Part shown: positions 1 through 64,000 of the stretch, in pieces
Position numbering within the stretch: position 1 is the first letter of the stretch
Layout of the letters: the number at the start of each line of letters is the position of its first letter
NCBI GenBank assembly: GCA_951406725.2
Contig: OX597818.1
Location: 48,670,001-48,734,000, forward strand
Direction: 5' to 3'
DNA length: 64,000 bases
DNA from: Octopus vulgaris
Taxonomy: Eukaryota
Notes under the pieces: generated by a model
Database searches by the model: none
The model's input: only the letters and a program-made list of their open reading frames with translations
Told to the model about the DNA's origin: nothing
Program-made: the position numbers and the translations under genes

Positions 1-150
1 GCCTCAGTACTCAACAGGTAATTATTTTATCGACCCAGAAAGGATGAAAGGCAAAGTCGACACCTTTGCAGAATTTGAACTCAGAACGTCAGGACGGACG
101 AAATGCCGCTAAGGACTTTGTCCGGCGTGCCAACGATTCTGCTAGCTTGT
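1..150 (-). mobile_element. SINE family A (tRNA-derived), partial
   Basis: Matches other copies: B-box GAGTTCAAAT and GCCTTTCATCCTTTC..GGTCGATAAA core on the minus strand. Confidence 0.8.
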
Positions 151-282
151 CTTAAACGAAAGCATTAATATTGTAACTGTTTCACTTTCCGAGATGCACC
201 TCAAATAACATATATCTATGCCATTGAAATGCTAGCGAAGTATATTTATACTCGAATCAAAACCATATCCTTAGACAAATCA

Positions 283-569
283 GGGATCTTTTCACTTTGA
301 CCGGCAATTTTTAAAATAATTTCTATGTAACTAAAAAAATTTAAACTTCGTATACTGGTAGAATGTGTTTATAAAACATCTTTTTCTCTTGGAAATTGCC
401 GAAATGCAAGAAATTAAACAACAAATAGCTTACAAACTACAGAATTTTCTCAAGAAAGACAAGAGAAAAAGATGTTTTATAATCACATTCTACCAGTATA
501 CGAAGTTTAAAATTTTTTAGTTACATAGAAATTATTTAAAAAATCTGCCGGCCAAAGCGAAAAGATCCC
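283..569. mobile_element. MITE with GGGATCTTTTC termini, long TIRs and 6-bp TSD
   Basis: GGGATCTTTT...AAAAGATCCC; about 110-bp inverted arms containing AAACTTCGTATACTGGTAGAATGTG; AAATCA duplicated at 277-282 and 570-575. Confidence 0.9.
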
Positions 570-979
570 AAATCAGAAACCCCGAAATCCCTCCTCCCCT
601 TTATTAAAGGCGGTAGTGTGTAATTTGAGAGAGAGAGGAAGATTTGACTTCTATTTCTAGCGGATAGAGTGTCCACGTAGTTGTCTCAAATGTTGTACGA
701 AAGAGTGATAATGTAAGGGAAGCAATTCCTGATTGCCGTTATATAAGTTGAGCAACGGTCCATGGTTCTGTTGTTTTGCGTCTGATGTCGTGTCGTTGAC
801 GACTTGAGCTGTAATTAAGTGTTGTGGCTTATTGAGACAGGAAATTATGAGCGCGAGATAAACTTGAGTCGTATTGTGTTGTGTCTGAGTGGCTCAAATA
901 ATATTTTTTTTCCCAAAAGAAGATGAGTTTACTCCCACAAAACCGCGGTTTTTGCTCAGATGTTGTCAGCATCACCCTC

Positions 980-1010
980 CTAACTAACGTTTCGTTCGTT
1001 TCTTTCGAAG
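980..1010 (+). promoter_or_regulatory. Candidate branch point and 3' splice acceptor of a 5' UTR intron upstream of ARV1
   Basis: CTAACTAAC, then a pyrimidine tract, then AG at 1009-1010, in a relatively CpG-rich non-repeat region. Donor not identified with certainty (GTAAGG at 713 is a candidate). Confidence 0.4.
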
Positions 1011-1312
1011 GTGTCCGATCCTCCTCTCCATCCCGTCGGTTCAGGCAGAAATACTACCAAATTCACCCGGTTGAAATGTCCTTTGAATAGACTGACAGTT
1101 GAACTAATAACATAAACATTAAATATTTAGCAATGTTGCTTTTTAAAATCAGTTATTTAGGATTTATATGAAACTTGGAAAAAACAAAAAATCTTGGTTC
1201 AAGAGTAATTTTTGATCGTCTAATTATTGATCACATCTCGCAACCATTAGGAGTCACACCTCTTGGAGTCAAGGGTTCTTGAAATATTTTGCTTCCTCGT
1301 AAAATATTGAAA

Positions 1313-2056
1313 ATGTCGAATAATAATAACTATCGATGTATAAATTGTGGTACAAGAGTCAAAGATTTGTTCCATAAACTGTCTTCGGGCCTTTTGACAT
1401 GTGTTTGTAGTAACTGCAACGAAGTGGTAGATAAATACATTGAACACGATTCTGTTTTAATATTTTTGGATGCTCTTCTTCTTAAAACACAAGCTTTTCG
1501 CCACATCTTGCACAATCGTAGTCGGAAAACAGTGTGGAAAATAACATTGACATTTTTGCTCATTGAAACACTTGCCAGGGTGATCAATTCATCGAAAGTG
1601 ATTTCGAAATGGAACAATCCTGATGCAGAGTTTTATACAATTTTGGTAACAGAATTTTTGTATATGTTTGTAGAAGTTGCTTTAGAACAAATTACTGGGG
1701 TTTTGGTTATTGTCTGTCTTTCTAAGATGTATAGTGATTTTATGAAAATACCTCATCCTGGAATGAAACCACTTCTGACAGGACTATTTTTCTCCTACTT
1801 TCTTTGTAATGTATTTATTCCACTGGTGAGTTTATGGGGTGGAAATTACAGAAGCTGGTGTTGTGCTTTGATCCAACTATTTATTCATTTATCAAAAATT
1901 CAAGTACTTAGGGTGATTTGTAATTATGGTTACTTTACAGCCACTGTCATAACATTGATGGGCTACGGGAGCCAATTATTGCTGTTTTATTGTAGAACCG
2001 GAGAACTATTCCGTTATTATATACACAACATTTGGCAATTGTGCTGTTATTATTGA
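1313..2056 (+). CDS. ARV1: ARV1 family ER membrane protein (lipid/sterol homeostasis, GPI biosynthesis), 247 aa, uninterrupted ORF
   Basis: N-terminal ARV1 homology domain: zinc motif YRCINC...CSNCNEVVDKYIEHD followed by LIFLDALLLKTQAFRHILHN, then hydrophobic transmembrane segments. First ATG is at 1313 (the ORF track starts at a TTG); TGA ends at 2056. Confidence 0.93.
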   Translation: MSNNNNYRCINCGTRVKDLFHKLSSGLLTCVCSNCNEVVDKYIEHDSVLIFLDALLLKTQAFRHILHNRSRKTVWKITLTFLLIETLARVINSSKVISKWNNPDAEFYTILVTEFLYMFVEVALEQITGVLVIVCLSKMYSDFMKIPHPGMKPLLTGLFFSYFLCNVFIPLVSLWGGNYRSWCCALIQLFIHLSKIQVLRVICNYGYFTATVITLMGYGSQLLLFYCRTGELFRYYIHNIWQLCCYY

Positions 2057-2533
2057 AAATATTTACAACCCATGTCAGAAACTGTCTGTACTCTTTTGTG
2101 ACACCCTGTTGGTGTTAAGGTTCAACTTGCAGAGTTTTGGTGCAGCCCCTTCTATACTGCTGAGTGGAATGTATTTGAAAGTTTGTCTGACGTGTCTAAT
2201 AGAGTTCTGCAAAAATCAAAAAAATTATTTGAAATAATTAATTTACTTCAGGGCGATTAGTTTCATCACCTTTTGTTTTTCTACTTTCCAATATGGGAGA
2301 ACAATTACGGTTTTTGTTTGAAATTTTTGAGAATGTGGACAATGTTGATTCATTTTAAATTGCAATAACCATATTTGGAATCTTGATTTCAATGTTTTTA
2401 AACAAGTTATTTTCAAGTGTTTACTCATTGACTACAGAAAAATTTTATTTTTTATACATCTTTTTGCATTGTTGAAAATAATATTGTTTCAAAGTTTGGC
2501 ACAAAACCACTTACTGAATATGATATGAAATCA

Positions 2534-2580
2534 AATAAAATACATTTTCTTGCCATCTCAAATAGTTTGTCATGAATAAA
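2534..2580 (+). terminator. Candidate polyadenylation signals for ARV1
   Basis: AATAAA at 2534 and 2575, about 0.5 kb after the stop codon. The AT-rich background makes this weak. Confidence 0.35.
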
Positions 2581-3384
2581 TTTATTCTAGCATGTGAATG
2601 ATTAGAAATTAACTGCTCTGTAAATGATATAGACATTATAAGCATCAACTTAAAGCAGAAAATAGCATTAGGCCCACTGATGAACAGTGGCCTTTTTTTC
2701 TTCTTTTGGGTATTAAATTAATACATATAATATCTAATGTCATGTAAATTACTCCGTCTACATTGTTGCTTTTCTACAACTTACGCCCCATTCTATTGTA
2801 TCATGCACAATACATGAGTTTATGTTGTGAAGTCTATTTGTTATATTAATCAATATTCATCTCATGCAAATAGGATAAAAAATTAATGGCTGAGATGAGT
2901 TGCTAATAAGATTATAATTTTCAGACAACATTCCTCCTTATGTATGAAGATTTGTTTCATCTCTAATCATCATCTGGTGTCTTATTACTGAATTTGGATT
3001 TTTTTTTAACAGAAAAGATCCCTAGATTTAAACTGTTTAAAAATAAAGATTTCTTATTTGAATCTAACTTGCTGCAATGTACATATAGGGCACTTGTTGA
3101 CTGTGGAGATCAAGCTTTCAACTCCACAATTGAGGATAATAATCTGGAAAATTATAATCTTATGATAAAGAGTTAATTGCTTCACTTTACTGTCAGATTC
3201 ATTTGTGAAAAGGTGTTAACACCTTTTGACTTTGGCTCTAGGGAAGTATGTACACTCAGTGTAAGACAATAATAATGAGGTTAAGGTATTGTATAATCAG
3301 TTTTAATGTTCCAACCAGTGTATTTCCTAAGATAAAGAAATAAAATAAAAATCACTTGGTGCTATTTACCTTAATTTACATATG

Positions 3385-3865
3385 ATTGCATGGGCTGATC
3401 TCTAATTGTGAAGGAAATGTGTTCAAAGGGTAGACCCAGAAAGATGTGGGATGAAGTGGTGAGAAAGGGTCTCCAGATGTTGGGCCTCACTAAGGATATG
3501 ATGAGGGGCTGAGACTTCTGGCAATTTGTTGTACTTGAGCACACACATCTAACTAAATAAAACTATGGCTATCCATGCATACAGGCAGGTCCTTTACACA
3601 CTATGCACCACATAAAAAGCACTTGTACTGTCGTCATATAGAGAGCACTCATGCTGGCATCATGTGAAGGGCACTCGTGCACGGTGCATAAAAGTACCCA
3701 GTGCACTCTGTAAAGTGGTTGGCTTTAGAGATGCCATCCAGCTGAAGAAACCATGTCAAAATAGACAATTGGAGCCTGCTCTGCTCTCCAGCTGGCCAGT
3801 TCCTTTCAAACTGTCCAACCCATGCCAGCATGGAAACAGATATTAAATGATGATGGTGATGACAG
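3385..3865 (+). mobile_element. Degraded RTE LINE 3' end with (GAT)n-tailed 3' UTR
   Basis: Encodes KGRPRKMWDEVV..LQMLGLT like the 56705 copy, followed by the GGCAYGTAAAAAGCAC-type UTR and a GAT tail. Confidence 0.75.
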
Positions 3866-4050
3866 ATAATGATGGCTAGCAGTAGTAAGAGCATCAAGCT
3901 GTGACATTGGAATATTTAAATAAAAAGGTCCACATTTGGAAAATACAATGAGTAAAAAAAAAACACTGTCCACCCAAATTTGAATATGACATAAAAAACA
4001 TGATGCATAGGTGCATACCTATAAATTTACACAAAAACTTAGAAATACTA

Positions 4051-4213
4051 ATAATCTAACATACTCACCAGTAAAACTTCCACTTTTTTCTTATTTTTAT
4101 TTTCCTAAAAAGAGTCAAAACTATTGAAAAGGTTGCAAGACGCAACGAAAATTTTAGGACAACAAAATTAAGGAAAAAGTGGAAATTTTACACCGGTGAG
4201 TGTGTTAAATTAT
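4051..4213. repeat. Imperfect fold-back (~60-bp arms) with a degenerate hammerhead-like motif in the centre
   Basis: Arms 4051-4110 and 4152-4213 are reverse complements; the centre reads TTGAAAAG-GTTGC-aagac-GCAAC-GAAA-ATTT. Confidence 0.55.
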
Positions 4214-4999
4214 AAAGCACAAAAAGAAAATGACTCTCCTCAGACACAACAGAATATGCTTCAACACACAAACTCATATAAAGAATCTTGCAAACCAAAT
4301 CAAAAAATGAAATTAGAAATACTAAGTTTTTGAAGAAAGTAAAAAAAAAAAGAACTGACGTAAATTCTCCAAATCCAATCCATTTGTGGCACTGAAAATT
4401 TGTGCGACATTCTGAAAATACTCCATCTGAGATTCTTTAGGTGAATAGATACACACATTTGGGTGTGTGCACCAACAGCTCAACCAGCACACCAACTTGA
4501 CCAATATTTATAAACACTGGGTATGCTCAACTCAAAAGGTTTTGACATTTTGTTTGTGACCAGCTTGAACTCTCTTTAGAAGAACTTAACTAAAACTCTC
4601 AGAAACACACACACATGAGCTTTCAGTTTTCATCTATTAAATCCATTCACAAGGATTTGGTCTTTGGTTGACCCAGGGCTTTAGTAGAAGACACTTGCTC
4701 AAGACCTTGTGGTTAGGAAGCAAACTTTTTACCTCATAACCCATACACCATCCAACCCATGCTAGCATGTAAAACGGATGTTAAACGATGATGATCATAT
4801 ATATTTGGTGGTAGATATGCAAAAAAGAAAAAAAATCCTATGATTATTTCTTAGGTTTCTTCAAATATTTGACATTTCAAAGAACTCAAATAATCAAGAA
4901 AAATATAAAGCTATTCTTTTTGTTTTCTCAGCCCTAATCAACATGTGTACAATGACTGATTTTCCAGCTAGGATTTACCTACATTTTATAAAATATAGT

Positions 5000-5251
5000 G
5001 GAGGCGCGTGGCTTAGTGGTTAGGGTGACAGCATCATGATCGTAAGATTGTGGTTTCGATTCCTGGACCGGGCGACGCGTTGTGTTCTTGAGCAAAACAC
5101 TTCATTTCACGTTGCTCCAGTTCACTCAGCTGGCAAAAATGAGTACCGCTGCGATGGACTGGGATCCCGTCCAGCTGGGGAACACATACGCCATTGAAAC
5201 CGGGAAATCAGGCCCATGAGCCTGACTAGGCTTTAAAAGGGCGCATTTATT
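5000..5251 (+). mobile_element. SINE family C (tRNA-derived), full length
   Basis: A-box TGGCTTAGTGG, B-box-like GTTTCGATTCC, TTGTGTTCTTGAGCAAAACAC core; near-identical minus copy at 41955. Confidence 0.88.
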
Positions 5252-5632
5252 TTTCTTTATAAAGTATCATGTCTTTTAGGATTGATTTTTAAAAAGTTTA
5301 TTTTTCCCCAGGCAATAAGGTGTGATTTGAGTGAGATTTGGTTGATATTTCTAGCAGACTGAGTAACCTAGCAGGAAAAACTTTGCTAAGTTGATAATGT
5401 TTTGGCATACACGAATGATTATAGAAACGTGCATACTAAATTTTGACAGCCTTTTAATTTAGATATTGCCTTATATTTCAACAATTTGTGATAGTTTAAG
5501 AGATTCCCTGGATGAGTTGTTGGGGTATTATTATTATTATTATTTTTTTTTTTACTATTTTATCCTATCGTCGATTCTGACAGAAAGATAGAATGGACTA
5601 AACAGAACAAGAGGAAACACGTAGCATGGACA

Positions 5633-5675
5633 GTCGTTGAAGAGGTCACTGGACGTGTGACGAAAGATTTCAGAC
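5633..5675 (+). ncRNA. Minimal hammerhead ribozyme-like motif (Penelope type, C3 to T variant)
   Basis: gtcg-TTGAAGA-g-GTCAC-tggacgt-GTGAC-GAAA-gat-TTC-agac: core, perfect 5-bp stem II, UUC site, short stem I. Confidence 0.55.
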
Positions 5676-5768
5676 AAAGGATGCTGAAATAAAAATAATG
5701 GTAATACCAAGTATATAGTGCTTGTGGTTAACTAGTAAAAAAATATGACCATCCCTAAATATATAGTA

Positions 5769-6318
5769 CAGTGCTTTTCAAACTTTTTGCTGGAGCGGAA
5801 CCCCAAGGAAACATTCCACTGGCTCAAGGAACCCCTGTGCAATAATTTAATAGTCTTATGCACACACATAGTGTTGGCGAACCTCAGGAAGCATGGAAGT
5901 TTTGAAGGATGCAGCGCTCCGACAACCAACAACTGATGCCGGCAGTTTGTTCCATGCGAGTTGCTGAAGTATGGAACAAACTGCCGGCATCAGTTGTTGG
6001 TTGTCAGAGCACTGCATCCTTCAAAACTTCCATGCTTCCTGAGGTTCGCCAACACTACACTTGATTTTCTCCCCTCCATACACACACAAGCATGTATCTG
6101 ACTCATACATTGTTCGCTTTCCAGACATTTCTACATTACTGCATATACTTTATATGCACTTTCTGACAAGTTGTGGTGCACCTGAGCACTGTGTGCAATA
6201 ATTTCATTATTATTATATCTGCACAGGAGAATTAAAAATTACTGCCGATTTTAGCAATTTTGTAACTTCTTGCGGAACCCCTGGACTGTACTGGCGGAAC
6301 CCTGGTTGAAAACCACTG
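5769..6318. mobile_element. hAT-type MITE carrying a nested CR1 fragment
   Basis: CAGTGCTTTTCAA...TTGAAAACCACTG TIRs; 8-bp TSD ATATAGTA at 5761-5768 and 6319-6326. Confidence 0.9.
5869..6215 (+). mobile_element. 5'-truncated CR1-group LINE 3' end with an inverted duplication at its 5' side
   Basis: 5958-6215 matches 12941-13195; 5869-5955 is the reverse complement of 5971-6057; (ATT)n tail. Confidence 0.9.
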
Positions 6319-6640
6319 ATATAGTATCTGTTTCAATACACGATTTCATACCAGTTGCCTTGCCAACCAAATACACAAACGTAATATGGTCAATTTATTT
6401 TCTCGTAACGAAAGACCATGGTTTTTGCTAAAAGCTGTTCGAAGTGCGGGATTTTACTTGAGTGCTATCATATACTCATATGGATTTAAATGAAGTATTA
6501 GTTTTTATTATTAAACTTAGTCAATATTGGGTTATCTAAACTCTGGACGTCCATTCTCGAACAGCTACACGTGTTTAAGAAATCCTAGTTACTTCCCTTG
6601 TGTTAACTCTGTTTTAAAGTAGCTTCACAATTATCCAATA

Positions 6641-7030
6641 CTAGCAGTATCGCCCGGCCTTATTCGGGTTTGTTTCGACCCCTTAGAATTGGAATTTTTG
6701 AAAAGCAAAAATTTTGCATTATGTAGCTTGTTATTCTCTTTAAGTGAACATTTTCCTGGTTGTAATACACCGAAAAATGGCGACACAGCAGTAAAAAAAT
6801 CGTAAAAAATAGGGATTTTGATAGAAAAAAAGCACCTTTTTGATGTAAATAACTTTTGGTTTTAACATGGTCCGATTTGAATTTTTTCTGCTACGGAATG
6901 AAGAGCAAGCCTTCTTCTATCATACTCTCAATTTTGGTCAACTTGCGCCGCAGGGTCTCGGAGGAGATAGTGTTAGTTGAAGGCTGCCAAACCTGCTATA
7001 CACAGACAACTTCAGCTTTATATATATAGA
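6641..7030 (-). mobile_element. Non-autonomous Helitron
   Basis: Minus strand begins TC and ends CTAG, inserted between A and T; GC-rich hairpin (CCCG...CGGG) just upstream of the CTAG end. Confidence 0.82.
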
Positions 7031-7763
7031 TTTATTTGCTTATGAGTTTTCTGCTTATTTTGAAAAAAAAAAAAAGCTCCACTCTAAGTGTAAGTAATGA
7101 TATAAAAACCAGGGGATACCAAAAGGAAAAAAAAGTTATATATTAAAAAGAATCAAAAAACAAATTTCTGTAAACTTGTTGCATGTAAATTGAACTGAAA
7201 GACTGAAAAGAGTAATACTAATTGAGAAAATGTCACATTTTTAAACAACGAAATTAGGTAAAAATTATAATAGACCTTTAATACTATAATTAAATTATAG
7301 TAGTCTTGTTTCATAATCGTTTTATGTCCATATTTCCATACGAGCATGGGTTAGTGGATTTTATCACTTGTCAAAATCCCTTGTCACCTGCCTGTATAGC
7401 AAAAGAGCCAAAATGCGCCTTTTGATGGTTATTTTTTTCTTAGACTAGTTTTAACAGCCAGGTCCCTCTCCTTCCACTGTAATGGAGGATCTGGGTGGAT
7501 TTTACCATGCTATTTGTACTAGTATTCAATTATTAAAATATAATTTATCTGTCTTTGAAGGTGTATGTTATCCTTCAAAACTTCCATGCTTCCTTTTAGT
7601 ATCAAAATTTGCCTGCAAACGATAAATTATTTTCATTAGTTATCCTATTATGGTATTCAGAAATATATTACTCTGCATTTATAGATATCTTGAGTGTGCA
7701 ACTATCTGCATATGTATTCATAATATAAAAACCTAAATATAAAAAATATGCACGCACACATTA

Positions 7764-7892
7764 AATAACAGTTTGATTCAGTTCCGTGAGCATAGAACAC
7801 ATCCACATCATCAAATGTTCCAACTCTCACTTTGAATATCCGATGGTGTAGATATGTAATACACCCATGAAACTTTGAGTCAAACTGTTATT
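7764..7892. repeat. Old fold-back (~55-bp arms), each arm a decayed hammerhead motif
   Basis: Right arm CCGATGG-tgtagat..cccat-GAAAC-tttga-GTC-aaactgttatt aligns to the reverse complement of the left arm TTGATGA-tgtggat..ctcac-GGAAC-tgaatc-aaactgttatt. Confidence 0.55.
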
Positions 7893-8008
7893 AAATTTAT
7901 ATAACTCTAAGTAAATGTTGGAGTCAGATCCATGGGAACACAGCACACACACACACACAAAGGAATAAGCAATTATGTTATAAACTAGGTAATGAAGTTC
8001 ATAACTTC

Positions 8009-8317
8009 AGAAAACAGCACAGCTCCCATGACTTTCGGAAACGTTTTTTCACGCTAAGAGTTGCTGAAGTATGGAACAAACTGCTGGCATTAGATGTTAG
8101 TTGTCGGAGCACTGCATCCTTCAAAACTTCCATGCTTCCTGAGATTCGTCAACACTACACCTGATTTTCTCCCCTCCATACACATGCAAGCATGTCTCTG
8201 ACTCATACACTGTTCACTTTCCAGACATTTGTACATTACTGCGTATACCTTATATGCACTTTCTGACAAGTTGTGGCGCACCTGAGCACTGTATACAATA
8301 ATTTCATTATTATTATT
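8009..8317 (+). mobile_element. CR1-group LINE 3' fragment
   Basis: Matches 12892-13195, including RKQHSSHDFRK and the (ATT)n tail. Confidence 0.9.
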
Positions 8318-8787
8318 TTTAAGCACTGCTGTAAATAGCAGAAGTGAGTTAGAACATTAAAACTTAGCGTGCATTCACAACAGAGTTCAAGGTCAATCTG
8401 TGCCAAGTGGCTTTACTCTGTGTGCTTCATTACTATGGCAACAGTCCAGATACTTACTGATCAGACCACGTATATTCCACTTTTTAAGTTGAAGGATCTA
8501 TGATCTGAAGAAAATTTACTTGCTATTTCTAGCAGATTTAGTTACTATGAAGAGCCTCACTTTGTCAATCCAGCTTCTTTGCATTTTTAATTTAAGCTTA
8601 TTTCTCAGCTGACCTTCATGAAATTATAAGGTGTCAAATTTAATAGTTCCAGGTAATTAGCAACACCACTTATGTCTAAGAGCTGGCAGAAATTGAAAAG
8701 CATTAGTCTAAATAATTTAGTTTTACCTTTCTGCACATGGATTCTGCTTAGTTTTTCTTTGCATTTCATTTGTGTGGTAAGTAGCTA

Positions 8788-9093
8788 GGCGTAGGAGTGG
8801 CTGTGTGGTAAGTAGCAAGCTTACCAACCACATGGTTCCAGGTTCAGTCCCACTGCATGGCACCTTGGGCAAGTGTCTTCTACTATAGTCTCGGGCTGAC
8901 CAAAGCCTTGTGAGTGGATTTGGTAGACAGAAACTGAAAGAAGCCCGTCATATATGTTTGTGTGTCTGTGTTTGTCCTCCCAACATCGCTTGACAACCGA
9001 TGCTGGTGTGTTTACATCCCTGTAACTTAGCGGTTCCACAAAAGAGACGGATAGAATAAGTACTAGGCTTACAAAGAATAAGTCCTGGGGTCG
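8788..9093 (+). mobile_element. SINE family B (tRNA-like head, central TA/TG microsatellite), 3' truncated
   Basis: GGCGTAGGAGTGGCTGTGTGGTAAG head, GGTTCAGTCCC B-box-like, CACCTTGGGCAAGT core. Confidence 0.88.
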
Positions 9094-9113
9094 ATAATAA
9101 TAATAATAATAAT

Positions 9114-9240
9114 AACATCAAAAAATACCTTAAGAATGAGAAGCTAGGTTTGAAATTTCCCCAAAACACCTGATGAAGCCTGGAGGGTATATCAGCCGAA
9201 ACAAGATGAGGACAAATATTTGTCGAATGTAAATAATGAA
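9114..9240 (+). mobile_element. Short hammerhead-bearing repeat, copy 1 (stem III and cleavage site deleted)
   Basis: acac-CTGATGA-agcctg-gagggtatat-cagcc-GAAAC; homologous to 44240-44373; follows a (TAA)n tract. Confidence 0.65.
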
Positions 9241-9244
9241 TCAA

Positions 9245-9378
9245 CCTCAGTACTTATTATTTACAGCCTGATATTTATTATATCAGTCCAGTTTGCTGAA
9301 CCACCAAGTTATGAGGATGTAAGCACACCAACACCAGTTGTCAATTGGTAGTGGGAGACAAACACAGACAGACAGATA

Positions 9379-9416
<38 letters not shown>

Positions 9417-9830
9417 ACAGGCTTCTTTCAGTTTCTTATTTCTTATTTCTTTATTGCCCACAAGGGGCTAAACATAGAGGGGACAAACAAGGACAGACAA
9501 AGGGATTAAGTAGATTACATTGACCCCAGTGCGTAACTGTTACCTAATTTATCAACCCCGAAAGGATGAAAGGCAAAGTCGACCTCGGTGGAATTTGAAC
9601 TCAGAATGTAATGGCAGACAAAATACCGCTAAGCATTTCGCCTGGCGTGCTAACCTTTCTGCTAGCACGCTGCCATTCCGTTTCTGTCAACCAAATCCAG
9701 TTGCAAGGCTTCTTTCAGTTTCTGTCAACCAAATCCACTTGCATGGCTTTGGTCAGCCTGAGGCTATAGTAGAAGACACTTGTCCAAGGTGCCACGCACT
9801 GAGACTGAACCTGGAATCATGTCATTGACA
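9245..9830 (-). mobile_element. SINE family B with nested SINE family A (9433-9674, -)
   Basis: Family B halves flank a complete family A copy. Confidence 0.82.
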
Positions 9831-10009
9831 AAGAAACTTAGAAACTTCATATCACACTGCTATGATTGTATTTATTCAAACAGTTGATAACTCTCTATAA
9901 TGCTCAAGTAACATACACATTGGAATACTGCTTCCTTGTTTGGATCAGTGCTGTTGCTACACATGGAATCATCCTTGACTGCATAGAAAAAGAACAAAAG
10001 AGACTATTT

Positions 10010-10241
10010 ATTTCTTTACTACCCACAAGGGACTAAACACAGAGGGGACAAACAAGGACAGACAAACAGATTAAGTCGATTATATCAACCCCAGTGCATA
10101 ACTGGTACTTAATTTATCAACCCCGAAAGGATGAAAGGCAAAGTTGACCTTGGCGGAATTTGAACTCAGAACGTAACGGCAGATGAAATACCACTATGCA
10201 TTTCGCCTGGCGTGCTAACCCCTTTGCCAGCTCGCTGCCTT
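10010..10241 (-). mobile_element. SINE family A, full length
   Basis: Head GGCAGCGAGCTGGCA, B-box and GTAAAGAAATA tail on the minus strand. Confidence 0.88.
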
Positions 10242-10677
10242 GAGACTATTTGTCTAATTGGCATGGTGCTGCTTACCAACATTTCTCCAACATTTCACTC
10301 ACAGACAAACTCACTTTATTCTGTCTTTTTCACTTCTGCTACAGTAGCCTCCTCTAAAGTCTACTTTACTCATTTCTCTCTCTCTCTCTCTCTTTTCCTT
10401 TCTTTCCTCTCTTTCTTTCTTTCTGCCTCTTGTCATACACACATTACATGTACTCATTATTTCACCTATTTCTTCCTCTCCAGAATGTTAACACTCTGAA
10501 GTTCCCTCCCTTGCTATGTTTTTTTCCTGCGTTTGTTCAAGCAGGCCATCAACCACGTTGATCTCTCTTCTCTCATAGGCCCAGTGAGGGCCATTTATGC
10601 GCCTTTTCTCCAAACCAGACCCATAAAAAATAAACCCTAATACATATACTTACAATTATTTCTTATTTATTTTGAAT

Positions 10678-11330
10678 AGGCACAACCGTTGCTGTGTGGT
10701 AAGAAGTTTGCTTCTCAACATGGTTCCTGGTTCAATCCCACTGTGTGGCACATTGGGCAATTGTTTTCTACTATAGTCTTGGGTTGACCAAAGCCTTGTG
10801 AATGGATTTGGTAGATGGAAACTGAAAGAAGCCCAACGTATATATATATACATGCACATATATATATGTCTATATGTTTGTTATTTCTTTACTGCTCACA
10901 AGAGGCTACACACAGAGGGGACAAACAAGGACAGACAAAGGGATTAAGTCGATTATATTGACCCCAGTGCGTAACTGGTACTTATTTAACCAACCCTGAA
11001 AGGATGAAAGGCAAAGTCGACCTTTGCGGAATTTGAACTCAGAACGTAACGGCAGAGGAAATACCGCTAAACATTTCGCCCGGCATGCTAACATTCCTGC
11101 CATCTCGCCGCCTTATATGTGTCTATATGGTTGTGTCGGTTTTTGTCCTCCACCATCCCTTGACAATGGGTGTTGATGTGTTTATGTCCCTGTAACTTAG
11201 CAGTTTGGCAAAGGAACTGATAGAATAAGTACCAGGCTTACAGCACTGGGACTGATTTGTTCAACTTAAATTCCTCAAAATGATGCCCCAGCATGGCCAC
11301 AGTCTAATGACTGAAACCAGTAAAAGATAT
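10678..11330 (+). mobile_element. SINE family B with nested SINE family A (10882-11113, -)
   Basis: Family A copy inserted in the central microsatellite of family B. Confidence 0.82.
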
Positions 11331-11789
11331 AAGATATGTACATACACACACACACACACACACATAAAGTAAGCAGAAAATGGAGAAATGTTGACCAACA
11401 ACAATTGACTTACATCAATTATTATTTTTTAATTCAATACAAAAAATAGACTGCATTCCGTCAAACAGCTGTTTCTGCTTCTGATGTTATATGGTATTGC
11501 CATTGATATGTTAAAAAATAATATTCATCATATTTGGTAATAAAATCAATCTGGAACATGGATAAATAATATGCGTGTGTGTGTGTGACAGTAAGTTGCA
11601 AATTTTTTTTAATATTTTGTCAGAGTTCACTTTAATTCTGCTCACTGTGATGTCAAAAATCAAACAAGTTATAAATGCATTAGAGTTACAATAAGAACGG
11701 GATGGAAGGTGATGAACTGGCAGAAATGTAAGCACACCAGGTGAAATGCTTAGTGGTATTTCGTCTGTCTTTACATTCTGAGTTCAAAT

Positions 11790-13195
11790 CGCCAAACTGA
11801 TGGAATCCTGTATCAGAGAAACCCTCTGGAACTTCTGGAAGTCTCACAGCCTCATCCAGCCTTCACAATTCGGATTTATTCCTAACTCCAGCTGCTGTAA
11901 TCAACTCATCGAGTTTCTTGAGGATGTTACCCAAATCACTGATTGCGGATCCTGGGTGGATGTTGTTTACCTGGACTTTGCTAAGGCTTTTAACTCTGTG
12001 CCACACAAAAGACTTATGGTGAAGCTTTCTGCGTTGGGTGTAAGAGACGAACTCTATAACTGGTTAAAGTCCTTTATTTTCGGCCAAAAAGAGGTTGTCA
12101 CAGTTCTAGGACAGCACTCTTCGCCCTATGAGATGACATCTGGTGTGCCGCAGGGATCTGTTCTTGGCCCCCTTTTATTTGTTGCATATGTTAATGACAT
12201 AGATGCCAACTTAAAGAATGCCACAGTGCTGAAATATGCAGATGACATCAAGCTGTACCTCGAAATAAAGAGGTCAAATCCTATACACTATAGATCTCTA
12301 TTGCAAGCAGACCTGGACACAATGCAGCAGTGGATCATGGACTGGCAACTCAAGCTGGCTGTGGACAAATGTACCACCATGCATTTTGGGAGGAGAAACC
12401 CAGCGTCCACCTACTCCCTCCACAACACTAGTCTCAAAAAGTCTTCATGTGAACGTGACCTGGGTGTTATTGTTGACAGTGATTTGCGTTGGACAAAACA
12501 CATCGCTAAAATTGTCAAGAAGGCTGAGGGTGTCTTGGCATCACTCACCAAATCCTTTGTGAGCCGCTCTCCGGCTATCTATCTGCGGCTTTATATAGCT
12601 ATGGTAAGACCTCAACTGGAATTTGCATCACCGGTCTGGAACCCCTATCTTGCCCAGGATATCAATCGTCTGGAAGCTGTTCAGCGACGTGCAACCAAAA
12701 GAATACCCTCCATCAGGTATTTGCCATATCCTGAACGCCTTACTTCCCTGGGCATGGACACATTGAAACTCCAACGTCTGGCAGCTGACTTGGCAGACAT
12801 CCATAAAATTATCAACCATCGTACAAACAATAACTCTGAGCACCTTTTTAAACTCCACCCATCTAACACCCGTGGACATATTTACAAAATAAGAAAACAG
12901 CACAGCTCCCATGACTTCAGGAAACATTTTTTCACGCTGAGAGTTGCTGAAGCATGGAACAAACTGCCGGCATCAGTTGTTAGTTGTCGGAGCACTGCAT
13001 CCTTCAAAACTTCCATGCTTCTTGAGATTCGCCAACACTACACTTGATTTTCTCCCCTCCATACACACACAAGCATGTATCTGACTCATACATTGTTCGC
13101 TTTCCAGACATTTCTACATTACTGCATGTACTTTATATGCACTTTCTGACAAGTTGTGGTGCACCTGAGCACTGTATACAATAATTTCATTATTA
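11790..13195 (+). mobile_element. 5'-truncated CR1-group LINE inserted in a family A SINE
   Basis: RT ORF, ~150-bp 3' UTR and (ATT)n tail. The host SINE breaks after GAGTTCAAAT (11789) and resumes near 13203. Confidence 0.92.
11800..13047 (+). CDS. Reverse transcriptase domain and C-terminus of CR1-group LINE ORF2 (no endonuclease; 5' truncated)
   Basis: QFGF, YLDFAKAFNSVPH, SGVPQGSVLGPLLF, KYADD, ERDLGV, VRPQLEFASPVWNP motifs; open for 415 codons. Confidence 0.9.
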   Translation: MESCIRETLWNFWKSHSLIQPSQFGFIPNSSCCNQLIEFLEDVTQITDCGSWVDVVYLDFAKAFNSVPHKRLMVKLSALGVRDELYNWLKSFIFGQKEVVTVLGQHSSPYEMTSGVPQGSVLGPLLFVAYVNDIDANLKNATVLKYADDIKLYLEIKRSNPIHYRSLLQADLDTMQQWIMDWQLKLAVDKCTTMHFGRRNPASTYSLHNTSLKKSSCERDLGVIVDSDLRWTKHIAKIVKKAEGVLASLTKSFVSRSPAIYLRLYIAMVRPQLEFASPVWNPYLAQDINRLEAVQRRATKRIPSIRYLPYPERLTSLGMDTLKLQRLAADLADIHKIINHRTNNNSEHLFKLHPSNTRGHIYKIRKQHSSHDFRKHFFTLRVAEAWNKLPASVVSCRSTASFKTSMLLEIRQHYT

Positions 13196-13260
13196 TATAT
13201 TTTAAATTCTGCTGAAGTCAACTTTGCCTTTCATCCTTTTGGAGTCAATAAATTAAGTAC

Positions 13261-13493
13261 CTATTTCTTTACTACCCACAAGGGGCTAAACACAGAGGAG
13301 ACAAACAAGGACAGACAAAGGGATTAAGTCGATTATATCAACCCCAGTGCGTAACTGGTACTTAATTTATCGACCCCGAAAGGATGAAAGGCAAAGTTGA
13401 CCTCGGCGGAATTTGAACTCAGAACGTAACGGCAGATGAAATACCGCTAAGCATTTCGCCCGGCGTGCTAACGTTTCTGCCAGCTCGCTGCCG
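13261..13493 (-). mobile_element. SINE family A nested in another family A copy, with TSD
   Basis: CAATAAATTAAGTAC duplicated at 13246-13260 and 13494-13508. Confidence 0.9.
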
Positions 13494-13689
13494 CAATAAA
13501 TTAAGTACCACTTACATCCTGGGGTCAATCTAATTGACTGGCCCCTCCCCCAAAATTTCAGGTCTTGTGCCTAGAGTAGAAAAGAATAAGATCAGGGTAG
13601 AAAAAGTTGAGATAGAAAGGGATTTTCATTTTTAGTGAATGGTATTTTGCTTGTGTATGAAGTGTGAAACTGCATGACAGAATGTAGAC

Positions 13690-13965
13690 ATTGAATGCAG
13701 AGGATATGAAATGGTTGGAAAGAAAGAAACAAGCATTTTCCTTCTTATGTGTGTTGTTTGAATGTTAGTGTTCGTGAGCGACATGGTACAGATGAACTGA
13801 GACAAAAACTGGGTCTGAGAGGAATTAGTTCTTATGTGTAAGAGAGGTGACTGCATTGACATAAACATGTGATGCATTTGGATGGTAACTGAGGAGTAAA
13901 GAAAGAAGAGGCAAGAGCCTCAGGATGTTGGGCCTCACAAAAGAGATGACAAATGATGAGAGGGT
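13690..13965 (+). pseudogene. Highly degraded RTE LINE C-terminal fragment
   Basis: Similar to 56780-57130 (AGCCTCAGGATGTTGGGCCTCAC; RRLH..HVM relic). Confidence 0.55.
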
Positions 13966-14035
13966 GAGTTGAATACAGACTATATCTACTCTCTCTCTCT
14001 CACACACACGTACTTGGGTGTGTAGTGGATATTAA

Positions 14036-14317
14036 TCATCATCATCATCATTTAACATCCGCTTTCCATACTAGCATGGGTTGGATGATTTGACTGAGGA
14101 CTGGGGAACCAGATGGTTGCGCCAGGCTTCAATCTTGATCTGGCAGAGTTTCTACAGCTGGATGCCCTTCCTAACGCCAACCTCTCCAAGAGTGTAGTGG
14201 GTGCGAGGGCCAGTCTTGCAGTACTGGCAACACCCACGCTCGAAATGGTGATTTTATGTGCCAGTAAGGCAATGCTGGTAACGATCACATGCAAATGGTA
14301 CTTTTTACATGCCACCA
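14036..14317 (-). mobile_element. RTE 3' UTR repeat with (GAT)n tail
   Basis: (CAT)n followed by TTAACATCCGCTTTCCAT..GCATGGGTTGGA; CTACAGCTGGATGCCCTTCCTAACGCCAAC. Confidence 0.85.
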
Positions 14318-14322
14318 ATAAC

Positions 14323-14484
14323 ATTTTATTTTGGTTTAGCCAGTTTCTTGCTACTACGAGTTTCATCTGTGAGTGCACAGGGTCTTCAGGAAAGTAATTT
14401 TCAGTTATGATTTACCTGAAGATCCTGTGCATGTACAGGTGAAACTCACAAAACAACAAGAGATTGACTTGACCAAAATAAAAT
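14323..14484. repeat. Fold-back (~70-bp arms) with an outward-facing hammerhead core in each arm
   Basis: Right arm tac-CTGAAGA-t-CCTGT-gcatgt-ACAGG-t-GAAAC; left arm (minus) CTGAAGA-ccctgt-gcactc-acagat-GAAAC-tc-GTA-gta. Confidence 0.7.
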
Positions 14485-14485
14485 A

Positions 14486-14566
<81 letters not shown>

Positions 14567-15030
14567 CAGAAGATGGGCAATTTGACAAGATCTGACAGGT
14601 TCTATGCTCCAATGTCTACTTTGGCATGATTTCTACAAATGCCTTTCCTAATGCCAACTGTGTGAGTGTATGTATGTATGCATGTATGTATGTATGTATG
14701 TATGCTTGTGTGTATGTATGTTTGTATGTATGTATGTATGTATGTATGTACATATAGGTATGTATGTATGTATGTGTAGGTATGTATGTGTGTATGTTTG
14801 TATGTATGTATGTATGTGTGTATGTTTGTGTATGTATGTGTGAGTATATGTGAGTATATGTGAGTGTGTGTGTGTGCATGTGTGTGTGTGTGTGTGTAGC
14901 TTTGTCAATGTAATTCTGTATTTAACGTTTATCAGTATAAATGAGTGTGCCAAGTTGCATCATTTTATGTGAAAAACTGAAACAACTCATCATCATCATC
15001 ATCATCATCATCATCGTCATCATCATCATC
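14486..15030. repeat. Microsatellite cluster (CAT)n(CAG)n, (TATG)n/(TG)n, (CAT)n with RTE-UTR relics
   Basis: Directly visible simple repeats. Confidence 0.9.
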
Positions 15031-15287
15031 CTTTAATATCGATCATCCACACTGGCTTGAGTTGGATGGTTTGATCAGAGCTGGGAAGCTGGAGAGCTGC
15101 ACTTAGTTCCAGTCTGATTTGGGTTTGGTTTCCACTGCTGAATGCCCTTGAATATATAAAATATGTACCTAACCCAAATAAGTATTGGATTGATATGATT
15201 GGCTAAAACCCTTGAAGAGGATATCCTAATCCAGCATTATTACTGTCCAAAGTTAGTAAAATTACAAAATTACAAAGATATTGGCCA

Positions 15288-16075
15288 GAAGTGGCTGTGT
15301 GGTAAGTAGCTTGCTTACCAACCACATGGTCCCAGGTTCAGTTGACTGTGTGGCACCTTGGGCAAGTGTCTTCTACTATAGCCTTGGGCTGACCAAAGCC
15401 TTGTGAGTGGACCAAAGCCTTGTGAGATGGAAACTGAAAGACGCCTGTCGTATATATTTGTTTGTCTGTGTTTGTCCCCCACCATCACATGACAACCGAT
15501 GTTGGTGTGTTTATGTCCCTGTAACTTAGCAGTTTGACAAAAGAGACTGATAGAATAAGTACTAGGCTTACAAAGAATAAGTCCTGGGCTTGATTTGTTC
15601 GACTAAAATACAGTGCTCCAGTATGGTCGTAGTCAGTTGACTGAAACAAATAAAAGAATGAAAGAATAGGTGTAGGAGTGGCTGTGTGGTAAGTAGATTG
15701 CTTACGAACCACATGGTCCCGGGTTCAGTCCCACTGCGTGGCACCTTGGGCAAATGTCTTCTACTATAACCTCGGGCCGACCAAAGCCTTGTGAGTGGAT
15801 TTCGTAGGCATAAACTGAAAGAAGCCCACTGTATATATGTATATATGCATGTTTGTGTGTCTGTGTTTGTCCCCCCCACCCCAACATCGCTTGACAACAA
15901 ATGGTGGTGTGTGTTTACATCCCCGTAACTTAGCGGTTCGGCAAAAGACACCAATAGAATAAGTACTAGGCTTACAAAGAATAAGTCCTGGGGTCGATTT
16001 GCTCGACTAAAAAAGGCGATGCTCCAGCATGGCCACAGTCAAATGACTGAAACAAGTAAAAGAATAAAAGAGTAA
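15288..16075 (+). mobile_element. Two tandem SINE family B copies (15288-15665, 15668-16075)
   Basis: Each has the head, central microsatellite and GACTGAAACAA(G)TAAAAGA tail. Confidence 0.88.
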
Positions 16076-16639
16076 TTCTAATTAGCAGATTTTTGGTTCA
16101 TTATATAACTGCACACACACACACATATACACGCATGCATGCACATACACATAAACATGCATGCACACACACACACAAGTAGACAGAGAGAGCAATAATT
16201 TAAGACTGTTTATTTTCTTTCTTCTTCGCTTAAAAATAATTTCTTTCTTAAGGGTTCCAGTTTTCAACCCTTTACATTTCTTCAATTCTTTCTTTTTTCT
16301 TATCTCTTCCCTAAATTTTATGCATTTCTCAGAATTTTGTTTTCCATTCTTCATGTGTTTTATTGTCTTATTCACTCTTGTTTCTTGCTTCTCTCGGCTC
16401 AGTTTTTTTTTCTGCTTCTTTTCCTTTTCCTTTTTATTGCCTGTTTTCTTTTGCCTTGTTTTGCCTTATTTTTGCTGAAGCATTTTCTTGTTTAGTCTTA
16501 AATCTGCTCTGATGCAGCAGAACAGCAGACCTATGTGTTACAAATGTGTTCCAGTTCTGACAATCTCATCTTTTCTTTTCTTCAGACATAGCATATAGGA
16601 CTAAGTTATTCAGTATGTCCATTCTTTTATTAAGAGGGT

Positions 16640-17045
16640 ACTCTCTCTCCTTACTCTTTTACTTGCTTCAGTCATTTGACTGTGGACATGCTGGAGCACC
16701 GCCTTTTAGTCGAGCAAATCAACCCCAGGACTTATTCTTTGTAAGCCCAGTACTTATTCTATCCGTCTCTTTTGCTGAACTGCTAAGTTACAGGGACATA
16801 AACACACCAGCATCAGTTGTCAAGCGATGTTGGGAGGCCAAACATAGACACACAAACATATACACATGCACATACATATATATATATACATATATACGAC
16901 GAGCTTCTTTCAGTTTCCACCTACCAAATCCACTTACAAGGCCCGAGGCTATAGTAGAAGACACTTGCCCAAGGTGCCACACAGTGGGACTGAACCCAGA
17001 ACAATGTGGTTTGTAAGCAAGTTACTTACCACACAACCACTCCCA
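16640..17045 (-). mobile_element. SINE family B
   Basis: Full-length reverse-complement copy. Confidence 0.88.
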
Positions 17046-18365
17046 GGGTAGGGCATGCCACAAGGAATATATCACTGTTATTTCTAATTGGGAGCAACCA
17101 TATAGAAGTTTCCTCATTGACTTAACAATGTTTTTAATCCCAATGGCATTGGTTGACATAAATTTACATTTGCTGTGTATTTGCTTTAAATTGGATCATG
17201 TAATGTGTCAATATATACACAACCTTATCTGCTCTGGTTTTGAACTGGTTTTTGTACTGGTTGGTGTAAATATGTGCTGTCACTCACAGAGTCAATAATA
17301 GAGGCCACTGTGCAAATGGCTACCATTGGGATGGCCTGGCTGCCTGATAAACCAACTGTTGTCATAGGGTTAAGAATCAATTCTTTAATATATTGATTCT
17401 ATGTCAAGTGGTACAACTGGTACTATGATGCCTTCCTTTGTCCTGGGCCCTCAGCTCCTGACATGTAACATGTTTGGACATCTGCACCAGCTTTGTCTAT
17501 CCCTCTTCAGGTCTGACCACAAGTGATTTTTTTTTCCTGAAAGAGATTAAAAATTGGAGACAGGAAAACTGATTTGAGTAGTGGTGAGAGAGAGGGCGGA
17601 GAAAGAGAGAGAGTGAGAGAGTGTGGGAGAGGGAGAGAAGGGGGAGAGAGAGGAGGGAGAGAGGGAGAGAGAGAAGGAGAGAAGGAGAGGGAGAGAGAGA
17701 GAGAAAGAGAGAGGGGGGGGGGGAGAGCATTGGGGTTTTGTTGACATGTCTCTGCCTAATAGAAAGAAATGCATTAACTGGTTTATATGCTCTAGTCAAT
17801 TGCAAGTATTTGGCTCTGAACGTTGCATGCCTTCTTGAATCTCTGAGCCAATGAAAAAACAGCATTTTTTCATGTGGGAACAACATGTAGACTGCCTCAT
17901 TAAACCTTCCTTCCAAATCAATAACAATGGATTCTAGCCCATGTCTAGAAAAAAACGATTAAGCATGAAGTCAATTCCATTTGTAAGTAAAGCTAGTACA
18001 GCTGGAAACTAAAGCTAAACCCAAAGAAGTATACTTAGCTATTCTGCAACACAATTAGGTTCAAGTCAAAATTGGTGCCCCAGTTTGAAGATAACTGATA
18101 AAGAGATAACACATAATCTGATACTTATGCTTTTTGAATGGAAGTATGACAGACAGCTAATATTTAATGGCTTAAAGCTGGCGAGTTGCCAGTTGTTAGC
18201 ATGCTGGGCAAAATGCTTAGTGACATTTTATCTGTCTTTATGTTCTGAGTTCAAATTCTTCCAAGGTCCATTTTGCCTTTCATCCTTTTGGAGTTGATAA
18301 ATTAAGTATTAGTTTAGGACTGGAGTCGATGTAATACACTTCCCCTATCCCCCCAAAGCCAATAT

Positions 18366-18784
18366 GGGATCTTTTCGGTTCGAACGGCAGTTTTTTAAAA
18401 TAATTTCCACGTAACTAAACACTTTTAAACTTCGTATACTGGTAGAATGTGTTTATAAAACATCTTTTTCTCTTGGCTTTATTGAGAAAATTCTATAGTT
18501 TGTAAGATATTTGTTGTTATTTTCTTCAATTTCTGCAATTTCAGCCAATCAATGACATCTATTGAGGTGAAAAACATTCTGTGCTGTATGAATATGTCCC
18601 TCGTTTAAGAAACAGATTGGGTTTATTTACATTTCTGAAGAAAAAAAGATACCCTTCCCCCCACCCCTAACCCTAACCCTAAAACAGATTGAAATGCAAT
18701 AGATCGATATTAGGGTCATAATTATGGGTGACAATTTCATATGACACCACTAGAAAAAACTGCCGTTCAAACCGAAAAGACCCC
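18366..18784. mobile_element. MITE of the GGGATCTTTTC family with 6-bp TSD and internal (CCCTAA)3
   Basis: GGGATCTTTTCGGTTCGAACGGCAGTTTTT / AAAAACTGCCGTTCAAACCGAAAAGACCCC; CAATAT duplicated at 18360-18365 and 18785-18790. Confidence 0.9.
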
Positions 18785-18979
18785 CAATATGTAATGGCTT
18801 ACATCAAAACTATTATTTTTATTTTTGGAACAGTGGGTCTCAAAGCACAAACAAAGCTATAAATAACAAATAAAAATTGGGTCAAAAAATCCCTTTTGCA
18901 TAGAAAAAGTCAAAGGCTACCAATGGAACACAAATCTACATCTCCTGTAGACATGACAGGCATATCTCCAATAGTTTAA

Positions 18980-19596
18980 CCCTTTTGTTACCAATCCGCC
19001 TGAGACCGTCTCTTGGTTTTGTAGTACAAATGTCTTGTTTTCAAAAGCTCTGAATTAAAATTTCCCACCAAACCTTAGTCACAATTTATGTTCCTAACAC
19101 TAGCTTAATGAAAACTAAGTTATTTTACTAAATTCTTTGTTATATTTAAAACTAGCAGTATCGCCCGGCGTTGCTTGGGTTTGTAAGGGAAATAACTATA
19201 TAAACATTTTTAGAGATGTAAAGTATAATAACCATCTCAATATGGTTAATCACAAAGGGGTGGGTGTTACTGTAGCTTTTTACGTTCTGAGATTTAATAA
19301 TACATTTTAGAGAGTTACTTCCCTTATATATGCCAAAAATGCATTAAAAATGGGAAAAAATGATGGTAAATTTTTTTTAATCGTAGACTCATCGTAGACA
19401 CGCGCTAATACCCAGAAGGGCTCGATATGAATCACGACTATAAGATACCCGCTTTTGGTTAAACTGCACCGCAAAATGTGGGAGTAGTTAGGAATCTAAA
19501 TCATAGGAGACAGACACCACACAACCTCACTTTTATATATATAGATTAATTGAAAGAAATTGAGAGCATTTCCACAGAAATATGGTAACAAAACGG
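18980..19596. mobile_element. piggyBac-type MITE with nested Helitron
   Basis: TTAA|CCCTTTTGTTACC...GGTAACAAAACGG|TTAA; related copy at 62610. Confidence 0.8.
19152..19545 (-). mobile_element. Non-autonomous Helitron
   Basis: A|TC...CTAG|T on the minus strand; same CTAGCAGTATCGCCCGGC terminus as 6641 but a different interior. Confidence 0.82.
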
Positions 19597-20394
19597 TTAA
19601 AGAATTCTCTGATTGTTGCAAATTTGTCTTGGCTCAAGTGTAGCGAAAAGAGTTTGTTATATAATTTCTATGTTTTTATTTCATATCATGCCTTTTGCAA
19701 GCAATAGCATTGTTAGTTACATGTATTCTCAATGGACCAATTATTGGTGCAATGCATTTCTTGAGGTTAGCATGGACAAGAGAATGTGTGTGTATTTTAG
19801 ATGAAATAAACACTGCAAAGTATTTTTGTTCAACACATTGGTTTATCAGCAATTTTCTCACCAATGTATATCTCTTTTGATAATATACACAGACTTACAC
19901 ACACTCACACATACATATATGATTGCTATCAACTCATAGGCAAGTATGACCATCACTGACAATTTATCTTATCCAAGATGTTTAAGAAAATGGCTCCTCA
20001 GCAAAGTTTGTGCTGAAATTTAAAATCAATAACAGCTTGCACAGCACTGCTAAGACTCTAACCTACAAAGCCAAGTGGTCCAAAATTGAGTGAGAGCAAG
20101 ATCTCCAGCTTTGCAATGAAGTGGGTGTTATTTCAGAATTTTCTCCTCTTAGAGAGATATCTAAATAAAGACTAGGGGTCTCTCATCCTCAATTGTGGAA
20201 TGGCCATTGGCTCGACTGGATTCATTCAGCCTTGGACAAGTTTTGTTTTTCATCCTACAAGGTGTCCAATGAAAACCACCTTCCTTACCGATCAGGCTTA
20301 GTAGGGTTGGTTTAGTCATTGGTGGCCCAAACATGCAACAGGTTGTACTGGGTTACATATTAACAGTAGCACTAAGAGTATATATATATAATTG

Positions 20395-20864
20395 AAATCA
20401 AATTCGATGACTGGCATCCATGCTAGAGGAATGCTGAGAGCACCATCCGAGCATGATCATTGCCAGAGCAGCTTACTGGCTTCCGTGCTGGTGGCATGTA
20501 AAAAGCACCATTTCAGCATGATCATTACCAGTGTTGCCTTACTGGCACTTGTGCCGGTGGCACATGCAAAAACATTCAAGCGAGGTCATTGCCAGTGCTA
20601 CTGGACCGGCTCCTGTGCAGGTGGCATGTAAAAAACACCATTTGAGCATGCTATTACCAGTACTGCCTGACTGGCCCCCATGCCGGTGGCATGTAAAAAC
20701 ACCCACTACACTCTCGGAGTGGTTGGCATTAGGAAGGGCATCCAGCTGTTGAAACTCTGCCAGATCAAGATTGGAGCCTGGTGCAGCCATCTGGTTCACC
20801 AGTCCTCAGTCAAATCATCCAACTCATGCTAGCATGGAAAGCGGACGTTAAACGATGATGATGA
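20395..20864 (+). mobile_element. RTE 3' UTR repeat with four internal ~65-bp units and (GAT)n tail
   Basis: Repeated GTGCYGGTGGCAYGTAAAAAGCACC units; ends GGACGTTAAACGATGATG. Confidence 0.87.
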
Positions 20865-20870
20865 TATATA

Positions 20871-21599
20871 CACTGATAGGTTTCAATTAATAACTTCCTT
20901 TATTTTACAAATAGATGCATGAAATTTTGATACAATATAATGGAAATTAATATGCACAAGTCAAATTTTGCAACACCACTACATCACATATGAAAAATGA
21001 CATTGCTTAAATGGCAGCCATTTTCAGCTTTGCACGCCCATGCTCTTTCCAAATCTAGGCTAGTCAAGTCTGGGGAACGTGAAGGCCAGTTGACATTGCT
21101 GTAGTGGGAGATTATTCTCTCTCCAAAGCAGTGCTGTAGCAACTGCATTGTTTCTCTTGTTGTATGAGAAGTTGCTCCATCTTGCTGGAACCATGGGTGA
21201 GGTCTTCTTTGAATGACCTTTATGTTCACCAGACTTGACTAGCCTAGATTTTTTCTTGTGGGGATACCTGAAAAAGAGGGTTTATGTCAACAAACCAGAG
21301 ACTCTGGTCTAACTGAAGGAGAACATCAATAGAGAAATCAGAGAAGTGGGGTCTGAAACTCTTGAGGGTGTTATGGTGCATGTTTTGGAAAGAGCACGGG
21401 CGGGCATAACGAAACCGAAAATGGCTGCCATTTAAGTGATGTCATTTTTCATATGTGATGTAGTGGTGTTGCACAATTTGACTTGTGCATATTAATTTCC
21501 ATAATATCCTTTATATTGTATCAAAACTTCATGTATCTATTAGTAAAATTAAGGAGTTATTAAAATTTGAAACTCATCAGTGACTTTTGGGACACCATG
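20871..21599. mobile_element. Tc1/mariner DD41D (rosa-like) fold-back derivative made of two inverted 3' ends
   Basis: Minus strand: FQQDGATSH...WPSRSPDLTSLD with 41 residues between the aspartates. Plus strand: PDLTSLDFFLWGYLKKRVY...ENGCHLSDVIFHM. About 180-bp outer inverted arms. Confidence 0.85.
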
Positions 21600-21614
21600 T
21601 ATATATATATATAA

Positions 21615-23067
21615 GAGAACTGGAAACGATTCTTGGACGATTGTTTTATTCTCTGGAATGAAAACACAGATAAACTCTTAAAATTTAAAAACCTATTGAA
21701 CAGCATAAACCCAAATATACAGTTCACAATGGAATACAACCAAAAGGAGCTCCCGTTCTTGGATATACTAATTAAAAAAATTAACCTTAAAATAGAAACA
21801 GACATTTTCTACAAAGCCACAGACGCCAAACAATACCTTCTCTTTAATTCATGCCACCCAAGACACACTAAAACAAACATCCCCTTCAACCTTGCAAGAA
21901 GGATATGCACAATAGTGTCAGAACAAAATACCAGGAACTTCAGACTGCAAGAACTCAAAAGCACCTTAATTGACAGACATTACCCAGCTCAACTCATAGA
22001 GGATGGGATCAGACGTGCAACAGAAATCAACATAGAAACTTTAAGAAAAGTTCAACACAACAACACACCTTCCCCGAAAATACTACCTTACATATCTACA
22101 TACAACCCCAGAAACAAAGAAGCTTTCACCATCATCACCTAGAATTTACCAATACTTCATAAAAACCCCAAATTAAAGGAAATTCTAAACTTACACCAAA
22201 TCATTAAAAGCTACAAACAGCCTAATTCACTTAAAAAGATTCTCACAAAGGCAAAATTATCTTCTGAAATTACGGATGCAAAAGTAAAAAAATGTGGTAG
22301 ATCGAACTGTGCAACATGTCCAAACCTGCTAGAAGGATCAGAATTCTTCTTTAAAGAGGGACAGAAATTCAAGATCAAATCTAACTTTACTTGTGCCTCT
22401 GAAAACATAATTTATGTCATAAAATGCTCGGGCTGCCACCAAGACTACGTAGGGTCCACGGGACTATCACTCAGACGTAGATGCACACTGCATTGACAAC
22501 AGATTGCATTCCCAGAATATAGAATGATACCTTTTAGTGAGCACATTGAGAAATGCGCAAAGCAACTACAACCACAATTTTTAATCTTTCCATTTTACCA
22601 ATGTGCTTTCGGATCATCAACACAAATTAGACTAAACAAGGAAACATTCTTCATTGAAAAGTACAAACCCAGACTCAACTATCCAAACATAATAATACAG
22701 AGAAATTCACACTAAGAGAAAAAGGAAAAGAAAATTTTTTTAAGCAATTATCTCCCTTACACCGGAAGAAATCACGCACTACCTTCCCTTATTTAGAACT
22801 CTCCGTAGCAAAAAAACAAGCATAACGCTATTAAAGATAAACATTACGTCGCAAGAAATTTGAAGAGCTAAATGCGAAACCGGTCTTTCTTTAAAAATTA
22901 TAAAATTATGTCATTATAAGAAAGGAAAAAAATTTTTCCAATATTCTCCAGACATATTGACGCAAATATATATATTCTTTAACATTTAAGCCTTCTGTCG
23001 TTTTTTCACTCTTTACTATTTTCTTATATATTCACCCACGTGCTTTCACAAACAAACTTTCTTATCT
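21615..23067 (+). mobile_element. 5'-truncated Penelope-like retroelement (RT C-terminus + GIY-YIG endonuclease, pLTR with hammerhead)
   Basis: WKRFLDDCF, LPFLD, YKATD..QYL..SCHP; then C..C zinc motif and NIIYVIKCSGCHQDYVGSTG..RRR..H. In-frame stops near 22140 and 22494. Flanked by (TA)n on both sides. Confidence 0.92.
22853..22891 (+). ncRNA. Minimal hammerhead ribozyme motif in the Penelope pLTR
   Basis: aagaaa-t-TTGAAGA-GC-taaat-GC-GAAAC-cg-GTC-tttctt: 6-bp stem I, palindromic stem III (ACCGGT), GUC site, C3 to T. Confidence 0.7.
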
Positions 23068-23089
23068 ATATATATATATATATATATAT

Positions 23090-23254
23090 AGGCATAGGAG
23101 TGGCTGTGTGGTAAGTAGCTTGCTTACAAACCACATGGTTCCGGGTTCAGTCCCAGTGCGTGGTACCTTGGGCAAGTGTCTTCTACTATAGCTTCGGGCC
23201 GACTAAAGCCTTGTGAGTGGATTTGGTAGACAGAAACTGAAAAGAGGCTCGTCG

Positions 23255-23293
<39 letters not shown>

Positions 23294-23366
23294 GGGGCTT
23301 TTACATGCCCCATATATATGCCCCCTTGGTGAAATTAATGATTATTCCAAATTAATTAATTTCACA

Positions 23367-23411
<45 letters not shown>

Positions 23412-23620
23412 GTGTGTGTATATGTTTGTGTTTGTCCCCCAACATCGCTTGACAACCGATGGTGGTGTGTTTACGTCCCTGTAACTTAGCGGTTCAGCAA
23501 AAGAGTCCAATAGAATAAGTACTAGGCTTCCAAAGAATAAGTCCTGGGGTTGATTTGCTCGACTAAAGGCAGTGCTCCAGCATGGCCATAGTCAAATGAC
23601 TGAAACAAGTAAAAGAGTAA
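23090..23620 (+). mobile_element. SINE family B with a ~77-bp insert in its (TA)n tract
   Basis: Complete head and tail; foreign sequence at 23292-23368. Confidence 0.87.
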
Positions 23621-23996
23621 ATAAAAAATTAATTGCTCATCTTCACTTATAGCCATTTCAATTAATACTCAATAAACATTATGTAAATAAACAATTATTA
23701 ACTTTCTAATTTCCATTTTATTTTCTTCTTTTAAATGAATATAAACTATATGCTTTTATATATGCCTATTATTTTAACGAAATTCTTTCCCCCAAAATAC
23801 CAGGTATTGAACCAGTATATCCTTGAATAAAACCATCTCTTCATGAGGTTTACACATCCTCTAATTAACAATGAAGTTGATGTTGCCTTTCATCTTTTTG
23901 GGGTTGATAAATTAAGTACCAGTTGCATACTGGAGTCAATCTAATCTACTAGCACCCTCCCCCCAAATTTCGGGCCTTGTACCTAGAGTAGAAAAG

Positions 23997-24039
<43 letters not shown>

Positions 24040-24621
24040 TGTATTAAGCAGAAGTAACTGAGTAACTCAAGGTCCAAGAACTTTGTGTGTTGGCACTTAT
24101 ATCATCATAATCATAATCATTTAATCATCATCATCATCATCTAATGTCCATCTTCCATGCTGGCATGGGTTGGATGGTTTGAGAAGGACTCAATGAATCA
24201 AGGACTGCACTGTGCTCCAGTATCTCCTTTGTCAGAGTTTCTATGGTTGGATGCCCTTTCCTAACACTGACCACTTTACAGTGTGTGCTGGGTGTTTTTT
24301 TTTCATTCCACAGGTACTACTGAGGTCACCATGTAGCCCACAGGTCAACGAACCCAAAGAGGGATGGTATTGGCATTGTATGTTATATGGGAGTTAAGGT
24401 ATGAGGGGGATAGGTTGGGGTAGAGCAGATTCTTTTCATTGTAATTAAGGTTTGCAGAGGATTTAGAATAACATCCCTAAGTTTATATATTGGTATATCC
24501 ATATTGGTGTTAACCAACTGAAATCAAAGAATGAGAGAAGGGGCCACAGCAGAGCAGGTTTTTAACTATAGAAGAGATTCATGGCCACTCACATTTAGGA
24601 GAGAGAGAGTAAGAATGAATC

Positions 24622-25506
24622 AATAGCTTGTTCAGAAAATACTGTCAAATTTTTCAAAAACAGTTTTTCAAATTTTATTTAAGATATTATTTTTGTAGTG
24701 TTTTTGTTGAAATTTTCATGCTTAATAATTGATGAATACTCTTTAATAAAATTTTATTGATTTCTTTCAGAATATAATTCTAAAGTGCAGAAATCCTTAA
24801 TTTCAAATATGAAAAAAAGTATTTACTTTTTTTGCATGAATTCAAGCTTGGACATAATGCTTCCCAAACAGCCATTAATATCAACAGGGCATGGGGTGAA
24901 AGGTCCACTAGTGATTGGACAATAAATTGGTGGTTTGATTTTGAAGTGAGGATGAGAGCCTTGAAGATGAAGAAGATAGAGAATGTGCATCCATTCATGA
25001 AGATCAGCATTTGAAAACAGTACAGCTTTCTGGAACCTAACCAGAGTATTACATCAGAAGTTTATTTGTAAGCAACTGGAAGAAATTCATGTTCACTTGA
25101 ACGAAATGCAACCTGCAGTTGTTAATCAAAGTGGTCCAATACTGCTCCACAACAATATTTAGCTGCACATCTCCAGGATTACACTGCAGACTTGGTATAT
25201 GTGTCTTTACCACATCTTTTATAGTGTCCTGATCTTTCACCTACCAGCTAGCATTTTTCAAGCATCTAGACACTTTTATAGGATAAAAACCTTCCATTCA
25301 AAGTCAAAACTGAATTCAAGGATTTCTTGGCATCAAAACCTTTGGACTTTTATCGAAGAGGCATAAATGATCTTGATAATCGATGGCAGAAATGCATAGC
25401 TGTTCAGGGATCCTATTTTGAATATTTAACCCTTTGTATAAGTTCACTTTTTCAAAAATATAAGCTTATTTTTAAAATCAGCCATTATTTCCCGGACAAC
25501 CTAATA
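24622..25506 (+). mobile_element. Degraded mariner transposon
   Basis: HEFKLGHNASQTAININRAWGE HTH, SPDLSP..YHF-like relic, DFYRRGINDLDNRWQKCIAVQGSYFE C-terminus, right TIR CCGGACAACCTAATA. Confidence 0.85.
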
Positions 25507-25642
25507 GATGTATCTCCAAGGAAATAAAAAGTGGTGATGAGGTGTCCAGGGGTGCTACATCCATACAATATTCAAGATATTGTAGTTCATCTATCTCTCT
25601 GTTTGACTGTCTGTATGTATGTATGTCTATGTGTATATATCC

Positions 25643-25941
25643 CCGTGGCTGACCAAGCTATCAGATGTTGCTACACATCGCTGGTCACAATGTGCTTTGC
25701 ATTGTTTTAGCCTTCAAATGATGCCACCCCACTGGCTAAGTGAGCAGACCAGTAGAAGAAAGAGCGAAGGAAAGTTGTGGCGAAAGAGTATAGCAGGGAT
25801 CACCACCACCCCCTGCTGGAGCCTCATGGAGCTTCAGGTGTTTTCGCTCAATAAACACTCACAACACCCAGTCTGGGAATCAAAACTGCGATCCTACAAC
25901 TGCGAGTCCACTGCCCTAACCACTAGGCCATTACGCCTCCA
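25643..25941 (-). mobile_element. SINE family D (tRNA-derived)
   Basis: Head GGAGGCGTAATGGCCTAGTGGTTAGGGCAG; homologous to 52306-52592. Confidence 0.83.
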
Positions 25942-26269
25942 CATGTGTATATATATATTTATGTAATTATGAATGTATATATTGATATATAAGATGTTTA
26001 TATAAGTATGGGCTAAGTGAGAAAAAATGCCTGATCTCATGATGGGAGCCAATTTACACAGAGTGATCATGTTATCATTTATGCTGAGTGGCCTCTGAAT
26101 GAATTTGACTGTCAAAATAACAAATATTAAATTTTTTAATGGATAAGCTTGGCTATCTAATCTCCTCTCATGTTTCATGAGAACTACATACTGTATAGCA
26201 GCTGCTTAACCACTATACGCATATATACAATTACATACCTACTTGTATAGGTAAGTATATTGGAATATA

Positions 26270-26895
26270 GAGGGTGTGTAAGATATTTGAGGACAGATTT
26301 ATGTTTATAAAAAAAAACAGATATATAATAACAGATAAATAATAACCTTATCAAAAAATGCTATGAGGATAAAAATAAACCTTGTTTCCTACAGTATTAT
26401 TCAATAAAGCCACCTTCAGCTTCAAAAACTACTTGTATGAGATCTAAATCATCTACATGCTCAAATCAAGTGGCCCTGGTTCATTTTGGACATTACTCTG
26501 ACTATGACACCATTCAAAGAATCTTTGGTGTTATGGGCATGTTCATTGACCTCTCTCTCAACAACGCTCCACATGTAATAGTCCAATGGATTAAGATTTG
26601 GAGGCCAAATGTTAGGGGTTATGCGATCATGAAAATTTTCAGCCATTCATTCCTGTGTTACTAGAGCCATGTGTGATAGTGCAGAGTCTTATTGAAACAC
26701 ATCTAGCCTTCCATTGCCTACACTTTCTATCCAGGGCTTAACAATTGTTTCCAGGACCTCAATGTAGGCAACAGAGTTAGCTCTAAGGCCTTGTGGAAAA
26801 AAGTAAGGAGGCATCACATGTCCTTCATTGCTGACAACCCTTAAAACGATGACAGCTGCAGAAAAATTTGTATGCATAACACTTGGAACTTCGGA
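26270..26895 (-). mobile_element. Degraded Tc1/mariner transposase 3' half (maT/DD37D-like by motif style)
   Basis: VVSNEGHVMPPYFF..GLR.N...Y.EVL..VKPWI, VFQ*DSA, NIWPP..NLNPLDYYMWSVVE. Confidence 0.75.
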
Positions 26896-27896
26896 AGGGT
26901 CTACACATTTCTTCTGTTATACAGATACACATATTTACACCAATTGACATGGTTCATGTATGAAGTCTGCTCAAAAATGAAATTGAACTTCTATAAAGCA
27001 AATTTATTGCTTTATTTAGAATTTAGTCAAACCTGTCTCCTACACAATAATTTCCACTTGCATTATTTTTTCCAGTTTCAGAATACATCTTCAGTCATGT
27101 TTTTGGGCATAGTGTACAATTCCTGTAGCAAATTTTCTATGATCTCTTCTAACATATAATATCAAATAACCTTAATGGCGGGCATGGCTGTGTGGTTAGA
27201 GAGCTTGCTTCCTAGCTTCATGGTTTTGGGTTCAGTCCTACTGTGTGGCACTTTGGGTAGGTGTCTTCCACTATAGCCCCGAGCCAGCCCAAAGCTTTGT
27301 GATTGAATTCAGTAGGCGGGAGTTACTGCCCTGTGTGTATGTGTGCATATAGCTGCTCAGTGCCTCTCTGAAAGAGAGAGAGGGGGTGATTTCAACTTTG
27401 AGGACAGATTTGGTGAGATGGGTGGTGGGAAAGTAAGTGTCATAAGGAGTGGTGCATGAACAGGTAAGTTATTGTGGGGAACTACTCAGGTTTTGTTTGT
27501 CCATACCTCAGACCTCTTTTGAATGCTTTTGGACATCCAGATAAAACTCTTTATTGATTATCTGCCACACAGAACAAACTTATGACAAGCAACATCTGTC
27601 TAATTAAAAAAAAAATTATCGATATCATTTTCACATTTGAATGATTCCGATGTGCTTTTTCAGGCACGACAATGATGATTCAACTTATTGCAATGAAGAT
27701 CTCTTTGTTTCAACATTGTTGCTATACATTTGTTTCATCACCTCTTACAACACTTTTCAGAAAGTTTACTTCAGTAGATGAGTAATCTAATGGTTCATGA
27801 CTGACTGTCACTCAGTTCTCTTTTTATTCATCTGTCAATAGACCTAACACAAATTTTGCAGCAACTCAATGCATCTTAAATTTATCTTTTAAAATC

Positions 27897-28696
27897 ATCA
27901 TCATTTAATGTCCGCTTTCCATGCTAGCATGGGTTGGATGATTTAACTGAGGTCTGGTGAACCAGACTCCAATCTGATCTACAGCTGGATGCCCTTCCTA
28001 ATGCCAACCACTTCGAGAGTGTAGTGGGTGCTTTTACATGCCACCGGCATGAGGGCTAGTTTGGTGGTACTGGCAATGACCATGCCCAAATGGTGCTTTT
28101 TATGTGCCACCTGCACAGGAGCCAGTCCAGCGGCACTGGCGACGACCTCACTCGAATGTTTCACATGCCACCAGCACAAGTGCTAGTAAGGCGATGCAAG
28201 CCCTTTTAAAGCATAGCCAGGCTCATGGGCCCAGTTTCTCGGTTTCTATGGTGTATGTGTTCCCCAGCTGGACGGGACGCCAGTTCATCGCAGCGTTACT
28301 CATTTTTGCCAGCTGAGTGGACTGGAGCAATGTGAAATGAAGTGTTTTGCTCAAGAACACAACGTGTCGCCCGGTTCAGGAATCAAAACCACAATCTTAC
28401 GATCATGGTGCTGACACCCTAACCACTAAATCATGCACCTCCACAAATGTTCCTTCTCGAGCCATGCCAGGCTCATAAGGGCCGGTTTCTAAGTTTCAAT
28501 GATGTAGAAATTCTCCACCTGGACGGGAAGCCGGTCCGTCGCAGGATTACTCATTTTTGCCAGCTGAGTGGACTGGAGCAACATGAAAATGAAGTGTGTT
28601 GCTCAAGAATACGACGCATCGCCCGGTCCAGGAATCAAAACCACAACCTTACGATCATGAGTTCAACACCTTAACCACTAAACCATGCGCCGCCAC
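27897..28696 (-). mobile_element. Cluster: RTE 3' UTR repeat (27897-28197) plus two family C SINEs (28200-28444, 28450-28696)
   Basis: Matches to the 20395 and 5000 copies. Confidence 0.83.
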
Positions 28697-28954
28697 TTTA
28701 AAATCATATGCCACAAACTATTACAGATTCCCACTCCTTTAGGAACTCTACAGACAATCAAGCAACTCCTTTCGCAGATCACGATACATACTTTTGCAAT
28801 TTGATCAACTTCCATTTTTGGGGAAAGTCATCAAGATTTGGGATTGTCTTCAGTGGAGCTTATTTCTGTTTTAAAACGCTGGCACCACTTGTCACATTGA
28901 GTTTGGCTCTGACAAATCTCTTCAAAAGTCTGTAGCAACATGAATAATACATCT

Positions 28955-29207
28955 CTCTTTCTATTACTCTATTACTTGTTTCAGTCATTTGACTGTGGCT
29001 ATGCTGGAGCAGCGCCTTTAGTCGAGCAAATCGGCCCCAGGACTTATTCTTTGTAAGTCTAGTACTTATTCTATCGGTCTCTTTTGCTGAACCGCTAAGT
29101 TACGGGGACGTAAACACACCAGCATCGGTTGTCAAGCGATGTTGGGGGGGACAAACACAGACACACAAATACATACACACACATACATGCACACAAACAC
29201 AAACACA

Positions 29208-29249
<42 letters not shown>

Positions 29250-29672
29250 CATATATATATATGGCACGTTAAAAGCACCAACCGATCGTGGCCAATTCCG
29301 GACCCCCCTGGCACCTGTGCAGGTGGCACATAAAAAGCACCCACTACACTCGCGGAGTGGTTGGCGTTAGGAAGGGCATCCAGCTGTAGAAATTCTGCCA
29401 GATCAGACTTGAGCCTGGTGCAGCCCCTGGCTTTCCAGACCCCGGTCGAACCGTCCAACCCGTGCTAGCGCAGAAAACGGTCGTTAAACGATGATGATGA
29501 TGATGATGATGATATATGGCGGGCTTCTTTCAGTTTCCGTCTACCAAATCCACTCACAAAGCTCTGGTCGGCCCGAGGCTATAGTAGATGACCCTTGCCT
29601 AAGGTGCCACGCAGTGGGACTGAACCCAGAACCATGTGGTTCATAAGCAGGCTACTTACCACACAGCCACTC
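28955..29672 (-). mobile_element. SINE family B with nested RTE 3' UTR copy (29262-29513, +)
   Basis: The GAT-tailed element sits in the SINE's TA tract. Confidence 0.87.
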
Positions 29673-30457
29673 ATTTTTTTTTTTCCAATTTGAGACAAAA
29701 TTTCACACAAATTGTTGCTCTTCCAAATCCTTCATTTTTTTAATTTGTGACAAATTGCCAAATGCATTAAGCATATATTCACTGTAGCACATGTAGCTCA
29801 GTAACTGACATGGGCATGATGTGGCTATTATTAAACTGAAGGTCAAAATCACCCACACAGCACTAGTCATGAGCACGCTGCTTTAAAAGTTCAGTTTCTT
29901 TTAGTACAGATTTCTTATGTGCATAAGTTGTATGCAAATGCAAACTTCTACATATATATTCACATGTATATATAACACATGAGTATACAAGTACACAAGA
30001 ACACATCAGTGCTTCTGTTTACTATTTCTGTTTTAAAATGCTGGCATCACATTGAGTTTGGCTCTGACAAATCTCTTCATAAGTCTGATGCAACATGAAT
30101 AATACATCTCTCTCTCTATTACTCTATTACTTCTTTCAGTCATTTGACTGTGGCCATGTTGGCGCACTACCTTTAGTCAAGCAAATCGACCCCAGGACTT
30201 ATCCTTTGTAAGCCTAGTACTTATTCTATCGGTCCCCACCATTTTCAGAAATTAAAAACAACAACTTAAACTCTCAAAGCCACTACAAAGCTTCTCTCTG
30301 GGTGACCTCACATATGTAACGTTGCTAAAACTGTATTACAAAAACTAAGATTCCTCTTTGGAGCAAAAAAATACTTTGGTCCTGATTAGGAAGTTCAAAC
30401 AACACTTTCAAAGGAATTCTGCTCATATATTCGGAGCTGGTGCTGCCTCTACATACA

Positions 30458-30893
30458 TGTAGTGACGCCATCTTGGAAATCTCCAGCATGCATGCGCAGA
30501 GTTGGTTTCTTCCGGGAGGCCTGCCGGAAGTTCCTTCACGCGCATGTGCAGAAAACTAGCAGCAGTGAAATTCCCTCGTATCGTTCTCTCGAACGCCGGT
30601 AGCTGAACAGGACAGTCATGTTCTATCAGCTCTCTCAAGCTGCTACATCATAGCGTATCTCCGCTATGCTTGAACAGACAGGATTTGGCTCACTCTACTT
30701 GACTACAGTGATAAGCTCCTAAGCTGCGGATTCGCCCAGAAAGAAGAATGTATATATTGCGAATCAAGAAATAAATATTTATGCTGTTGAAGTTAATCGG
30801 AAGTCTTGACTCTTTTCCTTCGATTAATATTTTTAATGTAAAGGATGCGAGCTGCAGCCATCCAGTGCGGGGACCTCTCATCCTGTTACTACA
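30458..30893 (+). mobile_element. Probable solo LTR
   Basis: Inverted termini TGTAGTGAC...GTTACTACA, 436 bp, CpG-rich 5' part, AATAAA at 30770. No matching TSD found. Confidence 0.55.
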
Positions 30894-31768
30894 TCAAAAT
30901 TGTGCACCACATCAAAATGGAGGCTGTCTATTTACTGGTGATGATTCACACACCAATACACTTCAACTCCTAGCTTGAAGACAAGCTGTCTTCCCCCTCT
31001 GATTATTGTATCACTTTTGCAATGACTTCTCCCTGCTCCTCTAAACTAGCTTCTCCCCACTTTCAGGCTAATTAACCCTACCCATTTTTCCTTCTTTCAT
31101 CAAACTTACTCTGTTTCATCAGTGCCTGCCCTAAATACTTTAGCAAACCCTTCCTTTCCCAAGTGTCACTTCAATGAAATTTCTCAACCCAAACCATGTT
31201 TTTTCAACAGATAACACCAGCATCAATCTCACCAGACTAGGAGGGCCTTCAGAGGTGATGGTCATTGACTCATCTCCTTATACTTTACCATCTCATAAAA
31301 TAAAAGAAAAGAGCAAAACTATCCATGCTCTCCCACACAAGCAATATATAGAATATTTCAATTAGTGGTGTAGATTTGGCACTTAGTGTTACTATTGCTA
31401 CTCTCATACTAGTTTCAGTATACTACACAGTGTAGAGAACATGACTTAATTTTATACGAGGAAGTATTTTTAGCCTTGTTCTAAAACATCTATTGGTCTA
31501 TACTCATACAATGGTAACAATAAAATTATATTCAAATCAATGTCAAAGTAACCAGGATATAAGAAAAAACAGAATGTAAACATAACTGCACAATAAATCA
31601 CATTAGGCGTAGGAGTGGCTGTGTGGTAAGTAGCTTGCTTACAAACTACATGGTTCCAGGTTCAGTCCCACTGCGTAGCACCTTGGGTAAGTGTCTTCTA
31701 CTATAGCCTCGGGCCGACCAAAGCCTTGTGAGTGGATTTTGTAGACGGAAACTGAAAGAAGCCTGTCG

Positions 31769-31799
<31 letters not shown>

Positions 31800-32000
31800 A
31801 GAAAATGGAGAAACATATCTTAATCAATGATCAACTACCAGATAATACCCAATCACATAATTTATTAAACCACTATGCATGAACATTAAGGTTAAACATA
31901 ATAATATAGAACAAAACAATGTACATGAAAGAGTAATATAATACAATAAGTACAGTATGTATAAGTGAATATAAATAAATACAAATATAAATATAAACTA

Positions 32001-32129
32001 AATCTTACAGCTGTTTCGGCCATGCAGATATGGGTGTCTCATTATGCTCATATTAGCCATGTGTGATAGGTCAATATGTAGTTGTAAATGAGACACTTAC
32101 AAAAATATCCCAAGGCCTCTTCAGAGATT
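32001..32129 (-). ncRNA. Type I hammerhead ribozyme (inverted twin of 32418-32546)
   Basis: Reverse complement of the plus-strand motif with all core nucleotides intact. Confidence 0.82.
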
Positions 32130-32417
32130 ATGAAATACAAACTAACTCTTGACTTTGTATATCTGCATTTGAATATGAATATGTGTATGTTTTCTATATT
32201 GTAATATCATAATATTATGTTGACCAACTGTAACATTGAATATAGAACATATGTATGTATATTGATATATATTATTATGTATATGTATATATATATGTAT
32301 AGGAATATGGGTATATGCACTCATATGTATGTGTATATTATATATTATGGGTATGTACCCACTCTTGTATGGGTGTACCTCCTCTGTTATTCATATTTAA
32401 TTTAGTTTGTATTTCAT

Positions 32418-32546
32418 AATCTCTGAAGAGGCCTTGGGATATTTTTGTAAGTGTCTCATTTACAACTACATATTGACCTATCACACATGGCTAATATGAG
32501 CATAATGAGACACCCATATCTGCATGGCCGAAACAGCTGTAAGATT
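32418..32546 (+). ncRNA. Type I hammerhead ribozyme with greatly extended stem II
   Basis: AATCT-CTGAAGA-GGCC-[92 nt, containing GTGTCTCATT/AATGAGACAC and CATATT/AATATG stems]-GGCC-GAAAC-agct-GTA-AGATT. Confidence 0.85.
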
Positions 32547-32955
32547 TAGTTTATATTTATATTTGTATTTATTTATATTCACTTATGCATACTGTACTTA
32601 TTGTATCATATTACTCATTCATGTACATTGTTTTGTTCTATATTATTATGTTTGACCTTAATGTTCATGCGTAGTGGTTTAATAAATTATGTAATTGGGT
32701 ATTATCTGGTAGTTGATCATTGATTGAGATATGTTTCTCCATTTTCTTATTTTGTATTATTAATTTGTGGTAAAACATTTTACCTTTGCCCATATAATAC
32801 AGTGAACGAATTAATTGCATCGCAGTTCTTAACATTTATGTATTAACTTTATTGGGTGCTTCACTAGCAGTATATTGGATATATGTTATCCCATGGAGGG
32901 TTGCACTTACAACCCCTATCTCAATTTGCATATATATATATATATATATATATAT

Positions 32956-32998
<43 letters not shown>

Positions 32999-33300
32999 TG
33001 TGTCTGTGTTTGTCCCCCCAACATCGCTTGACAACCGATGCTGGTGTGTTTACGTCCTCGTAACTTAGCGGTTCAGCAAAAAAAAGACACCACTAAAGTA
33101 AGTACTAGCCTTACAAAGAATAAGTCCTGGGGTCGATTTGATTGACTAAAGGCAGTGCTCCAGCATGGCCACAGTCACATGACTGAAACAAGTAATAGAG
33201 TAAAAGAGTAAAGAGTATTAGCCAATAATTTAGAAGATATGTTTTAAAAAGTTAGACCAAAACAACAACTAGTTTCAAGTCAACCACAAAGCACCTTTAT

Positions 33301-33520
33301 AAGAGGGGTACTGAAAAGTTCCTGGTTTTGGGTTAAGGAAAATACAGGAGGTTCAGTTAATTATGATTTTATTTAACATATTTTTCTCTTAGATTCATAC
33401 ATTTATTGAAGTGGTTCTTCAGTTTTTCTTAGCCCAGTAAAAGAACTTGGAAGTTTAGGCCTCCAACCAGGCCTTTCAAGATACTCTTAAAGCCAGGAAT
33501 TTTTCAGCACCCTCACGTAT
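33301..33520. mobile_element. Mariner-like terminal fragment
   Basis: TA followed by AGAGGGGTACTGAAAAGTTCCTGG, a TIR-like start. Confidence 0.45.
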
Positions 33521-33835
33521 GTGGTCGTCAAACCTGCTAGAAATAGCAACTAAATCTTCCTCAAGTTATACAATGCTGTTTTGGAAAAAGTCATATTGGC
33601 TAATGTTGGCTTGGGTTCATTGCATGTTGCGAAAAGATAGGATAGTCATGGCCAAAATGCCTTTGGTAATATGTCCGCTTGAGTCAGTTCTGACCTGGCT
33701 CTGAACTACAACAACTGCAAAGACCCCCACCCTTTCCTCCAGTAGTGTCTTCTACTGTAGCCTCGAGCCAACCAAAGCTTTGTGAGTGGACTTGGTAGAT
33801 GGAAACTGAAAGAAGCTTGTCGTATGTGTGTGTGA

Positions 33836-33884
<49 letters not shown>

Positions 33885-34254
33885 TGCATCTGTGTTTGTT
33901 CCCCACTATCACTTGACAACCGATGTTGGTGTGTTTACGTTCCTGTAACGTAGCGGTTCGGCAAAAGTGATCGATAGAATAAGTACTAGGCTGACAAAGA
34001 ATAAGTCTTGGGTTCGAATTGTTCGACAAAAAAATGATGCTCCAGAATGACTGAAAACAAGTAAAAGAAAAAAAAAGTCGATAGGGAGTGATTTTAAAGA
34101 ATTCAGCTGTTATTTCTAGCAGGTCGAACGAACACATAGAGGTAGTTATTGCAGAAATAACACCACGTACATTCTTTTCCGCAGAAATGTTTTCCCTCCA
34201 AAATAAAATAACAATTATGTAATGATCTTGTTTTGTTTACGATATATTGTTGTC

Positions 34255-34271
34255 GTTATTATTATTATTAT

Positions 34272-34336
<65 letters not shown>

Positions 34337-34343
34337 TTATTAT

Positions 34344-34429
<86 letters not shown>

Positions 34430-34433
34430 TTAC

Positions 34434-34471
<38 letters not shown>
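34255..34471. repeat. (TAT)n/(TAC)n trinucleotide microsatellite
   Basis: Directly visible. Confidence 0.98.
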
Positions 34472-34472
<1 letters not shown>

Positions 34473-35041
34473 CCTGGTTGTAGTCATTGCTGCGACTGCT
34501 GGCAATGCTGTTCTTAATAGATCAGGCTTTCTGTATAATTTAAGCCATGGAAATATTTTTAGTTTCTTTTTCACCTTTTTTGAAAATTTATTCTATATTT
34601 TGCACCAATATTATTTTTTTAATATGATTATCTATTTTGAAATCATTCAGTGTTTTTTTAAAAATTTTAAATCTTTTTTTTCTTCTTCTTCTTCTCAAGA
34701 AGAGGTTACGAGAATGTTTTCTTTGCCTTTTTTCTAGGTGAAGGATAGGACATGTAAGAAAAAATTGTTCTCTAACCTATTTACTCAAATCTCACAAAAC
34801 AACACAGGAAAACAGTTTGTGGTGCCAAGTTACAATGCGTGTTTAGGCAAATGAAAAAAATAATAAAATAAAACGTAAAAAAGCAAACAAAAACATTTCA
34901 TGTCAATTCTTCATAAGTATGCAGATAAGTTAACGCAAAGGCATTGTTTCAAAATGACACACACATACATACATGCATATATGGATTCATACACACATGT
35001 TTACATGAATAATTCATAAAAGAGATATACACTATGAAAAA

Positions 35042-35179
35042 GGTGGCGAGGTGGTAGAAACGTTAGCACGCCGGGCGAAATGTGTAGCCGTATTTCGTCT
35101 GCCGTTACGTTCTGAGTTCAAATTCCGCTGAGGTCGACTTTGCCTTTCATCCTTTCGGGGTCGATTAAATAAGTACCAG

Positions 35180-35180
<1 letters not shown>
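35042..35180 (+). mobile_element. SINE family A, 5' part
   Basis: Head, B-box and core, truncated at (TA)n. Confidence 0.85.
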
Positions 35181-35211
<31 letters not shown>

Positions 35212-35413
35212 AGTAGTTGAATGAATTATCTTATTAAGGATAATTTGAATTAACCGATACCTGGGTAGCAAATTCACATCAGCAAAAACACAGTTGAAGT
35301 TACGTGCCTAGGGCATAGATTACGTGCTTTCGTGTGGAAATTTGTATGTTTATTTTGAAAATATAAATATATGAAAGAATGGAGCTGAACGACGAATTAA
35401 CAAAATTCCTTTA

Positions 35414-35496
35414 TTTTCGACATATGTTTCGAAGGCTGCATATTCCTAATTGCAAAGGAATAAGGAGTACATTATGCCGCTTTCTCATCAGGAAAA
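35414..35496 (-). ncRNA. Type I hammerhead ribozyme (inverted twin of 35546-35628)
   Basis: Reverse complement copy with intact core. Confidence 0.82.
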
Positions 35497-35545
35497 GCAA
35501 GGAACTTATTTTTTGTGCATTTTGATGTTGACATAAGTTCCTTGC

Positions 35546-35628
35546 TTTTCCTGATGAGAAAGCGGCATAATGTACTCCTTATTCCTTCGCAATTAGGAAT
35601 ATGCAGCCTTCGAAACATATGTCGAAAA
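35546..35628 (+). ncRNA. Type I hammerhead ribozyme
   Basis: TTTTC-CTGATGA-GAAAGC-[loop with TATTCCT/AGGAATA hairpin]-GCCTTC-GAAAC-atat-GTC-GAAAA. Confidence 0.85.
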
Positions 35629-36079
35629 TAAAGGAATTTTGTTAATTCGTCATTCAGCTCCATTCTTTCATATATTTATATTTTCAAAATATATATATAT
35701 ATATGTATGTGTGTGTATATGTTTGTGTGTCTGTGTTTGTCCCCCCAACATCGCTTGACAACTGATGTTGGTGTATTTACGTCCCCATAACTTAGTGGTT
35801 TGACAAAAGAAACCGATAGAATAGGTACTAGGCTTACAAAGAATAAGTCCTGGGTGTTGATTTGTTCGACTAAAGACTGAAATAAGTAAAAATAATATAA
35901 GAATAAAAGAATACCAGTTTGAGTCAAATTTTTTTGTATTTCAAGCTTTAATTGACAGTTCAAACAAAAGTGTTTTTTCATCAAAATATATCACATTATA
36001 TTCTATTGTCTGTTGCCAATCATTGTGAAAAAAGCTCAATTCCATGCTTATACCACTTGGCTGGTTTAGAGGCAAAACA

Positions 36080-36930
36080 ATCCCTGTACTCATTTTCAAC
36101 ATCATCCACATTAGTGAACCTCTGCCTGGGTCATCATTTCTTCGTTAGACACTTTGTCCATCCATGCTATCCTTAATATTGTCCTTAAGAAACACATTTC
36201 ACAGCTCTCCAAGCGTCTTCTCATTTCTGATGTTCCATACATTAACACAGGGTTGACTTAGCAGTTCATAAATGGATTTTGGTTTTGATGCTCAGAGTGC
36301 GGCTACTTAAGATGTTATACAATTTTGAGAATGCATATTTTACCAGTATTATTTGTCTTTTGATCTCCTTTACACACCTTGTGTCTTCAGTGATCAAACA
36401 TCCAAGGTAGTTGAAGGACGATACCTGCTTAATGATTTGATTGTTCCCTTTCAGCCTGCCCTTTGGGCTTCCCTTCTTTGTCTCCACCATACGTTCTGTC
36501 TTCTTGCAATTTATGAACAAACCCTTCTTCTCATCTTCTCTGACCAGTACATCCAGAGGTCTCTGAAGTTCCTTTTCCAATTCTGCAAGTAAGTCTGTGT
36601 CATCTGCATATCTTATGTTTGTGATGTTTCTGCCTCCTACCCTAAGACCTTTTTCCTTCTCCAGTTCTTTTATGATCAACTTCCTATAGTAATTGAAGAT
36701 ATCTGGTAACATAACACATTCTTATCTGACCCCTTTTCTGATACTATTGTATACACTGCATCCTTCTTTATGCATGCTGATTGGTTCCAATATGGGCCCT
36801 GCAAGATTCAGAAGTCTTTCCCTTGCAGGACAATGTTACCAAGTTCTTCAAATAACATGTCTTGCTTTCTTCAAGCCTTTGTGTAATCTATGAAACACAT
36901 GGAGATGTCTTTTTCCTCTCCACTGCTTGC
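36080..36930 (-). pseudogene. Degraded RTE LINE reverse transcriptase
   Basis: GLRVGGRNITNIRYADDTDLLAE, GLFINCKKT, VSSFNYLGCLIT..EIKRQI. A further N-terminal relic lies at about 37370-37570. Confidence 0.85.
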
Positions 36931-36941
36931 TCTGTTATCAT

Positions 36942-37345
36942 TCATCATCATCATCATCATCATCATTTAACGTCCGTTTTCCATGCTAGCATCGGTTGGA
37001 TGGTTCGACTTGGGTTTGGGAAGCCAGGAGGCTGCACCAGGCTCCATTCTGATCTGGCAGTGTTTCTACAGCTGGATACCCTTTCTAACGCCAACCACAC
37101 CGTGAGTGTAGTGGGTGCTTTTTACATGCCACCAGCACAGGTGCCAGGAGAGGCTGGCAACGGCCACGATCGGTTGGTGCTTTTTTTTACATGCCACCGG
37201 CACGGAAGCCAGTCATGGTAGCGCTGGGATCGGCCACATATGGATGGTGCTTTTTAGGTGCCAGGGTAGGCTGGCAACAGCCACGAATGTTTGGTGCTTT
37301 TTACATGCCACCGTAAAAAGCACCAACTGTTTGTGGCCGTTCCCA
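36942..37345 (-). mobile_element. RTE 3' UTR repeat with a short 5' inversion
   Basis: (CAT)n tail, four internal units; 37313-37341 is in the opposite orientation. Confidence 0.83.
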
Positions 37346-37589
37346 ATACAAAAATAGCATTCCTAGCACCAGCACCCTTTGCAAAGCCAAACTGTTCAAT
37401 TCCAATCTCAGAAGTCATTTTGTGTCTTGCTCACAGAAGTAAAATTCTCCAAATGATCTTTGTAACATGACTTATCAGACTAATTGTGCAATATTATTCA
37501 TAGTCCATAGCTCCTGATTTTTTGGGGGAATGCAATGAAAATGGATTTTCTCAGATCTTCTGAAAATTTCCTATCATCAATTCCATCAA

Positions 37590-38099
37590 CATCAAAATAA
37601 AAATCAAATGGAAATTGTAGTTGTGATACCTGTGCCAGTGGCATGTAAAAAGCACCATCTGAATGTGGCCGATGCCAGCGCCGCTTTGACTAGCTTCTGT
37701 GCCAGTGGTACATGACCTGCTGTGCTTGAGGAGACCTATTGAGTGAAGTACATCAACATCAAAATAAACATCAAATGGAAATTGTAGTTGTGATACTTGT
37801 GCCGGTGGCACGTAAAAAGCACCATCCGAATGTGGCTGATGCCAGCACCACCTTGACTGGCTTCTGTGCCAGTGGCACGTAAAAAGCAACAACTGATCGT
37901 GGCCGCTGCCAACCTCCCCTGGCACCTGTGCCGGTGGGAGATAAAAAGCACCCACTACACTCACGGAGTGGTTGGCGTTAGGAAGGGCATCCAGCTGTAG
38001 AAACACTGCCAGATCAGACTGGAGCCTGGTGCAGCCTTCTGGCTTCCCAGACCCAGTCAGACCATCAACCCATGCTAGCATGGAAAACAGACGTTAAAC

Positions 38100-38134
<35 letters not shown>
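37590..38134 (+). mobile_element. RTE 3' UTR repeat with an internal ~165-bp tandem duplication
   Basis: CATCAACATCAAAATAAA..TCAAATGGAAATTGTAGTTGTGATAC occurs at 37584 and 37751; (GAT)n tail. Confidence 0.85.
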
Positions 38135-38135
<1 letters not shown>

Positions 38136-38864
38136 ATATCCATATTGTAATGTTTATACTCATGAATATCTGCATGTATTCAGAGCTGTTCTGCAGTTTT
38201 TATCATTTGTTTTTTTGTTTTGCTTTTCAATGCTTTTGTGTTTGTAAAGTATTTTAATGTTTTGCTTGTGGGGGAAAAACCCCCCAAATAAATCAGTATT
38301 ATAGAAGTTATTATTTTTATTGCTGTTCAGCTTCTAATTGAGTATGATTAAGGTCAAAGGTATTCAAACAACTATTTTTTTGCTATATTGACTATTATGC
38401 CTTTCTGTTTCTTTTTTTAAAGGTGGTATTAGCTGCTATTTCTAGTAGATCAAATGAGCATGTAGAGGCACTCTTGTCAGCGTGATATTATTGATGTATG
38501 AATTTACTTCAGTATAAAAAATAATTAGGTACCAAATCCTAATTCATGGTTGAGTTATTAAGAATAACATACAAATTAAAATCAATGAAGACAAATTTTA
38601 CGCTCCAGTAATAATAATAATATTAATATTAATAATAATAATAATAATAATAACAATAATAGTAGCAATAGTAATAATAATAATAATAATAATTATTATT
38701 ATTATGTTTTAATAGACACCAGCTTAGAATAAAAACATGTCATACAAAAGGATTAGTAAACAAATGGTGATAGGGGGAATGTGTGTGTGTGTGTGCGTGT
38801 GTGTATGTGCATGCATGCTTGCATGTGTGTGTGTGTGCGTGCGTACGTGTGTGTGTGTGTGTGA

Positions 38865-39182
38865 AGATACATGGCTCAATGGTTAGAGTGTCAGGCTTAC
38901 TATATGAGATTTTGAGTTTGACTCCCAGACCGGGCTGTGTTCTTGAGCAAGACACTTTACTTTACATTGCTCCAGTTCCCTCAGTTCACTGGTGCCAAGC
39001 TGTATCAGTCTTTGCCCTTCCTTTTAACAACATTGGTGCTGTGCAGAGGAGAGACTGGTATGCATGGGCAACTGCTGTCTTCCACAAACAACCTTGCCTA
39101 GACTTGTGCCTTGTTTGTGTGTGTGTGGGGACTTTCTAGGTGCATACCCCACCCGATCATTCATGACCAAAGGGGGTCTTTG
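38865..39182 (+). mobile_element. SINE family C variant
   Basis: tRNA-like head and GTGTTCTTGAGCAAGACACT core; 3' part shared with 45047 and 55408. Confidence 0.75.
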
Positions 39183-39184
39183 TC

Positions 39185-39480
<296 letters not shown>

Positions 39481-39639
39481 TACATCCATTTCCCATGGGG
39501 TTGAATGGTTCATTTATGATGTTAGTGCTGTCTCAGTTTTGGCCAAGTTTCTACAGCTGGATGCCTTCCCCAACACAAACCACTGTTCAAAATCTGTACA
39601 CATTTTATCATTGTTAGTACATTGTTGTTTGTGACACAG

Positions 39640-40040
39640 TCATCTCATTTAAAATTCAAGTTTGATTGCAGCTGAGCTTGATAAAATACCTTGATTCGAT
39701 GCCTTTGTTGTTCATGGTATGCTGTCCTCATCTCAAAGAATACAGCAGCTGGAGATACCAGAACCTTTGCTTTGAACCTAAGGTTACATTTGTTAGAGGT
39801 GTCCAAAGACTTTATGGGCTATTTGCAATCAATTGGTGATACACCATCTTTGAGAGAGCAGGTGTTAGACAACACAGAACCAAAATAGGTGAAGAATGAA
39901 ACTTCTTCAACTAGATCACCATCGACAGTAATTTGAAGAAGTCTTCTGATAGTTCCAAGTGGATATTGTTCAAGAATATTTGCCTTTAGTCTGCTGGCAG
40001 TGAGGCCAAATGTCTCATAAGTGTGAACAAATACATTGGA
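39640..40040 (-). pseudogene. Degraded RTE (BovB-like) RT C-terminal fragment
   Basis: Translates to TFGLT...QITVDGDLVEEVSFFTYFGSVLSN. Confidence 0.65.
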
Positions 40041-40051
40041 GGTGGTTTGTG

Positions 40052-40618
40052 TTGGGTTGTCCGGAAAGTTTGTGCCGATTTATAGTAGCTTACCTTTCGA
40101 CTTATTTTAGAACATGGTTGAGTCCATAAAATAGGATTTGACTACACTTCCATTTAGAGCACAGTTTAAGCTATCTTTTCTTGGAAGAAGATTTATGTTC
40201 CTATAACCTGTGTTAATTCTGTAACCCTTCAAAATGGAAGATAAGAAAGTTCATTTTCGGCACTTGATGCTTTGGGAATCAGACAAAAATTGCTGCAGCT
40301 CGGCTGGGATGTGTTACCCCACCCTCTATATTCACCAGATATTGCTCCTTCGGATTTCCACTTATTCAGGTCTCTGCCGAATAGTCTTAATGGTAAAAAA
40401 TTTAAATTCCTTGGATGACGTAAAAAGATACCTTGATGAATTCTTTGTCATGAAACCACCTCAATTCTGGGAAGAGGGTATTTTCAAGTTAAAGGAAGGA
40501 TGGAGATGCATTGTGCAACAAAATGGTTCATATTTGGTTGATTAAAAATGTAATGGCAGGTATTTATTAACCTTCTTCTTTTCTTTAAAAATTGGCACAA
40601 ACTTTCCGGACAACCCAG
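40052..40618 (+). mobile_element. Internally deleted mariner
   Basis: TIRs TGGGTTGTCCGGAAAGTTTGTGCC / GGCACAAACTTTCCGGACAACCCA. MEDKKVHFRHLMLWE start is fused to GWDVLPHPLYSPDIAPSDFHLFRSL and the C-terminus. Confidence 0.92.
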
Positions 40619-40918
40619 TAGATTGAATTTAGTTAATGATGGAACAGACTTGTTGTTCGCATTCCAGCTCAGAGATTATGGTTGTTGATGTATGGATTCT
40701 CAGTTTAAATGTTAGGATCTGGCATCACATCTATATTGAATGTTTACTCCCAGTTTGAATTCATCACCACCACCACTGTCACCGCCACTGCCACCACTAC
40801 CATCATTACCATCATTGTTATCATTGTCATTCATAGTTGTTGTTAAGCCTGTGAATGGGAAAGAGAGATGAAAGAGATGAATGACTATCAGATGAGGGAA
40901 AAATGAACTTTTATCATA

Positions 40919-41083
40919 GGCGCAGGAGTGGCTGTGTGGTAAGTAGCTTGCTAACCAACCACATGGTTTCGGGTTCAGTCCCACTGCGTGGCATCTTGGG
41001 CAAGTGTCTTCTGCTATGGCCCCGGGCCGACCAATGCCTTGTGAGTGGATTTGGTAGACGGAAACTGAAAGAAGCCTGTCGTA

Positions 41084-41128
<45 letters not shown>

Positions 41129-41347
41129 GTGTGTGTTTGTGTGTCTGTTTTTGTCTCTCTAGCATTGCTTGACAACCGATGCTGGTGTGTTTACGTCCCC
41201 GTCAAATAGTGGTTCAGCAAAAGAGACCGATAGAATAAGTACTGGGCTTACAAAAAATAAGTCCCGGGGTCGATTTGCTCGACTAAAGGCGGTGCTCCAG
41301 CATGGCCGCAGTCAAATGACTGAAACAAGTAAAAGAGTAAATGAGTA
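40919..41347 (+). mobile_element. SINE family B, full length
   Basis: Complete head, TA tract and GAGTAA tail. Confidence 0.9.
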
Positions 41348-41954
41348 CCCATGCAAATCTTAAAATAGGTCTCCTCTAAGTTGAATTTCTTCACATTTGA
41401 ATAGCTATCAGCCATAAAAATTCTAGAGTCCATTTCGCAAGAAAGCTTGCACACTTCCTACGAAGATGCTGCCCTGGCCATAAATCTGTCAGTGCTGATT
41501 GGTTAAACCATATTTGATCGGTAGATGCTGGTGCCACATAAAAAAGCACCCATGCTGGTGCCATGTGGAAAGTTCTTGATGCTGCTTCCACGTAAAAAGC
41601 ACCCAGTATACTCTATGAAGTGGTTGGCATTAGGAAGGGCATCCAACTGAAGAAACCATGCCAAAAGAGACAATTGGAGCCTGGTGCAGCTCTCCAGCTT
41701 GCCAGCTCCTGTCTGAAAATCTAACCCTTGCCAGCATGGAAGGCAGATGTTAAATGATGTTGATGATGATGGTGGTAATAATGATGATGATGATGATGAT
41801 GATACCTTTTTTGGCAACCTTTTTATTCTTATGGTAATATATTAAGTTGTGATTCTAGACTGAGAAAATCTGAGAACTATGGTTTGAATCTCAGCCAGGT
41901 TCTCACTCCACTGTCCTCTGAGACACTACAGTAGATTAGTGTATTAAAAATATA

Positions 41955-42208
41955 AAATAAATGCGCCCTTTTAAAGCCTAGCCAGGCTCATGGGCCCGGT
42001 TTCCTGATTTCAATGGCGTATGTGTTCCCCAGCTAGATGGGACGCCAGTCCATCGCAGTGTTACTCATTTTTGCCAGCTGAGTGGACTGGAGCAACGTGA
42101 AATGAAGTGTTTTGCTCAAGAACACAACGTGTTGCCCAGTCCAGGAATCGAAACCACAATCTCACGATCATGATGCTGACGCCCTAACCACTAAGCCACG
42201 CACCTCCA
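41955..42208 (-). mobile_element. SINE family C, full length
   Basis: Reverse complement of 5000-5251. Confidence 0.88.
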
Positions 42209-43162
42209 CTGATTAATGTATTACCAAGTTATTTTGTTTCTCTAACACTCTTCCGCAATCACAGAATATATCAGTAATTCACAACCTATTAACCCTGTAT
42301 GTTTTAGAATTTCTCTATCTCTTCTGCTTTTCCTTAAAAGATATTGACTATTGCCATATACAAATAGAACTCACAAAAGCATTTCCTTGTATCTGTAACA
42401 ACCTTTTCCCTAACTATCATTCATTTTAAAATTTTATGACTTGGAACTTAAACATGTTTAGCAAATCTAACAAAGCTATGAATTAAGGATAGTTAGTATT
42501 AACTTTCTTTAACCTTTGTCTCTCTGATTTCCTGTTAAGATGTCCTACTTCAATAAAAACCTGCCAACAGGAAATACGATATGGCCTGGTAAACAAATAA
42601 TCTTCATTGTAAAAATCAAAACAGGATCATATAAACAGAATGTAATTAATTACTTTTGCTGTTGTTTCCTTGTGGGTTAGGTCTGACCAACCTGACTTAT
42701 AATCAAAGATATTTCAGACATGACCATATATCTCATCTTTTTCCTTTTCTTTTTTTTTTTTCAGACCTCAACATATCTAGGATTACATAATCCAATGTCT
42801 TTTCTTTTTCGAAGCCAGCATAGTGTGATTTGGGTGACATTTGACCACTGCTTTTAGTAGATCGAGTAACCATATAGAGCTCCTCCTCACCGGCTTTCAA
42901 CTGGATGAAATGTGAACAGGAAATAGAAAGGTAATCTCAGAGCATCATAGTAACGGAATTTCCTGCAGAAAGAATTTCAAAATGGGTGTGCTATAGAGAA
43001 ATAGCTTCCAAGAAGCTTCACTATAATTTCTCATCATGAAGATTAGCAAGAAAATGAAACTAAGACTGAATGAAAATGGGTGACATTTAAGCTTATGATT
43101 CAGAAAGTGAATTTACTGAAGTCATCAGAGAACAGAATAATAAAATAAAAGATCAATTATGT

Positions 43163-43163
<1 letters not shown>

Positions 43164-43198
<35 letters not shown>

Positions 43199-43645
43199 GT
43201 TTAATGTCCGCTTTCCATGCTAGCATGGGTTGGACGATTTTGACTGAGGGCTGGCGAACCAGATGGCTGCACCAGGCTCCAATCTTGATTTGGCAGAGTT
43301 TCTACAGCTGGATGCCCTTCCTAACGCCAACCACTCCGAGAGTGTAGTGGGTGCTTTTTACGTGCCACCGGCACGGGGGCCAGTCAGGCAGTACTGGCAA
43401 CAACCTCGCTCGAATCTTTTTACACATGCCACCAGCACAGGTGCCAATAAGGTGACGTTGGTAACGATCACGTTCGAATGGTGACCTTTTACGTGCCACT
43501 GGCATGGAAGCCAGTTGGCTGCTCTGGCAATGATCACACTCGGATGGTGCTCTTGGTACCCTACTAGCACGGGCACAAGTGCCAGTAAGGTGAAGCTGGT
43601 AACGATCACGCTCAAATGGTGCCTTTTAAGTGCCACTGGTAATGC
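43164..43645 (-). mobile_element. RTE 3' UTR repeat, about five internal units
   Basis: (CAT)n tail and repeated GGTGCTTTTTACGTGCCACCGGCAC-like units. Confidence 0.87.
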
Positions 43646-43973
43646 TAAACTATACTCTGGAATGAAATGCAACTGGAGGAATATTTTTCTTTGGAACTGA
43701 AGGTTTATTTTGAAATCGTTTTCTGTATAGAAGAAAATGGTTGACCCTTTTGTACAAGAAACTACTCTGAGAACTGTGGACATTATTAACATTGATGAGC
43801 TGATTGAAAGGAATTATGTTGTAGTTGATGTTTGTATCAATATGATAAACATTGAAAGTACAGTTACCTTGCATCATTGGAATTAATATGTAGTGATAAG
43901 ATGTTGCTGTGTGTGTGTGTGTATGAGAAAACAAATTCTGCTGAGGTTTTTTTATGCAAAAATATTTATTTTT

Positions 43974-44006
<33 letters not shown>

Positions 44007-44239
44007 TTAACAAATAAATGTTGTCATTACAATGGATGACAAAGAAAAGATGTTTACATAAGTAAATTTGAAATCTATATGAAATGTTGTTGGATCAGAT
44101 CATCATCATCATCATCATCATCCTCATCATCGTTTAACGTCCGTTTTCCATGCTAGCATGGGTTGGACAGCTCGACCAGGGTCTGGGAAGCCAGGAGGCT
44201 GCACCAGGCACCAGTCTGATCTACAACAACAACAACAAC

Positions 44240-44373
44240 AACATAAAAAAATACCTTAGGAATGAAAACCCAGGTTCGAAATTTCCCCAAGACACCTGAT
44301 GAAGCCGAAACGTTGTGTTACCAACAAACAAGATGAAGACAAATATCCATCGAATGTAAATAATGTAAATAAT
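44240..44373 (+). mobile_element. Short hammerhead-bearing repeat, copy 2 (stem II deleted)
   Basis: gacac-CTGATGA-agcc-GAAAC-GTT-gtgtt; homologous to 9114-9240; follows (CAA)n. Confidence 0.65.
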
Positions 44374-44389
44374 AAACACTTACATTACA

Positions 44390-45020
44390 AATCCGGCAGA
44401 GTATGCTAGCCTAATTCCTTTCTAACCTTCCTTCACATGTCCTCTGCATTCAGAGCCCACATGAGGAATTGCTGTCTGTATACAATGTTCCTTTCACTCA
44501 GAGAGAGAAACCTTTCATGGCCGACAGAGGTAGCATCTCTCTGAATTTCCTCCATCCTCTTCTTATTCTAGTTATCACACTCTCTGTGCATCTTCTCCCA
44601 CTACCACTTTGGTCCCCTAGCTGGCAGAAATTATCTACTACCTTTAACGAGCTATCAGGGCATTTGAGAGAATCAATTTCCCAAATCTCTAAAGTTTTTA
44701 AGGATCCTGTGCATCTTCCACATACAGAGACTATCTTCTCTGATAACCTTCTTATTTAATCCACTGCACCTCTTGTGTGTTCATACCTTACACTGGGTAC
44801 ACTGTATGGTGTTTCTGCCTACAAACTGAGCAGGGTAACCTACATGATAGGAGGTGGGTGGTAAGTCCTATCCTTGCTTACTAGGACCTTAGTTCTTTTT
44901 AAATTAAACTTAAGGCTTCTAGATTCCAGATTTTGCTTCCTCACCTGGAATTTCTCATCTAGCTTTGATATGGAATCTGCAATGAGGGCAAGATCATCAA
45001 CACATAGCAGTTCCCAGGAG
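44390..45020 (-). pseudogene. Degraded RTE LINE RT fragment
   Basis: WELLCVDDLALIADS...QNLESRSLKFNLKRTKVLVS; RRGWRKFREMLPL..KGFSL. Confidence 0.78.
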
Positions 45021-45046
45021 CACATATATATGTGTGCATATATATA

Positions 45047-45366
45047 TATGGTTAGAGCGTCGAGCTTACGATTGTGAGGTTGTGAGCTCGAATCCCAGAC
45101 CGGGCTGCGTGTTGTGTTCTTGAGCGAGACATTTTATTTCACGTTGCTCCAGTTCACTCAGCTGTAGAAATGAGTTGCGACATCACAGGTGCCAAGCTAT
45201 ATTGGCCCCTTTGCCTTTCCCTTGGATAACACTGGTGGTGTGGAGAGGGGAGGCCGGTACGCATGGGTGACTACTGGTCTTCCATAAACAACCTTGTCCA
45301 GACTTGTGCCTGGGAGGGTAACTTTCTAGGTGCAATCCCATGGTCATTGTCGTGACCGAAGGGGGT

Positions 45367-45368
<2 letters not shown>
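45047..45368 (+). mobile_element. SINE family C variant
   Basis: Reverse complement of 55408-55742. Confidence 0.8.
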
Positions 45369-45397
<29 letters not shown>

Positions 45398-45423
45398 GCA
45401 TATTTTTTTTTTTAAATTCAAAT

Positions 45424-45795
45424 AAAAAAAACGGCAGGAACTTAGTTGCCAACCCAATATATATATATATATATTGGTTTGGCAAGTAAGTTCCCGCCGT
45501 TTTTTTAAATTTTAATTTTTTTAAAGGTTTAAGAAAAAAATAACTAATTAATCAATAATGTATTCACCCTTGTTGTTTACAACTTCTTCCCAATTTTCAA
45601 CAAGATTTTCAGTACCTCATTGGTAGAAATCACCTGATTTCGACTTGAAAGATTGATCCAACCAAGCTCTGAATTCTGCATCAGTATTGAACAAAACTCT
45701 GTGTATAGAATTTGAAAGAGATTGAAAGAGGTGGAATTCCATTGGTGCCAAATCAGGAGAGTATGGCAGGTGTGGCAGCACTTCCCAGCCATTCG
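45424..45795 (-). mobile_element. Mariner 3' end (45474-45795) abutting an inverted isolated TIR (45424-45457) across (TA)n
   Basis: NGWEVLPHLPYSPDLAPMEFHLFQSLSN; TTGGTTTGGCAAGTAAGTTCCCGCCGTTTTTT versus AAAAAACGGCAGGAACTTAGTTGCCAACCCAA. Confidence 0.82.
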
Positions 45796-46417
45796 TCATC
45801 ATCGTTTAACATCCATTAAATATATATATATATATATGGAAAGAGAGGCGACAGGAAAATAAGAGAAAGTGAGAGATGGTTATATAATGTAAATGCATAG
45901 AGTTTGTGATGTTGAATTTCCCTGCCTTAAAACATGGAAACGATTTCTGTGTCATTCTTACAGTAATAGCATCCTCCCTATACACAGTGTAAATGTCTCA
46001 AATGACTTTGGTACTGTTGGAATCTTGACTGAAAGTAAGGAGAAACAGGTGTTGAAAATGCTCATGCTTTTTTTTTTGTCTTGAAAAGAAGTAAAATTTA
46101 ATCAAAATTTCAAAGTGATAAACAAAAGTTGTAGAATATCTTTATTATGATCATGGTGATCTTACATAGAATGAGACAATACAGGACAAACAAAAGACAA
46201 AGATGTTACATGAGTTCGCATAGTATAAATATTAAAAATTTACTTAAATAATATGTATTTTATATATCGTTTGAAAAAATTAGAACTTTGATTTAAACTG
46301 AAACTAAGTCATAGAAACACACGACAAAACGTTATGGGTCGCACCCCGCAGCCTGTAAGGCCCAGCAACGAACTGTAGACGAAGAATAAAGCTACAAAAG
46401 AAAGCGAAATAACATTA

Positions 46418-46852
46418 TCATCATCATCATCATCATCGTTTAACGTCCGCTTTCCATGCTATCATGGGTTGGACGGTTCGACCGGGGTCTGGGAAGCCAG
46501 GAGGCTGCACCAGGCCCAGTCTGATCTGGCAGTGTTTTGGATGCCCTTCCTAATGCCAACCACTCCGTGAGTGTAGTGGGTGCTTTTTACGTGCCACCGG
46601 CACAGGTGCCAGGCGAGGCTGGCAATGGCCATGATTGGTTGGTGCTTTTTATGTGCCACCGGCACAGAGGCCAGTCGAGGTGGCGCTGGCAACGGCCACA
46701 TTCGGATGGTTCTTTTACATGCCACCGGCACAAGAACCTCAACTACAATTTCCATTGATTTTTGATCGATTTCAATTTCACTTGCTTCAACAGGTCTTCG
46801 CAAGCAGGGTTTTGTGTCCCAAGAAGGAAAGGTATGCATAAGTGGACTGGTT
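46418..46852 (-). mobile_element. RTE 3' UTR repeat
   Basis: (CAT)n tail, three units, upstream AACTACAATTTCCATT segment shared with 37590. Confidence 0.85.
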
Positions 46853-47149
46853 AAGAAAATGGAGACTAGGAAGTTAATAAGTGCTCACTACTAACAGCAA
46901 ACTGATCATCCTCACCCACAGCCATCTCAACCGACACCCAATAACCATTAAATTTACATCAATGTGACATGAGCGCAATATTATCAGAGGAAAAAAGATG
47001 TACATTTGGTAAGAATATTTTTTGCATTTAATTCAAATAACTTTGGGAAGAAACAAAGGAACTTATCTGACAACTCAATATTTTCCTAGAAGATAAGAAA
47101 CCAACAAGTATATTATTTAGCACTGAGTTGGCCCCAATTGAGTTGACTT

Positions 47150-47290
47150 CTTCCCCAGTATTCTGGAATTCCTGCACTTGTTAACTAGCTGTACTTCAGG
47201 TGGAATATTAATGGTATCAGTTTCATTAGTCTCAGCTAAATTATACAGGATATAGGCATGGGGGAGTCCTTTCTGCTAGACTGAGATAGC
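47150..47290 (-). pseudogene. Possible decayed Helitron Rep fragment
   Basis: Translates to SV*QKGLPHAYIL and, after a frameshift, SAGIPE, resembling Helitron Rep motif VEWQKRGLPHAHIL...SAEIPD. Confidence 0.4.
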
Positions 47291-47899
47291 AAAATAAACA
47301 ATGCTTTTGTAATTAGGTCATTCTACTCATCTTTAATCTGATTTATAAAGGATTTCTAACACTAGCACAAAAATACAATTAAAGATTAGGATGAAGGGTA
47401 ATTATAGTCAATTAATTAATTCCAGTACTTGACTGGCACTTTATTTTATCAACTCCAGAAAGATGGAAACTAAATTGTCCAAGGTGGCATTGCAACTCAA
47501 AATTTTAATGACCAGAACTAAAATATTGTATGACAGTATTCATTGTTCTAAAGATCCTGACAATACATTAAAAAGATATTTGTGTATGTTATAAATAACA
47601 TACAACAAATATGTTTTTTCTTGAGTGGCTTTATCTACTGAATAGCTGTAATTTGAGAAGTGGCACTGATAAAAGAGTCTTATTAACTGATTATTTTTTC
47701 CCCTTACCACATAGTTATGTGGCTTGCATTAACAAAACCAGTTTCCATACAAGATAGATGCTTTGAAAACTAATTATATAATTAAGTGAACTTGACAATG
47801 AAATTATTAAGGGCTCTGATGCGAGAGCTAATTAATTAAAAGAAGGGCCAAACATGTATAGAAGGTAATTAAAATGAAGATTATATAAATATGCTATTT

Positions 47900-48101
47900 G
47901 ATTACTCTTTTACTTGTTTCAGTCATTTGATTGCGGCCATACTGGAGTACCGCCTTTATTCTTTGTAAGCCTAGTACTTATTCTATCAGTCTCTTTTTGC
48001 CAAACTGCTAAGTTATGGGGACATAAACACACCAGCATCGGTTGTCAAGCGATATTGGGGGACAAACACAGACACACAAACATACACACACACACATATA
48101 T

Positions 48102-48161
<60 letters not shown>

Positions 48162-48331
48162 GTATATACATATATACGATGGGCTTCTTTCAGTTTCCGT
48201 CAACCAAATCCACTCACAAGGCTTTGGTGGGCCCGAGGCTATAGTAGAAGACATTTGCCCAAAGTACCACGCAGTGAGACTGAACCCGGAACCATGTGGT
48301 TCGTAAGCAAGCTACTTACCACACAGCCACT
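47900..48331 (-). mobile_element. SINE family B
   Basis: Reverse-complement copy with an expanded CA/TA tract. Confidence 0.87.
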
Positions 48332-48417
48332 TTCAAGAATATTATTATTTAAATTTAACTGCAAACTGAAATTCAAATTAGTCTCTCTATCTCCCCTCCT
48401 CTTTCTCTCATACTCAT

Positions 48418-48458
<41 letters not shown>

Positions 48459-48794
48459 GAGATACACATATGCGCACATAAACACACACACATACAATTC
48501 TGTGTGTATGTAGTCAGTGACATATGTAATATTGATTTCATATTGTGTGGCATAAGGCCAGTAATTACAGAGGCGAGGCTAAGTTGATTACATCAATCCA
48601 AGTGCTGGACTGGCACTAATTTTAGTGACCCTGAAAGGACGGAAAGCAAAGTTGACCTCAGCAGAATTTGAACTCAGAATGTAAAGCTGGATGAAAAGCT
48701 GCAAAGCATTCTGCCCAGTGTGCTAATGATTCTGCTGGCCCACCGTCTTAATGGCATATGGAATATTACAAAGAATTTCTCTCCAGAGAAATTT

Positions 48795-49164
48795 GCTGAC
48801 GTGGCTGATGACGGCACTGCCTGACTAGCAACCATGGCAGTGGAACATTAATAGCACCACCCAAGCGTGATTGTTGCCAGGGCCGCTGACTGGCTCCTGT
48901 GCTGGTGGCACATAAAAAGCACCATTTGAGCATGGCCTTTGCCAGTACCGCCTGACTAGTCGTCGTGCTGATGGCGCGTAAAAGCGCCCACTACACTCTC
49001 GGAGTGGTTGGCATTAGGAAGGGCATCCAGCTGCAGAAACTCTGCCAGATCAGATTGGAGCCTGGTGCAGCCATCTGGCTCGCCAGTCCTCAGTTCAAAC
49101 CGTCCAACTCATGCCATCATGGAAAGCGGGCGTTAAACAATGATGATGATGATGATGATTATGA

Positions 49165-49168
<4 letters not shown>
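48795..49168 (+). mobile_element. RTE 3' UTR repeat
   Basis: Units plus (GAT)n tail. Confidence 0.85.
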
Positions 49169-49213
<45 letters not shown>

Positions 49214-49217
<4 letters not shown>

Positions 49218-49515
49218 CAAGGAAAAATTGTAAAAATGCAGAATGCTAAATTGAAAGAAAATTTTAATGAAATGAGAAATTGATAAAATATATAAATATA
49301 TATTAATTCAACCGGTTTTCGTCATAATGTGACTTTTCACATTATGTGAAAAGTCACATTATGACGAAAACCTGTTGAATTAATATATATTTATATATTT
49401 TATCAATTTCTCATTTCATTAAAATTTTCTTTCAATTTAGCATTCTGCAGTTTTACAATTTTTCCTTGCTTATCATTTCTCCACGTGCGGTCAACACAAC
49501 CCCACCATTTATTGA

Positions 49516-49518
<3 letters not shown>
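49214..49518 (+). mobile_element. Fold-back cassette (~125-bp arms, almost no spacer) with truncated hammerhead-like motifs and a short tail, in (TA)n
   Basis: 49214-49341 versus 49344-49473 inverted. Centre reads TGAAAA-GTCA-catta-TGAC-GAAA-ACCGGT. Tail contains CCACGTGC as in the Penelope 3' end at 23036. Confidence 0.8.
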
Positions 49519-49547
<29 letters not shown>

Positions 49548-49914
49548 ACGGTTAAGATGATGAATGCTCCAGTTGATCTGATTAGTGGATCAACCTGCTT
49601 GCAAAATTAACGTGTAAGTGGCTGAGCATTCCTCAGACGTGCATACCCTTAACGTAGTTCTCAGGGAGTTCTAGTGTGATGCAGAATGTGATAAGGCTGG
49701 CTCTTTGAAATAGACGTGCTATTCATTTTTACCAGCTGAATGGACTGGAACAATGTGAAATAAAGTGTCTTGCTCAAGGACACAGCATGTCACTGGGAAT
49801 CAAACTCACGACCTTACAATCATGAGCCAAATACTCTAACCACTAAGCCATTCACCTTTGCTACACACACACACACAATGCATGCACATACAGACACTCA
49901 TTTGTGCATACAGT

Positions 49915-50285
49915 GCTCCCTGACTGGCTCCTGTGTCGGTGGCACATAAAAATACCATCCAGACATGGTCGATGCCAGTACCCCCTGACTGGCTCCTGTG
50001 CTGGTGGCACGTAAAAAGCACCATTTGAACATGGTCGATGTTAGTACCGCCTGACTGGCTCCTGTGCCAGTGACACATAAAAAGCACCATCCGAACATAG
50101 TTGATGCCAGAGACCCCTGACTGGCTCCCATGCCAGTGGCATGTAAAAAGCACCCATTACACTCTTGGAGTGGTTGGCATTAGGAAGGGCATCAGGCTGT
50201 AGAAACCTTGCCAGATCAGACTGGAGCCTGGTGCAGCCTTCTGGCTTGCCAGTCCTCAGTGAACATCTCCAATGATGATGATGAT
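49915..50285 (+). mobile_element. RTE 3' UTR repeat with four ~65-bp units
   Basis: CCTGACTGGCTCCTGTG..GGTGGCAC..AAAAGCACCAT repeated. Confidence 0.85.
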
Positions 50286-51015
50286 ATACATACACTCAGA
50301 TAAGTACACATACTACATACACACCCACATATAAAGTTGACTGTGAGTTATTTCCATAAATTTTAGTCTTCACTGCATGTGTAAGCTAATTAGAATAGAT
50401 CAGGTGCATTGGACAGTCTGTGCTGTCAGGTCAAATTGAGGAAAACTGAAATTGCATAAATAGGAGAGCCATTTATGACTGACAAAAGTATCTAATTAAT
50501 TTTAATTTGTTTACATATGCAGTGACAGCAAAAATCTATACCCCATAATAAACTTTAGGATCTAAAACAAACACTGCTAATGCATGTATATATATCACCA
50601 CCACCACCACCACCACCAAAACTGCCACCACCACCCACCACTACCACCACCACCAAAACCATCACCAAAACCACCACCACCACCACCAAAACCGCCGCCG
50701 CCGCCGCCACCACCATTATCATTTAACGTCCGTTTTTCCATGCTGGTATGGGTTGGACAGTTTGACCAGGGCTGGTAAGCCAAAGGACTGCACTAGACTC
50801 TAGTTACATTTAACTCAGTTTCTACAGCTAGATGCCCTTCCTAATACCAACCACTCCAAGAGTGTAATGTACATTTTTACATGCCCTCGGCATGGGTGCC
50901 AGTTACGTGACACCAGCATCAGCCACGACTACTATTTCATTTAGCTTGATAGGTCTTCTTCTCAAGTACAGTATATTGCCAAAAGTCTCAGTCATTTGGT
51001 ATTGCCTCCATGAAG

Positions 51016-51430
51016 GCAACGAGCTGGCAGAAGCGTTAGCACACCGGGCGAAATGTCTGGCGGTATTTTGTCTGCTGCTACGTTCTGAGTTCAAATTCCG
51101 GCAAGGTCGACTTTGCCTTTCATCCTTTCGGGGTCAATAAATTAGGTACCAGTTGCGCACTGGGGTCGATATAATCGACTTAATCCGTTTGTCTGTCCTT
51201 GTTTGTCCCCTCTGTGTTTAGCCCCTTGTGGGTAGTAAAGAAATAGGTATTTTGTCTGCCGCTAATGTTCTGAGTTCAAATTCCGCTGAGGTCAACTTTG
51301 CCTTTCATCCTTTCGGGGTCGATAAATTAAGTACCAGTTGCGCACTGAGGTCGATGTAATTAACTTAATCCGTTTGTCTGTCCTTATTTGTCCTCTCTGT
51401 GTTTAGCCCCTTGTGGGTAGTAAAGAAATA
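51016..51430 (+). mobile_element. Dimeric SINE family A inserted in an RTE UTR copy (50720-51490, -), with TSD
   Basis: GGTATTGCCTCCATGAAG duplicated at 50998-51015 and 51431-51448; the second unit starts at an internal GGTATT (51246). Confidence 0.88.
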
Positions 51431-52221
51431 GGTATTGCCTCCATGAAGCCCAGTGCTCGAAAGGGGCTTTTTACATGCCACCAGCATACATGTATGGACG
51501 GATGCATGAGTACATGCTTTGCAATTATGCAGTTCCAGGTTCAGTCCCACTGTATGACACCTTGAACATCTTTTACTATAATCCTTGAGTAGACCACTGC
51601 TTTGGATATTGGAAACTATGTGGAAGCCTATTATAAATATGTGTGTGTGTGTGTCTTTGAATTTCTGTCTTGGTGTTTGTGTTTGTCCCCCACTATCACT
51701 TGGATAGTGGTGTTGGTTTGTTTACATTCTTGTAACTTAGTGGTTCAGCAAAAGATGCCAATATAATAAAGATCAGACTTTTAAAAAAATAAACAGTGGG
51801 GCTCAATTTGTTGAGTAAATCCTTCAAGGTGGTGCCCCAGTATGACCACAGTCCAACAGCTGAAACAAATAGAGGATAAAAGATATGATGCAATACAAAA
51901 AGGAAAAAAAAAAGAAAAGAAAAATAAGTATAAAACCAAACGTAAGACATATGTACTTATACTAAAGCATGGTAGTAAAAAGAATGTGAGTGACTTTGAA
52001 GTAATGTGTGTGTAGGTTGTTAGCAGCATGTTGTTTTGTTAGGTTGGAGAGAAAGAATAATGGAATAAAGAAGTATATGAAACGTGTAATGTTATGAATA
52101 TAATTGGTTGAAAGTAGATGTTTAAAGATTAAACACGCATATAAACACGCATAATAGCATACTTGTATTCATATATGTGTACATGTTCATTTACAGTTGT
52201 CCATATGTACATCCATAGCAT

Positions 52222-52278
<57 letters not shown>

Positions 52279-52305
52279 TATATATATATATATATATGTA
52301 TATGT

Positions 52306-52592
52306 GGATGCGCAATGGCCCAGTGGTTAGGGCAGCGGACTTGTGGTCGTAGGATCGCAGTGTCGATTCCCGTGAGTGTTTATTGAGCGAAAACACCTAA
52401 AGCTCCACGAGTCTCCGGCAGAGTGGTGGTGGCGATCCCTGCTGTACTCTTTCGCCACAACTTTCTCTCACTCTTTCTACTGTTGGCCTGCTTGCTTAAC
52501 CAGCGGGGTGGCGTCATTTGAAGGCTAAAACAATGCAAAGCGCATTGTGACCAGCGATGTGTAACAACATTTGATAGCCTGGTCAGTCATGG
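52306..52592 (+). mobile_element. SINE family D
   Basis: GCGCAATGGCCCAGTGGTTAGGGCAGCGGAC head; homologous to 25643-25941. Confidence 0.83.
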
Positions 52593-52610
52593 TGATAGAT
52601 ATATATATAT

Positions 52611-53865
52611 GAAGATGTACTACTAGACATAGATGAAGTGGACACAAACTCAACTGCTGGTCCTGATGGTTTTCCAGCAATCCTTCTCAAAGAGTGTAAG
52701 CATGCCCTGGCAAAACCCCTCAAGATTCTCTTCCAGAGCTTTCTTACAAATGGCAAACTGCCAAGCAAGCTGAAGGAGGGAATAATATGCCCAATACATA
52801 AAGTGGGAAGTAGAGCAGATGCCAAAAACTATAGGCCTATCTCTCTGACTTCACACATCAGCAAAGTCATGGAACGGATAGTCAGAAATAAACTAATTGC
52901 ATTCCTTGAGGAAAATAACTTGCTGAGTGATACCCAGCATGGTTTTCGACCAGGTAGGAGCTGCCTGACCCAGCTCTTACAACATTATGACTGGGTGTTG
53001 AGACAGTTACTCAACAAATCAAATGTGGATGTAATATACCTTGATTTTGCAAAAGCTTTTGACAAGGTGTTTCATGGTATGATATGCCACAAATGTCCTC
53101 GGCATAGCTGGAAAACTTGGAGTGTGGTTACATGACTTCCTGAAAGATAGGAGTCAGGCAGTAGTGGTTAATGGAGCCACCTCTATGAACACACACTGTC
53201 TTGGGACCACTGCTTTTTATAGTGGCCCTCTCAGATATGCCCTCAAATGCCCGGATAGCCACTCTGGCAAGCTATGCAGACGATACAAAAGTCTCACAGA
53301 AAATACAGAACCCCAGCGATGTTGCACACCTGCAGCAGGAGTTGGACTCAATCTACAGATGGGCTGAGGATAATAATATGCAGTTTAATGCTGAAAAATT
53401 CCAGCCCTGCGCTACCAGCATCCAAAACTGAATATTAAACTTACAGGGTACATCGGTCCACAGGGAATTTCAATCCCAGAGCCTAAGTCTGTGAAGGATC
53501 TGGGTATCGACATGAGTGATGATACCTCTTTCCAAGTGCACATCACCAGGATGGTGACAAAGTGCAGACGACTGGCTGGATGGATCTTAAGATCATTCAG
53601 AACCAGAGATAAGGAAACCATGATGGTCCTCTGGTGGGCATTCGTCCTCAGCCGCCTGGATACTGCTCACAGCTATGGTCACCCACCAGTGTGAAATTAA
53701 CAGAGGACCTTGAAGCAATCCAGAGAAGATTCACAAAGAAGATCGTCTCTTTGCAACAGCTCAGCTACAGGGAAAGGTTGAAACAACTAAGACTCTACTC
53801 CCTGGAGAGAAGACGGGAGAGGTATGCAGTAATATATATCTGGAAGATCCTGGAAGGAATTGTGC
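52611..53865 (+). pseudogene. Frameshifted CR1/L2-group LINE reverse transcriptase (second family)
   Basis: AGPDG, NYRPISLTSHISKVMERIV, QHGFRPGRSCLTQLL, YLDFAKAFDKV, LGPLLF, SYADDTK, KDLGI across several frames. Cut at the 3' side by a family B SINE fragment. Confidence 0.9.
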
Positions 53866-54215
53866 CTTTAGTCGAGCAAATCGACCCCAGGACTTATTCT
53901 TTGTAAGCCTAGTACATATTCTATCAGTCTCTTTTGCCGTAAAGACGGTGAAAATATTGTCAATTTCCCCAAACAGGGACACAATTCAATTTTTAAACAA
54001 TAACCAAAGCCCCTTCACCGAAAGGGGGAGGGTTATGGTTTACAATTATTTAACAAATGCAACACAATGTTTCCCTTACGAGGAACCAACAAACATGATT
54101 ACAATAGTCAAACAGTAATAATAATAATAACAACAAACCTTTTTAATTTATTCCCATTTATGTGAAACCACTTATTCAAGTTGAAGTCATTGATGCAATT
54201 TTATACGAATTGCTA

Positions 54216-54272
<57 letters not shown>

Positions 54273-54697
54273 ATAAGGGTGAAAAATTGAATATTAATTT
54301 GATTAATATGAATTGAAAACCAGTGGTGTAGCATATAAGACCATAGTGGATCTTCTAGCAAAATGGATGACCACTTGTTAATGGTTCATCCCTGTTATAT
54401 AATACTTTCACTTTAATAGTTTCAGTATTAAAATGAAAGTGTCTGCATTACAATAGAGAGATGTTTTTGCTTCACTTTTAACACGTAATACTGAAATAGT
54501 GGAGAAGATATGATATTGCTAGGCAAAAAGTTAAAATTTTAAAAGTTAAAAGTCTTATATATATACATACATATACACACATACATATACGTGTACATGT
54601 GTGTGTATGTGTGTGTAACTTAATGAGCTCATAAAGAAGACAACACATGAGGGACAAATTTTAACAAATGTTGTATTAGTTTAGAAGGGAAAGTATG

Positions 54698-54732
54698 TTG
54701 ACATTTCAGACAAAAGGCCTTCATCAGGAAAA
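54698..54732 (-). ncRNA. Decayed minimal hammerhead motif
   Basis: Minus strand ttc-CTGATGA-AGGC-ctttt-GTCT-GAAA-TGTC (GAAACGTC after CpG decay); stem I is poor. Confidence 0.4.
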
Positions 54733-55407
54733 AAATAAATAAATAAAGTAAAAAAAAAGTCAGTGGAAAAAGTAAAAAGAATGAGAAAAGGTGGTTGGTA
54801 AAAAAGAGACATGGGGCAAGAAGCACAAGTGAAAAGTCTGTGAAGGTTGTAAGATAACTGAAAATTGTTTGCTGTACATGTCACATGTGAACGATGAAAG
54901 CGCAGAGAAAAGTGTTATTTCATTTAAAAGGATTTTGCTAAAATAGTATGTTACACAGTAGGAAAGAGTCTTAAGATGGTGAAGTGATAAAATCCAGTGG
55001 AGAATTTCAGAGGTGAAATAGGTTGTGAAGAAGTGTAAGTGAACTGGATTACCACATGTTGGGGACAGAAGTGAACTGATGTCATGGATTGACATGTGGC
55101 AGATGCAGAAGCGAGTAGAGTGTAACACAAGGGGAGAAAATAAGGAGTAGATTGAAAAGTGAGTGCATGTGTGTATATTAGTGTATGTGTGTATCTGTGT
55201 CAGTGCAAAAAGTGGTAGTCAAGTGGAGTGGAGGCATTGATAGTGTGAGAAAGCAGGCTGAAAGGGTCAAGGGTAAAGACTGACTGCTGTATTGGGCAAC
55301 TGTTAAACCAGGTAAGAAAGTGTTAAGTACTGTTGTCAAGCAAAGTAGAAGTGGTAGGTGGGAGGAAGGTGAGGAGTGGGAAAGTAGGATCAAACTCAGT
55401 TGCGGCT

Positions 55408-55742
55408 TAGACCCCCTTTGGTCATGACTGACCATGGGATTGCACCTAGAAAGTTACCCTCCCAGGCACAAGTCCAGGCAAGGTTGTTTATGGAAGACCA
55501 GCAGTTGCCCATGCATACCAGCCTCCCCTCTCCATGCCACCAGTGTTATCCAAGGGAAAGACAAAGGCCGATACAGCTTGGCACCTGTGATGTCACAACT
55601 CATTTCTACAACTGAGTGAACTGGAGTAACGTGAAGTAAAGTGTCTTGCTCAAGAACACAACACGCAGCCCAGTCTGGGATTTGAACTCACAAACTCACG
55701 ATCGTAAGCTCAATGCTCTAACCACTGGGCCATGCGCCTTCA
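55408..55742 (-). mobile_element. SINE family C variant
   Basis: Head GAAGGCGCATGGCCCAGTGGTTAGAGC on the minus strand. Confidence 0.82.
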
Positions 55743-55752
55743 CAGTACTCAA

Positions 55753-55860
55753 TACTTGACTGGTACTTGAGTACTTGACTGGTACTTGAGTACTTGACTG
55801 GTACTTGAGTACTTGACTGGTACTTGAGTACTTGACAGGTACTTGAGTACTTGACTGGTA
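55753..55860. repeat. 19-bp minisatellite (GGTACTTGAGTACTTGACT), about 5.7 copies
   Basis: Directly visible; lies at the end of a decayed family A-like SINE. Confidence 0.92.
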
Positions 55861-56018
55861 TTATATCTATTGAGCCCTGGAAAGATGAGAGGCATAGTTG
55901 AGCTTGGATGGGTTTGATCTTAGAGATCAGTGACCTGGAAGAAATACTACAAAGCATTATATCCAGCATTCTAACAACTCAGCCAATTAGCAATCTTATG
56001 TGTATATATGTATGTGTA

Positions 56019-56054
<36 letters not shown>

Positions 56055-56081
56055 TGTATGTATGTATGTATGTATGTATGC

Positions 56082-56114
<33 letters not shown>

Positions 56115-56183
56115 TGTATTATGTATATATCTATAACATATACACAGATATACACATACATACAAATACATGTGAGTGCACAT

Positions 56184-56222
<39 letters not shown>

Positions 56223-56350
56223 TATAGATATATATGCACACATATAGTTATTGACACACATTTACAAACACATGTATATATGCAAACCTTCATATACACG
56301 TATTTATAAATTCAGGTACATACATGTATACACATATACACATACATGCA

Positions 56351-57737
56351 TATACATCTATCCTTATATACATTAACACATATATATACATTAACACATA
56401 TATATATACATTATCACATATATATACATCTATCCTTATATACATTAACACATATATATACATTAACACACATATATATACATTATCACATATATATACA
56501 TCTATCCTTATATACATTAACACATATATATACATTAACACACATATATATACATTATCACATATATATACATCTATCCTTATATACATTAACACATATA
56601 TATACATTAACACACATATATATACATTATCACATATATATACATCTATCCTTATATACATTAACACATATATATACATTAACACATATATATACATTAT
56701 CACAAGAAAGCTCCTACCCCTACTGGCAACAAATGGTCTCTCCCTCAGAGCAAAAGGTAGATTGTATGATGCATGTGTGCGAACTGCCATGCTTCACGGT
56801 AATGAAACATGGGCTGTGACTGCAGAAGACATGCGTAGACTTGAAAGAAATGAAGCTAGCATGATCCGCTGGATGTGTAGTGTCAGTGTGCACGCAAAAC
56901 AGAGTGTAAGTATCCTGAGAGAAATGCTGGATATAAGAAGCATCAGATGTGGTGTGCAAGAGCGACGCTTGCGATGGTATGGTCATGTGCTGCGGATGGA
57001 TGAAGAGAGATGTGTGAAGAAGTGCCACTCCCAAACAGTTGAAGGTATCAGGGGGAGAGGTAGACCCAGGAAGACATGGGATGAGGTGGTCAAGCATGAC
57101 CTCAGAGCATTGGGCCTCACTGAGGCAATGGCGAAGGACCGAGATCTCTGGAGATATGCTGTGACTACAAAGACCCGGGCTGCTTTCTGCAGCAATTCCA
57201 CATACCCCCTACCCATTCTAAGTACCCCGGATCCCCAAAGTACCCTGGATCCCCAAAGTACCCCGATCCCCAAAGTACCCCGGACCTCGTTGCCCCCGTG
57301 CCGCTGACACGTTAAAATGCTCGAACCGATCGTGACGATGCCGGACCCTCCGGCCCCTGTGCAGGTGGCACGTAAAAAGCACCCAATCCACTCACGGAGT
57401 GGTTGGCGTTAGGAAGGGCATCCAGCCGTAGAAACTCTGCCAGATTCAGACTGGAGCCTGGTGCGGCCCCTGGCTTCCCAGACCCGGTCAAACCGTCCAA
57501 CCCGTGCTAGCGCGGAAAGCGGACGTTAAACGATGATGATGATGATGATGATGATGATATACATCTATCCTTATATACATTAACACATATATATACATTA
57601 ACACATATATATACATTATCACATATATATACATCTATCCTTATATACATTAACACATATATATACATTATCACATATATATACATTAACACATATATAT
57701 ACATCTATCCTTATATACATTAACACATATATATATA
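56351..57737. repeat. 72-bp TA/CA-rich minisatellite interrupted by an RTE insertion
   Basis: TATACATCTATCCTTATATACATTAACACA... recurs every 72 bp from 56351 to 56704 and resumes at 57558. Confidence 0.92.
56705..57557 (+). mobile_element. Young 5'-truncated RTE LINE: open C-terminal ORF, 3' UTR and (GAT)n tail
   Basis: KGRLYDACVRTAMLHGNETW, ERRLRWYGHVLRM, RGRGRPRKTW; continues through an 18-bp tandem repeat (57220-57284) into the GAT-tailed repeat. Confidence 0.92.
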
Positions 57738-57899
57738 CATACACAAAGTGGCTAATTGGTAGGCTTATTAGTGTGTTTGATATAATACCTTGTGGTATTT
57801 ATTTATTGCAGATTTCTGTTCACTGAATTCAAACCCATTTGAGATCAACTTTGCCTCTCATCTTTCCAGAGCTAATAATTAAAATACCAGTTTGATATT

Positions 57900-57901
57900 C
57901 C

Positions 57902-57961
<60 letters not shown>

Positions 57962-57989
57962 TTTCTCTTTCTTTCTTTCTATCTTACAT

Positions 57990-58037
<48 letters not shown>

Positions 58038-58055
58038 ACTTTCCTTTCTTTCTTA

Positions 58056-58094
<39 letters not shown>

Positions 58095-58492
58095 TTCCTT
58101 CATCTCCTACTCATCTTCTGCCTTCTCTCATACCTCTCCACCTCTACTACTGCCACGACTTTTAAAAATTCTTCTTTTTCTTCATCTTCTTCTTCTTCTT
58201 CTTCTTCTTCTTCTTCTTTCTACTACTTCTTCTTCTTCTTCCTTTACTTCTTTCTTTCTTTCTTCCTTCCTTCCTTTCTTTATTTCCTTCTTTCTTCCTT
58301 CCTTCCTTCCTTCCTTTCTTTCTTTCCTTTCCTTCCTTCCTTCCTTCCTTCCTTCCTTCCTTCCTTCCTTCCTTCTTTCTTTCTTTCTTCCTTTCCTTCC
58401 TTCCTTCCTTCCTTTCCTTTCCTTCCTTCCTTCCTTCCTTCCTTCCTTCCTTCCTTCCTTCCTTCCTTCCTTCCTTCCTTCCTTCCTTCCTT

Positions 58493-58551
<59 letters not shown>
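57900..58551. repeat. Polypyrimidine tract (TTTC)n/(TTC)n/(TTCC)n/(CT)n
   Basis: Directly visible, about 650 bp. Confidence 0.97.
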
Positions 58552-58556
<5 letters not shown>

Positions 58557-59141
58557 AGCCGTTTTAGATATGGAGAGAGATGGCTCTACAAACCTCTATA
58601 AAGTACTCACATGCTGTACGTCTCACCTCTGTCCCTGTCACTTCATCAACTGACTGTGAACCCCTCCACCATCAAATATATTCACAATTAAATCTGTGAG
58701 TATCTGTGTGTATGTATGAGTGTGTGCATGCATGTGTGTATTTGTGTGTTTGCGTGTGCAAGAATTTACATCTTATTTAATGTATACATAATGCTTGTTA
58801 CTATGTTACATTTAACAATTCTAAATACTGTTGGATTTTTCTCATAAGGTATTGGAATCTTACAGATATACCATTCTGCCTAAAACATGGATCTACAAAT
58901 TCAATATCCTTCTACATATCTCACATCTATTTTCTTTCCACCACCTCACTCGCTATTTTGTATCCTATCTAAATTAATTATTACTTAATCATCCTCTCAC
59001 ACCATCTCCAATGAAGGGATATAATTGATAAATATCTTGGAAACAGCTCCTCTATCTATAAATGTTCTAATATCTACATAGCCTTGGTTTTTTATCGTAT
59101 TACCAAAAAATTCTTATGTTACATTTATATACATTTACACT

Positions 59142-59155
59142 TATCTATCTATCTA

Positions 59156-59224
<69 letters not shown>

Positions 59225-59289
59225 ATCTATCTATCTATCTATCTATCTAAAGTCTATCTATCTATCTATCTATCTATCTGTCTCTCTGC

Positions 59290-59341
<52 letters not shown>
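59142..59341. repeat. (CT)n/(ATCT)n microsatellite
   Basis: Directly visible. Confidence 0.97.
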
Positions 59342-59342
<1 letters not shown>

Positions 59343-59459
59343 AATCAATATATCTATACAAATATTGGTTTCGAATTTTGGCACAAGGCCAGCAATTTCA
59401 GGGGAGGGAGGAAGTCAGTTAAATTGACCCCAGTGGTACTAGTTTAACTGACAAAATAC

Positions 59460-60549
59460 CTATTTTTTTACTACCCACAAGGGGCTAAACACAGAGAGGA
59501 CAGACAAAGACCGACAAAGGGATTAAGTCGATTATATCAACCCCAGTGCATAACTGGTACTTATTTAATCGACTCCGAAAGGATGAAAGGCAAAGTCGAC
59601 CTTGGCGGAATTTGAACTCAGAACGTAGCGGTAGACGAAATACCAATAACCATCCGAACGTGGCTGTATCCAATACCGCATCGACTGGCCTCCGTGCTGT
59701 GGGCACGTAACAAGCACCATCCGATCGTGGCCGTTCGCCAGCCTCGTCTGGCACCTGTGTCGGTGGCACATAAAAAACACCATCCGAGCGTAGCCGTCTG
59801 CCAGCCTTGTCTGGCACCTGTGTCGGTGGCACATAAAAAACACCATCCGAGCGTGGCCGTTTGCCAGCCTCGTCTGACACCTGTGTCGGTGGCACATAAA
59901 ATCACCCACTACACTCTCGGAGTGGTTGGCGTTAGGAAGGGCATCCAGCTGTAGAAACACTGCCAGATCCAACTGGCCTGGTGCAGCCTTCGGGCTCCCC
60001 AGACCCCAGTTGAACCGTCCAACCCATACTAGCATGGAAAGCGGACGTTAAATGATGATGATGATGATGATGATGATGAGCATTTTGCCTGGCATACTAA
60101 AGATTCTGCTAGATTGCACAAAGCTAGCAAGTTTGGAGAGAGGTTAAGTCAATTAACCCCACCCCAGTGCTTAACTGGTACTTATTATATCAACCCTGAA
60201 AGGACGAAAGGCAAAAATCAACCTCGGCAGAATTTGAACCCAGAACGTAAAGACAGATGAAATGCCACTTAGCATTTTGCCCAGCATGCTAACAATTCTA
60301 CCAGCTCACTGCCCTACTATCTGGCAAGCTGGTAGAATCGTTAGTACACTGGGCGAAATGCGTAGCTGTATTTTGTCTGCCCTTACGTTCTGAGTTCAAG
60401 TTCCGCTGAGGTCAACTTTGCCTCTCATCCTTTCGGAGTCGATAAATTAAGTACCAGTTACGCTCTGAGGTCGATGTAATCGACTTAATCCGTGCGTCTG
60501 TCTTTGTTTGTCCCCTCTGTGTTTAGCCCCTTGTGGGTAGTAAAGAAAT
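59460..60549. mobile_element. Cluster: family A SINE (-) split by an RTE UTR copy (59648-60079, +), then two more family A-type copies (60120-60315 -, 60325-60549 +)
   Basis: Matches to other copies; the RTE UTR has four ~61-bp units. Confidence 0.82.
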
Positions 60550-60696
60550 CTGTATTAATATCAATTTTGATGTTTGTTTTTATGTTAAGTTTTTATATAA
60601 ACAATTTTACATTAAACTGAAGGATTACTTAGCTGGCTGAAACTTCAGTCATTGTCAATAATATTCTTGTTAAAGAATAATAAATACTAGCACTCT

Positions 60697-61830
60697 GGGA
60701 TCTTTTCATTTCCAAGGCCTGTTTTTTCAGATTTTTCCTACTTAACCAAACAATTTGAAACTTCGTATACTGGTAGAATGTGTCAAAAGAAAACATAATT
60801 GTAAACCAGAATGAAAACGGAATTGTAATTTCAAAGTTTAACGTTGTTTAATAATTAGAATTTTAACCAATGGTATTCGGTCTTTCGGCTTCATATTATT
60901 TACTCCGTCTCAATAGATGTAAACGGCTATTTTGCTGATGTATTTAACATACATGAAATGTAAACACCCGGTTACCGTATTCCTTCAGTTTCTATTCACA
61001 TTTTTTAAATATATTATTAACTAACTTATATATTAAACTTATATATTATATAACTAACTTAGTTTTTGTAAATTTTCGTATATTTTTAGTGATTTTTATT
61101 CCTTACTTTATTCGTGTAACTTTTATTTCTGTAACTTTTTATCTTTGGCAATCTTTCGTATGTGTGTGTGTGTATGTATGTATGGCCGATTCAGTGTTTA
61201 CATTATTTTGAGTTAAAACGAAAGATTACCTTTGCCATGTAGAAAATAATGAGGTTGACTCAATGGAATAATGACAGTGATCGAAGATATAGACAAAATT
61301 TTTTTTGGTAATCTTTCGTTTTAACTCGAAATAATGTAAACACTGAATCGGCCATACACACATACATACACACACACACATACATAGATACATACACACA
61401 CACACATACATGCATACATACATATACACATACACCGAGTAAAAATTTCAGTTATCTCTCTCTTTCACACATTACTCTCTCTGTCTCTTCACACACACTA
61501 ACAGAAGTACTTCACTTACACAACATACTTTCTGTCTCTCACACCCCATCAAACACACACACACGCACACAAAACACAGACCTACGCACAGCTGTCTACG
61601 TCACAAAATAGCTTTCTACGTCACACTAAGATAATGCAGTTAATTATTTCAAATGAAAACAAACAATACGATTGGTTAAAATTCGCAGATTTAATCTACC
61701 CTTAAAGTTATAAAATACATTTTTCTCAAATAAACAAGTTGAAATTAGTGTTTTCTTTTGAGACACTCTACCAGAATACGAAGTTTCAAATTATTTAGTT
61801 AACTAGAAAAATCTGACAAAACAGGCCTTG
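60697..61830. mobile_element. Large member of the GGGATCTTTTC MITE family, right terminus clipped, with a second internal inverted repeat (61181-61356)
   Basis: CAAGGCCTGTTTTTTCAGATTTTTC..GAAACTTCGTATACTGGTAGAATGTGTCAAAAGAAAAC is mirrored at 61750-61830. Confidence 0.83.
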
Positions 61831-61843
61831 ATAATAATAATAA

Positions 61844-62203
61844 CTAGCACTATGACCTGGCAACGTCGGGTCATAGTGCTAGTGCATGCATATACAGCTG
61901 CGTGCGTGTGCACATACACGCGAGTACTGTCCAAATCTCCGACCAATCACATACAGCTAGCTGGCATTCAATTGGCGTATCAAGTTTCAGGCATTTTGAT
62001 TGGGTTTTGGATAGAAAATTCACAAAAAAGTCACTTCTATTGATTTTTTAATGGCTTTGCGGGGTGACTAGGGAAATGTAAAGATGTGCACGACCACCCT
62101 TGGATGGTTTTGAATGACCTTAGAAAGTGTGAGCCCTCTAACTGAAAAATTGTGGATTTGTATAAAGGAAACGCACACAGACATTTTGCCATTTATATAT
62201 AGA
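61844..62203 (-). mobile_element. Non-autonomous Helitron with an extended terminal hairpin
   Basis: TCTATATATAAA start and CTAG|T end on the minus strand; ACTAGCACTATGACC/GGTCATAGTGCTAGT stem. Confidence 0.75.
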
Positions 62204-62609
62204 GAGAAATATTGCTCTATATAATTTATGTAGTTCAGATAATAAAATACTACAGACATACACCCTGTTCATAAACATCATACATTTCATTGTACTGTTT
62301 ATTTCACTTCTGTTTCTCCTCAACCTAACTCACCAACCTCCTGTTAACAAACACCCCAACCATTACATCTAAATCACTTGCTTGTTCCCTTTTACTAATG
62401 CTACCACTATCGTTAAATATCATCTGCTCTTTGTAGGTTGAATACTTTGTGAATACCATAGATTGCTATTTCAGTCTCTCTTTTTGCTGCCTTGGATTCA
62501 CTGTATTTTAAGTCTGATAAATTCTTGATGTTATCCATCCCTGTAATTCTTAGCTTTCCTATTCAGCTTTCCCTTTCATTTTGCCTTCTTATTAATAATC
62601 TCTAATTAA

Positions 62610-62886
62610 CCCTTTTGATAATAAACTTCCTGAGATCACGCCTGATTCTATCTATGTTCCCCATTTCCTGCTTTAAAGTGTTCTAGCTTAAAATTTTCTG
62701 GCAAAATTTCATGTTAATTTATGTTGACTTATGTTAATTTATGTTCTGAAAATTCATGTTAATTTATGTTCTGAACATCAGTTTAATAACGAGAGAGTTA
62801 TTTTTTCTAAATTCTTCATTATTTTCAAAATAAATTGAAACAAAGGCATTGTATTCCAACAGAAATGTGGTAATGAAATGAAATGA
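62610..62886. mobile_element. piggyBac-type MITE, decayed
   Basis: TTAA|CCCTTTTG start; interior similar to 18980-19596. Confidence 0.65.
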
Positions 62887-63085
62887 TTAAATCATCACCA
62901 TCATCATCTAACATCCACTTTTCAATACTTGCATGGGTCAGAGGGAATTTGTTGAGACAGATTTACTATGACTGGAATACCTTTACTGTTGTTAACCATT
63001 ATTCGTTTAATATTTCTCATGGCTAAAGGCAGGGAGCCGGCAGAAACATTAAATGCTTATGAAGCATTTACGTTAAATGCTATGA

Positions 63086-63420
63086 AGGCGGTGAGCTGGC
63101 AGAAATGTTAGCACGCTGGGCAAAATGCTTATTGGTATTTCGTCTGCCACTACATTCTGAGTTCAAATTCCGCCGAGGTTGACTTTGCCTTTCATCCTTT
63201 CAGGGTCGATTAAATAAGTACCACTTACGCACCGGGGTCGATTAAATAAGTACCACTTACGCACCGGGGTCGATTAAATAAATACCAGTTACGCACCGGG
63301 GTCGATATAATTGACTTAATCAGTTTGTCTGTCCTTGTTTGTCCTCTCTGTGTTTAGCCTCTTGTGGGTAGTAAAGAAATAGGTATTTCGTCTGTCTTTA
63401 CATTCTGATTCAAATCGACT
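63086..63420 (+). mobile_element. SINE family A with an internal 32-bp triplication (63202-63297)
   Basis: GGGGTCGATTAAATAAGTACCACTTACGCACC, three copies. Confidence 0.88.
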
Positions 63421-64000
63421 TTCAGGTCGACTTTCAGGGATGTTTGACCTCATGACTGGCACAAACTGATTTTAGGATTGATCTGAGATCAGACAAGGAT
63501 TCTGGATTATTTTTCCTGTTTTTTTTTACTTAATTTTTGTGAGTTGTCGGGTTCATTTTTAGTATTATCGTTTGTGAGAGCAGCCGAGTTTATTTCAGAT
63601 ATTCTCATTTTAAAAATCATCTCTGGTTAATCATTGAGAAGATGCTGGTGTTGCCTTGGTAGAGGTTTGCACTCTCTGAGAGCTCTTGTTTCTTATTGAT
63701 TTCCATTGATTTTCTTTTCTTTATATTCATTTCCATCCCATAGATATTCCTCATTTACTGTGGTTATCAGCTTCGTTAGATTGACAGTTAATAAAGCAGT
63801 ATCATTTGCATATTTAAGGTTGTTGATGTTTATATTTCCTTTATCATTTATCATTTACTTGTGTTAGCCATTAGACTGTGGCCATGCTGGGGTACCACCA
63901 TGAAAAAGTTTTAGCCGGTTGAATCTACCTCTTTATTTACTTTTTTAAAGTCTGGTACTTATTCCATCAGTCTCTTTTACTGAACTGCTAAGTTATGGGA

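Follow-up and report, generated by a model that had tools for sequence, protein, structure and literature searches.

Minimal type I hammerhead ribozymes with a palindromic helix III are carried by the pseudo-LTRs (pLTRs) of Penelope-like elements (PLEs), where they occur in opposite-strand pairs 100–700 bp apart (PMC4209133, Cervera and De la Pena 2014); cephalopods go unnamed in the parts of that paper used here. PLE insertions have been described as comprising an inverted, 5'-truncated copy and a tail at one end, with (TA)n targets (PMC8557442), and the head-to-head arrangement was the most frequent one in Adineta Pen2a (PMC3846280). In the case of Poseidon_Ac from Anolis, the protein, a predicted dimer, cut and extended both strands of AT-rich DNA in vitro, and the tail is delimited by the two internal sites from which reverse transcription began (PMC11167929). 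The formation of the inverted pair is not demonstrated in the sections of that work drawn on here, and the origin of inverted copies and one-sided tails in PLEs is a question named in both PMC8557442 and PMC11167929. The fold-back cassette described below, which taken as a single locus is a decaying transposon remnant, provides a data point for that question.

The cassette lies within a 64,000-nt stretch of DNA that was analysed as a whole (hereafter, the window), which is AT-rich animal DNA, rich in microsatellites and SINE-like repeats. Its features are listed in Table 1, together with its flanks and related elements. The anatomy reported in a preliminary description of this DNA was borne out, namely 159-nt arms with 2 mismatches (pairs 35390/35652 and 35454/35588), a 23-nt spacer, a 142-nt one-sided tail and (TA)n on both sides. 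The short end of the right copy is found 68 nt beyond the predicted ribozyme cut site, and no target-site duplication was readable within the (TA)n. With its head-to-head truncated pair, one-ended tail and (TA)n target, the cassette bears the structural marks of an EN+ PLE insertion. The reading towards which we lean, with moderate confidence, is that it consists of two differently 5'-clipped copies, placed head to head in (TA)n as the product of a single event, by a PLE enzyme and from the pLTR of a coding PLE.

Table 1. Positions of the cassette, its flanks and related elements within the window.
Feature	Coordinates	Strand	Remarks
Left arm	35351–35509	-	159 nt; 5'-clipped copy, sense on the - strand
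Right arm	35533–35691	+	159 nt; 5'-clipped copy, short end meeting (TA)n
Spacer	35510–35532	+	23 nt: 2 junction bases and ~21 nt native to the right copy (family upstream sequence)
One-sided tail	35209–35350	-	142 nt (boundary +/-1); extends the left copy at its 3' end
Type I hammerhead motif, right copy	35546–35628	+	Predicted cut after C35623
Type I hammerhead motif, left copy	35414–35496	-	Predicted cut after 35419
(TA)n target microsatellite, left	35180–35208
(TA)n target microsatellite, right	35690–35704		(TG)-rich repeat next
Left flank, SINE-like repeat B	35040–35180	+	Head only; B has many copies in the window
Right flank, SINE-like repeat A	35716–35860	+	Second half only; first half absent here
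5'-clipped Penelope-like element	~21612–23070	+	RT thumb region, CxxxxCxxC linker, GIY-YIG-type domain; two stops
32-kb cassette	31794–32929		352-nt arms, 7 mismatches, 256-nt spacer, 176-nt tail on the right
Third fold-back, (TA)n-flanked	49213–49517		130-nt arms, 2 mismatches, 1-nt centre, ~44-nt one-sided tail

The family was examined by comparing the non-repeated unit of the cassette (35208–35532) with three public contig runs, in which 2326, 938 and 1084 contigs matched, most of them at 90–99% identity. Summed depth reached 2 × 10^5 to 10^6, most of the single pieces listed having a depth of only 7–82; contig depth is not copy number, and the abundance points to thousands of copies or more. 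Among the loose contig ends listed (18 of 207), those behind 35509 in run X2 (11 contigs) and run X4 (6 contigs) equalled the reverse complement of the spacer and continued beyond it. The spacer is therefore the family's own upstream sequence, in sense with the right arm; some 30 nt of such upstream sequence are visible in the contigs. Since the spacer is native to the right copy, this copy spans ~35512–35691, and the left one runs from 35509 to 35209, the two being joined at their clipped 5' ends. The right copy includes ~21 nt absent from the left, and the left includes 142 nt absent from the right. Given the sequence unique to each, neither copy can have been made from the other through a hairpin; this speaks for two copying events and against hairpin self-copying.

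These features bear directly on an alternative in which the inversion would have arisen because one cDNA or antisense transcript primed itself or folded back, or through later repair, instead of from two primed starts. Self-priming on an antisense template is the account of head-to-head PLE inversions preferred in the part of PMC3846280 drawn on here, which derives it from palindromic junctions, and the minority alleles shared by the two arms (see below) suit it in implying one template. However, no palindrome is present at the cassette junction, where the 23-nt spacer is unpaired. Moreover, a single hairpin self-copy predicts a nested arm and a loop contiguous with the longer copy, whereas in the cassette it is the tail-less copy that continues into the loop; one fold-back is therefore insufficient, as it cannot supply the tail and an extra template switch would be needed. 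We consider this route improbable.

The contigs also addressed whether fold-back junctions are made anew at each insertion or belong to a fixed, propagating unit, a point raised in the preliminary description. They indicated that junctions are made at insertion, as four other joints were found (35289/35374, 35315/35509, 35361/35509 and 35411/35482) and the junction of the window was rare in run X1. There, the spacer had a depth of 458 and the greater part of the arm one of 245,000–997,000, a difference of ~500- to 2000-fold; this drop is partly an edge effect on a short stretch, but is not expected of a fixed fold-back unit. The joint 35411/35482 was present in both X2 (organism A) and X4 (organism B), which would correspond either to an older insertion common to both or to a single species that had been labelled in two ways. 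Another view, that of a twin-ribozyme RNA which is fixed, propagates or is selected by the host and whose arms homogenisation keeps similar, would accommodate arms that are identical at 157 of 159 positions with both motifs intact, as well as the recurrence of the same layout in sequence-unrelated cassettes. This view is nevertheless largely refuted by the variable junctions and the rarity of the window's own; in addition, each arm has its own CpG-type change, and the 484-nt RNA forms a single hairpin that buries the motif, so that we regard it as very unlikely.

Minority alleles of the family were common to both arms in 3/3 informative runs, at positions 35357 (88–92% with the other base), 35385 (77–91%) and 35416 (61–66%), and hence both arms derive from one template or source locus. 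Unique sequence in each arm, combined with rare alleles common to both, allows two-strand priming to be told from hairpin self-copying. The left-arm base at 35454 is private, as ~100% of the family differs, and the right-arm base at 35652, which is not among the listed family variants, is presumably private as well. Each arm has one such change, in both cases a CpG-type transition, as expected of decay following insertion but not of homogenisation still under way. Accordingly, of the two explanations offered earlier for the near-identity of the arms, a fairly recent insertion stands and homogenisation does not. An assembly or library artefact producing the fold-back was also weighed: no read or contig spanning the exact locus was seen, and the raw-read run X24 was uninformative (0 of 12.9 million reads matched). 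Against it speak the two differences between the arms, which are of CpG-decay type and run in opposite directions, the unique sequence of each arm, and the presence of similar joints in independent runs, one of them (35411/35482) in two. We give an artefact hardly any credence.

The outer end of the tail was queried with positions 35194–35290 against runs X2, X3, X5 and X10. In 4/4 runs, depth extended beyond the tail and into the TA tract, and the loose ends at 35196–7 led into mixed flanks (agreement 0.62–0.64). No continuation of the element past 35209 was found among the 24 of 85 loose ends listed, and no joint was found in the four runs. The long end (35208/9) is thus a 3' end shared across the family and joined to (TA)n; the position of the short end is known from this one copy. 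The tail was also present in run X10, whose library type was guessed as RNA.

Under the favoured reading, a GIY-YIG nuclease would cut both strands of an AT-rich target, and each resulting 3'-OH would prime reverse transcription of the same RNA, or of RNA from the same source locus. Measured from the ribozyme cut site, the two reverse-transcription starts would be 68 nt and 210 nt further along. Early termination of each cDNA, followed by joining of their ends in repair, would place between the two flanks an antisense copy begun at the long start and then a sense copy reaching to the short start, which is the order observed in the cassette, and would leave the stretch separating the starts as the one-sided tail. 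The hammerhead would be inherited cargo, acting as a dimer in the source transcript via its palindromic stem III, and the copy would have decayed neutrally since insertion. As the tail is four times as long as those published, the two starts can readily be distinguished.

Two observations go against a pLTR origin, namely that the tail lacks the start of an ORF in any frame over its 142 nt, and that no linked RT or nuclease ORF was found in the scans run. No such ORF tied to the cassette family was encountered in either the pattern scans or the 64-kb window. In a second reading, possible though held tentatively, the same two-strand PLE insertion took place but the RNA was a non-coding retrozyme-type unit, perhaps circular, that borrowed the PLE enzyme. 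The 323 nt present contain no ORF, all three sense frames being closed across arm and tail, and a type I motif with a 2-bp palindromic stem III suits animal retrozymes as presented in the portions of PMC7229834 and bioRxiv 10.64898/2026.07.22.740005 used here. Furthermore, the known length plus the visible upstream sequence still falls short of the 350–390 nt of mussel units. Set against this, there is no head-to-tail repeat at the cassette locus, no joint in the four runs, no extension of the element beyond the tail in the 24 of 85 loose ends listed, and no joint from tail to upstream sequence (18 of 207 loose ends listed). These missing joints are weak evidence, because in a high-copy family joints may go unseen when contigs are short. 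On balance, the pLTR of a coding PLE was ranked above the retrozyme-type unit as the source of the RNA.

The flanks stem from two different repeats, a fact unexplained by clean insertion. Elsewhere, 14 of the 15 other copies of repeat B continue into its 3' half and 0 into (TA)n, and 12 of the 13 other second halves of repeat A have the first half upstream. The mismatch between half B and half A suggests a deletion of DNA at insertion or a pre-existing chimeric site. In a more speculative scheme, which we find rather doubtful, a PLE RT-nuclease dimer would make two copies of a single RNA, one on each strand of a break, beginning at two fixed points separated by 142 nt; it could even do so across two separate cuts and remove the DNA in between, which would here have reached from the middle of SINE B to the middle of SINE A. 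In this scheme, the RNA may be a non-coding circular hitchhiker. Were this so, thousands of cassettes would record PLE inversion and tail formation, and would cause small deletions.

The hammerhead-type motif announced in the preliminary description proved genuine, with a descriptor match in each arm. The right copy has the CUGANGA...GAAA...UH core, the three helices and the open helix I of a type I hammerhead. It comprises a 5-bp stem I (35546–35550/35624–35628), the core strings CUGAUGA (35551–35557) and GAAA (35612–35615), a long and irregular stem II (35558–35611) with 10 of its 12 first positions paired, and a stem III of 2 bp within the palindrome ACAUAUGU (35615–35622). The descriptor matched four times in the 64-kb window, at two loci with two arms each (this cassette and the 32-kb one). 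By contrast with these matches, 0 of 100 dinucleotide shuffles gave a motif with a palindromic stem III, and a mean of 0.02 motifs per shuffle was obtained when the palindrome was not demanded. Rfam yielded no hammerhead match at the gathering score, which is probably attributable to the long stem II insert and the 2-bp stem III. Its matches at E<=10 were generic hairpins (miRNA and snoRNA models) and were rejected.

Nine sites of the 83-nt motif were variable (>=5%) in the family, and none of the nine fell within the 19 core and stem III positions (P=0.08). Among the variants in stems, two keep G-U pairs, one mends a stem II mismatch and one, which is common, breaks a stem II pair. The proposal that covariation supports a real ribozyme is consequently weak: two unrelated families do share the fold, but the lack of core variants within the family is not significant, and the common variant disrupts stem II.

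According to the folding model, the monomer favours an inactive fold, the active one accounting for ~1e-5 of the ensemble. A double hammerhead formed via the palindrome was computed at -31.2 kcal/mol, as against -19.4 kcal/mol for two monomeric ones, with a cofold minimum of -38.3 kcal/mol; these energies ignore the catalytic core and tertiary contacts. The 484-nt cassette RNA folds as a single hairpin (-291.8 kcal/mol, z -35), and on either strand the complement is transcribed ahead of the sense motif. As read-through RNA folds into one long hairpin, ribozyme activity at the locus is unlikely, and the cassette is probably not a working twin ribozyme where it stands and is predicted to be silent. 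The earlier term "twin" has to be read as one sense motif on each strand, and not as two carried by a single RNA. Hammerhead activity in the source transcript is plausible; published PLE hammerheads cleave weakly, as dimers or with protein (in the passages of PMC4209133 and PMC11167929 used here). As a caution, such "twin ribozymes" are insertion by-products and, if transcribed, cassettes of this type would be sources of double-stranded RNA rather than working ribozymes.

Other elements of the window provide context for the favoured reading. The 21-kb PLE is flanked on both sides by (TA)n and has a decayed hammerhead-like motif (~22855–22890) after the ORF, with a palindromic stem III. Its protein relatives, from molluscs, carry RVT_1 and GIY-YIG. 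Pfam returned 0 matches for the two pieces of its ORF, so its identity rests on the domain marks and these relatives. The CxxxxCxxC linker is a mark of the Neptune/Nematis type in the consulted text of PMC8557442. Although from a different family than the cassette, this element shows that PLE machinery and target preference exist in this genome. For a retroelement protein of the window, close named relatives include those of Octopus bimaculoides and Argonauta, at 59–66% identity, and the SINE-like repeats resemble those of octopus, which points indirectly to a probable octopus source for the DNA. The 32-kb cassette interrupts a single SINE-like repeat A at its internal (TA)n and has the two halves of that repeat as its flanks. 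The 49-kb fold-back has lost the 5' half of its hammerhead-like motif, both copies being clipped within stem II. A one-sided tail was observed in 3/3 (TA)n-flanked fold-backs examined in the window, with lengths of 142, 176 and ~44 nt.

Further inverted structures differ in kind. An 87-nt near-perfect fold-back with a 15-nt centre (5869–6057) is not TA-flanked and lies in what appears to be the 3' end of a LINE-type element; by eye, the RT ORF at 11782–13047 ends in similar sequence. Inverted repeats at 307–544, 20935–21507 and 61158–61379, with arms of 73–96 nt, look like MITEs or ends of DNA transposons and showed no hammerhead motif in the scan. The window also includes an intronless 257-residue ORF on the + strand (1283–2056) that matches Pfam Arv1 (E 1.4e-30).

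Relatives of the cassette with long flanks were sought by pattern scans, which returned 0 relatives with the ribozyme pattern in metagenome contigs and 0 relatives in prokaryote genomes and in viral contigs. Two metagenome loci (L001 and L002) had only the 23-nt search word in common with the cassette and no PLE protein, and were dismissed as chance. In these animal-like contigs (L001, positions 890–1000, and L002, the same repeat), a hammerhead-like string occurs ~900 nt from the 23-nt word that matches the tail end. No significant similarity linked the cassette family to either the 21-kb PLE or the 32-kb cassette, the best blastn hit against the latter having E 0.013 over a 13-nt AT-rich word, in agreement with the initial statement that the two cassettes are unrelated in sequence. 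In the literature searched, no paper dealt with this family or with octopus hammerheads as such; the family may already be listed in Repbase, Dfam or a supplement. Likewise, no paper on twin or two-strand priming as the cause of PLE inversions was found in the openly accessible literature searched.

Compared with the described systems, each taken from the parts of the sources used here, the motif resembles the pLTR hammerheads of PMC4209133 in its 4–5-bp helix I, enlarged helix II, G10.1-C11.1 pair and short palindromic helix III, and in its many dispersed copies and opposite-strand pairs 100–700 bp apart. It differs in that stem II encloses a 54-nt structured insert and that no unpaired base is found between 9 and 10.1. 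Like the 323 nt present in the cassette, animal non-LTR retrozymes (PMC7229834; bioRxiv 10.64898/2026.07.22.740005) are non-coding type I hammerhead repeats of low GC with pLTR kinship; they are, however, defined by head-to-tail tandem units and circular RNA, and no tandem units were seen at the cassette locus.

With the EN+ PLEs Neptune, Penelope/Poseidon, Naiad and Adineta Pen2a (PMC8557442, PMC3846280), the cassette shares 5'-truncated, head-to-head inverted copies, a one-ended tail and a (TA)n or AT-rich target. It deviates from them in a tail of 142 nt rather than 30–40 nt, in copies too short for coding sequence and in flanks from two different repeats. In Penelope/Poseidon, the pLTR and tail include the ORF start (PMC11167929, PMC3846280), which the cassette's tail lacks. 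The layout of Poseidon_Ac (PMC11167929) is similar, with a hammerhead upstream of two reverse-transcription starts that bound the tail and an AT-rich target, but its ribozyme overlaps the ORF start and its starts are close together, whereas those of the cassette would be 142 nt apart. Thus, while the family itself is uncatalogued or unlocated and its tail is unusually long, the architecture of the cassette is one already published for Penelope-like elements.
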